A DNA stretch of 64,000 bases, from assembly GCA_964188305.1 (NCBI GenBank), contig OZ076885.1. One strand, written 5' to 3'. Shown one piece after another: positions 1 through 64,000 of the stretch. The stretch's first letter is position 1. Each line of letters starts with the position of its first letter. This DNA is from Podarcis bocagei (taxonomy: Eukaryota). The position numbers and the translations under genes were made by a program. Under the pieces are notes generated by a model, which saw nothing but the letters and a program-made list of their open reading frames with translations, was not told the origin of the DNA and searched no databases.

Positions 1-530
1 AGAATTACTTGCTGTCTGATGTGGCTCTTTTCCTTGTAGTTCTCCTCAGGCTGGAGCTTGTTAGAACTCACAGGATGCCTACCTGCTGCAGGCCACAGAT
101 TTAAGGCTTACTATGGGCTTAAGTCAATGCGCTTTTATCTTGCAGGCAAAATCCTTGACGTCCCTTCTTTTTGTCACTCAGCTTTATGTCAATTTCTTGA
201 CATACTGTTTAAAATGAGCCACCCCAAACTATCCAGTGTATTGCAATGTAACTTTCTGTCCCTGTGTCTTAGGACCACTTCTCCCATTATGCTTTAAAGT
301 AATGGTACATTATGTCAAGCTGGAGTATATATTCTGTGGCAGGGCAGGTAGGATTATGTGCAAAAAAAATGTGATTGAGAAGCTTGTGTACATACACAAG
401 GCGTTGCATTTCTGTTCTTTGCATCAAACATTGTATCAAATGCCTGTATGGACCTCTTTAGGTACTCATGGGCTGCAGCCAGCAACCTTGGCTAGTTAAG
501 GGTTCCAAAATTTATGTATGCTGTTGTTTA

Positions 531-883
531 TTTATTTATTTTTTAAAAAATAATATTTATTAAACTTTTCCAGACAGTAAAAATTACAAAATTATAAATA
601 AGAATGTAAAGAAACATAACAATAATAAAAGAGAAAGAGAAAAAATACAAAAATAGACAATGAAGAGAAAAAATTAATAAAAAAGAGAAAAACAGTCAAT
701 ATTTTCATGTCATATCTTTCAATTACTTATTTCCTGACCTCCTCACACACCCCTTTTCTGTATTCCAATTCACATAGTTAGTTCAGCAAATCCTTACCCT
801 CTATCATTTATCTTTACTTATTATCTTAACCTTTTATAACTATATATTTCCAACCATTATCAATCCACATTTACATATTCTTA
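531..883 (-). mobile_element. 5'-truncated LINE (probably L1) 3'UTR fragment with A-rich tail
   Basis: Flanked by a perfect 19-bp direct repeat ttatgtatgctgttgttta (512-530 / 884-902). On the minus strand it is T-rich and ends in AATAAA plus a (TAAA)n/A tail. Confidence 0.7.
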
Positions 884-2719
884 TTATGTATGCTGTTGTT
901 TAAACAGGTACTTCAGATATTTAGGATTATAACTCCTATCTGCCATCAGTCAGCTGTTATGGGAGTTATAGTCTGAAACATCTGGCAAAGACTGCATCAC
1001 CATACCACCTATGATCCCCTCCAAAATCATAAGGTGTAGAACTGTCCTTACTCTGCAAAATAACATGTACAAATAAGAATTTCACTACCACTGCAAGATG
1101 ATATGTCATTTCCTCACCCCCACTACTGCCACTTAACAATATAATTCATTTACACACGGTGGGGAGTTGTGCTTAAAATATTTGCAGACTGGTGTCAACT
1201 GCTACCTAGCCTACGAAATTCACTTCAAGATAGATGTAAATTGTGGAAATTGTGTTGAATTGTTGTAGTGCTGGTCATTCTGAATCCTGCTCCAGAAATT
1301 ATGACAAGCACATTGAAAGAAATTTGAATGCATTTCAGAAATCTACCACATGTTCACGATGGATCCCTCACCTCTTCCCCACATTATTCTGTTTTCACAT
1401 GATACCTGTGTTCTTGGGATATTTTAACACTTTCATGACAAACCATCTCTCCTGCAGTATCAACTTTCATGTCAAGACTTTTTGCAGCTTTGAACTATTT
1501 GCAACGCCATTATGGATGAAAGAGACAATAGACTCCCCCAAATGTTGTGAGTCCTGTGAGCTCTCTTGCTCCAAGCAAGTGGTGAACTGTCTGCAACCCA
1601 CTGTCTTTGGGATATGAGAGTGGCTTTATGACACTTCTGCATGCCCAAGAATGACTATGCATGCAGCTTTACAAGCTCTGTGCTGCAGGGTGACCTCAAG
1701 CAAAATATTCATCTGCAAGAATGACTACAGCTTTCAAAATGCAGTGTGATAGAGTGTGCAAATGCATGTGCACAAATATCCAGTGTTTTGAATTAAAGCA
1801 AATAATTGAGAAAGCAGCATGGAAGTACATCAGGAACTGAAGGGATTTCAAAGCAACCAACAGAAATCCACCAAAATCCAATTACACCGGAATCCAATTC
1901 TTGGAACCAAGAAAATGGCATTGACAATGGGATCTCTTCTATAGGCTTCACACTTGGATTGACTGACTCAAGATTCTCTTTCCTTCCCCTCCGTGGCATC
2001 AAGATTATTCAAGAGATGTACCAGATGTGATTGCTCATAATGAGACGTACATTTACATCTTAATTGTGGACTCCCAAGTTGGGGAGGCATTTAGGTGCGG
2101 AAGATGCATGAAGAACTACGCCAGAATCAAAACAAATATGTCAAGGGGCTCAGGCTCATGCACTGCCTTTTTGGAAATTCACACCTCACTTTATGGATGC
2201 TGCTGCTGGGAAGTAACAAAGTGGGGAATGATCTTTGAAGTTTTTTTTCTGCAGCTGCTAAGTGTTGACAGATGCAGTTGCTCAGCAGGTGCCTGTGCAT
2301 GGTCTGTGGGAGGTGGAAACCAGTGAAGTCATCAAAACTGGTTAATTCAGGCATAAGATGCTTTAGGGATTTTGAGCCTGGTGATCCTTTCACCTTCCCT
2401 CGAATCCTAATGAGATCTCTAAAAAAGTCACCAGCCCATGATATCCACAGTACAGCTTTGAAAGTCCATGCGAATGCTGAAATCACGCTTTCAAAAGCTT
2501 GAGAATGACTGCTGACAGAGCTTTAAGGCTATAAGGTCCTTCATGCAGCATGGACCTCAAGCAAAATAAATAACTTCAAACAAGCTACATGCCAAGAATC
2601 CCAAGTGCCTTCACAATTTCAGAGTCCATCTTGAATACCAGAAAGCACCAAATGTATAGCAATATGCTAAAGCAAGTGGAGGTGGTGCATCATTTACATC
2701 AGTCTGTATAGGCGCAGGC

Positions 2720-3110
2720 TAGAGATAGGGGAGAAACTGGATTCAGAAAGTGCCAATTTATCAAATTGGCACTTTCTGAAACAGTATGAGATCTGAAACA
2801 GCCATCCTTCAGAATTCACATTTTTCTAAATTTTGTGATGCAGTGCTCTAACCAGCTAATGTATACCTTAAAAAAGGCATATATTAGGTAACAGTATGCA
2901 TAAGCATGAATATATTAGTGGAAATAACATTCAATAATTCATTACATTAGGAGAAATTGTTTGCAAAAATGTGTTTATTTGGAGGAAATTCACACATGCA
3001 GAAGAATTTCACGAGGATTTAAAAGAAAACAGAAAATCCACAAATTGCTGCTGAAATGTAGAGAATTGATTTTAAGAAGGGATCAAAACTGACAGACCCT
3101 ACTATCCCTA
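2720..3110. mobile_element. Non-autonomous hAT-like DNA transposon (TAGGGATG-type ends)
   Basis: Ends tagagatagg...ctatcccta. The AT-rich body recurs at ~4260-4565, ~17450-17690, ~56260-56440 (inverted), 63018-63200 and ~63800-63965. Confidence 0.55.
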
Positions 3111-3699
3111 GTCACAGTCACCAGGAAAAGCACCAAAAATGGTCCTACACAGGGACAGCCAAGGTGGTGTCCTCCAGATGTTTGGGACTATAATTCTCAT
3201 CATACTCAGTCAATGTAGTGAAGGGTTAGGGATGACGGAAGGTGTAGTCCACATGTTGGGACTCACCTTGGATAACCCCTGTCAAACAGCAGTTAGCAAA
3301 TCTTGCTCAGTCTTCGGTTTGATGGATAGTCTGTAAGGAATCAGTGTTGCCTTCACATAGCAGGTCTATGGTCCGATAGTTGGTAGTGGGGATTATTTAG
3401 CTCAAGGGGCTAATAGGTAAGTGGATGAAACAGTAGCACAATTTGTCCCTTAACAAGCAAGTTAAAGAGTTATGGTGAAAAGTTGTTTGCAAAATCTTAA
3501 TATTTATTTTCATTACTTGTATTTCTGTATATATAATTAGTAATCCGGAAACTAAATTCAACTGCAGAAAATTACATTTGCTATACTTAGTGTGAGCAAA
3601 AAGGTTTCTGTGCATACTAATTATGGTCAACAGCTCTTGATTTTTATAATTAAGCTATAGGGTAAGCTTGGACTTTTTTCTTTTCTGTTTATAGAAAAT

Positions 3700-3890
3700 G
3701 TGGCTAAGCCATACTTCCCTTTCAATATTACTGTATTCACTCAAAATGAAATTCAGCTGTTTCCAGATGACCCCAGTTCATCCTGATTTGTTTATAGGGA
3801 GGCTAGATGATGTCAGCTATTCACTGAACATTGAATGTGGTGAGGTTAAACAATGCTGCATTTTCCCTGTGACTTTCTTTGTCATAAAAA
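3700..3890 (+). mobile_element. Ancient RTE-like LINE reverse transcriptase relic
   Basis: Translation NIECGEVKQCCIFPVTFFVI resembles the RT motif GVKQGCILSPxLF; highly degraded. Confidence 0.35.
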
Positions 3891-3991
3891 GTTCATGGGG
3901 TGGGGTTTGTTGTGCAGGACCTTCCATACACCTGTAATTAGACAATCATAATTTGCCAGCATGTGATTTAATCCCACCCCTACATAGTGAC

Positions 3992-4231
3992 CTCCTGCTA
4001 ACCTAGCAGTTTGAAAGCACGTCAAAGTGCAAGTAGATGAATAGGTACCGCTCCGGCGGGAAGGTAAACAGCGTTTCTGTACGCTGCTCTGGTTTGCCAG
4101 AAGCGGCTTAGTCATGCTGGCCACATGACCCGGAAGCTGTATGCCGGCTCCCTCGGCCAGTAAAGCAAGATGAGCGCCACAACCCCAGAGTCGGTCATGA
4201 CTGGACCTAATGGTCAGGGGTCCCTTTACCT
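3992..4231 (+). mobile_element. Sauria SINE, 5'-truncated
   Basis: Sauria SINE body (acctagcagtttgaaagcacgtcaaagtgcaagtag...) and tail ggtccctttacctt. 11-bp TSD tacatagtgac at 3981-3991 / 4232-4242. Confidence 0.9.
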
Positions 4232-6774
4232 TACATAGTGACAGTCTGGAAGCAATCATAGATTCACACTTACCAGAATTTTGTGATACAGTTCTCCAAG
4301 CACAAAACAGTTACAAAAATGCATATATTAGGGGAAAGTGTGCATAAGAATAAAGCTATTTGTGGAAGTAACATACAAAAGTGCATTGTATTTGGGGAAG
4401 ATGCTTGCAAACATTTGTACATTAGTCAGAACTGCATATTAAAATACGTTCTTTAGGAGGAATTGGCAAAAAGAATTCTTAAATAGCTGCAAAATTTGGA
4501 GAGCTGATTTTAAGATTGGAAAAATGAGAAACTGAGAGAACCTAGATAGATAGAGCCTTTCATCTGCAGTACCAGGTTCTGTCTGAATGTTGTTGTTCAT
4601 GAATAAATGCAACTATTGAAGTTCTCCTGACTCCGGCTGTTTCCTGGACAGATCCATTGCAAGATTTCCTCACACAATGAATACCCTTCCCAAACCCACA
4701 GAATACTTCACTGTCAGCATAAAAAAGGTCTTTGGATACAATTGAAAGTTCAAAGTGAGGGCGCACGCCAGATCTCCGCCATAAGAATCTGCCACAGCAT
4801 GGGACCAGTATGCTGTGGACCCCAGCTTGTTGAAGCAAGCTGGTCCTCTGTAACATGAGGGACAACAAACAGCATTTCTCCGTGTGAGCTCAGTGAGCAA
4901 GCTGAGATATGAAAAGCTAAAATCAACAAAGGCACTTTCAATTTCATTATAAAAATAATCAGAGAGAAAGCCTAATAGATGAGCAGGGGGAGGAAGTTCC
5001 AGAGACAAAGCACCATGATTGAGTCCTATCTCTTCTTGCTGTTCACCTCCCCTCAGAAGATGGAGGCACTCTGATCAGGTCCTCCAAAGAAGATATTAAA
5101 GGTTGTGCGGGCTCATGAAGGAGCTTTACCTAAATATGAAAGCATTTTGGGATAGTAAATTGGCACGAGGAAGGGAGGTCTACAAACTGGTGAAAAATAA
5201 ACAAAGGTTCGCTGTTGCACCTCTTAAATATTATTAAGAAAATAATATTTGGATTCCACCCATTCATTATCATAGTCTGCCTGTGAAGCTCCACAACCTT
5301 GAGCACTGGAAGGTAGCTCTGCACATAAAAAATCTATATAGGGGCAATTTCTCATTACTGTATAATGATTTTGAACCTTTTTATAAATTAAATAACCGCA
5401 GGAGTTCATGTAAAAAGAGGAGCAGACATTTACATATATTGCTCTCCCTCCTGCCATTTTCTCACGTCGGAATCAGCCTGTGCCAGTACAAAGAGAACTG
5501 AGTCTGCCTATTATTTTTGCCAACTTCAGAGTCAATAATAGTGAGAGGTGCCATTAGAGCAGCACTTTGGGGCAAACAGAGAGGGGCCCCACTCAGCAGG
5601 AGGAGCTACAAACACAGCAGGGCTGGCTTCCCACACTTTAAAGTACGTGAAGTAATGCACATTACCATCTTAAAGAGTCCCTTCTCTAAGTCCAGAATCA
5701 AAATCATCTAACTGTGCTACTCACATTAGAGTATAGCTGAATAGCTGTAAATTGGCCAAGGCTTCTGAGCACATATTGAGTCTGAGTTTTTTTATTTCGC
5801 TGGCGGCTCTTTGCTCCGCTCTGTCATCCACAATTAAATAAGTGGTTGTGAAACCTGAATCTTTGGCCTATTACCTGGAAACTTGTTGCTCTTGCCTGGT
5901 TCTAACTTCCTGAGCTGGGCAACTGGAACACTTTTGATTTCTATGGCTTATTTTTAGTTGTGTTCTGATTAATGAAAAGGAGCAGCCATAAGATTCTGCA
6001 TGGCTTTGCTAGCTTTTTTAGAATGCCCTGGCATAAGGCATGGCTGGCTGGAATCCACACTGTAGCATTTTGTTGTAAATTCCACCTATATCTGTATATA
6101 ATGCATATTAGTAATATCAGTTCTTTTTCTGTGCTCCTGGTTAGCATAAGCAAAAGTTAACAGCCCCTTGAATTTGTCTAGCAAGTATATTTTTAGCCTA
6201 CAGAAGTAGGTTCCGTTGAAATAAATGAGCCTAATACTACGAAGCAAATGTACTTAAGGCTGAAATGTAATTTATATAATCCCAATTATTTCTTGCCTAA
6301 CTATGGCTTCACTTTGCCAACTTCTTCCACCCTTTTCCTTATCTGAGCTGTTGGTGTATGCTTTTTATAATGAATATGTTTCTTTTCCTATTTGTGTTTT
6401 TTGGGAGAATATTGCCTAGATATGATGAGCTGTCAAGCACTGCCAAGTTGGATTGAATGAGGCTATATTGGGACTCAATTAAAATGCTCCTTCTGAATAA
6501 GTAACTGCTACTCTCTTTGTAAATCCCCCTCCCTCCATCATGCAAAGAGAAGAGAATCTTTCCTTCTACTTGTGTGTTTATATAGAAGTGTGAAGAAAGA
6601 GAGAGAATCTATATTTTGCCTTGATTTTAACCTTGCATTTTATTTTAGGTCAATACAAATGTATAATTCATAGTGGAGTGGAATTGATGGAGCCCCGTTG
6701 ACAAATCCATTTCTATGTTTCTAAGCAGTGTTTAAAAAAACCTCTGATGTTGATTTGATCTTCTTTCATTTCAG

Positions 6775-6865
6775 GGCCAGGAAAGAAGCAAGTTCTTCTC
6801 TGTCTTCTACCTGTCCATTAATGCAGGAAGCCTGATCTCTACTTTCCTTACCCCTGTGCTGAGAG
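6775..6865 (+). CDS. SLC15A2: SLC15A2 (PEPT2) coding exon (human exon 6 equivalent); earlier exons lie upstream of the window
   Basis: tttcag|...|gtcagt; GQERSKFFSVFYLSINAGSLISTFLTPVLR(G), containing the PTR2 signature FYxxINxGSL. Confidence 0.95.
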
Positions 6866-7604
6866 GTCAGTGTTGATTAACAACATGGATGGATGATATT
6901 CCCCCAGATATAGTTGGGCTACAACTCCCATCATTCTTGACCATTAGCCATGCATGGTGCGGCAATAGGAGCTGGAGTCCAAGAACATCTGAAAGGCCAC
7001 CAGTTTCCCAGCATTGATTTAGAATTAAGGTGGGAATTAGATGCAGCATGACTATCCCACTCCCTTGGCTAATTGGGTTTTCCAGACTTCCACATGAATA
7101 AAATCATATGGCTGTTTAGAGTGACTAGACCACTGCGATTCTGCTGAAAGAATAGAGAGAAGTTGTTTTTAAAACAGGATACAATTTTTATGTACAGCAC
7201 TGGAACTTGAAGGTCTCTACAAAGAACACAACCCCATTCCCCCTTAGGAGGTGGAAACATATGGATGACTCTTTAGAAACAGTGCCAGGGCAGTCTGGGG
7301 AATGGGAGGCATGGAAGCAGGAGGTCCACCTAACCAGCCTTCTCTACTTGGGGAATGATTGCAAACATGGAGTTCATGTTCCTTGAGTGAGTGGATCAGA
7401 GATTAGAGGACAAGGTGGAGATCTCAGAGTTGCACATGGACCTCCCGTTCACCAGAACAGCATGGCAGGCTGAATGCCTGTGCCTATGCTTATGCACTAT
7501 AGTGGGGTGTGGGGAGAGAAAAGGAGGAAACAATGCTCTTTTATCTGGTAGGGGGATTCCTTCATGTGCAGGTGCTGTACCCATGTTTCAAAGGATTGTG
7601 TCGT

Positions 7605-7640
7605 GTTTGTTTGTTTGTTTGTTTGTTTGTTTGTTTGTTT
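7605..7640. repeat. (GTTT)n microsatellite
   Basis: Direct reading. Confidence 0.9.
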
Positions 7641-7734
7641 TAAGTACCATAACACTTTCTGTGATATAAACATTGAAGAGAAGGTGTGATTGAGTAAGCT
7701 CAGTTATGGATCCAACTTGCAATACAATACAAAT

Positions 7735-8240
7735 CTTTATTATGGCCATAGACCAGCATTTAAAATCTGAAAAAGCGCTTTAGAAAGCTAAAAGGTATTA
7801 AAGCACAAGGTGAATATAAAAGTCTATAAGAATTTTAAAGAAACTAAAAGAATCCAAAAGAAGGGTCAGGAACATTGGACGGGTGTGGAAGAGCACAAAA
7901 GGTTGATATATAAAGGCTTTAACTATTACTTAAAGAGCACTCTGATATGTTAATTATAACTGATTTATAGCACAGGTCATCCTCCTATGACTCTGGAGTG
8001 CTGCTATGCAGAACTTAGCAACACTATACGTTGCAGCAGGACCCAACTTGCATTTTCCCAGATTCTGCACGTGATCTTCATTCCATTCCCAAACAGAAGG
8101 GCTGCTACCCTCAGACCAGCACATTGAGTTAAAAGCACAGATAATTGTATATTGGGCTATGACCAACAGATCTGGGACAAACAAAATGGTAGTCATTACA
8201 AGATAATGCCAGCCTGCCAGAGATGCCATACTCTTTTGCT
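7735..8240 (-). mobile_element. RTE-X-like LINE 3' end, degraded
   Basis: Minus-strand translation ...PAATYSVAKFCIAALQSHRR resembles an RTE-X C-terminus. The tail reads ctggtctatggccataataaa on the minus strand. Confidence 0.5.
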
Positions 8241-8359
8241 TGTCCTATATTGTGTCACTGAAGGGAACAATGTAGGAAGGAGGAAATATCTTACAGGGAG
8301 TCAGATAAAGGAGTTTTCCCTCCTGGTCTCATCTTCTCCCATAGAGAAGACATGAAAAA

Positions 8360-8527
8360 TACTGTAGATTCCGGCATATAAGATGACTTTTTAACCCCGG
8401 AAAAGAGGTTAAAAAGTCGGGGGTTGTCTTATACGCCGGGTATGGCTGCCAAAGCTGCCGCCACCGCAGCAGTGGGCAGCGGGCTCCGCTCCGCGCCAGG
8501 AGGAAGCTGCCCGGCGAAGCTGCCCAG
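8360..8527. mobile_element. TcMar-Tc2 (Kanga/MER104-like) DNA transposon end fragment
   Basis: TA followed by ctgtagattccggcatataagatgac, with an internal inverted copy gtcttatacgccggg and a GC-rich continuation. Confidence 0.5.
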
Positions 8528-8919
8528 AATTATACATTCTGGAGTGTGCCCAGAGAAATAATTTAGGATAATAACATAATACCAATTTCTCTTCTACATC
8601 ACAGCAACTTTCAGGAGCATTATAGATTTGCAAAGGTTTTTAGTTAATGTGCCAAACTGAGTAAAGTTCTCTCCTGACCACCAAGTTTAAAAAGCCCATT
8701 TCAATCAAAACATCATTACCACCCTGATATTTAACATGTCCAAGTTAGGCTAAATGCTTCCCATTTCTTGCTTCGTGTTTTGACTGCTCTGTTTGGTAGC
8801 AGGAGTATGATAGCAACGTATTGAGAACAGTTGAGATGTTGTTAGGGCCAGACCACAATCATTCTGGGATCTTCGGAACAGCAGTAGAGGCAGAATTATG
8901 CAGCTTGCTCTGCGTTAAA

Positions 8920-9105
8920 GAATATAGAAATCTGCCACACAGCATGTCAGACCGTGTAGATCAGAACTGTCTACACTGGCCGCCAACAGGTCTCCAGGAT
9001 ATGAGACTGGGATATTCCTTGCCCTACCTGGAAATGCCAGGGATTGAAACTGGGACATTCTTCCTGAAAAACAGATGCTCTACAACTTCATTATGATCCT
9101 TCCCC
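8920..9105 (-). mobile_element. Squam3-like tRNA-derived SINE
   Basis: Reverse complement shows a tRNA head (gtagagcatctg...cccagtttcaatccctggcatttccaggtaggg) and the Squam3-type body. Confidence 0.7.
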
Positions 9106-10459
9106 ATACTGTATATGTTCTTTCTTGAGAGCTGGTGGAACGCAGCATGACATCACCTGGTGAGCATAATCTAGCGGGATCACAAGTTTGCAGACCTTTG
9201 TAAATCACATTGCCATTGACTTTGCATGGCCACCTATCCACAATCATCCAGTGAGACCTATGCCAGAAAACACTGCCCTAAAGTTCCCCAGACATTCTCC
9301 CACCCATACACTGACCAGATAGACCTGTTGAGCTTCAACAAAATTGTTGTGTTATGTGTTTTCAGCCCATGTCCTGAGATGCAAGGAGTGAAAGCAGACA
9401 GAACAAGAGGTTACCTTTAACATTGCACAGAGCAGCTCTCAGGAGAAAAACAATCACATCCACAGGAGCAAAGAGAGGACAGTTTGTGTGTCTTGTGTGT
9501 CTTGTGTGTTGTTTTTGAAACCTATTTAATGTCTGGGGTTGGATTGGGAACTTGCTTGCCTTCTATATTTAATCTAAAGTACAAGGCAGAAAGCAAAGCT
9601 ATTTACCTGTGTCAACACTGGTAAGTAGCTGCTGCTCAGAACATTTTGTAGCTGATTGAAAAGGAAGCTTCTTTTAGGCTCTGCATCTTATATCAACATA
9701 GGTCAATGCCAGGACAAATAAATATTGTGGCATGGTGCAGAGTGGAATGAGGATGTTTGGTTCTTAAGAGAAAAAAGAAGCACATTCCCTTTAAAACTTG
9801 GCTGTTTTGTGTGGTCTCTGTGGCTACTATATTAAGCAAGCCAAAGTCCCAAACAGCTAAAAACGTCCTCTGGTGAAAATCAGAAATAACATGGGCAGTT
9901 CTGGACTATCAAATTTCAGCTTATGCCTCTGAAAGCAAAATACTGTAAATAACCCAACTTCAGGCACAAACACAAAGGCAGCATTATAAACTTTAGATAA
10001 ATATGTCACACATTAATAATGACCAGTATTTTTTTTTATCCTCTTGGTGTTCAGCTGTGAAATTGTTTTGTTTTCATTTGTTCTGGTGCAGAACAAACAG
10101 CATCTTTGCAACCACTTCTCCTGGAATATTTGCAGCTGGGTGCATGTAACCCTTGATTCAGAAGCTGGGCCACATTCATGAGTCTAGAGGTTTATCTCTG
10201 ACTTTCACTGTGTTCTGGCTTGAGTACCCAGCCAGGTGAGGCTGGGACTCCAGTCTGGATGCCTGGGTAACTGTTCCCTCCCCATCACTTCCACACCTAC
10301 TGCATATATCCAGGCACACACTGTTGGGAAGTGTTCTTATCAACAAAGTAATGTTGTGGCTTTTGGAGTCAGTGCAATGTTAATGTTTTGTGTATGGAAG
10401 ATTAATTAAGGCAGGAGTTATCATCAACCATTTTGGGGCAAGTTTGCAGACTGGATAAA

Positions 10460-10632
10460 TGGGCACACATTTAAAGTACATCCAATGCACATTTGAAGCA
10501 CACAATTCCACCCCCCCCCCAACCAAGAAACTTGGCCCTTCCCAGATACAGCAATTCTCAGCACCCTTAACAAATCAAATTTCCCAGGATTATTGCAGAG
10601 AAAGTTATGTGTTTTAAATGTGCATTAGACAC
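10460..10632. mobile_element. Palindromic MITE-like repeat (related copy ~41680-41830)
   Basis: Inverted ends cacatttaaagtacat...tttaaatgtg; shared core (cagcaccct...cccaggat) with the second copy. Confidence 0.5.
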
Positions 10633-11205
10633 ACTTTTTAAAGTCATTTGCATCACACACACACGCACCACAACCTAGCACATACCATAACCTAGCCTAT
10701 AGGCTACAATAAAATGCTTCTTTTGAGTTTAATTTCAGTGAATGTAGGGGACCCTGCAGGCACCAGGGAAAGGTTCTGTGGGCACATGTGAGTCTACAGG
10801 TGCCCTTGACTTTAAGCACCAGTTCATACAATTTTTAAAATATTATTCATTACCCACCCTTCACCAGCTGGCTCTGGGGCAGGTTATGACAATTTTAAAA
10901 TTCAACATTAAAAATAGTTAGAACAAATTACAGTCACAGGAATTGCCCTCAGAATGCCACATCCTGAGAAGTCTTAGAAAGTGAGCAGAGCCCTAGGCAC
11001 GCTATTTCCTGATCTGTATACATTCTGAGCCACCCACAAAACTGATTCAGTGCATGCAGGTATACTAAGGAAAACTTGTCCTGTGTTGACTTCAAGCAAA
11101 GAAAAAGGTGGTAATGGGCATCTCTTTTTATTATGGCATTGGAAGGAAGGGTGGGAATCCGAATTGAAACATGGTGAAAGGGAGTTCTTTTTCTGCTTCT
11201 CTTAG

Positions 11206-11283
11206 GTGATGTGGAGTGCTTTGGTGGAGACTGCTATGCCTTGGCTTTTGGTGTTCCTGCTGCTCTCATGGTCATCGCTCTCA
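11206..11283 (+). CDS. SLC15A2: SLC15A2 exon (7)
   Basis: cttag|...|gtaagt; GDVECFGGDCYALAFGVPAALMVIAL. Confidence 0.95.
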
Positions 11284-12379
11284 GTAAGTAGGTGGTGCTG
11301 TAACAGAGCAGCGGCAGTGCTAACATCTTATCTACCCCTTTGCAATACTGTATTGCTTGAAGCAGAGCAACTGGATGTACAGTCGCTCACAGCAGAGAAT
11401 CAGTGTCCACCCAGAGGCCCGGAGAAATGCTGTCTTTTGCTTTGGAGAGAACAATCTGTGCAATGAAAAAGGCAGTGTTTCCTACCACCACCCACAACCC
11501 ACCCCAGCTTCTATTTGTCTAGCTGCTTTAATGCCCTCTGGAATAGAAATCTTCCCAGCAAAGGCTAGGAGATGCCACTAGACAACAGCTGATGTTGCAG
11601 GAATTGTCCCCCTTCACACACACCAAACAAAACCCAACAACATGCCAGCAGAATCCTAGAAGCCTCCTGTTTACCACATGGTTCCTTTGTATTCGTGTAC
11701 TGTGCTTGTTGGATATCATTACTGTTTGAAAAGTACATCACAGAAGCAGTCAAGGGAAAATATGCCAGCAAATGCTGCAGTTCTTTTCTTTCACTTTTTT
11801 TTAAAAAAAAAGTCTACCCAAAATGGATTTGTTGCTGTTCCTGCTATTTATTGATATGGCTGCAGATCCTTCAGTGATATGAGGTGGGCACAACTATGTT
11901 TCAGAGCATATATTGGAAAGGACCAAAGCTAAGATTTTAGTTAGTTCCCTTCCCCCCCAAATTGGGTTATTAATAATTATGGCTCAAGGTACGCACACAC
12001 ACACACACACACACACACAGAGAAGCCCAGATTAAATGCCAATTCAAAGCATGCTTATATTTTACTTGTGTGTTTCTTTACATGTATACTGTGTGCATGC
12101 CAACACATGCCTGTGATAGCAACAAAATTAAATGGCAGAACAAATCAGATGACTGGACCATTTAGTCCAGTATTTCATTTGTTACAGTGACAAATGAAAA
12201 AACAACAACATCAGATTTTGAGTATTTTTTATGCATGATGATTTTCAAATCTGCTCTTGCTTGTGTCGGGTTAGGCAAAATTTAAAAACTACTTTGTCCA
12301 GAATGCACAATCGCACCACGGATGCCTCCCTCCATCCCACATCATTCTCTTCTCCATGAGCAATTAAGCACAACGTAGA

Positions 12380-12760
12380 TAACGGGGACATCCAACAAAG
12401 CTAAGTGTTGGAAATTTCAGGACAGACAAAAGAAAATGCTTCTTCACACAGCACATAGTCAAACTATGGAATTTGCTCCCACTAGATGTATTAACGGCCA
12501 CCAACTTGGATGCATTTGAAAGAGCAGCAGATGAATTCATGGAGGATAAAGCTGTCAATGGCAACTTGCCATAATGGATACATTCTCCCTCATCTGTCAG
12601 AGGCAGCATGCCTCTGAATACCAATTGATGGGAATCTTGCTGTTGCGCTCAGATTCTTCTCAAGGGCTTCTGCTGGGCTTCCAATTTAGCCACTCCCAAA
12701 ACAGGATGCTGGACTAGATGGGCTTTGGCCTGGCCCTGCAGGGCTTTTTGTAAGTTCTTG
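12380..12760 (+). mobile_element. CR1 LINE 3' end
   Basis: Translation RGHPTKLSVGNFRTDKRKCFFTQHIVKLWNLLP is a typical CR1 ORF2 C-terminus; followed by a CR1-type 3'UTR (aggatgctggactagatggg). Confidence 0.8.
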
Positions 12761-13153
12761 TGCTGAATTATGGAGTGGATGTGCAGCTGTATGCGCCAGC
12801 ACCTCCTCCACACTTTATCCTCTCCCCCCCCCCATGCATTATGTGAACACCTAAATAAAGTTTATAGCAATCAATGTTTGGGGATACTTAGATTTTTTTA
12901 AAAAATGCATTTTTTGTCTCAATGGACACACTCTTCGTAAGATTTCTAAAGCAGTGGAAAGTGATTCTGCTTGGTCAAGGCAAGGCACCTGATTTTTGAC
13001 TGTGCATCCTGCCTCTGTGCCACTTTCCGTGCTATTCTGAAAGGTCCCTGTACCCCCAGGACCAACTATGAAAGTTTCTTCATGCAGATGCCTAGCAACA
13101 TTGGATGTACAGTAACTCCTTTTGCCTACATTCAAACCACACTTCTTTTATAG

Positions 13154-13236
13154 TTGTGTTTATTGCTGGAAATGGAATGTACAAAAAGACTCCGCCAGAA
13201 GGGAATATCTTACTCGAAATTTGCAAGTGCATTGGG
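13154..13236 (+). CDS. SLC15A2: SLC15A2 exon (8)
   Basis: ttttatag|...|gtaagt; IVFIAGNGMYKKTPPEGNILLEICKCIG. Confidence 0.95.
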
Positions 13237-13869
13237 GTAAGTGTGTTTCTTAGATATCCTTTTCATGCATGACTCTGAGATTGTAAAGTCATATTTTCCA
13301 CATGTCTGACCCTGGTGTTAATTGATTAGCCATATGAGTTTTACAATGCAATCCTATATAGATTTGCTTAGAAATAAATTCCACTGCAGTGGAATAATGC
13401 CCACTGCTGCTGCTTCTGGCCTCTATGTTGCACACAAACAGGCCCTGGGCAGAATACCTGATCAACACAATGAAGCAGCCAACATTATCCTGCTCCCTGC
13501 TGGATATACTGATTATCTCCACTCTTTCAGTCATCTGCGTAGGGCTTTTATGTCAATGATTCCAAGAGCCAGCTTCAGATTGGAGAAGGGACTTTAGCCA
13601 AGTAGCCATTCAGACTCAAAGGTAATACATGGGAATATTTTGTCCAACTTCTCTCAAAGCATAACTGCATGTTGGATCTAAACCAGAGGGCTTGGGGCCA
13701 AAAACGTTCATTGGCTCTGCTGCTCAACATCCAGAATGGCTCCCTACCATCCATCATCCTGATTCGTATTACTTTACTCCTCCAGCACTGAGGTCACTCT
13801 GACAATTTGCACAACAAGGCATTTGAGGCTTAAAAAAAAAAAAAAAAGATTAGGAAAAATATAACTCAG

Positions 13870-14230
13870 GGGTGTGATGCAATGGACATGTGAAGAATTG
13901 TGAATGGTATGAAGGGTTATATTACATCACTTTCTCATTCTCCCCTTCCTAGCATATTAGAATTCAGGGTCAACCAGTGAAATTGACTGGCACTGTATTA
14001 ACTGCAGTCAAAATAAGTTGTTTCTCATACAATCATTAGTACATAATTATCATATGAAATTCGTCACCAGAAGGTGTGGTGATGGCCCCCAGCCTGAAGG
14101 TGGTTTCTTAAAATGGATTAAATACCTCGATAGGGAATGCGTTGCTCAGTGGCTATTAGCCATTACAGATAAATGGAAATTCTCTGTCCAAAGGAAGTAC
14201 AATTGATGATGAGGTGCTAGGTATGGCTGC
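13870..14230 (+). mobile_element. Old CR1 LINE 3' fragment
   Basis: Degenerate agaattcagggtca...aaatt...gtggtgatggcc...ggctattagcc, similar to the 12380 copy. Confidence 0.55.
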
Positions 14231-15231
14231 CTCAGTAATCATCACACCCTCCTCTTTAACATAGGGTTGCCACTGCAGTGGGTAGGGCTCTATGAGCCCC
14301 TTTAAGGGATCTACTGTTGACCTTCTGGGCCTCCTGACACTGCTGTACCTTATCTCTGCTGTCATTGTTCATCTTCCCTCTCTGGACATGCAAGGAGTGA
14401 GCAGAGGGAGGAGGAAAAAACAGCATCCTTCACTTGCCTTGAATTCTCCTTCTGGGTCCTGAAGGAGAGGGAAAATAATGGCCAATGGCAAGAGCAGCAA
14501 GGAGGAGGTGGACTCTCTCAGGGATGGGGCCCACTTGGAGTTGGCAGTGGGCAACTGACAGAATGTTGGGGTGAATGAAACTTGGTCTTACTTTTCAAGG
14601 ACAGGAAACTTTTCTCTATCATCTAGATTTTCCAGATCAACATTTCCGAAATAAAGGATACTACAGATATGTGGTCAACTACAGAGTTGCATATATGGAG
14701 CTCACAAGCAGCTGTTAAATGTTGGCACTTTTTTTCTGGTGAAAGGAAAAAGACCAAGAATTGCAGGAACAATATCAACCATGCCACACATGCCATGATT
14801 TGCTTTGCTGGACTAAGGGGTATGGAACCCAAGGCCTTATTCATACAACAAATGCCATTACCCAGAAAATAATATCCTTTGTGTCTTGTGGAAGTTATCC
14901 AGTGAATCAATGAAAGGGATGAAACCTGATTTAAGACAGAGATGAGGAACCCGTGGCCTTCCAGATGTTGCTAGATTGCAATTCCCATCGTCCCTGACCA
15001 CAGAATATGCTTGCTGGGGTTGATGGGAATTAGTGTCCAATGGTATCTGAAGGGCCACAGGTTCTCCACTCATGATATATGGCATGAGAGTAGGGTCAAG
15101 AAAACAATATAAGATTGTGTAAGAAATGATGTAATTAATTATAATGGGCTTTACACAGTGGACTAAGTTAAACAAATGTAGGAGCAACTCCATAACCTAC
15201 ACATCTCTCAATTGCTTTTATTCCCCTCTAG

Positions 15232-15318
15232 TTTGCTGTTACAAACCGGATCAAAAATCGATCCCGGCACATTCCTAAAAGGGAGCACTGGCTGGACTGG
15301 GCCTCAGAAAAATACTCA
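15232..15318 (+). CDS. SLC15A2: SLC15A2 exon (9)
   Basis: ctctag|...|gtaagt; FAVTNRIKNRSRHIPKREHWLDWASEKYS. Confidence 0.95.
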
Positions 15319-16295
15319 GTAAGTCAATATTTGGATCTGAAGTCTTTTAATATATATTCCTCCAATAAGATGTGAGCTATCAGAGTATAACAGCTAGAAT
15401 GTAGAAATGGATCAACTCTCCTCATCTTCATTCAAAATCACTGCAAGTGTCTCCTGAAGACCACTGTAAGTGTCTTCAGAGAATATACAAAAAATACATC
15501 CCCCCCCCCTAAATTAACTTCAGTTTTTGTGTGCATGTGTGCTTCCTTTATGGAATGAATACACATTTTTGCAACACTGCCTGGGAATCGTAGTGTGAAT
15601 ACAGGGAAACTGAAGCTCCCAACATCAGCCATAGTGGAAATTTGTTTGTAAACTGTCCATCTCCCAAAACAAAGCACCCAAGAACAGAGGAGTTTAGATC
15701 TGAACCAACCCAAGTTTGCCACCATGAACACACTGTTCAGGAAGGTGCATCCAATTCCAGCTCTGTGGTTAGTACACCTCTATTATAGGCATGTGTTTGT
15801 CACAATCACACCTTACGATTTTAGTGTATGCCTGAAAAAGTAGTGTGTTCCCTGATACTGAGATACATTGATTTGGTGCAGTGCATACCTGCCTACCCGT
15901 TTTCTTTGTTCCTCCCTTGTGCTTGCTATATTAGCTCACATTGTTTACAGTACACTTGCTCAAGTATCCATAACCAGATCTGCCATGTGTGATTATTCTG
16001 CAGTAACTGGGTCACCCCAAATATGCATAGGCATAGCTCTCTTTGCATCAGCCTCCAAAGTCATTGCATCTAAAATGTTCCACAACGGAGCTGAACAGAT
16101 TGAGAAGCACCTGAACACATCATCTGCAGAACTGGTGTACTTAAAGCATAAAAGTTGATATTGGGGAAAACACACCTATTTTCCTTCACAGAGTTCACCT
16201 CCATGCAGCAAAATTATATTGTCTGAGACTGTTGCTTGTAGGCCTTTCTTTCCTACTAAGCATTATTGCCTTTTGCTTTGTGTTTCCCTTCACAG

Positions 16296-16385
16296 AACCA
16301 ACTGATAACTGAAGTTAAAATGGTGACACGGGTCCTGTTTCTCTTCATACCACTGCCAATGTTTTGGGCTCTCTTTGATCAACAG
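16296..16385 (+). CDS. SLC15A2: SLC15A2 exon (10)
   Basis: cacag|...|gtaat; NQLITEVKMVTRVLFLFIPLPMFWALFDQQ. Confidence 0.95.
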
Positions 16386-17107
16386 GTAATGTGCAGTACT
16401 ATCTAGTGTGGCTTCACTGTACCCCTCAGCCCCAGCATCAAGATAATGCAGCTGCAGGACTTTTTTTCAGAACAGGAGCAATGACATCATTGGGTAAAGC
16501 ACCAGGGTAATTGGCAGACACACTTTGTTCTGGCAAGTGATTGAGCTAGTAATAAGGCTTTCAGGTCCTTTCCGTTAATGGGGTTTCTGCATTACAGTAG
16601 GTTAGGTTAGCAATTTAAATGGCAGTAGTACATCTTTGCAAGCTTGTTTTCATTTCTAATAAAGAGCTTAAGGTTACATTTCAGCTGGGCTGAAGATCTT
16701 TTCTTAAATTTCAGTGTGCTTTGCAAGTTTAAACCTATGCAGCCAGAAGTAAACACCACTGTGATCAATGGAACTTACTCTCAAATAACTAGGTATAGGG
16801 ATACAGACAGGGTGCCAAAAAACCCCTAGACTTTATGGTGCCACAGGACTCCTTGATAGCTCCTGCACTTCAGAATTTACCACTACACCACTGTGTGTGA
16901 AAGTAAAAGGTGACCTTCACCAGCGACTTTCACAGTCTTATGTTCAATTCTTTAGTTTTCTGAACTGTTTTTTTAAAAAAGCTGTCATGAAAATTCATCA
17001 GCAAATTGCTCCAAATATGCACAATTTTGTATGCAGTTTTACCTCCTAACACATATCATTGCAATGCAATTTCCCGTAATCTAATGCATTTTTAACTTCG
17101 CCAAACC

Positions 17108-17420
17108 TTTATTAGGCATTACAAGTATAGGCCATGATAAAACATCTATATATAAAATTTTAAAATATATACAAATAAACAGCCACGTAAAATATGTAAT
17201 AATGAGGATTTTCATTGGAATTTCTTCTCTCTAAATAGTGCCTAAGAGATACTATTGACAAAAACTCAGCTACCCTTGCAGTTACTTCCAGGTGAATGTC
17301 AGACAGATAGAAACTAATATTTTCACTGTGCCGTGATGTTAGACTACCCAAAAAAGGGGATAGCATATGTTTGTGTAGCTGGTTGTACAATGGACAGAAG
17401 AAAAGTTTCCTGTAATGCAC
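17108..17420 (-). mobile_element. RTE-X-like LINE 3' end, degraded
   Basis: Minus-strand translation LFFCPLYNQL...LSDIHLEVTARVAEFL, ending in an aataaa-containing tail. Confidence 0.55.
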
Positions 17421-17954
17421 ACATTCAAGCAATTAAACAGAACAAAAAACCCTCTGATATTATTAGAGACCAAATTAAATTCAGCTTGTATTTAAAGGTG
17501 AACCTACCTAACCTGCACTTTTCACAACACTATGCACACCAAAACACAACCACTGTTGGAAATTTTCACTTCTCCAAATTTTGCAATGGAGTTCTACAGC
17601 AAAGTAAAGTATTTAAAAATGCATATGCTAGGGTAAAGTATGCAATAAAATGCCTGTAGTGAGAACAATGTACAAAAATGCATTGGTCCCTCAGCTTTCG
17701 TCAAGAGCAGATAATCAAACATCCCCAGAAATGATAGACATTGCGGATGTTCTTTGAATGTGCCAGACACTGTAGAACATAACGTTCTGTTTAAATTTCC
17801 AATGGCAATCCCTACACATGTGGATATTTAAATCCAATGATGTAGTGGGCATATATTTGCCCCACCTCCATTCCTCTTAAGAGATCCTGGGGCACATATA
17901 TACTACAAGCCTATATCAAATTTATTTATACCAATTGTCACAATCAAGATAGGT

Positions 17955-18042
17955 GATGAGATCCTACACACACTTACATGAGAATAAGTTCCATTGAACT
18001 CAATGGGACTTGCTTCTCAATAGACATGTGGTGGATTGCACA
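17955..18042. mobile_element. Short palindromic MITE-like repeat (copies ~13345, ~16730, ~28015, ~35870, ~36140)
   Basis: atcctacacacacttac...gttccattgaactcaatgggacttgc...gtggattgca; imperfect palindrome recurring across the window. Confidence 0.55.
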
Positions 18043-18579
18043 GATAAGCCCTTGAAGATGAATCCATCCCTAACTATTTATTTTCCTTTTCATTGAGAAA
18101 CATTGTTTCTGGGTTTCTTACAGCATTTGACTAACAGAAAATAAGATGAATAAGATACTTCCTTGTGTGGGAAATATACATGTCAAGAACTGGGTATTGC
18201 TTAGAAAATCTTACATTTGATTCCATTTTTAAGAACAGCCTTCCTACCTTGGTTGTGTGCATAATTCTACCTGTTGTTTTAGCCTCTTCTTGGTTTGCTA
18301 AATGTGATTCTGTGGATTTTCTCCCTATTCAAAGGGTAGGCATTTAGGAAAAGAATTGACAAGGTTCTGTTTCTGATAACAGATAAGGAGAAAATGCACA
18401 TGCTTTCATTTAACTGCAATTATTATATATGTTAAGAATGTATGATGAATGAATTTTCATGTTCTGAACCTTAACAATATTTCATGGCCCTTTTTGGTAA
18501 TTTGCTATTGCTTTCCCCCCCAATGTTGGCCATGCATGCAGTACTCCATGGTATTCATTTTGATCTGTTTTCTCCTTAG

Positions 18580-18624
18580 GGTTCTAGGTGGACACTGCAA
18601 GCCACTAAAATGAACGCTGACTTT
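18580..18624 (+). CDS. SLC15A2: SLC15A2 exon (11)
   Basis: ccttag|...|gtaagt; GSRWTLQATKMNADF. Confidence 0.95.
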
Positions 18625-19994
18625 GTAAGTAGATAGGGTTCATTCACGATAATTATATTTCTTCATTAAACAAATTCAAGTCAGTAGTTTAAATTATGGG
18701 CTGGCAGTGTAATAAAGGGTCACACTTCTATTGATTTTAAAATAAGTGCATCTCTAACGGAACAATAATTATAGACTTAATGACTAGTGGGGGGCAGGAC
18801 GGGAGAACAATTTAATATGGAATAGAAGAGATATGGAGAGTATCCTCCAGCAATTAATATATTTTGGCTCAGTGAGATTCTGAGAGTCCCTAAGCGAATT
18901 CCCATTTGCTCTTTAGCCTACTGTGTCATGTTATTTATTTAACAAAAACTGTGTACTGCTTGATAATAAAAAGACCCTGTAAGCGATTTACAGATATATA
19001 AAATAAAACATCAAACCTTTCAGTAAAACCAGGTATTTAAAAGCTTTCAAAATATTATTAGATTAAACAGTAGCTAAAAACAGATAAAACACATTACGAT
19101 CATCTTCATGGTCTTCCACTTACTTTATCATAGTATTGTCATGATTTTCAGCCTACTTTGTATTATTACCATCAGCAACAATAGTAATGTTCAGTCAAGG
19201 TAGGCAAAGCCAGCTCAAAAGTGTTTTCATGCAGTGGGTGGACAAAATAGGATCTTGGACTTCTGGCTGAAACTCTCTTTGACTAAGGTTATTATAGGAA
19301 GATGATGTCTCAGCAGAGAACTAAAGTCTACTGAAGCCTTATGGATGCAACCATGTGGTTGGTTCTGCCTCTTGGGAAAGGTGGCTAAATTATGGAAGAG
19401 CCCTTGCCTGATTTTGCAGTCTTTAACTTCTGCAAGTCTGAGAGGATGGAGGTCCTGCAAGGGTCTCATCATCTGAGTCCAAGAATGGTGGCAGGGCTGT
19501 GTCATTGCACTGGGAGGGCCCCAAATAAGATACTGACAGTTATCTCCATGAGGAAGTGTTCTGAATCTTGTCACCATTGGTGTCCACTGCTGTGCACTAC
19601 AAGGTCTCAGAGGTCAGGGATCATGACACATGAGCAGGCGATTGAGCGGGGCAGGGCTGAGAACATAGTTCCAGTAGAGCATGACTGAGGAATCAGACAG
19701 ATGCTCATGATACATTATGAAATTCATAAATAGATACAGTCCTGTTCTTAAACAAACAGTGTGTCCCTGTGGCTAGTCCCACGTCTGTTTAGAGATGTTG
19801 TCCAAATACAGTTTGGTCTGAAATGCAATGAAGTTTTCTGCTATGGGATCTCTGTTATGTTCGGCAGATGGCTTGCTTCTAAAGCATTGTTCCTTTCATC
19901 CTCCTGCATGTGTTAGCTGTCTGCTTCACTGATGTCAGTTCTGCCACAGTTCCCTTATTTTGTTTGCTAACCAGTTTCAATCCTTTAATTTCAG

Positions 19995-20027
19995 GGAGGA
20001 TTTGTCCTTCAACCTGACCAGATGCAG
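19995..20027 (+). CDS. SLC15A2: SLC15A2 exon (12), 33 nt
   Basis: tttcag|...|gtaagg; GGFVLQPDQMQ. Confidence 0.95.
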
Positions 20028-20255
20028 GTAAGGCAATGGTTGTCAGCTAGGGCACGTTGCTACTGTGTCGGAACTTGTATTGATGCCACTGTCATAGCAC
20101 CAGCGATTCGTCGTTTAACCACTTCATCTATATAATTACAGACTGTATCCTGGCATTCCATCAGCACCAGTTGTGAATTACTCCCTATGGTGTATTTAGG
20201 ACTGCAGCCTAAGTTACCATAAATGGCTAATATAATGCATCATTTGGTTTTTCAG

Positions 20256-20344
20256 TTCTTAAATCCTCTCTTGATCCTTGTCTTCATCCCAGTTTTTGAC
20301 TTCGGGCTGTACCCCTTGGTGAACCTGTGCAAAGTTAATTTCAC
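20256..20344 (+). CDS. SLC15A2: SLC15A2 exon (13)
   Basis: tttcag|...|gtaagt; FLNPLLILVFIPVFDFGLYPLVNLCKVNF(T). Confidence 0.95.
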
Positions 20345-21209
20345 GTAAGTACCTGAACTTTCCCCCCTTTTATTTAGAAAATGCAGTACAGATTCATGGA
20401 TGCACATACTCTTGTAGGTTGAAAATGTCTAAGATTATTAGTCAAGCATGGATAGTTTTATGAAGGAGAGGTAACAGAAGGGAGAATCTCCTTCAATCTC
20501 TATAGCCTGTGAGTTCTAGGAAAACATGGCCTGCTAGTTAAAAAAAGATGGACTTTTCTGCAGCTTTTACATATCCCCTCAAAGCAGAGGGACTGCATGC
20601 AAACACCAGCATCTTCTAGTTTTAGTGGTTTGTGGTGGGAGGCACCAGTATTTTTACAACCTTCCAATATTTTTCTGTCAAAGTAGAGCATCTTTACGTA
20701 TTGAAACACTCTCCTAACTTGTGCTTCACTTCATTTAGGCCCAAGGGATATCCACAGAAGCACAGATATCACATTTTGAAAATGTTGGTCATGATAGGTG
20801 CTCTGGGAGATGTGCAATTTATTTCTTACATGCCTTCAGCACTTGTAGGTCAATAACCCAAGGCAATTTTTCTGTCTGCTGCCCTAGAAGGGAGTTGGAG
20901 ATAGATCATCAGTGGTGCTTTCCTCCACTTCACACATTAACTAAATGCCAAACAACGTTCCTTCCTAGAAGAGCTAAGGGGAAGATAATATGAAACTTGC
21001 TAGCACAGAGCATTTTTTAAATAGCTTATCAATTTGAATGGGCCTCAGTTATAGCCTCATAATAATATAATATGGAGGTTTTATGTTAAAAGAACAGCCT
21101 CTGTCTGTTCATACGGCTTAATGTGCAACGATCTCGGACTCAGAGGAATTGCATGATTCATCTTAAATTACACAATTTTTGTTATTAAGTTGTGTTTATT
21201 TACTATCAG

Positions 21210-21291
21210 ACCCATTAAAAAGATGGCAACTGGCATGATCCTTGCGGGCCTGGCATTTGCAATTGCAGCTGTTGTAGAACTCAGGATAGAG
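21210..21291 (+). CDS. SLC15A2: SLC15A2 exon (14)
   Basis: tatcag|...|gtaagc; PIKKMATGMILAGLAFAIAAVVELRIE. Confidence 0.95.
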
Positions 21292-22066
21292 GTAAGCACT
21301 GAGCAGCTGTATGAAGCAAAGAGGTAAAGATACATGCTTCCTACCTCTATGTACCAATGCACTACCCATCCTCCCTCCTTGACTTGTTTTATGGTATTGG
21401 CTCCTGAATACACAATTTTAAAATACTCTAAGGTTTCAGGTCCTTATTTTGGAACAGAGATTGAATGTCATGAATCTGTAGATCAGAAAGTGATCTGGAT
21501 CTGATCTGGATCATTAATAACCAGAATTCAGGGAATCATTGTGATTACCGTATATTGTGGCATATTCTTTTAATTAGGAAAGGCTATGTTGAAGCCAATT
21601 CCAAAAGAATATTGCCTTCAGACCACATATTTGACAGACATAATCCTAGCAGTAGCACGCTGGAACTCATAACAAGTGCATGTTGCCTGAGACTCAGTGC
21701 CGAGGTCCAGTTCTTGTCCTTTGTGGTGCAGCTGCTGGTTCTTCATGCTTGGGTCCCATGCCAATCTGCTAATACTTGGAACAGGAAGACCACGTGAGAT
21801 GGGCAGATGTTTCTGGTTCATCTCAGATGAGTAGGACGTCTTCCTGGACACACACACTTCCTGTTCCAAACATGAATGGTGCAATGTGACACATGGCCAC
21901 AAAGATGTGATGATCACATCACAAAAGGTAACATCAGCCCTAAAGTTAGAAAGAAACCCACCTGTATGTATATTCTTGTATATATTATCAAGTAGAAGAA
22001 AAGTCTGTGCATGTGTGGAACACACCTCTTTTACAGCAACATTTTCAAAAGTCTTTTATGCCTCTT

Positions 22067-22136
22067 TTATAATAACTACCAACCATCAAGATATATATAA
22101 CTTATAATAACTACCAACCATCAAGATATATATAAC
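22067..22136. repeat. Perfect 35-bp tandem duplication
   Basis: ttataataactaccaaccatcaagatatatataac x2. Confidence 0.9.
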
Positions 22137-22262
22137 TAAGAGCTATGTTCTGTTGCTATTGTACAGCTTTGGTAAAGGAGGGAATAGGGTTTTGACTAAC
22201 CAAGTGCTTAATATTACAACTACCTACTGTAGTATTATAACTATGCACTTTATTTCCATTAG

Positions 22263-22388
22263 GAAAATGCTGTGCCAAAGCCAGTTTCAAAAGAAAGCTA
22301 CATTCAGGTCCTGAATTTGGCAGACAGTGATATTGAAGTGGCAATCCAAGATTATGACCTATTTCGACAGCCGATCAAACCATTTCAG
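22263..22388 (+). CDS. SLC15A2: SLC15A2 exon (15), start of extracellular domain
   Basis: cattag|...|gtgagc; ENAVPKPVSKESYIQVLNLADSDIEVAIQDYDLFRQPIKPFQ. Confidence 0.93.
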
Positions 22389-24155
22389 GTGAGCTTATTG
22401 GTTATTTCCTTGGCAAGATCATTCCTTTTCAAAGTTAATACTTAACTTTCCAAGATACCACAGACAGATACCACAGAAAGATGCTGTGAACTGCCTTGAG
22501 ATCTATGGATGAAGGGCAGTATACAATGTTGTTGTTGTTGTTGTTGTTGTTTTGTTATTGTTGTTGTTATCACACCCCGTGATAATTATTGGTTCTGTGT
22601 TTTACATTCCATATGTATTTATTATTGTATGGATCCTTTCTCAGTCATTATGATAATGGCTTCTGTATGACAAAGAAAGCTTCCATTTCCTCATATATTC
22701 AGAAGAACAAGAAGATTTGACCTTCCTTCCCCTGTGTCTGTCCTACCATATGGAGCGGTGACACGTTTCTACAGGGCACTGTGCCTTTGACAGCAATCCC
22801 CATCCTCCCCAGCGTATTTCAACAAAAAAGGCACAGATGGCTGACTATATTTACTTATAATTAGGGAAAAAAGGTTAAATCTTCTCGGATGAATATGTTC
22901 CCCAAAAAGCCTCTTTATATGATCTGTGTTTCCCATAGGTCACAGTCAGTTTAGATATGAAAGGAACATGCTAGAACAGGAAAAATTAAAAGAAGTGCAC
23001 AGGAAGAATATAAAGAATGGGGTGGTTAACCGAAAGCGCAGAAAGTGTGGTTCTCTCCCCTTTTTCATAATTCTAGGGTTATCAGAAGTAAGTTCAAGCA
23101 TGCAGTGTATCCAGCTGGCAGGCTTTCTGCATGATTTGCCACTGAAACTCAGTTAAGGAGGGAGTGTTATCATTTACGCTCCTCTTCCTTTGATTTGTTC
23201 ATGCAGAAGCTTGGGATTCATTGAAGAAGTCTAGGCTGGAGCTTGGTCATGTCCACTTTTTATATTTTTTGGCTTCCCATTTGAAGTTGAACTTCCTGCC
23301 CACCTCATTCATCTAGATGTGAGAGCTAGTGGAGCGGAGTGGCTTGAAACTTAGGTTTCTTCTACACTAACAGTTCAGTCTGAAATTGCCATCCTTAGTT
23401 AACTCACCTTTTCAGAGAAAACAGATGACATCATTGGCAGAGTATTGTATTCCATTTTCTGTATTGTCCTCCCATTTTTGTTAAACCTGAATTGTTGTGG
23501 TGTGATGTGATGTGTGTGTGCTGTAAATTGCAGGGGTAATCTGTCCAGCATGAAAAAATTGCTCTTGTTCCCATGGGATGGTTTTAGGTCCCAATTTTTC
23601 CATTATTATTTTCTTTTTACATAATGAAATTACATTATTTTGCTATATAAAAATGAAAAAGACAGAGACCATTAGTAACTAACATCCCTGTTCCACTGCT
23701 GGAGCAGGAACTGACAACAAGGAAGAAGTTAAAGAACTCATTCAAGGGGCAATCAAGGGGCAATTCATCACTATTCTTCCAGCAGAAATTAGGGGAAAGC
23801 CACAAAAGGGCAAAAACTTAAATTAAAAGCACAGGATCACTTAAAAGATTCAACAGCCTATTTACTAATCTCCCACTGTATAGTAAAACAGGCATAACCT
23901 GCAGATAGGTTCGTACCTGCAGTATGGGGACAATGGGTTGTATCCAAGGTAGCACCAAGGGTTGAGTCCCCCAACCCTTTCGAGCTGGTTTCGAGGGGGC
24001 TGGGGGGCTGCAGGGGAGAGGGGAGCCAAGTTCTGTTCTGCTAGCCATATCCATTTCTCTAGCAGAATGGGAGTGTTGGCTACTGCCCAATAATATTGGC
24101 CTATTCAATGGGAATGTTGGGTCATTGACAAAATGCTTTGTACAGTCTAGTATTA

Positions 24156-24505
24156 AAGGTAAAGGGACCCCTGACCATTAGGTCCAGTTGTGACCGACTC
24201 TGGGGTTGCAGCGCTCATCTCGCTTTATTGGCTGAGGGAGCCGGTGTACAGCTTCCAGGTCATGTGGCCAGCATGACTAAGCCGCTCCTGGCAAACCAGA
24301 GCAGCTCACGGAAATGCCATTTACCTTCCCGCCGGAGCGGTACCTATTTATCTACTTGCACTTGGGCGTGCTTTCGAACTGCTAGGTTGGCAGGAGCAGG
24401 GACCGAGCAACGGGAGCTCACCCCATCGCAGGGATTCGAACCGCCGACCTTCTGATCAGCAAATCCTAGGCTCTGTGGTTTAACCCACAGCGCCACCTGT
24501 GTCCC
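24156..24505 (-). mobile_element. Sauria SINE, full length
   Basis: Reverse complement starts gggacacaggtggcgctgtgggttaaaccacagagcctagg, has a B box (ggttcgaatccc) and ends with the tttaccttt tail. 13-bp TSD cagtctagtatta at 24143-24155 / 24516-24528. Confidence 0.92.
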
Positions 24506-24729
24506 TTTGGCGCTCCAGTCTAGTATTACATAAATGCTAATAATCGTTCTTTCAGACTACCAACCCCATGAACCATTTCATGAGTCTTTTTCTGACAATC
24601 ATGTGCACAGCTGCGAAGGTGCAAATTCACAGTTTATTAAGAAATGATTGATAAAAATAACTGAAAACTGAAATAATTTTTTTTCCATGCACAATGAATA
24701 TATTGTTTTCTTTCTTTCATTTTGCTCAG

Positions 24730-24894
24730 GATCCTGCTGAGTACACCAAATTGATTCTGAGAGATGGCCAACAAAACCTTCATTTGAAGATACAGTATCA
24801 AGGATCATCTTTCATGTTTAATACTACTGCCCACGAAAAGTCAGTGTACAGCTTAATTGTCTACAAGGTGGAAAGAAGCCTAACAAGCCATTTA
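24730..24894 (+). CDS. SLC15A2: SLC15A2 exon (16)
   Basis: gctcag|...|gtaagt; DPAEYTKLILRDGQQNLHLKIQYQGSSFMFNTTAHEKSVYSLIVYKVERSLTSHL. Confidence 0.92.
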
Positions 24895-25564
24895 GTAAGT
24901 GTGGAAATCAAGTAGGGCAATGTCAGATACTTGAAAAAATCCAACAACCTACATAATCCTGTAAGGAAGATTCCAGTTTGCAGCCAACAAGCAGAGAACA
25001 TTAATGTGCTGGACCTGCTATCATCCCATTTTCTAATTTTTGCATTTAAAATTTTGTACCTCTAGACTAGAGATGCATGCAAATGGCCTCTCAAAATTCT
25101 TCCCTGTATCCATGGGGAAATAGCTTGAGAAACCATTTCACCAAATTTCTCCAGGGTGAAAAGTTCTCCAAAAAATTATTGGGACTGGTGATCTGCTTTA
25201 AATGTAGCACTAGCACAGCTTCTAGCCCCCACCCCACCCCAAGAGGATTTCTTTTAACCTAGCTACCATTTCCATTGTCTCAAACAATGCCCTGGTCCAT
25301 GTGTCATTCTGAAGCATTGGTGGGGTGGGCCATAAAAATGGTGAATAATATTTGGAGAAAAATCTGTCAAACTGGCTTTTCCCCCTAGGTGGTTAGTGAT
25401 AAGGGAAAAAATTCTCAGGAAAAATGTCTTTTGAAAATAAATTGGCTTAGTTCTACTCCCAGACTAAGGGCTATCTTCCAAAAAGTTTATCCATGGTCCT
25501 TGGAATCCAAAGCTATGATTTGATTTTGGTAGGCATGGTAGCAGATTGCCTCACAGATTCTAAA

Positions 25565-26173
25565 TAGGAAGCAATTCTCATCCTAGAATGAAAAGTATAG
25601 CATCTATTGAGCGGATATCACAATGCAATTAGTAAGAGATAACTAGTTCATTATCTCATCTACTTATTCATGAGGGACTTATGATTAAAGGTAAAGATAA
25701 AGGTACCCCTGCCCATACGGGCCAGTTTTGCCAGACTCTAGGGTTGTGCGCTCATCTCACTCTATAGGCCGGGAGCCAGCGCTGTCCGCAGACACTTCCG
25801 GGTCACGTGGCCAGCGTGACAAGCTGCATCTGGCGAGCCAGCGCAGCACACGGAACGCCGTTTACCTTCCCGCTGCTAAGCGGTCCCTATTTATCTACTT
25901 GCACCCGAGGGTGCTTTTGAACTGCTAGGTTGGCAGGTGCTGGGACCGAACGACGGGAGCGCACCCCGCCGCGGGGATTCGAACCGCCGACCATGCGATC
26001 GGCAAGTCCTAGGCGCTGAGGTTTTACCCACAGCGCCACCCGCGTCCCTTAGGAAGCAATTCTCATCCTAGAATGAAAAGGATAGCATCTATTGGGCGGA
26101 TATCACAATGCAATTAGTAAGAGATAACTAGTTCATTATCTCATCTACTTATTCATGAGGGACTTATGATTAA
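25565..26173. repeat. 124-bp direct repeat (25565-25688 / 26050-26173) flanking a SINE; interpreted as a long TSD
   Basis: The two copies differ at only 2 positions. Confidence 0.9.
25689..26048 (-). mobile_element. Sauria SINE, full length, variant CpG-rich subfamily
   Basis: Reverse complement starts gggacgcgggtggcgctgtgggtaaaacc, has B box ggttcgaatcccc and ends ggggtacctttatctttacct. Confidence 0.9.
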
Positions 26174-27252
26174 TTTAGATGTTTTAACAAGTAGTACTGC
26201 CTCTGCTATCACTTCTGCTAGGTGGTTTTATAGCTTTTGAGCTGCTAGACCCAATTTAAGCTGCCAAACACTGCAATGGGAGATCAGAATAAGACCTACT
26301 GGATGGCAAAGCCCTACAAAAAGAGTAGAGGACAAGAATAAACTTTTTTCCAAAAGTCTTTCACATAAAATAAAGTTTGCAAAGAGGCTGTGGAGTGGCA
26401 AATTGGATAAATCAATTAGGTGATGAGATATGTTTAATCACTGCTCTAACACGACACCATAGTAATTTGGAATAGAAGCCACCAAAATGACCATACCAAA
26501 AGCCATCAGAATCATTAGAGTTACATTGGCCATTTGGAAGTACTAAAGCACTTACAATAAATCACTTTTACAGTTTTTATTTAAAAAAAGATAAGTTTTT
26601 GATTTGACAATGAACCCTGTGTTTGTGATTTAAATCTCTCCTCATTTCACAACAGACGCAAATTCTCTAGACTCTAGGCTCTTTGCAAATGAACAGAACA
26701 GCCATTAAGCTGACAGAATAGGCCACATGATTAAGCAAACTTCTCTCTTTCTGCAGAAATCTACATAGAAGCAGCAAAACCAGAGCCAAAGACTTAATGA
26801 TGAGGCAGCTTTTGCTGTTCTCTGCTTCTTGCACAATGTAATTTGCATGATGATAGGCTAATGTTTTCTATAAAGAGATGATGGGCAAGGGAATCAGGCC
26901 AAAATAAAGGGATTGAACTATATGATGTTGATGTTTGACCTAAACATTCTATAATAGTAATACTCTTTAAACATGTAAGTGCCATACTGTGGGCGAGTTT
27001 CAGTGAATGAGACCTATTAGCAGGATCCCTGCACAAACACTTCCACTTTGCAATGGGGCGCCCTGCTCCCAGCTACTCCCCCTGTGTTGCCCCCAAAATT
27101 GGCTCAGGGGTGGGGGGTTGTGCTGTGGGGGGAGAGAGGATCATTCTGCCTGGCAAGCTGAAATATTTGTCCTTTCAGAACCATCACCTTAACACAATGT
27201 TGAAATCCTCCCCGTGGAAAACTTGCCCTTGTTTATTAGCAGCACAAAAGTA

Positions 27253-27543
27253 AATCCCCTTGACGGGGTGAACTCCCATTGCTCGGTCCCTGCTCCTGCC
27301 AGCCTAGCAGTTCAAAAGCACATCAAAGTGCAAGTAGATAAATAGGTACCGCTCCAGTGGGAAGGCAAACGGCGTTTCAGTGCGCTGCTCTGGTTCGCCA
27401 GAAATGGCTTAGTCATGCTGGCCACATGACCCAGAAGCTATACGCCGGCTCCCTCGTCCAATAAAGCGAGATGAGCACCACAACCCCAGAGTTGTCCGCG
27501 ACTGGACCTAATGGTCAGGGGTCCCTTTACCTTTACATTTACC
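27253..27543 (+). mobile_element. Sauria SINE, 5'-truncated
   Basis: aatccccttgacggggtgaactcccattgctcggtccc...ggggtccctttacctttac. Confidence 0.9.
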
Positions 27544-29935
27544 ATGCATGCGGTCTTAAAGATGTTTACAAGTGTCCGGGCTGGTGCAGGACATTTTGAT
27601 TCATGAGGCAAGGAACAACCAGATGCCATTCCCTCTTTCTATGTAGTACAGAAGCTGACTGGGCTGGCAGTCATTTTTTATTTCAACAAGCGGCTCATGT
27701 AGTATCCTCTGTGGCTGAGTCTAATGATAGAGCTAGTCCTGACAGGAGTTTAAGGTCAGAGGTCTTCTTTCTGCAACAGAGTTTTATTTCCTCTCCCCAT
27801 GACTCCCAACTTTCTCTCACTGTCTGCTGCTGCCCCTGGACCTATGCCTCTCTTTTCATTTTATTTCCCATGTTCTTATGAAACAGACATTTGCCCCTCA
27901 GTGCTTTTATTCTCAGGCTCTTGCAAAAGCTGCCACTAGACATCAGGATGTGCACATATTTTTTTCTGCCTTTGCCTTTGCATCCCCTGTTCATTAGCAA
28001 GACATCACAGAAGTCAACTAACACTTACCTGGGGATAAGGTCCATTGAACTCAGTGGATCTTTTTCTTAGGAGATATGCATGGGGCTTGTTTTCAGTTTA
28101 AGCCCTGTTGCTTTTGCAAGACTGGTTATTTGTTTTGTTTGTTTGGTGGGAATCAGGAAGAGAATGATTGCTGCAGCATCTCCATATATTTGATGGCATC
28201 ACAGCCACTGACTGAAAAATTAATCATTGTTGGTTAGCACCAATAACTGGCTGGATCCACTAGTGAGATGCTAATCAGCTTGAATTCATTATCAAGGGAA
28301 ATGCTGCTGTGGACTGTTTGCAAACTAGTTGTTCATTATTAATCATGTTTATCTACTATTCCTTTTACAATTTATTGTCTGTTTACAAAATATAAGCCAC
28401 GCAGCACTCAAAGGCCTTTTATAGAGATGGAAGTGAAAAGGTTGGGAAGAAACCCTCTTCCAAAAGTCATTACAGTTAAGTGTAAAGGACTGCCCAGCTG
28501 TTGGAATTGTTACTGACAACTGGGGCCCTCTCACTAGTCCTGTTTGTATGCCCTGAGAAAGTTCTGTGTAGCACACTCAGTTTATGGAGTGATATTATAG
28601 CGATTACAACCATTATTTAGAAACTTGCAGGTTAAAAAAATTGTTCAGATTTTAAAAATGCTATTTTGGATGAATATGTGAAAATTCAGCAGTGCATATC
28701 TCTTCCCAGCCCTTTTAATGAGAAGTAACTGTGGTTTGTATCCAGTTGTATCCCTCTGCTGATGGAAAACTTCCAATAATGGAAGGATGTAATTGGATAG
28801 TATCTTCCATTCTTCAGATCTGTGTGAGATTTCCCACCATTCCCCTCCTGCATCTTTCACTCCCTAACCTTCAGCTAAACAACTTTATGCATTCAATTCC
28901 TTAACCAACATGATCTGCTATGCTGTGGTGATAAAGCTTAGGCCTTAACCATTCTGTAGGAAAGAAAGGTCACAGACAGTCCATTAAGTATTCGTCTGCT
29001 ATTTAGAATTGAGAAATGTATATAAGGTGCTACGTACTTGTCTAGACCTCTGGTTTTCAACTGATAGGTCAGGACACCCACTTCAAGGTCACAGCCTGAT
29101 CTAAGGTGGGTCACAATGGCAGCACTTCCACACACAAAAATGCATGCTTAAAAATTAAGAACTGGGTCTCCAAGTGCATGTTTGGGTTAAAGGTGTATGG
29201 AAAGGTTGAAGAGTCCTGTTCCAGAGGCCCTCCAGACACATGGTATCACATGGACTCACTGCAATGCTTCAGTGTGTACTTCTCCACCACTTCTTTCTCA
29301 ACTCAGTGCTGACCCAGACCCTGGTGATCTTCTCCATTCCTCCATGATTTGTGGAAACTAAGGGCTTGTTCACACTTACCTTTTGCCCTGCACTTTAAAG
29401 CTCTGTGTCCAACTGTTTGGTTTCACTTTTTCATTTTTTGTCCCCTGCCCCAGGAAAACCCAGCCTTTAATGCTAAATCGTAACAAACAGTAATTTGGGT
29501 TTTCTGCTGATTGCTGTTTGCTCCAATTCAGGGGTAAAGAGTGGGTTTTTCAGGGAGAAGCGCTGGGCACAAAAGAACATCTGGATGAGCCCTAAGTGCA
29601 GCTGGTGAAGCACCTGTTTTTGTCACAAAGTAGATCAATGCATGCCTGGGCAAAACAGGGTCCCATTTTAGCTTTTAGCTTTAGCGAGATGAGAAAGTTG
29701 CCTTGCCTGTCATTTGGACCAGGTAGGTTATGAATTGGATAGGAACCTTCCTACCAGAAATCAAGCCATGTAGGACCTGATAAAAAGAGCATTTCAAACA
29801 TCTTCTTCCATTTAATAAGTTCACATTCAGAACCCATGGGTTTTTTTTAAATTTTTATTTACAAATTATTTGCTCGTTAGAAAACCTGCATATAAGCAGA
29901 AATCATGTACTGATTTTGTTTTCCTTTGCTTTCAG

Positions 29936-29982
29936 ATTAAAGATATGGGGGGAAAGCCATCAGAAGGCATGTCTGCTGTGAG
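29936..29982 (+). CDS. SLC15A2: SLC15A2 exon (17)
   Basis: tttcag|...|gtgtga; IKDMGGKPSEGMSAV(R); phase matches the neighbouring exons. Confidence 0.9.
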
Positions 29983-30781
29983 GTGTGAACTGGATTTGGG
30001 TGACCTGTTTCTTTGCTGCTCTAATTCCATGCTTTGACAGAAGCCGTTAACACAGGCTCAGCCAGAGCTTGGGCCTCATCAGTGTGTTTCAAATGAAAGC
30101 TGTACTATATGGCAATTATGCTTGCTATGGCTGCACCCAGTGAGAGTGTAAAGGTAGGAAGTAGTAGGAAGAGTCTATTATCACTAAGCAGTGACCAAAG
30201 AAGAGGAGAACTTTAGCAGTAGGAAATGCAAGGTGATGGTGGAGGCAGGGAAGTCAAATGGTGCAGATATGCAGCTGCTGATTGGTTAGGAACAACCACT
30301 GCAGCAGTTCCCACTGAGCACTCTGAAGCAGCCACATCACACACATCTATACAACGCTGAATTCAGTTGGCTACTTGCAGCTGCTTCTCTCCACCCAGGG
30401 AAAGGGTGCTGTGTTTTCTCTGCATTTTGCAAAGCGTTTGGACAAGATGCCTTCAGTGGGTCACCTTCCCAAGTGGGTCAGTCAATCGCCATTTCCCTCT
30501 GGTCCCAATCCATTGTGCTCTCCAGAAGCAGAGGGAGTCTGCAGCTCTTGACAAGTGTTTAGCAAGTGTTTAGTGTTTAGTGTTTAGCAATTCATGTCTC
30601 CCATGCCAGATTCCCCCTGTTTCATGTGGCACACACAGTTTTGATGTTGCTGCAGCAAACATGATTGCCATGCAAACTGTGAAGAGGCTCAGAGAGACAG
30701 CTGCACTAGTCAGATATTCTGGTTCAGTCTTGTAAGCTACCCAGAGTGGCTGGGGAAACCCAGCCAGATGGGTGGGGTATC

Positions 30782-30827
<46 letters not shown>
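30782..30827. repeat. (AGT)n microsatellite, probably the tail of an L2-like 3' end at ~30730-30780
   Basis: Direct reading; preceded by gtaagctacccagagtggctgggg...gggtggggtat. Confidence 0.8.
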
Positions 30828-32799
30828 TAGCAGTAATACAGTTCATGAATCCACCATGCAAGCCCGAATGACATTAGAAATGCTTCCTTCAGAGTGGCCC
30901 AAGATTGAAATGTGGGTGAAGGGGAGTGACCTTATGTGAAGGATGGGAAACCATTTTGGTATCAGTGAACTGCAACTCCCATAATCCTTGACTTTTGGCC
31001 ATGTTGGCTGGGGCTCATGAGAGTTGACAGGGGAGGGGAACCTGTGTCCCTCCACACAGAACTTACTGGGTTTTAACTCCAATCATCCCTGACAACTTGG
31101 TTGGGGCCAGTGGGAGTTGGAGTCTCCAACAACATCCGAAAGCCCAGCCCCCACCCCGCCTTACGCCACCAAAATAATGTTCTAAAGAAGGAAATGCAAG
31201 TTTGCCATATTGCTTATACATGTTCCTTATTTTATTCTTATTCCTGTAATGTGTCTTGCTTTTAAACTGATTAACTGAAGATAATTCTGAGAGTATTAAT
31301 AAAGGAAAGAGCACCCCTTCCATCTGAATAACAATTCACATAATTCATTGGGAAAGTCATCTGTAAAACCTTACTTGAGTGGAGACTTCTACACAGTTTG
31401 CTTATTACAAATGTTGTTTCTGTTGAACACTCTTTGGAAGGGAAAATACGTCTTTTAAATTACAACCTCTGTTAAAGCCTGTGATTAATGAATTAATCAA
31501 TTGCAATAATTAATTCCATTTTTTCTCTTATCCTAATTATTGTAGTGTTGCAGTCCACTGCCCACCTCTAGGGATCAGAGCCTCCTTCATTCTGCAGAAA
31601 GCAGCGGGTGGGGTGGGTGGAATCCCAGATAGTTCAGATCTGTAGCCATTAGACCGTAATGTTTTTTCTTTCTTTGCATTGTGCAAGGAGTGGAAACAGT
31701 CTACACTGTGCTTACCTAAAAGGAGCAGGGAACAACTCACTTGGTTTACATGGTTGCTGATGCTCATTCGGTTCTAGTCCTTAGCTGCAAGGAAAATGGG
31801 AAATATATGGAAAGAAACGTACCATTTTGCATGAGACTGGACAGATCTATTCGGCTTATTTAGGACTTGGAACACTGTAAAGTTTATGGGGAAACTAAAT
31901 CTTCATTGTTGAGTTTAACCCCACTTTGGAGATCTGGCACTGTACCCAGTGCTGGTGTTCCAGCCACATAGCAGACTTAGACTTGCACTTCAAAACTTTC
32001 CCCTCCTCTCACCTGTGCAACCTCAGAATCTGCTTTAGAGGGCTGAGGAACCTTGTGGAGTAGATTTTGGGGGTGTAGAAGGAGGGGAGGAAAAGGGGCT
32101 GTGCAGTTGGATTTGACTGGACTGGATTGGATACAACCAATGGATTCCAGGTCAGGAGTATGTAAGGAATTACAATATGCCATTCAGGCGTTCTGTTAAA
32201 GTTTGGGTGAATAATATGAGGAGGGTGAGGGTGTGCTACCCTCACCCACAATGTCCCTGTTGGCTTCACCCTCAACATTTCCACGTTTACAGGAACTCCT
32301 CCCCACAATTGGGAACCCTACAAAGTCCTTTAATTGACAAAGCCAGACCAAACCTGGGAACTTTAGCATACAAGTATGTGCTGTGCCATAGAACCAGCAA
32401 ATGTTCATAAACTGTGCTGAGCTGGGATTTATCCAAAATGTTCTCACAGTTTCTCTACCCTCCAAGATGAAATATTTAAAATATAATGGGATCCATTTCA
32501 CCCTCCCAAAGACATATTCACCCTGTCTTGTTCATAGAGCATTCTATTTAAATTGCTAGCAAAATTAAGCCAGCACAAAAAGAAATAGATAGAATTTCAG
32601 GAGGGAGGTCACTGGAAATCATAATGCAGGTTTGTGTTTCCTACCAATGTTAGAAATTCCATTCTGATTTGTTGAAGGAAGGTCTCTTTCAAATCAGCAG
32701 ATGTCAGGCTTGCACAGTTAGTAACTCAAGCCAAATGCAGCCATGTATGGTGGCTCACCAGGGTCACAGCGAACCTCCTGTTCTGCTACCTGCCTACAT

Positions 32800-33092
32800 A
32801 AGAAAAGATTAAGGGAAGATATGGTAGCAGTCTCTCCAGGAATGTGAAGGGATGTCAGGCAGAAGATGTTCTCATTGCCCCACTAGAACCAGTGGGTGGC
32901 AATTTGCAGGGAAACAACACTCTTGGCTGTTAGGAAAACCCTGCTAATTGTAAGAGTTGTGCAAACCATGCAAAAGGCTGCCCTTCACTAGATGTATTTA
33001 AGCAGGAGGTAGCCCACTGCCAGAGATGCACTGAAGGTTCTGTATTGAACAGGAGTTGCACCAGGTGACCTTCAAGGTCCCTTTCACCTCTG
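32800..33092 (+). mobile_element. Old CR1/L3 LINE 3' fragment
   Basis: taggaaaaccctgctaattgtaagagttgt...ggtgaccttcaaggtccctttcacctc, a CR1-type terminus. Confidence 0.6.
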
Positions 33093-33782
33093 TTGACTGC
33101 AAAACAGAGTAGATTGTCAAGGACCTGGTGGGCTATGCTCAGCTTGGCCAGTCATGAGTTGTGCAGGTCTGATATAGTTGCATAACAATTGTTGTTCAGC
33201 ATCCTGTTTTAGACAGATGTTTGGGCAGACGCCTTGCTGAGAATCACAAGCATCAGAGCTTACTAGCCACCCCCTGCTGTACATCCTCTGCCTGGAGCCA
33301 TAGTGATGCCCCTGAACTCTGAGATTTTGTTATTTTTCATTCTGAAATAAGTAATCATACAACTCTGGAACTTACCCAGTGCCTTCTGAAAAACATAGTC
33401 TTTGCCTAATATAGCCAATAGGAAATTGTTCTTTCTGGAGTAGTATCATGAAGGAGAGTAATGTTTAGCACCCTTGACTAAGGTTTCCATCCCCCCTCAG
33501 CCACCCATCCCACTGAGTTTCTTGGATAGAATTACCCACACAAATCATTTTATTTCCTCTAGAAAGGAAAAGGGCATCATTGCATTGTCTCAAGGGGTTA
33601 AATATATAGGGATACAGTAATCTGTGATTAATTGGTAGTATTTCTGGTGGCAAGACTATCATAAAAATTAAGAGATAGATGAAGCCCCCTTTAAAAAGAG
33701 ATTGCATGCCTCCAGTGAAATATCTGATGCTTTCTTTCGCTTTATTCACTTTCTGTCATGATGAAATCAAGTTTCCTTTCAG

Positions 33783-33893
33783 ATTCATTAATTCTTTGGA
33801 CCTGGATGTCAACATCACTCTTGGCAATGAGGATTTTGTCAGTATTAACAAAAGTTATGGTGTTTCAAGCTACAGGACCCTGGCAAGGGGAAG
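33783..33893 (+). CDS. SLC15A2: SLC15A2 exon (18)
   Basis: tttcag|...|gtgaga; FINSLDLDVNITLGNEDFVSINKSYGVSSYRTLARG(R). Confidence 0.93.
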
Positions 33894-34364
33894 GTGAGAT
33901 GCTGTCAACATTTCCATGCTCTGAGCTAGCACCCATTTCTCTTTGGGGGCTCTCTGTGATATCTCTGGGTCAGTTCACTAGAAATTTGGCTCTTTCTTGT
34001 TATTATAAGGTATGGTTCTGGTCTAGTTTCCCCATGAATATCTTCCAAATACCTTTCCATCTAAATAATCCGATGAAGAGAAGTGCACAGTGGGAATGTT
34101 CTGGGCTAGGCAGCTCAGTGGATAGCCTACGCTCCAAGAAGCAAACAAGAACAACAACAAAGCTCCACTGAGTTTAGGAATGAAGCTCACATAGAGCTTT
34201 CTCAGCTTGAAATGACTACATGGAATATCCATAAGTGATCATGTAGATGTATGATGGGATTAAGCACTACCAGTCCAAGGCAGGCATCACAGTTTCCCAC
34301 ATAGTCCATAACAAGGAAATTCAGCATTGTTAGAACTGACAGTTCTGATCCTTACTTGACAGCA

Positions 34365-34545
34365 AGGAAGGACCATGTAGTACAGCTCATGCTCTGCAGG
34401 CAGAAAGTCCAAGGTTCAACTCCTGGCATTTGCAGTTTAGAAGTTCAGGTAACAGGTAATGTGAAGGACCTCTGACTGAAACCCTAGAAAGCCATTGCCA
34501 GTCAGAGTGAACAATACTGGGCCTGATAAACAAATGATGTGTATT
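34365..34545 (+). mobile_element. Squam3-like tRNA SINE
   Basis: cagaaagtccaaggttcaactcctggcatt...ctgaaaccctagaaagccattgccagtcagagtgaacaatactg. Confidence 0.7.
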
Positions 34546-34561
34546 AATCCTTCTAGTGCAG

Positions 34562-34700
34562 CTAGCAGGAGCCCTCCAAGCTCTCACACGGGTCTTTAAC
34601 AGCTTTGCTCTCAGAGATCTTTTAACAGGAGGTTCCCAGGATTGAACCTGTGACCTTTTGCCTACAAGGCAGATGCTCTTTCACTAAGCTGTGGTCTCTT
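34562..34700 (-). mobile_element. Squam3-like tRNA SINE (inverted relative to its neighbour)
   Basis: Reverse complement has a tRNA head gaccacagcttagtgaaagagcatctgcc...ggttcaatcctggg. Confidence 0.65.
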
Positions 34701-34914
34701 TTTAAGAAAGGCATGTTCATTTTGCATCTTCTCTTGCTCCTGAGTAAATTAGTATGTGTGAAAAAGATGAGTACAAAAGGTTATTCTTCTTCCCAGTCCT
34801 TATGGTTGGTAAGCCTTGCTGAAATTAGTAAAACCAAACCAGGCATCTGGCAAATCCGAATTGCTTCTCTGCAATTTTGCCTACCTGCACACGCAGAACA
34901 GGGCCTAAGATGTA

Positions 34915-34982
34915 TCTTCTTCTTCTTCTTCTTCTTCTTCTTCTTCTTCTTCTTCTTCTTCTTCTTCTTCTTCTTCTTCTTC
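34915..34982. repeat. (TCT)n microsatellite (~22 units)
   Basis: Direct reading; explains the poly-F and poly-K ORFs. Confidence 0.95.
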
Positions 34983-35274
34983 CCCCCTGTCTTTAAAGAA
35001 AACCAGAGCTGGAAAATAAAGCAATTTACTGTACAATGCAAAATAAATGCACAATTGTTTTTGATCAGTGCCCTTCTTCAGCTGTCCCTAAAACAATAGC
35101 TGTGAATATTAAAATGCTAATAACACACTGTACTGTACTTAACACAGAACCAGAAACATGGGTTATACAATGCCCTCAATCAGCTTGAAGGATCTTGTTA
35201 ATGGCTACACCTTGTGCTTTTCAGTCATGAGTGGCTAACCAGGAACTATTGTGTTCCCTCTTTGTCATATCAAG

Positions 35275-35371
35275 ATACAACAATGTCAAATGCAGAGTGG
35301 GAGCAGAAGAATTCATCCTGCACCTGGGCCTTCTTGATTTTGGAGCTGCATATACAGTTGTAATAACAAAC
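35275..35371 (+). CDS. SLC15A2: SLC15A2 exon (19)
   Basis: atcaag|...|gtaagt; YNNVKCRVGAEEFILHLGLLDFGAAYTVVITN. Confidence 0.93.
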
Positions 35372-35503
35372 GTAAGTTGCCCATTGACTCTTGCATGCCA
35401 TTTCCAGCCAAAGTTCAGCCACAGAAGTCAAGGCTAAGCCACATACATGTCTCCCACATTGACCTCAGTGGGTGTCTGGCTGAAATTCTATGTGGATTTA
35501 TTA

Positions 35504-35866
35504 GGGACGCGGGTGGTGCTGTGGTCTAAACCACTGAGCCTAGGGCTTGCCGATCAGAAGGTCGGTGGTTCGAATCCCCATGACGGAGTGAGCTCCCATT
35601 GTTCGGTCCCAGCTCCTGCCAACCTAGCAGTTCAAAACCACATCAAAGTGCAAATAGATAAATAGGTACCGCTCTGGCGGGAAGGTAAACGGCATTTCCA
35701 TGCGCTGTTCTGGTTTTGCCAGAAGCAGCTTAGTCATGCTGGCCACATGACCCTGAAGCTGTCTGCGGACAAACGCCGGCTCCCTCAGTCAGTAAAGCGA
35801 GATGAGTGCCGCAACCCCAGAGTCGTTCGTGACTGGACTTAACTGTGAGGGGTCCTTTACCTTTAC
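35504..35866 (+). mobile_element. Sauria SINE, full length
   Basis: gggacgcgggtggtgctgtggtctaaaccactgagcctaggg...ggttcgaatcccc...ggtcctttacctttac. Confidence 0.92.
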
Positions 35867-37719
35867 AATTCCTACTGAACAGAGTGAGATTTACTTCTGA
35901 GTAGACATGCATGGATTGCAGGTCTGGCATAGTCCTCGGCATGGTGCAGCAAATGCTGCTCACAGATGCCAATGGCAAAACTTTTTTTAAAAGGCCCTGT
36001 GCACATCAGGCAGCTGCAGCCTCTACTTAATTTCCTCAGACACCTCTGGATCATGACATAGGGCCCAGAGGCATTCTGGGAAAATTAAGATGGTGGCAGC
36101 TGCCTCAGTGTAGAAGAATTTTCCTTTGTCTGCCTAGAAACAAGCCCCATTGAACACTTTGTTACTTCCTTCTGAATAAATATGCATAGAATTTGTGATA
36201 AACACACTGATGAACTGATGGATGAATGAACAGACATATGAATGGATAGACACAGCCCAGCAGAAATTAAATTTTTGCTCTTAATTCTTGAGGGTCTGAC
36301 ATAGATTGTCCAGTTTTTTGTTTTTGTTTCATTACTGAATATTTAATACTTCACTATTTGTTATCTATAGCTCTATCAACTGTTTCTTGGGACACAATAT
36401 GAGACTGGCCAATCAGGAGCAGGAATTTCCAATACTCATTTATTCACCCCATGTCCACAATGAAAATCAATCCAGCAAAATACAATTTGTATCCACTATT
36501 GTTCTTGCTTTCATTTCAAAAATGATTTATTGATTAACACCACGCACGCACACACATGCATTTGCATTGGATTTTATTTGCATTGAAAATAATGGGGTGG
36601 AATAACATAGTGACAACATAACTTATACAACTTAATTATGTAAATTACGTTGGTTATGTAATTTTACTGCAGCAGAGAGTGAGACAAATGACAGTTTTTG
36701 ACAGAAGTTGAACTGCAGCAGAATGGAAACAGTGCTGCATGCAGTGAATACAGGGAGGAACAGAAAGCAATGCTTTCTTTCATCTCTACTGTGAACAAAA
36801 AAAGACAAGTAAAATTTATCACACATTCCAAGCAATGAAGTATACACATACGTATTCATCATTTCTATTGTGTGAATTAGTCTTTATCTGCAAGTAGTTA
36901 TGTTCTGGATTGGTAGAGTTGGTAGATGTGAAAGACCTGAAGTAAATGTAATTGCATTATACTGAGGAGTATGTATTGTGCATTTATGTACTGCAGTCAG
37001 AATAATGGGGGATCTAGATTTATAACAGTATGAACAATCAAGAGTTTAGCAGTATGCATCAGGATGGTAAAGAACTGCCACTGATAGCACTCAAGTCAAT
37101 CTGGCCTGTTTTGAATTTTCTGCTGGCAGTATCTCTTCTCATTATATACCTATTCTTCTTATTATTGACCAAGTGACTGATCTTCTCCAATCTGGCTGTT
37201 GCAATTAACAGTATGCTTTGTTCAGCTTCCAGATCTATTATGCTTTGTGGCATATGCATAAAGAAGCTAAATTATGCATATGGTGCTGCAATATGGCTGA
37301 ACTGCAGTATGTAAATAGCTAGGATCATTATCTTCTATGCCCAATCTTTTGTCAACATCAAACTTCTTTTGAAGGTGTTTGTGACATTTCTCCATAGTCC
37401 AATGAGTAATGCACACAATTACTGCTCACCCCTTTTAGCCTTCTAAAACAGGCCTTCTTGTTGTCTTTCCCTTTATGGTGATTAAATGCATCTCATAAAC
37501 AATTCCAGCACCTTCCCGGTAAAAGCAGAGTTTGCCGATGCTTTTAATGTGACTTTATTTCAGTCCATTGGCAGAGTTCACAGTTGTTTAGTGGGCCCAG
37601 GAGGAGAATGCTGCTTCAGTCTTCAAAAGAAAACCTTTCCTCTCCACACACACACACACCAACATAGATTCTGCATTAACATCACCTAATCATCATGACT
37701 TGTTTTCCTCCTAACTTAG

Positions 37720-37866
37720 ACTTCTACAAAATCCCTCCAAGCATGGAAGACAGAAGACATCTCAGCCAATAATGTCCATATTTCATGGCAGATTCCACAG
37801 TACCTGTTAATATCAGCTGGAGAAGTGATGTTTTCCATTACAGGCATTGCCTTCTCTTACTCCCAG
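37720..37866 (+). CDS. SLC15A2: SLC15A2 exon (20)
   Basis: acttag|...|gtaatg; TSTKSLQAWKTEDISANNVHISWQIPQYLLISAGEVMFSITGIAFSYSQ. Confidence 0.95.
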
Positions 37867-38159
37867 GTAATGTATGTAGAGCACAAAGAAGAAAATCAGA
37901 AATCTGAAGTGCTTAATGAGGAGAAGGGCAGGATAGAAAGCTGCACTGTGCCAGGTCTTCCAAAGGCTGAGAGAACAGAGAACAAGTTGCAAGTTTGGTG
38001 TAGACTTGCACCACAGTCCTGACCAAATTTACTGTGAATTTACTTGCAAGTAAAGTGTGCCTTGGACTGCAGTCCTGATCTATTAATATGTACATCTCTC
38101 TATTCTCCATCTCCTTGTGTGGACATGATGACTGAATGCAGTGACCAGAAGATCTGGCA

Positions 38160-38450
38160 CAATAAGAACATAAGATGTGCCCTGCTGGATCAGTCCAAAG
38201 GTGCATCGAGTTCAGCATCCTGTTCTCACAATGGTCTGTGGGAAGCCCACAAGCATGAAATGAGCATAATAGCCCTTTACTGATCATTATCCTCATCCAC
38301 TGGTATACAGGGGCACACTGCCTCCGAGACTGAAGGTAGTATATAGCCATTTTGACTATAGCCATATGAACTTGTCCCATATAACAGCCATCCAAGTTGG
38401 TTGCCATCACTACATCCCGTCATAACAAATTTCATAATTCTACTATAAAC
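38160..38450 (-). mobile_element. CR1 LINE 3' end
   Basis: taagaacataaga...cctgctggatcag...cagcatcctgttctcaca...catccaagttggttgccatcactaca; reverse complement of the 12380-type CR1 end. Confidence 0.75.
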
Positions 38451-38793
38451 TAGGTCAAATGGGTAGAAACTACAGCCCACACAAATACGGTACTATGGAA
38501 GCAATTACCCTCCTGTATTAAAGGTTCCAGGAGTAAATGGAAACATTTGCTTTGGCTATCACAATATAATATTGATGTTTTAAAATTTATTAGGTGATGG
38601 GGGGAAACTAGTATATAAAGTAATCCTGAGTAATCCTTTTAAAACTTAAGGTCTAGAAACATATTAGGTTTATAGCAATATGGGACAGAATATAATTGGG
38701 AGCAGTGTTAGCTTCAGTCATGTGCGCTCTCTCTCTCTCTCTCGTTTCTTTTGTATTGTGCTGACAGATTAGTTCTTATTTGTGTGCAATGAG

Positions 38794-38983
38794 GAGGGGC
38801 CATTGTTCAGTAGCAGAGCACATGCCTTGCATGCAGAAGGCCTCCTGGTCTGTCCAATTTTTTTTTTAAAGGATCAGATTGCTGGTGATAAGGGAAAATC
38901 CCTGCCTGACACCCTGGAGAGATTCTGTCAATCAGAGCAAAAACACTAAGATAAGCAAACCTGGTATAAGGCAGCTTCCTATG
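38794..38983 (+). mobile_element. Squam3-like tRNA SINE
   Basis: ggggccattgttcagtagcagagcacatgccttgcatgcagaagg...tataaggcagcttcctatg. Confidence 0.7.
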
Positions 38984-39961
38984 CTGCTTCCCTCAAACGT
39001 CCAAGAAAACCACATTGATTTCAACAGCCACATTGATTTCAAAGGCTATGTGGTATTTCTCCACTCTCCTATATTCCTGAAGTCTCTTCTTGGGGCCCCT
39101 GGGAAAAAACAAAGATAACCCACACATGACACAGGCAGGTAGGATGACGCTTACATGAGAGCTGCTGGAGGGCAGAGGAAGTATGTGCTGGTTCTCAGAC
39201 TCCCCTTGATATACCTCAGTGCCATTTTCTGCCATGCCTCAGGGTTGATTGATTTACACACACATAAATGCTCATCGCTCGATGGCCGCAGCATCAGATT
39301 GTGATGGTCAGATGTGAATGAGCCATTACATGTCAGACACCTTGGCAAAGACTTCCAGATCACTTCACATTACCTCAGAATGATATAGTGTTATTCAACT
39401 GAGTCAGTTCACACATCTGTCTGCAAGTCACTGGGCCACTCAAAAGCATTTTGGTACCTGAGGTAAATGGTGTGCTGCCATCCCCACCCTCTACCATTAC
39501 ATGTACAGATGCTGACTGGAGTGGCATATCACCACCACCACTATTTATTATTAAGGGAATTTAACTTTAACTCTGGCAATGAGGCAGATGCCCTTCACTG
39601 CACATGAGGGCAGCAAACTAACTTAAGGGCTGAAGGTCAGGCCACATGGTGGACACAGCCCTGTCCTGCAATGCCTCACCACCATTCCCTTTCTGCATCT
39701 TCTGCCAGAAGCAGCCAACTCATTCTGCCTGATGGTAGAGGCCGGTCCTGGCGAATCATCAGGTGTTGAACCAAGTAACTAAGGAATACATACTGATCTG
39801 TAACTGACCCACAGAGCCATGAGGTGATTTGCTTACTCCATTGCAAAACAGGAAAGTGGTTGAGTGCAGTCTGCAGCATAGTACTCAGTGAGGATGCTGA
39901 GGAAATTTCTCAGTGTTTGGGAATGGACTAATCTTCCTGGTTTTCTTCATTTTTTTTTCAG

Positions 39962-40066
39962 GCTCCTGCCAGCATGAAGTCAGTGCTGCAGGCTGGCTGG
40001 CTGTTAACCGTGGCTTTTGGAAATGCGATTGTGCTTGTTGTTGCCCAGGCTGCACCAATGGAACAG
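39962..40066 (+). CDS. SLC15A2: SLC15A2 exon (21)
   Basis: tttcag|...|gtatgg; APASMKSVLQAGWLLTVAFGNAIVLVVAQAAPMEQ. Confidence 0.96.
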
Positions 40067-42376
40067 GTATGGGATAGAATACATTAACCATGGCACTAAG
40101 GCTGGAGTTGTGAGTAACACTCCACAGGACATTCTGATCTGCTTTCAGTACATTTGGCAGCCATTTTTCCAGATCAAGGGTGGGGAAATTAGTGGCTTTT
40201 CATATGTTGTTGGGACTCCAAATCCCATCTTCCTCAGTCAACATAGCGAATTGGCAGGGATGATTGGAGTTCTCAGGTATGTTTTCTATGCTCAGGAGCA
40301 ATCCCTGTCCTGTCCAGTAAAAAGGATTAGGTAGGGGGTGATGGGAAAGGCATTTTCTTTGCATTAGACCCTAGGGAGTTAAAGAAGAGAGTACAGGGTA
40401 AGATGGAAATGGCAGTCACTCACCTATTTATTTCCTAGACCTGGTTTTACTGGTGATTAACCCGGCAATCCCCAATATAGTCAGAAGTAATCTGCTTAAC
40501 CAGTTCACATTGTCCAGTTCACATATTACATTTGTTTACACCAGGGATGGGGATCTGTGTCCCTCCAAATGTCATTGGAATCCAGTTCCCATTTGGCCTA
40601 GCAACCATGGTGAACAATCAGGTATTATGGGAGTTGTATTCCAGCAGCATCTGGAGGGCCACAGGTTCCCCATCTGTGAAACATGAATGCATACCCAAAG
40701 ATGCAGGACTTTCTTCACACAAAGAAAGACATCCTTCTGTTAAGGCAAGAATGCATGTTGTGTCGAAGAGGAACGTTCTAAAATGGGCCATCCTTCCTAT
40801 CACTTTAACTTCTGTAAAGGACGCAGCATATTAGTATGCTGGACAACATTTTCTCTGTTAGTGTGGCACATATGTCAGTGAACACGAGAAGGTGTGGATT
40901 CAGGCATATCCAAAAGAATAGGCACAGCTAGTGCTCTTTTTTGTGATGGCACTCCCTGGTATGGATTACCCTAATGGATGGTATTCACCAGTACAGAGTA
41001 CTATCTCTTTTTTTCTTTTTTGGCTGCCATGACAGTCATTTTGTGCTGCAACCATGATGATCAAGATATGACTACTGGCAATACTTTTTTTTAAACCAAA
41101 AAAAGCACTGGGTACAACCAGTGGAAACCAAATCCTCCTTCCAAGTGCTAATTTAAAATGCTCAGAGAGACTTATAACCTAGATTGTTGCCGACAGTTTA
41201 ATGTGTATGATTAGGACACTTGCCTACCAATGGCCCCAGTATATAGCCCAGAAGTAATGAATGCGGAAATAAGTAACTTGTACAAAGGGGAAGAGATACA
41301 TCACAAAAAATAACTGATTAACCTACATAATGGAGAGAAAGGTCACTGAGCAAATGAGCAATTAACTAATAAAGCAATAGAGCTGACACAACAAGGAGAA
41401 TAGAATGCAATTAGTGTGCCATCCAATTTAGTGTCCTCCCTCACAAATTAATAACATACACACACCAAAAAAAATTAATGCCAGGGCATTTAGTAGAGCA
41501 CATGTGTTGTTCCATTCTGTACCAGTAACAATAGATGTATATTGCTGGAAAATATTCACAGGAAGGACATTGGGGGGGAAAGAAGAAAACTAATTAAACT
41601 AGATTCATTTGACTCTACCTGTCAGCTCACATGATGCATGACCTTGCTTGTATATGACAATATCAAGTTCATGCACACTCAGGCTACAAACCATTCATTT
41701 AAAGCACCTGCCCCACCCCAGATGTCCTGTGAATTGTAGTTCACTCCTCACAGAGCTGTAATTCCCAGCACCCTAAAGAAACCACAGCTCCAAGGATCCT
41801 TTAGTGGTGTGTGTATGCTTTAAATGTGTGTATTTATTCTCATTTTCCAGCATATGAGTGTCTTTTATTGCACAGAAGAACTCCTATGTGCAATTAAGTG
41901 TTTTTAAACTTTGGACATAATGGTGGGTTGGGGGTGGGGCTACTTAGTTGGTAATGTGTATTACTGCACTTACTGCAAAATATGCTGAGCCAGCTCTGCT
42001 GCATTCTGTGGCCATCCAGCTCATTCTGCTGAGTGGGAACCTGGACTTCTGCCCCTTATGGTACATCTGCAACTACAGCTGTTCATGTTATCTCAGTCGT
42101 CTCCCAAACACACATGCACACATGCACATGGGGGAAGGAGGCACACCAGCTATTGGTTAAAGCAAAAAGATCAAATTGTGTCCTATAAATTGCATCTCGT
42201 TTGGCCCTGTCAGAGTTCTGCTCCTCTGTCACTTCCAGGTGCCATATGCAGCTGGTAACTAGAAGTGAAATAGTTTGACTAAGCTTCTATACAGTTGGAA
42301 GAAGATGAATGTGTAAGTGTTGTTGGCAAATAAATATTAATTTTTTGTTTTTTTCAAAACCCTCTTCTTTCTCCAG

Positions 42377-42553
42377 TGGCTCGAGTTTGTCCTCTTTGCT
42401 GCACTGCTCTTTATCGTGTTTATTATTTTCTCCATCATGGGATATTTTTACACCAGCATGGACCCAGAAGAACTCCTTGCCAGAGAGGACCAACAAGGGA
42501 CGTCAAACAGTAAAAATATGATTGGGCTTGTTACCAAGAAAGCAGAGCTATAA
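42377..42553 (+). CDS. SLC15A2: SLC15A2 terminal coding exon (22)
   Basis: ctccag|WLEFVLFAALLFIVFIIFSIMGYFYTSMDPEELLAREDQQGTSNSKNMIGLVTKKAEL*. The 17 exons sum to 1653 nt (550 aa + stop) with no frameshift. Confidence 0.95.
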   Translation, partial: WLEFVLFAALLFIVFIIFSIMGYFYTSMDPEELLAREDQQGTSNSKNMIGLVTKKAEL

Positions 42554-42700
42554 AGGCGGCTGTGGACACTGGCATGGGATTTTGTGGCCTTTCTCTTTTA
42601 ACAAGATGTGGAGGAAATGGATTTATTTTTCATGATGGCATCTCACAAAATATATTATATTCAGGGGAAAGGGCAAAACAGGCTCTTTTAAAGTCGGCTG

Positions 42701-42706
42701 AATAAA
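42701..42706 (+). terminator. Candidate SLC15A2 polyadenylation signal AATAAA (ATTAAA also at 42734-42739)
   Basis: First AATAAA, ~150 nt after the stop; use is not verifiable from sequence alone. Confidence 0.4.
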
Positions 42707-45504
42707 TGTGAACAAACTCCTTGGACATGAAGCATTAAAAATAGATGCAAAGCGGTTTCAAATCTGCCCATTCCTTCCAGCCCCACCAAGCAGTTGGAGT
42801 AGTTATTCTCAAATGTACACAGTGTGGTGAATGACCATCATCTCAAACAATAGGTCGTGTTTATTTGCAAAGTTCTCAAGAAATGAATGAGTGAAACAAC
42901 CTGAAGAGCACACAAGTAATGCATAAAAAAATATTCAAGAAATGCATCAATGGATAAAATCTAAGGGGTGTGTGTGATCAAGTATGTTATAATTCATCCT
43001 TCCTGCTCAGTTCCATTTTTGTGCCAACATGCTATTATAGGCAGACAAAAGCAATAGGTCACAATCCAGAGCGGTTTATGAAGCTTGCTTACCTATGTAT
43101 CTCTGACCGAACCCCACTCTACCTCCAAGAGCCCCTCTTTCAGCAGCTCTCCTCATGCAATCTTCAACCTGATCTTTAAAACAAAACAACTCCCCCAAAG
43201 TTCTTACACTAATGTGGGAGGTGTTGGCGCTGCTGTTTCTGTTGGGACCTGGAATGGTTTTCAACTAAGTTTTACTCAGTGTGTAGTCACATTGAAATTA
43301 ATGCGCATGACTAAGTTAGGTTCATTATTTGCAGTAGGTCTACTCTGAGTACAACATAGTAGAACATCACCCCAAAATGTGGGAACTGGCATTAAGGGGA
43401 AGTTGTTTTTCTCCACCTAATACGAACTACCAAGCAGGATGTTAAACTGAGTCTCACCATTTCCAATGAAAATCAGCTCATACACCTCAGCTGTGCTTTT
43501 TTTTAAGGAAAAAAAGGTGCCATTACTCTCAACGAAGATGTTACAGTATGTGCCACACTTTTAACATCTGGAGAAAAATGGTGCTGGTACATCATACCCT
43601 TGAGCAGCCCCAGAAAAAAAGCGCTACACCTCAGTGTTGGTGTTAGTGCTGTTAAAACAAATCTGGTTCCTAATCACAATATTAACGTAATGTTTGGTTT
43701 GTTTCATAATCCAACATTTTGCAAAGCTGTGTTTCTTTGAATTATCCGCTCATGGAGCATATGCCTGTAAGACTTTCCAGACAGTCTAAGACTCTGGATT
43801 GAGATATTTGTATGCTCTGCTTGCTAAGCTCTGGTGACTTGGCCAGAAGAGTGCTTTGATTTTGTATGTTTTACTGTACATGGATCAACTGATCATAGAT
43901 TGTTGCTTAAGAATATCGCTATTCAAGTAATAAGCTCTTTAAAATGTGACAATTTTTCTGAGCAGAAAACATTTCCACATAGAGAATGGCATGCAAGCCG
44001 TGTGTAACTTTTTATCCATCTGTTCCTTTTATTACAGCAAATTGTCACTCACAGAGTGACTCTTGGACTAGAGAGACCTGAATTCAGACCCTAGTGAGTC
44101 AGTGAAGTATATTGGCTAGATCTGGGTCAGACACAAACTCTCAGTCTATCCTACCTCACAGCCCCAAGTAAGCTGTCTTATGAGACATGGCAGGAAACAA
44201 ATAACAAATATTGCTATGAAGATCCATCAGCACAAATATATGGATTGTAGTGGTTATGTGGAAGTTGAGTAATAGTGATTGCTTTCAGTAGAAACACTTG
44301 CATAGCCTCTCCAGAATTCCACTTCTACTCTGATGCATACACAAAGCTTTTGCATTTGCAAGCTTCCCCATTCACTTCACTGAAGGAACATGATCAGTGT
44401 GCACAACAGATCTAAATTGAGAAGTTATTGAGGATGAAAATATCTGGAGGATGCATCTCTAACAAGCTTCAAAACCCATAAACAATTGCTGGATCAGGAT
44501 ATGTTAAAAGTTGGGGCACAAGAGCACCAAGGTTTACATTACTGTGCAAAAAAAAAAGAAAAAAGTATGTATCTTCTTATCTCTTACCATTCTTCAGGCT
44601 CAGAGGAAGGCAGATAAGAGCATAAATGATGCTTTTGGCTCTTGTAAGAGAATTAATCAGAGATGCATCTATTTCTTTGCAATGTCGAGAAGTGCAACTT
44701 CCAGGAGGCCTGTAATATAATTGTCCAATTTCTCAGCTTGTACAAGCATGAGATATTTTGCTGCTTGAAAGTTATAGCCTCATAATTATTGGCCCAGTTC
44801 TTATGCCTATCCTAGATGGATAGGAATTGCTCTCTCCCTACTACCTTTTGAAAAATACTGGTGGCGGGTAGGGCTCTGCCTGCTTCTCTTTACTTGCTAA
44901 CCCCATCACTCCTCCCCCCACATTAACCACCCAGTGCTTCCCCTTCCTACCCCATGCAACTACTAAACACCCTTTCACCTTCCCAATATATTTTAAGCTA
45001 CTTTCTATTCTACAGCACCACCATTTACACCTTCACCCTTGTATCCATGCCTACCCTTCTCCCTCCTTTTGTGCAACACCCACTTACAGACAGACCACCC
45101 CATGGAAACCCCTTGCATCTTCCTCTTCTCATGTACTGCAACTACTCAGCACCCTTTTCATCTCCTACTCAACTATGAAACCACCATTCCCTCCTATTCA
45201 GCACTCCCTTTTGTACCCTTGCTTTCATCTTCACCCTTATTTCCATGCTTCCTACTCCCTCTTTTTTGCAATTCTAATTTTCACCATCAGCCCTTTCCCC
45301 TGCCCCCTCCTTCCTTTTTTCAACTCTCCCTTGCATCCAGACCAGTCCCATCTCCATGCCACTGCCTCTATCCTATTCTTCAGCCCCCTTTTCACACACA
45401 CCACATGATGATGTATGTGACTGTATCTTTGAGATGCATAGAATCTTAAGAGAAGGAGTCAGTTTGTTCAGCTAGAGCTTAAGTTCAACTGATGGAAGTT
45501 CTTA

Positions 45505-45630
45505 GCTCTATTTTTCTAGAAATAGAGGTGCTGGAACTCACCATGAACACCTCCCTTTTTCCCTTATAAAGGCAATGGCGCCCACCAGAGAGGTGCCAGA
45601 ACTCAGTTCTGATGAGTTTTGGCACAAACA
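45505..45630. mobile_element. hAT-like MITE (inverted related copy ~61720-61860; related ~43490-43625)
   Basis: ttttctagaaatagaggtgctggaactcaccatgaacacctccc...gaggtgccagaactcagttc matches the reverse complement of ~61740-61860. Confidence 0.65.
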
Positions 45631-45749
45631 AACAAACAAACAAACAAACAAACAAACAACCATTCTCTTTAAGGTCCATTCAGAGCTGCTTCTTCTTTAA
45701 ATGGCAATCCACTTAAAGCCTGAGTTGATGTTTGCTCCGACTGTGCGAT

Positions 45750-45764
45750 AAAGAGTGGGTTTTC
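45750..45764 (+). repeat. L1 target-site duplication, 5' copy (3' copy 52499-52513)
   Basis: aaagagtgggttttc is identical on both sides of the element. Confidence 0.93.
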
Positions 45765-46250
45765 GACTTCCGGTTCCGGACGCGAGCAGTGAGGAAGCAC
45801 AGAAAGCCAGCTCTTGGCTTTCTGGGCGCTGTGAGATTGTGGGGAAAGACGCGAGGGCGCAGCGTACCCCGAAACCTCAGGGGGGGAACCCTTGGGGGAG
45901 AGGCCACCTGCAGCGTGGACGCGGTCGACCTATCCCTCTGGGAAAAGAGAACAGAGAGGAACGAGAGAACGGCGACCGCTAGCGCAAACTGGGAAGTGCC
46001 GCCTCACAGCGAAACGCCCAGAGCTTCAGCTGCAACAGCGTCGGAGCTCCTCAAGATAAGAACGGGGTCTCCAGCATGGGAAATTTTCTTTTTTGAAGTG
46101 CTTATTATATATAAGCGCGCAGTTGGCGTGAAGCTAGGAGACGCCCAGGTTTTTTTTTCTTTGTTTGTTTATTTATGGGATTCTCCTCGGCAGCGGAGAC
46201 AAGATGGCGCAGAAGGGGAGCCGCAGGAGTGAGGAGGTCAGTGAATTCAG
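45765..46250 (+). promoter_or_regulatory. L1 internal promoter / CpG-rich 5' region
   Basis: Starts GACTTCCGG (ETS/GABP-type core); dense CpG; YY1-type AAGATGGCG at 46201-46209. Confidence 0.65.
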
Positions 46251-46794
46251 TCTGACTGAATGAGCAAGAGCCGAGTTGATAGTGAATTTGGACTGAATTG
46301 TTTTTTTTTTAATGATTTCAAGGACTAAATTGTATTAAACAATATAACGCCAATTCCGGGGGCAGACAGTGACGGACGCTTTTCCAAGCTCCCCGGTGAG
46401 GTCTCGTTTTGACTACGACGACCCCCCCAATATCATCTACGCTCCTCAAGGATATTTACTCAAGGACAGACGGGTGAGGACTCGCCAAGGGAGGTGCGGT
46501 AGGGGTCTGACCCTCGGTTTGCAGCCTGAGATACGTTAAAGACGCCCAAAGCTGTGACGGTAACAACAGGACAGGTCGCTGTTGCAAACAGCCGGCTATT
46601 GGTGGCGGAAGTCGGACGCTGAGTAATCAACGGTACAGAAGTTTCCCTCTGTTTGTTTATTTGTTTGTTTGTTTTTTTCATGACTGTGCCTGACCTGTGT
46701 GGGGCTGAAGAGGAGGGCATGAAACTCTGAGTGGGAGCCTTGACTGTAATCGGGGGATATCATTGGGATCGCAATCACTTGGTGAGAGGAGACC

Positions 46795-46911
46795 AAAGTG
46801 CGTAAAGTGCTTAAAGTGTTCAAAGTGTCTGAAGTTCCTGAAGTGCTGGAAGTGCCGGAAGTGCTAGAAGTGTTGGAAGCCCCTGAAGCTCCTGAAGTAC
46901 CGGGAGTGAAT
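46795..46911 (+). repeat. 9-bp tandem array (RAAGTGNNN-like, 13 units) in the L1 5'UTR
   Basis: aaagtgcgt aaagtgctt aaagtgttc aaagtgtct gaagttcct gaagtgctg gaagtgccg gaagtgcta gaagtgttg gaagcccct gaagctcct gaagtaccg ggagtgaat. Confidence 0.85.
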
Positions 46912-47405
46912 TAATCAGGACTAAAATTGACTGTATAGGAAAAGAAGTTGTGTAGGACGACCACGTTTCCAATTAGACTCTAATAGACTTTTATAGACGC
47001 TCCACCCCTCTCCCACCTACCATTCCCCCCCCCTTCCCTTCACCCTTCTTCGGAGTGCTGGGCGCTGGACGTGACGCAGGTGAAACTAGGCAAAAAGACT
47101 CGAGGGGAGGACTGAGAGGAGTAGAAGGGGAAAACAAATTAAAGCCAGGAGTGGACTAATCGATGTTTCTGGAACAAGAATTCCCCCCAGGCTTTTAAAG
47201 GGTATATAGAGGGTTTGTCGGTTCTCCCGGGGTATACATGTATTTTGTATGGACATTGGATGGGACAAGATCAGTTATAACATTTACCACCCCAGCAGGC
47301 GCTCTCTGAGGGGAAAGGAGGGAAAGGTCAGGATTATAGGACTATAGGACGAAAAAGGATTATAGGAAAGAACTAACGGTGAATAAAGGGAGTGCGTCAC
47401 AAATA

Positions 47406-48467
47406 ATGATGGGGAAGGAAGGGAGGGACGCAAAGAAAGTCGGTGGGACCCCGGGGGAGAGAAAGACATCACGCCAAGAGGAGATCAAAGATTTAGATAG
47501 CTTATGGTTCAAAATAAAGGAAGAATTTAAACAAAACGAAACATATATAGAAAATAAGCTAGGGGATATGCAAGAACTGATTGACAAAAAAATAGAAGAG
47601 GCAGTAGGAGAGCTCTCATCAAAAATCCAAGACCTGTCAGTAAAATCTAAGATAATTGAGGAGTCTAATAAGAAATTACAGAAAGAAATGAGGGAACAGA
47701 AAAAAGAAACAGGGAGGATGAGGGAAGAGTTGGGGGAGTTAAATAAAGCACAGGACAGGATTTGGGACAATCTTGCTATGGCGGACATGCGTCAAAAGCA
47801 GCTCCATTTAAAATTTAGAGGTGTGGCAGAAGAAAGAAATGAAGATGTCAGGAAGAAAATGATTAAGGAGCTATCTAAATGGTTGGGCCTGGAAGAAGAA
47901 GAGATAGCACTAACAATAGATAACGTATTTAGAATGTCTAGACCACAACATTTAAAACCTAATAAATTTTTGGGAGACTGTCTGGTGATATTTAACTCCT
48001 TAGAAATGAGAAATCTAATTCTAAGGACGAGCTATCGTAATAAACTCAGAATTGAAGGTAGACCCATCATTATCTACAAAGAAATCCCAATCAGACTATT
48101 ACGAAAAAGAGAGGGCTATAGACAAGTGGTCGCGGCTCTAAGGAGGAATGGAATACAATTTAGGTGGGAGTTCCCCGAGGGGATCACCTTCTTCTACAAA
48201 GATAAGAAATTTAAACTGACGGATATACAGGAAACAGAGAAGTTCCTGAGAAGATATGAAAGAGAGCTGGGAAGGACAGAGTATAGACTGCGAGATAGGG
48301 AAGAAACGAAGGGGAATGGTCGGGAGAAGGAAGAGGAGGGGGAGGAGAGCGCGAAAGACCAAGGAGATAGGGGGTCAATCTCAGGAGATGAAGAGGAGGA
48401 AGCCGCAGTGGGAGAAGGGGCGGCTGAGGAGGAGGGGCTCTCAGGAAACAAAGGCGCTAGATTCTAA
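47406..48467 (+). CDS. L1 ORF1p (coiled coil + RRM + CTD) with acidic tail, 353 aa from first ATG
   Basis: ATGATG at 47406; heptad-rich K/E coiled coil; RQKQLHLKFRGVAE (RRM start); LRRNGIQFRWEFP (CTD motif). Confidence 0.9.
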   Translation: MMGKEGRDAKKVGGTPGERKTSRQEEIKDLDSLWFKIKEEFKQNETYIENKLGDMQELIDKKIEEAVGELSSKIQDLSVKSKIIEESNKKLQKEMREQKKETGRMREELGELNKAQDRIWDNLAMADMRQKQLHLKFRGVAEERNEDVRKKMIKELSKWLGLEEEEIALTIDNVFRMSRPQHLKPNKFLGDCLVIFNSLEMRNLILRTSYRNKLRIEGRPIIIYKEIPIRLLRKREGYRQVVAALRRNGIQFRWEFPEGITFFYKDKKFKLTDIQETEKFLRRYERELGRTEYRLRDREETKGNGREKEEEGEESAKDQGDRGSISGDEEEEAAVGEGAAEEEGLSGNKGARF

Positions 48468-48513
48468 TTAGAGCTTTGACCTGAGATAGAGTAGTCGGAG
48501 AACTAAGATAACA

Positions 48514-51500
48514 CTGGACACTTTAAAATTTTTATCGTGGAACGTGAATGGGTTGAATGAGAAAATTAAAAGAAATAAAATCCAAAAAGCTTTGAGAAAT
48601 AAGAAATGTGATGTAATCTGTGTTCAGGAAACTCATATTGCAAAGAGGCATAGACATATTTTGATGAACAAAAAGTTGGGAGTAGAATTTGTAAATTCGG
48701 ATGTAAACAAAAAAAGAGGAGTGGTAATATACGCCAAAGAAAGGTGGGAACCAATACAAATTTGTAAAGATGAGGAAGGGAGAATATTAGGTATTCAATT
48801 AAATTTTCGAGGGGAAAGAATTAATGTAGTGTCGGTATATGCACCGAACTCAAATAGAGCAGAGTTCTTTGAAAAACTTGAAAGTTTACTGCTGGAACTG
48901 GATCCTTATAAGTTAATTCTATTGGGAGATTGGAACGGGGTACCAACACCAAGTATGGACAGAAGTGAGAACCAGAGGAACGTAAACAGGGGGAAGCTCC
49001 CCAATGCTTTCAATGATTTAGTGGAAAATTTAGATCTAATTGATATCTGGAGACACCGAAATCCCACCACTAAACAGTTCACTCACTACTCAGAGCCCCA
49101 CAAAAGTTGGGGCAGGATCGATCAGATATGGGTGACTAGGGCGATGGTATGGAGAGTTAAGAGATGTGAGATATTACCCAGGACCCTGTCAGATCACTGC
49201 CCTTTGGTCTTGGAAATTAAAAACGAATTGAAAGGGCAACCCAGGTGGAGGATGAATGAATATCTATTTGAGAATGAGGAAGTGCTAGATATGGCCAAAA
49301 AAACTCTGAGAGAGTACCTGGCGATAAATTTGAGTAGAGACACCCCAATAGAGGTGGTATGGGATGCCGGTAAGGCAGTCCTAAGGGGCTTTTTGATACA
49401 GCAAAATAGTTATAGAAAGAAGTTAAGGGAAAAAAAGAAGGACAATATTTTGGCCCAATTAAAAGATTGTGAAAGGAAACTGGCCTTAAATCCAACAGAT
49501 GAAACGATCAGCCAAGCGGTGAAGGTGTTGCAGTCCCAATACTCAGCTATTTTGAACCAGGAGATAGAACAAAAAATTAAATTTACAAGACAGAAATATT
49601 TCGAGTCGGCCAATAAAATGGGGAAGCTGCTTGCATGGCAGCTCAGGAAAAGAAAGAAACAAAATACGATTAATAAACTTATTGTAGATGAGAGGGTGAT
49701 AGAGGACCCGAGTGAAATTGAACGCAGATTTGTTGCTTTTTTTGAAAAGTTGTATGAAAAAGGAGAAGAGAGTAGTGCAGAAGTAAAAAACTACCTGGAT
49801 CAAGAAGAAAGAAAATTTTTTACAGAAGAGGACTGTATACAACTAAACAAAGCGGTGTCTGGAAAGGAGGTCAGGGATGCCATTAATAAGATGAAGAACG
49901 GGAAGTCCCCAGGTCCGGACGGCCTGCCAGCAAAATATTACAAGAAATTGGTAGATCTGTTAGCGCCGGTATTAACAGAGGTAATAAATAACACTCTCCA
50001 AGAGGGGAGGATCCCTAGTTCCTGGAAGGAGGCGTACATTACGCTGATTCCCAAGACAGAAAACGAAAAGACAGATTTAAAAAATTATAGGCCAATTTCA
50101 CTTTTAAATTGTGATTACAAGGTTTTCGCTGACATCATGGCAAGTAGACTCAAAAATCTACTAAACAGATATATACATAGAGATCAAGTGGGATTTCTCC
50201 CAGGGAGGCAATTGAGGGACAATGTCCGGCACGTATTAGATATAATGGAGTTCCTGGAGGCAAGACCAGATGTACCAGCGGCCCTTATCTTCATTGACGC
50301 AGAAAAAGCTTTTGATCGCGTCTCCTGGGAATTTCTGTTGCAAAATATAGATAAGGTGGGAATAGGGGGCCCCTACTTGAAGGCTATTAGGGCGATCTAT
50401 ACAGAACAGCAGGCTAGGCTGATTATTAATAATAACCTGACTAAACATTTTTCAATAATGAAAGGGACAAGGCAGGGTTGCCCTCTGTCACCTTTACTGT
50501 TTATTTTGGTGTTAGAAACAGCCGCGAACAAAATAAGAGCGACCCCGAATATTAGGGGATTAAAAATTGGAGAGAAAGAATACAAACTAAAGGCCTACGC
50601 TGATGACCTGGTCCTTTTCTTAGAGAACCCAATTGAAAGTATTAGCAGAGCGGTAGAACTCTTGGAAGAGTTCGGTAAATTATCCGGATTCAAGTTAAAT
50701 AGGGGGAAAACCAAAATATTAATAAAGAACTTAACAGCACAGGAGAGATTACAGCTGGAACAACAGGTGGACATTAAAGTAGTAAATAAAGTGAAATATT
50801 TGGGAATCTGGTTATCCCCAAAGAATATTAACTTAGTAGAAGATAATTATAATAAACTTTGGAAAGAAATGAAGAAAGACATGGACACCTGGCGTAGATT
50901 GAATCTATCCTGGACGGGGAGGATGGCATCGATTAAGATGTGTATTCTCCCGAGGCTGTTATTTCTGTTCCAGAACTTACCAGTTATAAAAGGTACCGCC
51001 TGCTTTAAAAACTGGCAAAGGACCTTGACCAAATATATTTGGCAGGAGAAGAAACCTAGGGTGAAACTTAAATATTTGATGGATTCTAGGGAAAGAGGGG
51101 GCTTTGGTGTACCAAATTTAAGGCTCTATTACGAGGCGGCATGTTTACTTTGGATTAAAGAATGGGTCACATTGAAAGATACTGATCTACTAGACCTAGA
51201 AGGATTTGATTTAAGATTTGGGTGGCATGCCTACCTCTGGCAGGAGAAAGATAAAATTCATAGAGGTTTTTATAATCATTCAGTTAGAGGGCCACTTTTA
51301 GAAGTTTGGAATAGGAAGAAAAGCGTGATAGAACAAAGTACCCCTTGGTGGCTCTCACCCGTGGACATTATCAAAATAAAGAAAGTAAACATGACAGGTA
51401 GAAGGTGGACGTATGAAGATCTCCTAATTAAATCAGAAGAAGGGTGGAAATTAAGACAGCAGGATGAATTAAAAGAGAAAATCAAGGACTGGTTTCATTT

Positions 51501-52266
51501 ACATCAAATTAACGCACTATGGAGGGAACATAAGAGAATAGGCATGGGAGAAAATAAATCTAGATTCCAAGTAGAGATTATTGAGAGTAACAATAAATTA
51601 TTATCTAAAATGTATAGGCAACTGCTGGAAAATGAAAATAAGGAAGTGCTGATCAAAGAGGTAATGACTAAATGGAATAAAGACCTTGGATATGAGCTAG
51701 GTTATGACAAATGGCAAACTTTGTGGAAGTATGGCTTGAGATTTACGGCATGTGCTGATTTAAGGGAGAATTTATACAAGATGATGTACCGTTGGTACCT
51801 GACCCCGGCTAGATTAGGGAGAATGTATAGAACAGCAGATAATACTTGTTGGAGGTGCAAAGAGAAGGTGGGGACCTTCATTCATATTTGGTGGACCTGC
51901 GGGGAAGTGAAAGGTTTCTGGGGACAAATTTACGAGGAGTTAAAGAAAATTTTGAAGTATAATTTCCCCAAGAACCCCGAAGCTTTCCTCTTAGGGATGA
52001 TTGGGGAGGAAATAAAAAAATCAGATCAGACCTTCTTTCAGTATGCTACTACTGCTGCAAGGATTTTAATAGCAAAGAAATGGAAATCCCCCGAAATACC
52101 AACAATGAAAGAGTGGCGGGTGAAATTGTATCAATATGTGGAATTGGCGAAACTTACACAATATATTAGGCGGGACAACCCCAAAAAGACAGAGGATTGG
52201 TCCAAATTTTTAAGTTACCTTGAGATTAATTTAGGAATTAATAATTTGACAGTAGATGATGTTTGA
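48514..52266 (+). CDS. L1 ORF2p (APE endonuclease + reverse transcriptase + CCHC); 1250 aa if started at CTG 48514
   Basis: SWNVNGL, QETH, VYAP, GDWN, RID, SDH endonuclease motifs; DAEKAFD, QGCPLSP, YADD RT motifs; CWRC-x8-H-x4-C. The frame is open from 48490; the start codon is uncertain because there is no AUG. Confidence 0.93.
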   Translation: MDTLKFLSWNVNGLNEKIKRNKIQKALRNKKCDVICVQETHIAKRHRHILMNKKLGVEFVNSDVNKKRGVVIYAKERWEPIQICKDEEGRILGIQLNFRGERINVVSVYAPNSNRAEFFEKLESLLLELDPYKLILLGDWNGVPTPSMDRSENQRNVNRGKLPNAFNDLVENLDLIDIWRHRNPTTKQFTHYSEPHKSWGRIDQIWVTRAMVWRVKRCEILPRTLSDHCPLVLEIKNELKGQPRWRMNEYLFENEEVLDMAKKTLREYLAINLSRDTPIEVVWDAGKAVLRGFLIQQNSYRKKLREKKKDNILAQLKDCERKLALNPTDETISQAVKVLQSQYSAILNQEIEQKIKFTRQKYFESANKMGKLLAWQLRKRKKQNTINKLIVDERVIEDPSEIERRFVAFFEKLYEKGEESSAEVKNYLDQEERKFFTEEDCIQLNKAVSGKEVRDAINKMKNGKSPGPDGLPAKYYKKLVDLLAPVLTEVINNTLQEGRIPSSWKEAYITLIPKTENEKTDLKNYRPISLLNCDYKVFADIMASRLKNLLNRYIHRDQVGFLPGRQLRDNVRHVLDIMEFLEARPDVPAALIFIDAEKAFDRVSWEFLLQNIDKVGIGGPYLKAIRAIYTEQQARLIINNNLTKHFSIMKGTRQGCPLSPLLFILVLETAANKIRATPNIRGLKIGEKEYKLKAYADDLVLFLENPIESISRAVELLEEFGKLSGFKLNRGKTKILIKNLTAQERLQLEQQVDIKVVNKVKYLGIWLSPKNINLVEDNYNKLWKEMKKDMDTWRRLNLSWTGRMASIKMCILPRLLFLFQNLPVIKGTACFKNWQRTLTKYIWQEKKPRVKLKYLMDSRERGGFGVPNLRLYYEAACLLWIKEWVTLKDTDLLDLEGFDLRFGWHAYLWQEKDKIHRGFYNHSVRGPLLEVWNRKKSVIEQSTPWWLSPVDIIKIKKVNMTGRRWTYEDLLIKSEEGWKLRQQDELKEKIKDWFHLHQINALWREHKRIGMGENKSRFQVEIIESNNKLLSKMYRQLLENENKEVLIKEVMTKWNKDLGYELGYDKWQTLWKYGLRFTACADLRENLYKMMYRWYLTPARLGRMYRTADNTCWRCKEKVGTFIHIWWTCGEVKGFWGQIYEELKKILKYNFPKNPEAFLLGMIGEEIKKSDQTFFQYATTAARILIAKKWKSPEIPTMKEWRVKLYQYVELAKLTQYIRRDNPKKTEDWSKFLSYLEINLGINNLTVDDV

Positions 52267-52579
52267 CTCCTACGACGTGGAAAGATGAATGAAAACAACT
52301 GCAGATGATATATGTAGAATATTTAATCCAAAGCTGAGGTTATTGGAAGTCAAATGTGTGTAAGGGTGTGATTGGTTTTCTTTTTTCTTTCTTCTTTGTT
52401 CGCTTTTTTTCTTTTCCAGGTGTATATGTCTGATTTTATGTATGTGTAATTTTATGTGCTTGCAATAAAGTTTGAAAAAAAAAATTAAAAAAAAAAAAAA
52501 AGAGTGGGTTTTCATGGGGAAAACTCTGAGGGGGGACCCCAAATGCTCAAAGGGCTTTTAAATGTGGGCTTATGGTGGT

Positions 52580-52806
52580 TTCCTGTTTGCAGGATGTTCT
52601 CCCCAGGCAGACTCACCGGGTGCCTTCATGACATATCCTTAGGCACCAGGCGAAAACATTTCTCTAGGACTAGGCCTTTGTTGGTCTGCTTTTGCTCTAT
52701 TATGTATTTTGGGTTCTCATTTTATGGTTTTGTGTTGTGAACTGCGGTGTGATCTTCAGATGAAGAATGGTATGCAAATTTTAACAACAAGAACAACAAC
52801 AACAAC
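52580..52806 (+). mobile_element. L2-like LINE 3' end with (AAC)n tail
   Basis: aggcaccaggcgaaaacatttctc...tgtgaactgcggtgtgatcttcagatgaagaatggtatgcaaatt followed by a simple-repeat tail. Confidence 0.55.
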
Positions 52807-55800
52807 AGAATGGGCTTCCCCAGGGAATGTGGTGGGGCAAACAGAAAACCATGCCTAGAAAGCAACAACAACCCTCTGCTTTCTAGGCACAGGACAAATG
52901 GAAGTGTGGACAAGTCCTCCCTTCCTTCATGTGTATAAAACAGAGATATTCAACCAAGAATTAAGAGGAAAACTCCCTCACAACTATATAGCCAATAAAC
53001 ATACATGCTATCTCACTGAAGGATCATTCCACTCCACCTGCTTGCTTACATCCCCCTCTTGGCAAGTTGACTTTTAACACCAATGGAATTAGCCCATAAA
53101 TTGCACACTGAAAACTACACATGCTGAGATTTCCTTTTCAACATGACTATTAAATGTTCAGGAGCCCTGTGCTCTTGTTTGCTTCTGGCTACCCACAAGT
53201 GAAGTTTCACTTGTTTTCCATTTTCTCTGTTTATGCCCATTATGTTTGGGGATTACTGGAGCACATTCTTTGCTCTTCAAGAAATTTGTTTGCTTTTCCT
53301 AATTCTGTTTTATGACACATTGCAAATTAGCTCTGCAACAGCTGAACTGCACGAGTGTGATGCTTTCATGAGCTGCTTCCAAATTGAAGCACACATAGAA
53401 AATAGGCCTCTTACCCACTCATCCCAAATCCCATGCCTGAAGGAACAGATGAATTCCAGCACTGGTTAGCACTAGCGGACATGATTTTAAATTACTGGAG
53501 CATTTAAATTTTTATAAGCCTTCAATTTGGGTACTTGGCTTTTGGAACACACATGGCACCTGATGAATGAAAATTATTGGGAACTTTTATTTTGTTGTAA
53601 AATAAAAGGTTTATCTGCAGAAGGCAATGCCACTGCCCAATGAGATATTCTTTAAAATCACATAATTTCCAAAAGCTCTTCCTTTGCTAAAAGCAACAAC
53701 AACAATCAAATTACAAGGGGGGGGGGGACAGAGGGAGCCAGAATCAGTCAGGGAGCACAGATTGTCGCGCACGCAGAGCTTTAATTAAAGGAATCCAGTT
53801 CCAATATAATAAAAGAGCCATTTTACATGCAACATGACTCTTTATTTTCCATTCATATTGCCAAATATACCCCCTGTCTCAGATTTTGCCAATAGATATC
53901 TGCAAAGAGTGGTAGAAGAGACAATAAGAGGTTTAAAAACAACAACTCAACATCTTGTCCTGCTCATTGATGAGATTCAAAACCCTTAAAAAGCCCAGTT
54001 TCACAATGCAGCATGATCACTGCCACGAATCACTGTATGTTCCCTGTTTCAGAGTCATCAGGGTTAGCTATAACCTGTGGCCTTCTGAATGTTCCTGGAC
54101 TCCAATTCCCATCAGCTCCAACCAGCATGGTCAGTCAGTGGTCAGGGATGATGGGAGTCCAGCAACGTCTGTAAGGTCAGAGGTCGTCCACCACCCCACC
54201 TTCAAAAATGTCAAAGATCTGGATTAGAGATCCTGCAAGACCTGTTAGCATTAGAGCATTAGTGGAACACAATGTCGTTCAGTGGTGAGCATCCCATCAA
54301 CACAAGCATTGCAATTTGCCAGACAGAACAACAATCCCACCTTTTCTCCCTTCATTCACCGTTCTGGGGATTCTCCTGACCTCCCTCCTCCAGAGCCAGT
54401 TTCAGGGCTCCAGGAGGCACATCGAGAGGAAAGGGACAGTTCCATTTTGGAAGCAGAAGCCCTCATATGCAGGGCTCACACTGACCAGACTCCTTAGGCA
54501 AAGCCCACCCCTGGTCTCCCCCAGGCGCCTTCAAATCAGAATTGCTGTGGCTTCTACTCTTCCCTTTCCATCCAGTAAATATAAGCAGACTCTGCCTGCA
54601 AATAAACACCTGCAGCTTACAGATCCTTTCCCCACATTCACTCATTGATTAAAACCTCAGTGGGAGCGGGGAAGAAATCTGATTCAGTTTACATTTATTC
54701 AACACAATATTTATTTATTTTCAATACTTCCCACCCACCTTTCATCAAAGAATTATCCCAGGGAGGGGTATAGCAAAATAAAATGCTGAACTTGAAACCA
54801 CAAATACATCAAATTCCAAACCATAGTATATATCAGCAGGGATTTAAAAAACCCACAGTAAATAACTTCAAAAGAATAGACAGGCTTCATTCTTAAAATA
54901 AATAAAAAGATTTCATTGATTTTCATTTTTCACATCACACATAAAACAACCTAACTCAAAACATGTCAGCCACATTGCTTAAAAATATCAAATCAAATTA
55001 TTACAGCTCACTCCAAAAAATCTTTCCACATATTTCTATGAGATCTCGGGGGGTTATAAACAAAATCTTTTGGACATATATAGTCCCAAAATGATTGCCA
55101 CACATTATGGAAAAGATTGGGGTGGGGTGGGGGTTAGAATTCCCTTTGGTCACATAAATCTGGCACATCAGCTTTACAGCCAGGGCTATTGTCCATGCTT
55201 TGAGTACCAAGCTTCAGTGTTCACGCCCAAGGCAGCGTGCCATCACACAGCTATTTCCGTACATGCCACCCCAAGGAAGAGTGTTAAAAGTTCTTTATGC
55301 ACAATTGTTATTCCAAGTAAAGCAAGTTGAAAGGAAGGCTGTATGTCTGTTTGAAAGGTTTCATTCTTCAAAATAAATGTGCTGCTAACATTCCATGAAT
55401 AACTGAATAAACAGGTGAGTTTTAATCTGACACTAAAAATTAAAAAGTCAGCACCAGCCATACTTCAGAGAGGTGACACATTCCATAATAGGGGCACTGC
55501 CACAGAGAAGGTCTTTTTTTACACATCACCACCATATAATAGACATAGTAGTTCCATCTTTGTTTCTAGTCAGTCTGCCTTTTAAAAGCAACTTTGCTAG
55601 TGATCAGGTGTGCAGAAATGAAAAGTTTTTCATTTAATGCTGCTCTTTAAAGGTGCAGAAATAAATTGGAAGTGTTGGGGGGGCATGTTTTTTAGCATTT
55701 CTGTGCTGTCCGGAAAGAGTACAGTTAAAATGACAAAGGTATCATTTAGATCACAAAAGAAATAAGCTGAAAACCACCAAATACACCTCCATTTTTGGAA

Positions 55801-58800
55801 GAGCAGCTTGACCTGGAAAATGGAGGTACATATACCAGCTGTTAGCAGGTCAAATTCACTGTGGCGCATTAAACTGAGAGAAAATGAGATTGTAAAGCTG
55901 AGAATATAATTAAATACTGGAAGACTTTAGATATTACCAACACACACACACACAACCCTCTCTCTGCCATTCATGAGAATTCTAAGAAATTTGGCAAGAA
56001 AGATTTCTAAGCAGCAGCAAGCGATGGATTTGCACTGACCTCTTTGTAAAACAGGGGCTGCAGGAGCCAGCTTGTGGTCCGTCCGTCACTCCCTACATTC
56101 CACTCCCTACATTCACATCAGAAGCCATCATGATGTCAGCTGAGCAGATACCAGAGGAGTTTTCTGGGTTCCTGCCTTGTTTGCAGATTCTATTTACATG
56201 CACACTTACCCTCTTGGTTTACCATAATTCATTGGTAGAAAATGTGCCCATTTCCCCTTAAAATATGCATTTTTGTAAACATGGGTTGGTTGGTTGGTTG
56301 GTTGGTTGGAGAATTAAATCATGAAATTTAGATGAGTATGAATTTTGAAGGATGGCTGTGTTTCAGTACTCATGCTGTTTCAGAAAGTGCAGATCTGATA
56401 AATTTGGCTTGAAATGCAAACTGATTTGAATTTTTCCCTGTTCTTAATTTTTATTGCCCTATTTCTGGGTCAGTTTCAGGGCACAGGGTTGCACTGCTAG
56501 GGTGGCTCATGAAGTCCCTGTGACTAGATACACATAAAAATGTATCACCTTAAGACATATTTGCCAGGGCTCACAACTATCAGTTTGGAACCATGCACTA
56601 GTACAGCTGTTTGCATCATGCCTATCCTTATGTTCAGTTCATCAAATCCTTCTTCATTCCTCCTTTGCAATATAAAGAACACACAGCATCCTGTCAGTCT
56701 CTCTGGTACAGTCACATTAGGTGTACTGTGTTGCATTTCCTCCGATACAACTGGTGGAACGCAACCACCACATAGAAGCACTTAGAATCATGGGTTTGCT
56801 GGCTGAGTATTCATGTTACAGAAAAGTTTGTATTCTAGATTTGCTAGTCCCACCTGTCTGTTACCAATGGTGACATTGGCCCCCATGTTTATTTCATTTC
56901 TCCACTCTCCTCTGGTTGTTCCGGGCTCCTCCTGCAGCTTCTCCCAGATAAAGCTGTCAACGGTCTGACACCTCCATCTTCTCTGTCATGGTTTTCCATT
57001 ATGGCTCCCTCGAGTTCTGTCGAACTACATTCATGGTGCTTTAAACAGGATAAGCTGAGTAAATCATTAAAAGCCTTGCTGCTTCGCAAAGACGCCCTTT
57101 TCATCGAATAGCAAGATTAAATTAGGTTCCCCTGATAAATTGATTTGATGAGCCAATTTGGCTGGTACATAAGGTATTTATACAATTCCAAAGAGATTGG
57201 GATTAAAAAAAAGGAAACCCCCACTGAGTTAAACTTCTGCCTCTAGTGGCTTAGGGTCAAATTTAACATGACATTAAATGGATGACTATACATAATGCGC
57301 ATTGTGCTGTTCTCCTCATCCACCCACTCACATACACACACCAATAACAGCTGCAGACAGAAGGGGGAATCAAGATTGAGATTACAAACAAAGAAAAGAG
57401 ATTGGGAGTACAGAACAGATCTGCTGCCCCTGTGGATCCTGCTGCCTGAGGCAGTCACCTAACCTTGCCTCATGGATGGGGCGGTCCTGGATGAAGCACA
57501 CTTGTTAATCCCCTGCAGCAGCATCTGCCACCTGGCTCCTTTGTCTCTCTGTCTAAAGGGGAACCAAGAGTCCAAACCGCACACAAATAAGAAGTGATGG
57601 CGATGCTGTTGGGCTGCACAGCCAGCCTTGCAAGAACATCCTCATTATGGCTATATGTCTGCCGTTGCTTTTGTCTGCTGTTGCTTTTGAGGAACATCTG
57701 CCCTTCACTTTAATTACAGCACTTAGAATCCAACATAGTGGCTTGAGTACAAATTGATCTTGTTTTCCAGCCAGGAAGTTTGTTTTTCCGCTCTTTCTGA
57801 TAATAAATGTGCCACTGGTAATGGCAAGGGGGCCATATAGTGGCTCATTGTGTTGTGTGTGCACTGAGCCTACTACTTCGGGGCAGGCTTTTCTTATTAT
57901 GCGTTATTGATGTGACAGTTTGCAAACATTGTACAAAATGAATTAACGGGCTCGCCTTTTCTTCTCCCTGAGTTTGGGGTTTTAATCTCATTGACGGCTA
58001 CAGCTGCAATTAGCAATGATCTCACTTAAAATGTCATTTTGTCATAGGCAGTCAAGTCCTGCGTGTCTAGTTGCAAAGTGACACTCTGTGGACAGGCGAT
58101 GGAAATATAATGTGACATTCTGTGGACACCCAACACCTCCCCAGGACATAGCCAAGATATCACGTCCATTTTGGAAAAAAATCTCCAATTCCCTTTCTGA
58201 ACTGCTATTTCTTTGGAAAAGCTGGCTTCTTTGAGAGCTATAGAGTCGAGAGGGGTAAATGCAGAACTCTACTCAATCAGTTATGCAGTTCACTCTTTGG
58301 CCTTGTGCCTTGGGCAAAGTATTATCTCTTAACCTTTTCCACAGAGCTATTGCAAGGCCAAACAAAGAAGATTAAAAAATATTCAGTGAAGAGTGCAACA
58401 CAAATGATAAATAATTTTTAAAAGGCATAGTTTAGGTAGAGGGCTCCATTCAGAGCCTCAGGGAACATTTACTAGTTAATGCCTAGCCCAAATACATGAA
58501 CATGCTCAAGTTAAGGAAGAAATCTTGGTTTTGGAACATGGCAATCTTTCCTTATACCAGGTCTAAATTATTTGTGCATCTAGTGCAGTAGTGTCTAATG
58601 ATTAGCAGTGATTTTCTAAAGCCCCAGGCAGTGATCTTTCCCATTAAGTGCAGATTGAACCTTTTAACCAGAGCTGCCATGGATTTAACATTGCATCTTC
58701 TGCACAGAAAACATGCACTACGAGTGCATTGAGCTATGCTTTTGCACACAGCAGAGTCATGAAATTCCAGAGGATCTCCAAAACCAAAAAGTAATCCTTT

Positions 58801-59246
58801 CTATTAAAAATGCCAGCATCTATTATTTCCCCCTTCTGCTGAAAATAATGTTCAATCCACTGATATGACTGTTACTTAACAGGAGTGGGCAGCTGTGAAG
58901 GTGGATGGAGGATGATAGGTATGGAGCACCACTGAAAAACTTTATGACATTCACTCACATTCACCAGCTCAGACATTTTGATTCAGAGCACCAACAGCAT
59001 GATTCAAACACTATATTGTGGGGCAGCAGCAATCCTGCAGACAGGTGAGTGTGCAATTTGCCCAATTTGCATGTTTCTTCTGCGTCTGTCTGCTGCTCCC
59101 ACTGCATCATGTGTGAGATTTGAAGATGTCATCTGCAAGAATCTAGGCTTCCATGCTCCTAAGCTATAGCCTTTGCCTGGGAAGTGTAAACTTTACTTGT
59201 TACAAGCCTAAATGTGGGGCCTTAGAGGTCCAGTATAAGTGTTTTA

Positions 59247-60059
59247 TATTGCCGGAAGAAATATCAACAACCTCAGATATGCAGATGACACAACCTTGAT
59301 GGCAGAAAGTGAGGAGGAATTAAAGAACCTTTTAATAAGGGTGAAAGAGGAGAGTGCAAAATATGGTCTGAAGTTCAACATCAAAAAAACTAAGATCATG
59401 GCCACTGGTCCCAGCACCTCCTGGCAAATAGAAGGGGAAGAAATGGAGGCAGTGAGAAATTTTACTTTCTTGGGCTCCATGATCACTGCAAATGGTGACA
59501 GCAGTCACTAAATTAAAAGACGCCTGCTTCTTGGGAGAAAAGCAATGACAAACCTAGACAGCATCTTAAAAAGCAGAGACATCACTTTGCCGTCAAAGGT
59601 CCGTATAGTTAAAGCTATGGTTTTCCCAGTAGTGATGTATGGAAGGGAGAGCTGGACCATAAAGAAGGCTGATTGCCGAAGAATTGATGCTTTTGAATTA
59701 TGGTGCTGGAGGAGACTCTTGAGAGTCCCATGGACTGCAAGAAGATCAAACCTATCCATTCTTAAGGAAATCAGCCCTGAGTGCTCACTGGAAGGACAGA
59801 TCCTGAAGCTGAGGCTCCAATACTTTGGCCACCTGATGAGGAGAGAAGATTCCCTGGAAAAGACCCTGATGTTGGGAAAGATGGAGGGCACAAGGAGAAG
59901 GGGACGACAGAGGACAAGATGGTTGGACAGTGTTCTCGAAGCTACCAGCATGAGTTTGACCAAACTGCGGGAGGCAGTGGAAGACAGGAGTGCCTGGTGT
60001 GCTCTGGTCTATGGGGTCACGAAGAGTCGGACACAACTAAATGACTAAACAGCAAAACA
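59247..60059 (+). mobile_element. BovB (RTE-clade) LINE, 5'-truncated 3' ~0.8 kb
   Basis: IAGRNINNLRYADDTTLMAESEEELK...RIDAFELWCWRRLLRVPWTARRSN...GVTKSRTQL is typical BovB; one in-frame TAA at 59509-59511. Candidate TSD ataagtgttt (59235-59244) / ataaatgttt (60060-60069). Confidence 0.93.
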
Positions 60060-60181
60060 ATAAATGTTTGGGACTTTCTGGCACAAAACACATACTGTAT
60101 TCTACCCTAATGGGACCTCCATTTTCTTTCAATGTCTTTGACCCATGAACATTGCTACATATGCATTTCATATCCATACTG

Positions 60182-60319
60182 CAGGGATAGGGATCCTGAG
60201 GTCCTCCAGATATTGTTGGACTACAGTTTCTATCATCCCTGACCATTGACCATGCTGGATAGAGCTGGCAGGAGTTGTAGTCCAGCAACATCTAGAGGGC
60301 CAGAGATTCCCTATCCCTG
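60182..60319. mobile_element. Palindromic hAT MITE (~140 bp); further copies ~915-985, 3160-3280, 6895-7012, 14940-15070, 30945-31140, 40545-40675, 54060-54195, 61054-61180
   Basis: TIR cagggataggga...tccctatccctg; internal inverted ccagatattgttggactaca / tgtagtccagcaacatctag; 8-bp TSD ccatactg/ccttactg (7/8 match). Confidence 0.8.
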
Positions 60320-63300
60320 CCTTACTGGGAAAATGGGCACAAAAAGTGAAAAACAATATTAGAGGATTGAAATTGCAGTCCCCAGCTAGATGCCCCAAGG
60401 GTAAGACAACCCAATTTACCTTTTGCAGTTCACCAGCAGCAACCATTGTAGATTAGGAATCAAGCCAACCACAAGGAAGAAAACTATTAAAGCTGCTCTC
60501 TTATAATCATTAATTATGAAGATATCATCATTCATGTTTATAATCTATGAAATGTCCCAGAGTAATTGATTTTTGTAGTTCGATGAATTTTAATGGCAGG
60601 ACTGCAAACAATGCTTGCAAAATAACTCACTTAGGGGGACAACTAGCAATGGCTCCAATCAGCCCAGGCTACTTTCAGCCTGAGAAACAGGACAGCTGCC
60701 TCCTCCTAGGTCTGCAGAAGTCAGTCTTCAGTCATATATCAATTGACAACATGCTCCAGTTGCTACAAAGAGTGAGTATAAGGGCAGCCAGGCCATAGCT
60801 ACTGACCAAGCGACTGTGGTGTGCTTCATGGGCACAGATAAACATTGTAAAAAGGCTAGTTTTACTGAAAATAGTATAGCAGAAATGCAGATTTATGCCT
60901 ACAAGAAAACTCTCACGGCTGCCAGTCAGGTCAAGTGGGTCAGGAGACTTTCTGTGCAACAGCAAAACTCAGGTTGGAATATTTCTTATAGTTTGAAGAC
61001 TAATGCAAAATATAGAATCAGGATTACTGGAGCAGACTTCTAAGCACTAGACTAGGTGTGTGGAACCTTTGGCCCTTCAGGTGTTGCTGAACTATAACTC
61101 CCATCAGCCCTGATCACTGGATACATGCTGGGGCTGATGGGAATTGTAGTTGAGCAGTATCTGGAGGACCAAAGGTTCCCCACAGTTGTGCTGGACTGCT
61201 ATGATGTTGGGCCTAAGGTTGCAAATATCATAGATGTGCATCTACCACCTTAATTATACAGCTTCTGGTTACGGAAGACACACGTATTTACCCTGACGTC
61301 TGACACTTGAGGTGTATATTTTCAGGAGCCAGCTTGTTACTGTTTTCAGTATTGTGTTTTAAGGTTGTAACCTGCCCTGGGATCTTAGGGTGAAGGGGAG
61401 GTCATTAATAACAATAACAACTACCTGGGAGGAAGATTCCATTTGGCTAAGGTTTTTTGTCTAATTTCTTGCTTGCTTATGAGACAGTTGCTAGAAATCA
61501 GGAGCAAAATTCTGACCCCACTTCCCTTCCCTCAGCAATGTCCCCCAACTTAGGTGTATAAACAGCCACTGAATTTGGCACTTTGCACACAGACTCGCTG
61601 CCTAAACCACTGATCTTCACTCCCTGCTTGTAATCAGTGGATTGGCCCAACTCATTTACCATGAGCCGAAGCTGCAGGTTAGAACTGGCTAGACAGCTCT
61701 GTGCCTTCCAGTGTCTCTATGTCAGGGCTCCCCCCCCCCACCAGGAACTTGGGGGAACTCAGTCCCGGCACCTCTCAGGTGAGCACCATTGCCATTCTAA
61801 GAGAACAAGGGAGGTGTTCATGGTGAGTTCCGGCACCTCTTTTCCTAGAAAAACAGCACTGCTCTATGTTCACTTTCTAAAAAAATCAGGCCTCCCCCAT
61901 TTGTGTCCTACGAAGCTAAATGTAACCCACTAGCCATGCCTTTGTGGCCTACCACAGTGCCTGGCTACCCCCTCACCCGCTCCTTGTAACTTCTCACCGC
62001 TTTGGTACCTCAACAAAAGCAATTTAGGTCCTTTAAACAAGGCACATGCAAACAACTTCTGCTAGTTTCACGTGAGTGTGTGATTCACACATGTGAAAAG
62101 GGAGGAAAGGCATCTTTCCTTCTCCATCCACCCCCCTCACAACTGGCAACTAGGCCTCTGGGCAATTTCCTACCAGCTCAGTGGGCCTACATATATACCA
62201 CTGTAGCTACATATATACCCACTGTACTGGGCCACAGGGCTGTCGATCTCAGCCTTGCATGTCATGTCATGGCCCCCTGCTTCACATCCGAAGGGTTTTT
62301 GCCTGGCTGGAATGTGTCCTCCAGTAATGCCTCTGGATAAATGGGGCAGAGGGGTGTATGAGGGTGTGTAGAAACCAGCCTCTTGTACCACTGGTACAAT
62401 GCGGGTGACAGTAGCAGAGCAGTGTGGTGATGTGGCAATTGGCAACTGTTGGCCTTGGCTCTCACCCATACTCCCCCCTGTGGCCCTGTTTCCTGACCTG
62501 TACCAGATTTTCCCTCACTCCATCAAATCACAAAATTGCAATCCCATTTGTGTGAGATCTCATTTCGGCTCTTCTTGTTGTCTCTGTTTTCCTCCCTGAT
62601 GGATGTGGTGTCAGAAGGATGCTCTTTGTATCTAACCATAGAAAGAATCATCAGGGAAAACTGTAAGAAGCCATGTCTGTGTGAGAGAAATATTGATGAA
62701 CAGGACGTTGTGGGGTGGAGTGCTAATTAAATAGAAGTTATGTCATCTGCTAGCTGTCAGGATCTAATTGAATTAGAATTGAGGAGGTGAGATTAAAAGG
62801 CAGATAATACGAAAGCAGCATGGCTTGGCTAGGTAAAGAGAGAGAGAGAGAGAACTTACAAAATCCTATTTCTAAGTTCTTCTTTGGAATAGGAGAGTGA
62901 ATGCCCTCTCACTTGACAGATTCAGTCTAAAAGCCCTGTAAGATGTGCAGCAAGGGAAGAGGCTTGTGAAGGAAAACCAGGCCCCATAATAATTTGGCAT
63001 GCAGATGCAAACTGACATAGGGATGGAGGAGAAATTCAATTCAGTTTGCATTTCAAGGTGAACCTAGCTAATCTGTACTTTCAGAAACAAAACACGGCCA
63101 TCATTCCAAATTTGGAACACAGTTACCCAGCCAAGTAATGTGTGCAAAACTACATAACTTGATGTAAAGGGTGCATAAAAATGCATATATTTGTGAAAAT
63201 GTTTGGTTTTGGTAAAAGGAAAATAGTAGTGGTATAATAAAAGGAAAAATTCCCTGGGTGCCTAGATCCAGGTTTGGGGCAAGTATTCTTTGGTGAGAGA

Positions 63301-64000
63301 GCCTCGGTAGAGATTTAAAATCACAAAACAAGCAGCAATATAAAGCATGGAAATGTTAGACTTTTAAAACATCCCCTTCTAAGTTGCTTTCAAAAATTCC
63401 CACTTCCCTTAGCATAGAACCATAAATAGTTTACTTACAAATTATTCACAGGTCATATTAATATGCTTTTCCATACAGCAGCAAAAAAAGACAAGTAGTT
63501 TAACTTAGTTTCAAAATGGTAAATGTTTCTAAATTAGATGGCTTGCTAAAGCCACACAGTCTAAGCTTGGAGCATCCAACTTAGACATCCTTACTGGTTC
63601 ACATGGTGGAAAAACTTCGAACAAAGAGTTTGGTAACCATTTCTCCCAAGGTGAGAGGGTGTGACCTAGCTAAGCCTAGCAGGGCATCTTACTATATGGT
63701 CTTAACCTCTTCATGCACGAATTAGAGTTAAGCATGTTGGCTATATGAGACTGAATATATCCCACAAAAATAACATTTTTTAAAACTCATCAGATTAGGG
63801 AAGACTGCTTTTCAAAAATGTGTAGATTAGGCAAAATTGCATATAAGCATGTGTATATTAGGAAACAAATCATGCTAAAATGCTGGTGAATTTCCATAAG
63901 GACTTTAAAACAAGCAAACAAACTTAAGAATGAAAAAAATGAGGAAACTGAGAGAAACTGGCAAGTACATTGTCAGAGCCAGCCCAAGGTGTTTTTGCTA

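Follow-up and report, generated by a model that had tools for sequence, protein, structure and literature searches.

An L1 Retrotransposon of Podarcis bocagei and Relatives That Lack an AUG at the Start of ORF2

The genome of Podarcis bocagei contains a full-length L1-type retrotransposon whose second open reading frame (ORF2) begins without an ATG, and the relatives that we read as DNA lack that codon as well. The element lies in a window of 64,000 nucleotides (GenBank assembly GCA_964188305.1, contig OZ076885.1), by which we mean the whole stretch of DNA that was analyzed. From its anatomy, from the missing ATG in its relatives, and from purifying selection on the N-terminus of ORF2, we infer that an old lacertid (Podarcis-type) L1 probably lost its ORF2 AUG throughout the lineage, with AUG-independent initiation following the termination of ORF1. 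A more detailed proposition, to which we give about equal weight for and against, is that this is an active lacertid L1 lineage, comprising diverged subfamilies, that has long been without an ORF2 AUG and reinitiates at a non-AUG codon (AUA and/or CUG).

The translation of L1 ORF2p from a bicistronic RNA is unsettled, with reinitiation, internal ribosome entry, and scanning through the spacer all having been proposed, and the AUG independence of mutated human L1 is the strangest piece of the puzzle. Evidence that L1 ORF2 needs no AUG has so far come only from engineered human elements; if our reading is true, the Podarcis elements would supply natural evolutionary evidence, and a natural, long-lived, still mobile lineage of this kind would show AUG independence in use in vivo. 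The mechanism is probably the one already known for L1, and it is the natural, clade-wide absence of the AUG that appears to be undescribed: in the literature covered by our search, no natural L1 family is described as missing that codon from ORF2. Large surveys of L1 elements have demanded a start codon for ORFs (PMC5203782), a filter that could hide AUG-less families.

Anatomy of the Element

The following features define the element.

45750-45764, + strand: 5′ target-site duplication, AAAGAGTGGGTTTTC; the same 15-mer recurs at 52499-52513
45765-52498, + strand: full-length L1-type retrotransposon of approximately 6.7 kb, limits set by the target-site duplication
45765-47405, + strand: 5′UTR of approximately 1.64 kb, GC-rich, with 9/27-nt tandem repeats at 46794-46898
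47406-48467, + strand: ORF1, 353 codons, from ATG 47406 to TAA 48465-48467
48468-48513, + strand: inter-ORF spacer, 46 nt, without ATG
48490-52266, + strand: ORF2 open frame, 1,258 codons plus stop, without in-frame ATG before codon 59
48532-49197, + strand: APE-type endonuclease domain, ORF2 codons 15-236 (Pfam PF03372, E 4e-14, profile positions 1-225 of 225)
50068-50811, + strand: reverse transcriptase domain, ORF2 codons 527-774 (Pfam PF00078, E 1e-40)
52475-52498, + strand: poly(A) tail
52499-52513, + strand: 3′ target-site duplication, a perfect 15-bp match to the 5′ one

Traits of the L1 clade are present. The poly(A) tail and the perfect duplication are marks of target-primed reverse transcription, and ORF2 combines an N-terminal APE-type endonuclease with a central reverse transcriptase, both of which match their Pfam profiles at the E values given above. 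An AATAAA at 52464-52469 in the 3′UTR precedes the poly(A), and a cysteine-rich motif of the CCHC kind (CWRCKEKVGTFIHIWWTC), recognized by direct reading of the translation only, is found at the C-terminus of ORF2. With its perfect 15-bp duplication, its poly(A), and both ORFs open, the element is young and intact. Alignment of the element to the window by blastn revealed no second copy there. Its long, GC-rich 5′UTR and short spacer resemble those of the "lizard clade 1" L1 elements described by Boissinot and Sookdeo (PMC5381506), which have a long GC-rich 5′UTR and a short spacer or none.

The best relatives of ORF2 among solved structures are chains of human LINE-1 ORF2p (E ~1e-37), which is also the closest solved structure to the endonuclease of the window's element; the alignment to the human endonuclease opens at ORF2 codon 13, corresponding to human residue 8. 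ORF1 is less readily assigned by profile, the Pfam search finding no family at E values up to 1, weak coiled-coil-like noise aside. Homologues of ORF1 at 60-61% identity bear the UniRef name "L1 transposable element RRM domain-containing protein."

The Junction Between ORF1 and ORF2

Four codons downstream of the ORF1 stop are central to what follows. Two relatives are used in describing them: L001, the closest relative for which DNA is available, and a multi-copy contig of DNA run X11, called the X11 contig.

48508-48510, + strand: in-frame ATA (AUA) with A at -3, the sole near-cognate codon common to the window, L001 (at 1634), and the X11 contig
48514-48516, + strand: in-frame CTG (CUG) with A at -3 and G at +4, context ataacaCTGg, not conserved in relatives
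48517-48519, + strand: GAC, the counterpart of the canonical ATG that opens ORF2 in sister L1 families (alignment A1, below)
48664-48666, + strand: first in-frame ATG of ORF2, codon 59, 3′ of the SWNVNG and QETH motifs

The spacer contains two stops in the ORF2 frame, TAG 48469-48471 and TAG 48487-48489, and one in the ORF1 frame, TGA 48477-48479. After the second TAG, the ORF2 frame reads SSRRTKIT-L(CTG 48514-48516)-DTLKFLSWNVNGL. An earlier note on this DNA had remarked on the absence of ATG from the 46 nt after the ORF1 stop and on the in-frame TAG within them, on the favorable context of the CTG at 48514, on the position of the first in-frame ATG beyond the N and E residues of the endonuclease, and on the nearest ATGs (48548 and 48557) being short and out of frame. 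Direct reading of the coordinates bears out each of these observations: ATG is absent from all frames between 48468 and 48547, the frames opened at 48548 and 48557 run for 2 and 12 codons, and the next two ATGs, at 48606 and 48611, are also out of frame, with 1 codon each. Because the Exo_endo_phos match begins at codon 15 with position 1 of the profile, a start at ATG 48664, or at GTG 48544, would delete part of the endonuclease.

We considered and rejected a fusion of the two ORFs by frameshifting or readthrough, since the ORFs do not overlap and both ORF2-frame stops lie 3′ of the ORF1 TAA. With the ORFs separate and the ORF2 frame closed until 48489, ORF2p would have to be initiated de novo.

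A weak AU-rich hairpin is predicted at 48527-48567, beginning 13 nt 3′ of CUG 48514, and it is predicted in L001 too. It sits in conserved coding sequence and, at z ~-0.4 relative to shuffled sequence, has no statistical support.

Relatives Without the ATG

L001 is a 5.5-kb Logan contig in which ORF1 and ORF2 (1,253 codons) are both intact. Its ORF2 is approximately 70% identical to that of the window over the full length and 73% identical over the first 400 residues, and its ORF1 (P0076, 372 aa) is 70% identical to the window's. The ORF2 frame of L001 opens with TAA|ATA ATA ACT CAG ACA CTA AAA CTT TTA TCG TGG, in which there is neither ATG nor CTG ahead of the conserved T-L-K, and codon 127 supplies the first Met of the frame; the "M" of database protein P0001 is a TTG picked by the gene caller. 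The X11 contig matches the window from 48524 on and presents a third configuration, TAA ACA ATA ACA CAC ACA CTA AAA TTT TTA TCG TGG (stop-T-I-T-H-T-L-K-F-L-S-W), again without ATG or CTG. Each of these two relatives was read from a single assembled contig. The codon aligned with CTG 48514 is ACT in L001 and ACA in X11, and neither has a CUG between the stop and T-L-K.

A maximum-likelihood tree built from 28 ORF2 proteins places the window's ORF2 with P0006, P0035, L001, P0013, and P0023 in one clade with 100% SH-aLRT support. Its neighbors in the tree are P0002, which has a canonical Met, and P0008. In the protein search, the close relatives of ORF2 all came from Podarcis muralis; P0006, at 97-98% identity, and P0013 are known as UniRef proteins only. 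Protein searches with ORF2, with ORF1, and with a 100-aa N-terminal piece brought up no nearly identical genomic copy for which DNA is available, and a metagenome pattern scan with the conserved 5′ motif of ORF2 gave no matches.

Database annotation can also be compared across families. A start at the canonical place is found in 0 of 14 annotated P. muralis proteins of the clade, cluster members included, versus 28 of 48 proteins of other lacertid families. The events counted are not independent, and 5′ truncation could explain some of them. These counts favor loss of the AUG, as supportive rather than decisive evidence. The loss may have occurred repeatedly, and not in one ancestor.

Sister Families With a Canonical ATG

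Many other L1 families of Podarcis (L002, L003, the UniRef proteins P0002 and P0003, and others within P0009-P0033) have the same architecture as the window's element and share with it the ORF2 N-terminus x-L-K/Q-x-L-S/T-W-N-V-N-G. They differ in having an ATG directly before T/S/A-L-K, where the window's clade has GAC, CAG, or CAC. Altogether, 28 Podarcis ORF2 proteins begin M-[TSANV]-L-[KQ]-x-[LFIWY]-[ST]-W-N, and the canonical ATG was seen in DNA in L002 (OZ076972; gtcATGactcttaaagtcttatcttgg), which is of the P0002 type, and in L003 (OZ076966; gtaATGtctttaacttttctaacgtgg). Two other candidates were set aside as uninformative: L004, which has decayed and carries ACG where the canonical ATG would stand, and L005 (P. 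lilfordi), an inverted, truncated fragment that does not include the junction.

Alignment A1, which is gapless, anchored on TCGTGG, and read backwards from there, places the ATG of L002 and L003 opposite GAC 48517-48519 in the window, CAG in L001, and ACG in L004. All three letters of GAC differ from ATG. The earlier note had put the CUG at the expected start of ORF2; the canonical ATG of the related families in fact aligns one codon later. If the AUG-less lineage is as we read it, the presence of AUG-bearing sister families in the same genome would offer a comparative system in which the positioning of ribosomes could be mapped.

Selection on the ORF2 N-Terminus

Strong purifying selection is evident when ORF2 of the window is compared with that of L001, and it extends to the first codons. 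With synonymous sites saturated (pS 0.6-0.8), dN stands at 0.15-0.19 and omega at approximately 0.09-0.16, a range that includes the first 34 and the first 54 aligned codons as well as the whole endonuclease. Conservation has a sharp upstream edge. In the spacer, 1-7 of 15 letters match per block and the sequence is unconserved, and at 48520 nucleotide identity rises from 7/15 to 12-13/15 per block. The T-L-K codons differ by synonymous changes only (ACT/ACA, TTA/CTA).

Sequence from 48520 onward has thus been translated, and kept under constraint, in both lineages ever since an old split, and translation must begin upstream of that position. Together with the closure of the frame up to 48489, this confines initiation in the window to the ten codons of 48490-48519. 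By the same reading of its frame, initiation in L001 must fall within the four codons ATA ATA ACT CAG.

Copies of the Family

The window's own family is abundant and young. In low-coverage DNA runs carrying six organism labels, 42-61% of the 31-mers of 48100-48900 are present, and 139 of 461 contigs of run X1 aligned to the window are at least 99% alike. We examined the contigs of three such runs (three organism labels), which can only assemble multi-copy sequence. The junction is covered by these contigs, for example by X11 record 15, which spans 48139-48611 with 8 differences. Among the differences listed for the three runs, fixed other letters occur at 48474, 48476, and 48622 and none at 48514-48516; these are places where, in at least one run, another letter takes the full 100% share, so that A at 48514 in a minority of copies would be compatible with the result. 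The check that the earlier note had proposed, reading the codon in other copies, was thus made indirectly, on the multi-copy sequence of three organisms. C-to-A differences are few, at 1-5 places per run within the 3.5 kb compared. The contigs also contain the joints 46242>47403, 47122>47403, and 48438>48510. RNA run X23 gave 3 reads.

Initiation of ORF2 Translation

Under the reading that we favor, ribosomes finishing ORF1 at UAA 48465-48467 would stay on the RNA, and these same ribosomes would restart approximately 40-50 nt downstream without an AUG. Given its good Kozak context, CUG 48514 would be the likeliest start in the window's family, and AUA 48508 would be an alternative, being an in-frame near-cognate codon and the only one common to the relatives. 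By analogy, the process would be the AUG-independent termination-reinitiation described for human L1. A very low ratio of ORF2p to ORF1p is typical of L1, and a reinitiation of lower efficiency would suit it. After translating a long ORF, ribosomes normally reinitiate with poor efficiency and usually prefer AUG; in other systems, near-cognate codons are documented to serve for reinitiation with Met-tRNAi, at lower efficiency (PMC10275272).

The earlier note had suggested a natural family using a non-AUG start for ORF2, at the CUG. The evidence supports a natural family without the AUG, and this absence reaches across the clade; use of the CUG as the start finds no support in conservation. On codon identity and Kozak context, CUG 48514 would be the best candidate start in the window's family, yet in the aligned DNA it is unconserved and so does not define the lineage. 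This bears on a stricter version of the proposal, in which CUG 48514 is itself the selected start, recognized by Met-tRNAi through its A(-3)/G(+4) context and replacing the lost AUG. CUG is in general the most efficient non-AUG start codon, and this one is in frame and in strong context, with no good near-cognate codon between it and the last stop; the spacer has no upstream ATG to capture scanning subunits, and the AU-rich hairpin noted above lies a short distance 3′. Against this, the threonine codons of L001 and X11 at the same place show that the CUG is not maintained, the hairpin does not exceed shuffled sequence in stability, and one in-frame CUG in ten codons is not improbable by chance. 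We consider selection of this particular codon possible but doubtful.

Ribosomes might instead enter internally, at an IRES-like element in the 3′ end of ORF1 or in the spacer, and start at a non-AUG codon independently of the termination of ORF1. For mouse L1, an IRES acting upstream of ORF2 has been claimed, and long L1 spacers have been predicted to contain IRESs resembling those of dicistroviruses (PMC5381506, PMC3894237). The spacer of the window's element is just 46 nt long and unconserved with L001, and RNA folding of 141-146 nt spanning the junction gives no stability beyond that of shuffled sequence (z -0.4 to +0.2), which makes this route unlikely.

It could also be supposed that ORF2 is not translated from this RNA at all, the clade being made up of non-autonomous passengers of AUG-bearing L1s whose open ORF2 merely reflects their youth. 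The coexistence in Podarcis of many L1 families with a canonical ORF2 ATG would provide the necessary helpers. Such passengers would not be expected to show long-term purifying selection on ORF2, endonuclease N-terminus included, with omega ~0.1 at saturated synonymous sites, nor would several diverged subfamilies all be expected to retain long ORFs. L1 cis-preference, which is established for mammals, also speaks against passengers, and we regard this explanation as very unlikely.

That RNA processing provides an AUG, as by splicing of an upstream AUG in frame to ORF2, is highly improbable. The closed ORF2 frame would require an acceptor within 48490-48519, and no pyrimidine tract precedes that interval; the three contig joints listed above are DNA variants, and the one that enters the interval, 48438>48510, is out of frame.

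Finally, the suggestion of the earlier note that the window holds a single A-to-C lesion in an otherwise pristine copy, or a sequencing error, in a family with ATG at 48514 is scarcely credible: although CTG is one step from ATG, the canonical ATG aligns with GAC, a codon that differs from it at all three letters and that no single change describes, the nearest relatives are also without ATG, and the multi-copy contigs have no fixed other letter at 48514-48516 among the differences listed and very few C-to-A differences anywhere.

Comparison With Known Systems

In the passages of two later papers that report the work of Alisch 2006 (PMC4091050, PMC5972666), translation of human L1 ORF2 is described as AUG-independent and as needing a translated upstream ORF, with the spacer and the 3′ end of ORF1 also dispensable. 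Human LINE-1 and the window's element are alike in that their bicistronic RNA carries ORFs that do not overlap, separated by a short spacer that contains in-frame stops (63 nt in human, 46 nt in the window). They differ in that human L1 has a natural ORF2 AUG and its AUG-less state was engineered, whereas in the window's clade the AUG is naturally absent.

In the silkworm non-LTR element SART1, ribosomes go on to make ORF2 directly after terminating ORF1 (PMC5972666), as in the route that we propose. SART1, however, has overlapping UAAUG and thus a real AUG, and it needs a downstream RNA structure; the window's element has no AUG, a 46-nt gap, and no significant structure. A stop-start overlap of the SART1 or calicivirus type (UAAUG or similar) is absent, since the 80 nt that follow the ORF1 stop contain no ATG.

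Consequences for Annotation

Pipelines that require an ATG, or that begin a protein at its first Met, mis-annotate the clade, and intact elements would be undercounted. The UniProt entries of the clade from P. muralis begin 126-155 or more residues too late. Five of the 14 clade proteins are exactly 1,127 aa long and begin MLLEL, with a Met homologous to the first in-frame Met of L001; entries of this length are the product to be expected of an annotation pipeline from a full ORF without an upstream ATG.

Sequence Around the ORF2 Start

Summed contig depth over the window L1 rises at the beginning of ORF2 in all three DNA runs, with a peak at 48508-48624 that stands 2-8 fold above the neighboring bins; in the low-coverage run X1 the peak value is 10070, versus 1172 and 3122 in those bins. 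Several L1 families, or else a derived short element, probably share the opening ~100 nt of ORF2 at 90% or more.

One multi-copy contig from a second low-coverage run, X11, lacks 71 nt of the ORF1-ORF2 junction (48439-48509), so that 48438 is joined to 48510. As a consequence of this joint, the ORF1 frame would extend to a TAA at 48524-48526 and overlap the region in which ORF2 starts. Lizard L1s with overlapping ORFs have been described (PMC5381506), and the overlap in the deletion variant would resemble theirs.

At the start of ORF2, folding predicts the same weak, AU-rich hairpin in the window (48527-48567, its first nucleotide lying 13 nt after the candidate CTG start codon) and in L001 (1650-1690), a Logan contig carrying the closest relative with DNA; its folding energy does not surpass that of shuffles.

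Relatives in Other Assemblies and Databases

In all of the UniRef Podarcis muralis ORF2 proteins in the clade of the window L1 (P0006, P0013, P0023, P0035, and P0085-P0093), the first residue is a methionine internal to the real ORF, 126-155 residues or farther from its beginning. Such starts are probably artefacts of annotation that arise from the lack of an ORF2 ATG.

Locus L005 (Podarcis lilfordi, OX395133) contains an L1 fragment at its positions 4084-5490, an inverted, rearranged insertion in which a 5' piece of ORF2 (minus strand) adjoins a piece of ORF1 (plus strand) at ~4997. The insertion possibly originated by twin priming.

ORF1 Start and 5' UTR

Two further features lie in the 5' part of the window L1:

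47360-47788, minus strand: antisense ORF of 142 codons with an ATG start, overlapping the ORF1 start; a mechanical ORF only

46794-46898, inside the 5' UTR: tandem array of 9-nt units, GAAGTGCYN; a period of 27 also scored, with about 3.5 copies

The array may represent monomer-like promoter repeats. Farther upstream, the 5' UTR contains CAAGATGGCG at 46202-46211, with the same letters as the YY1-site core that mammalian L1s carry at their 5' end (PMC5381506); in this lizard L1 these letters lie ~440 nt into the 5' UTR.
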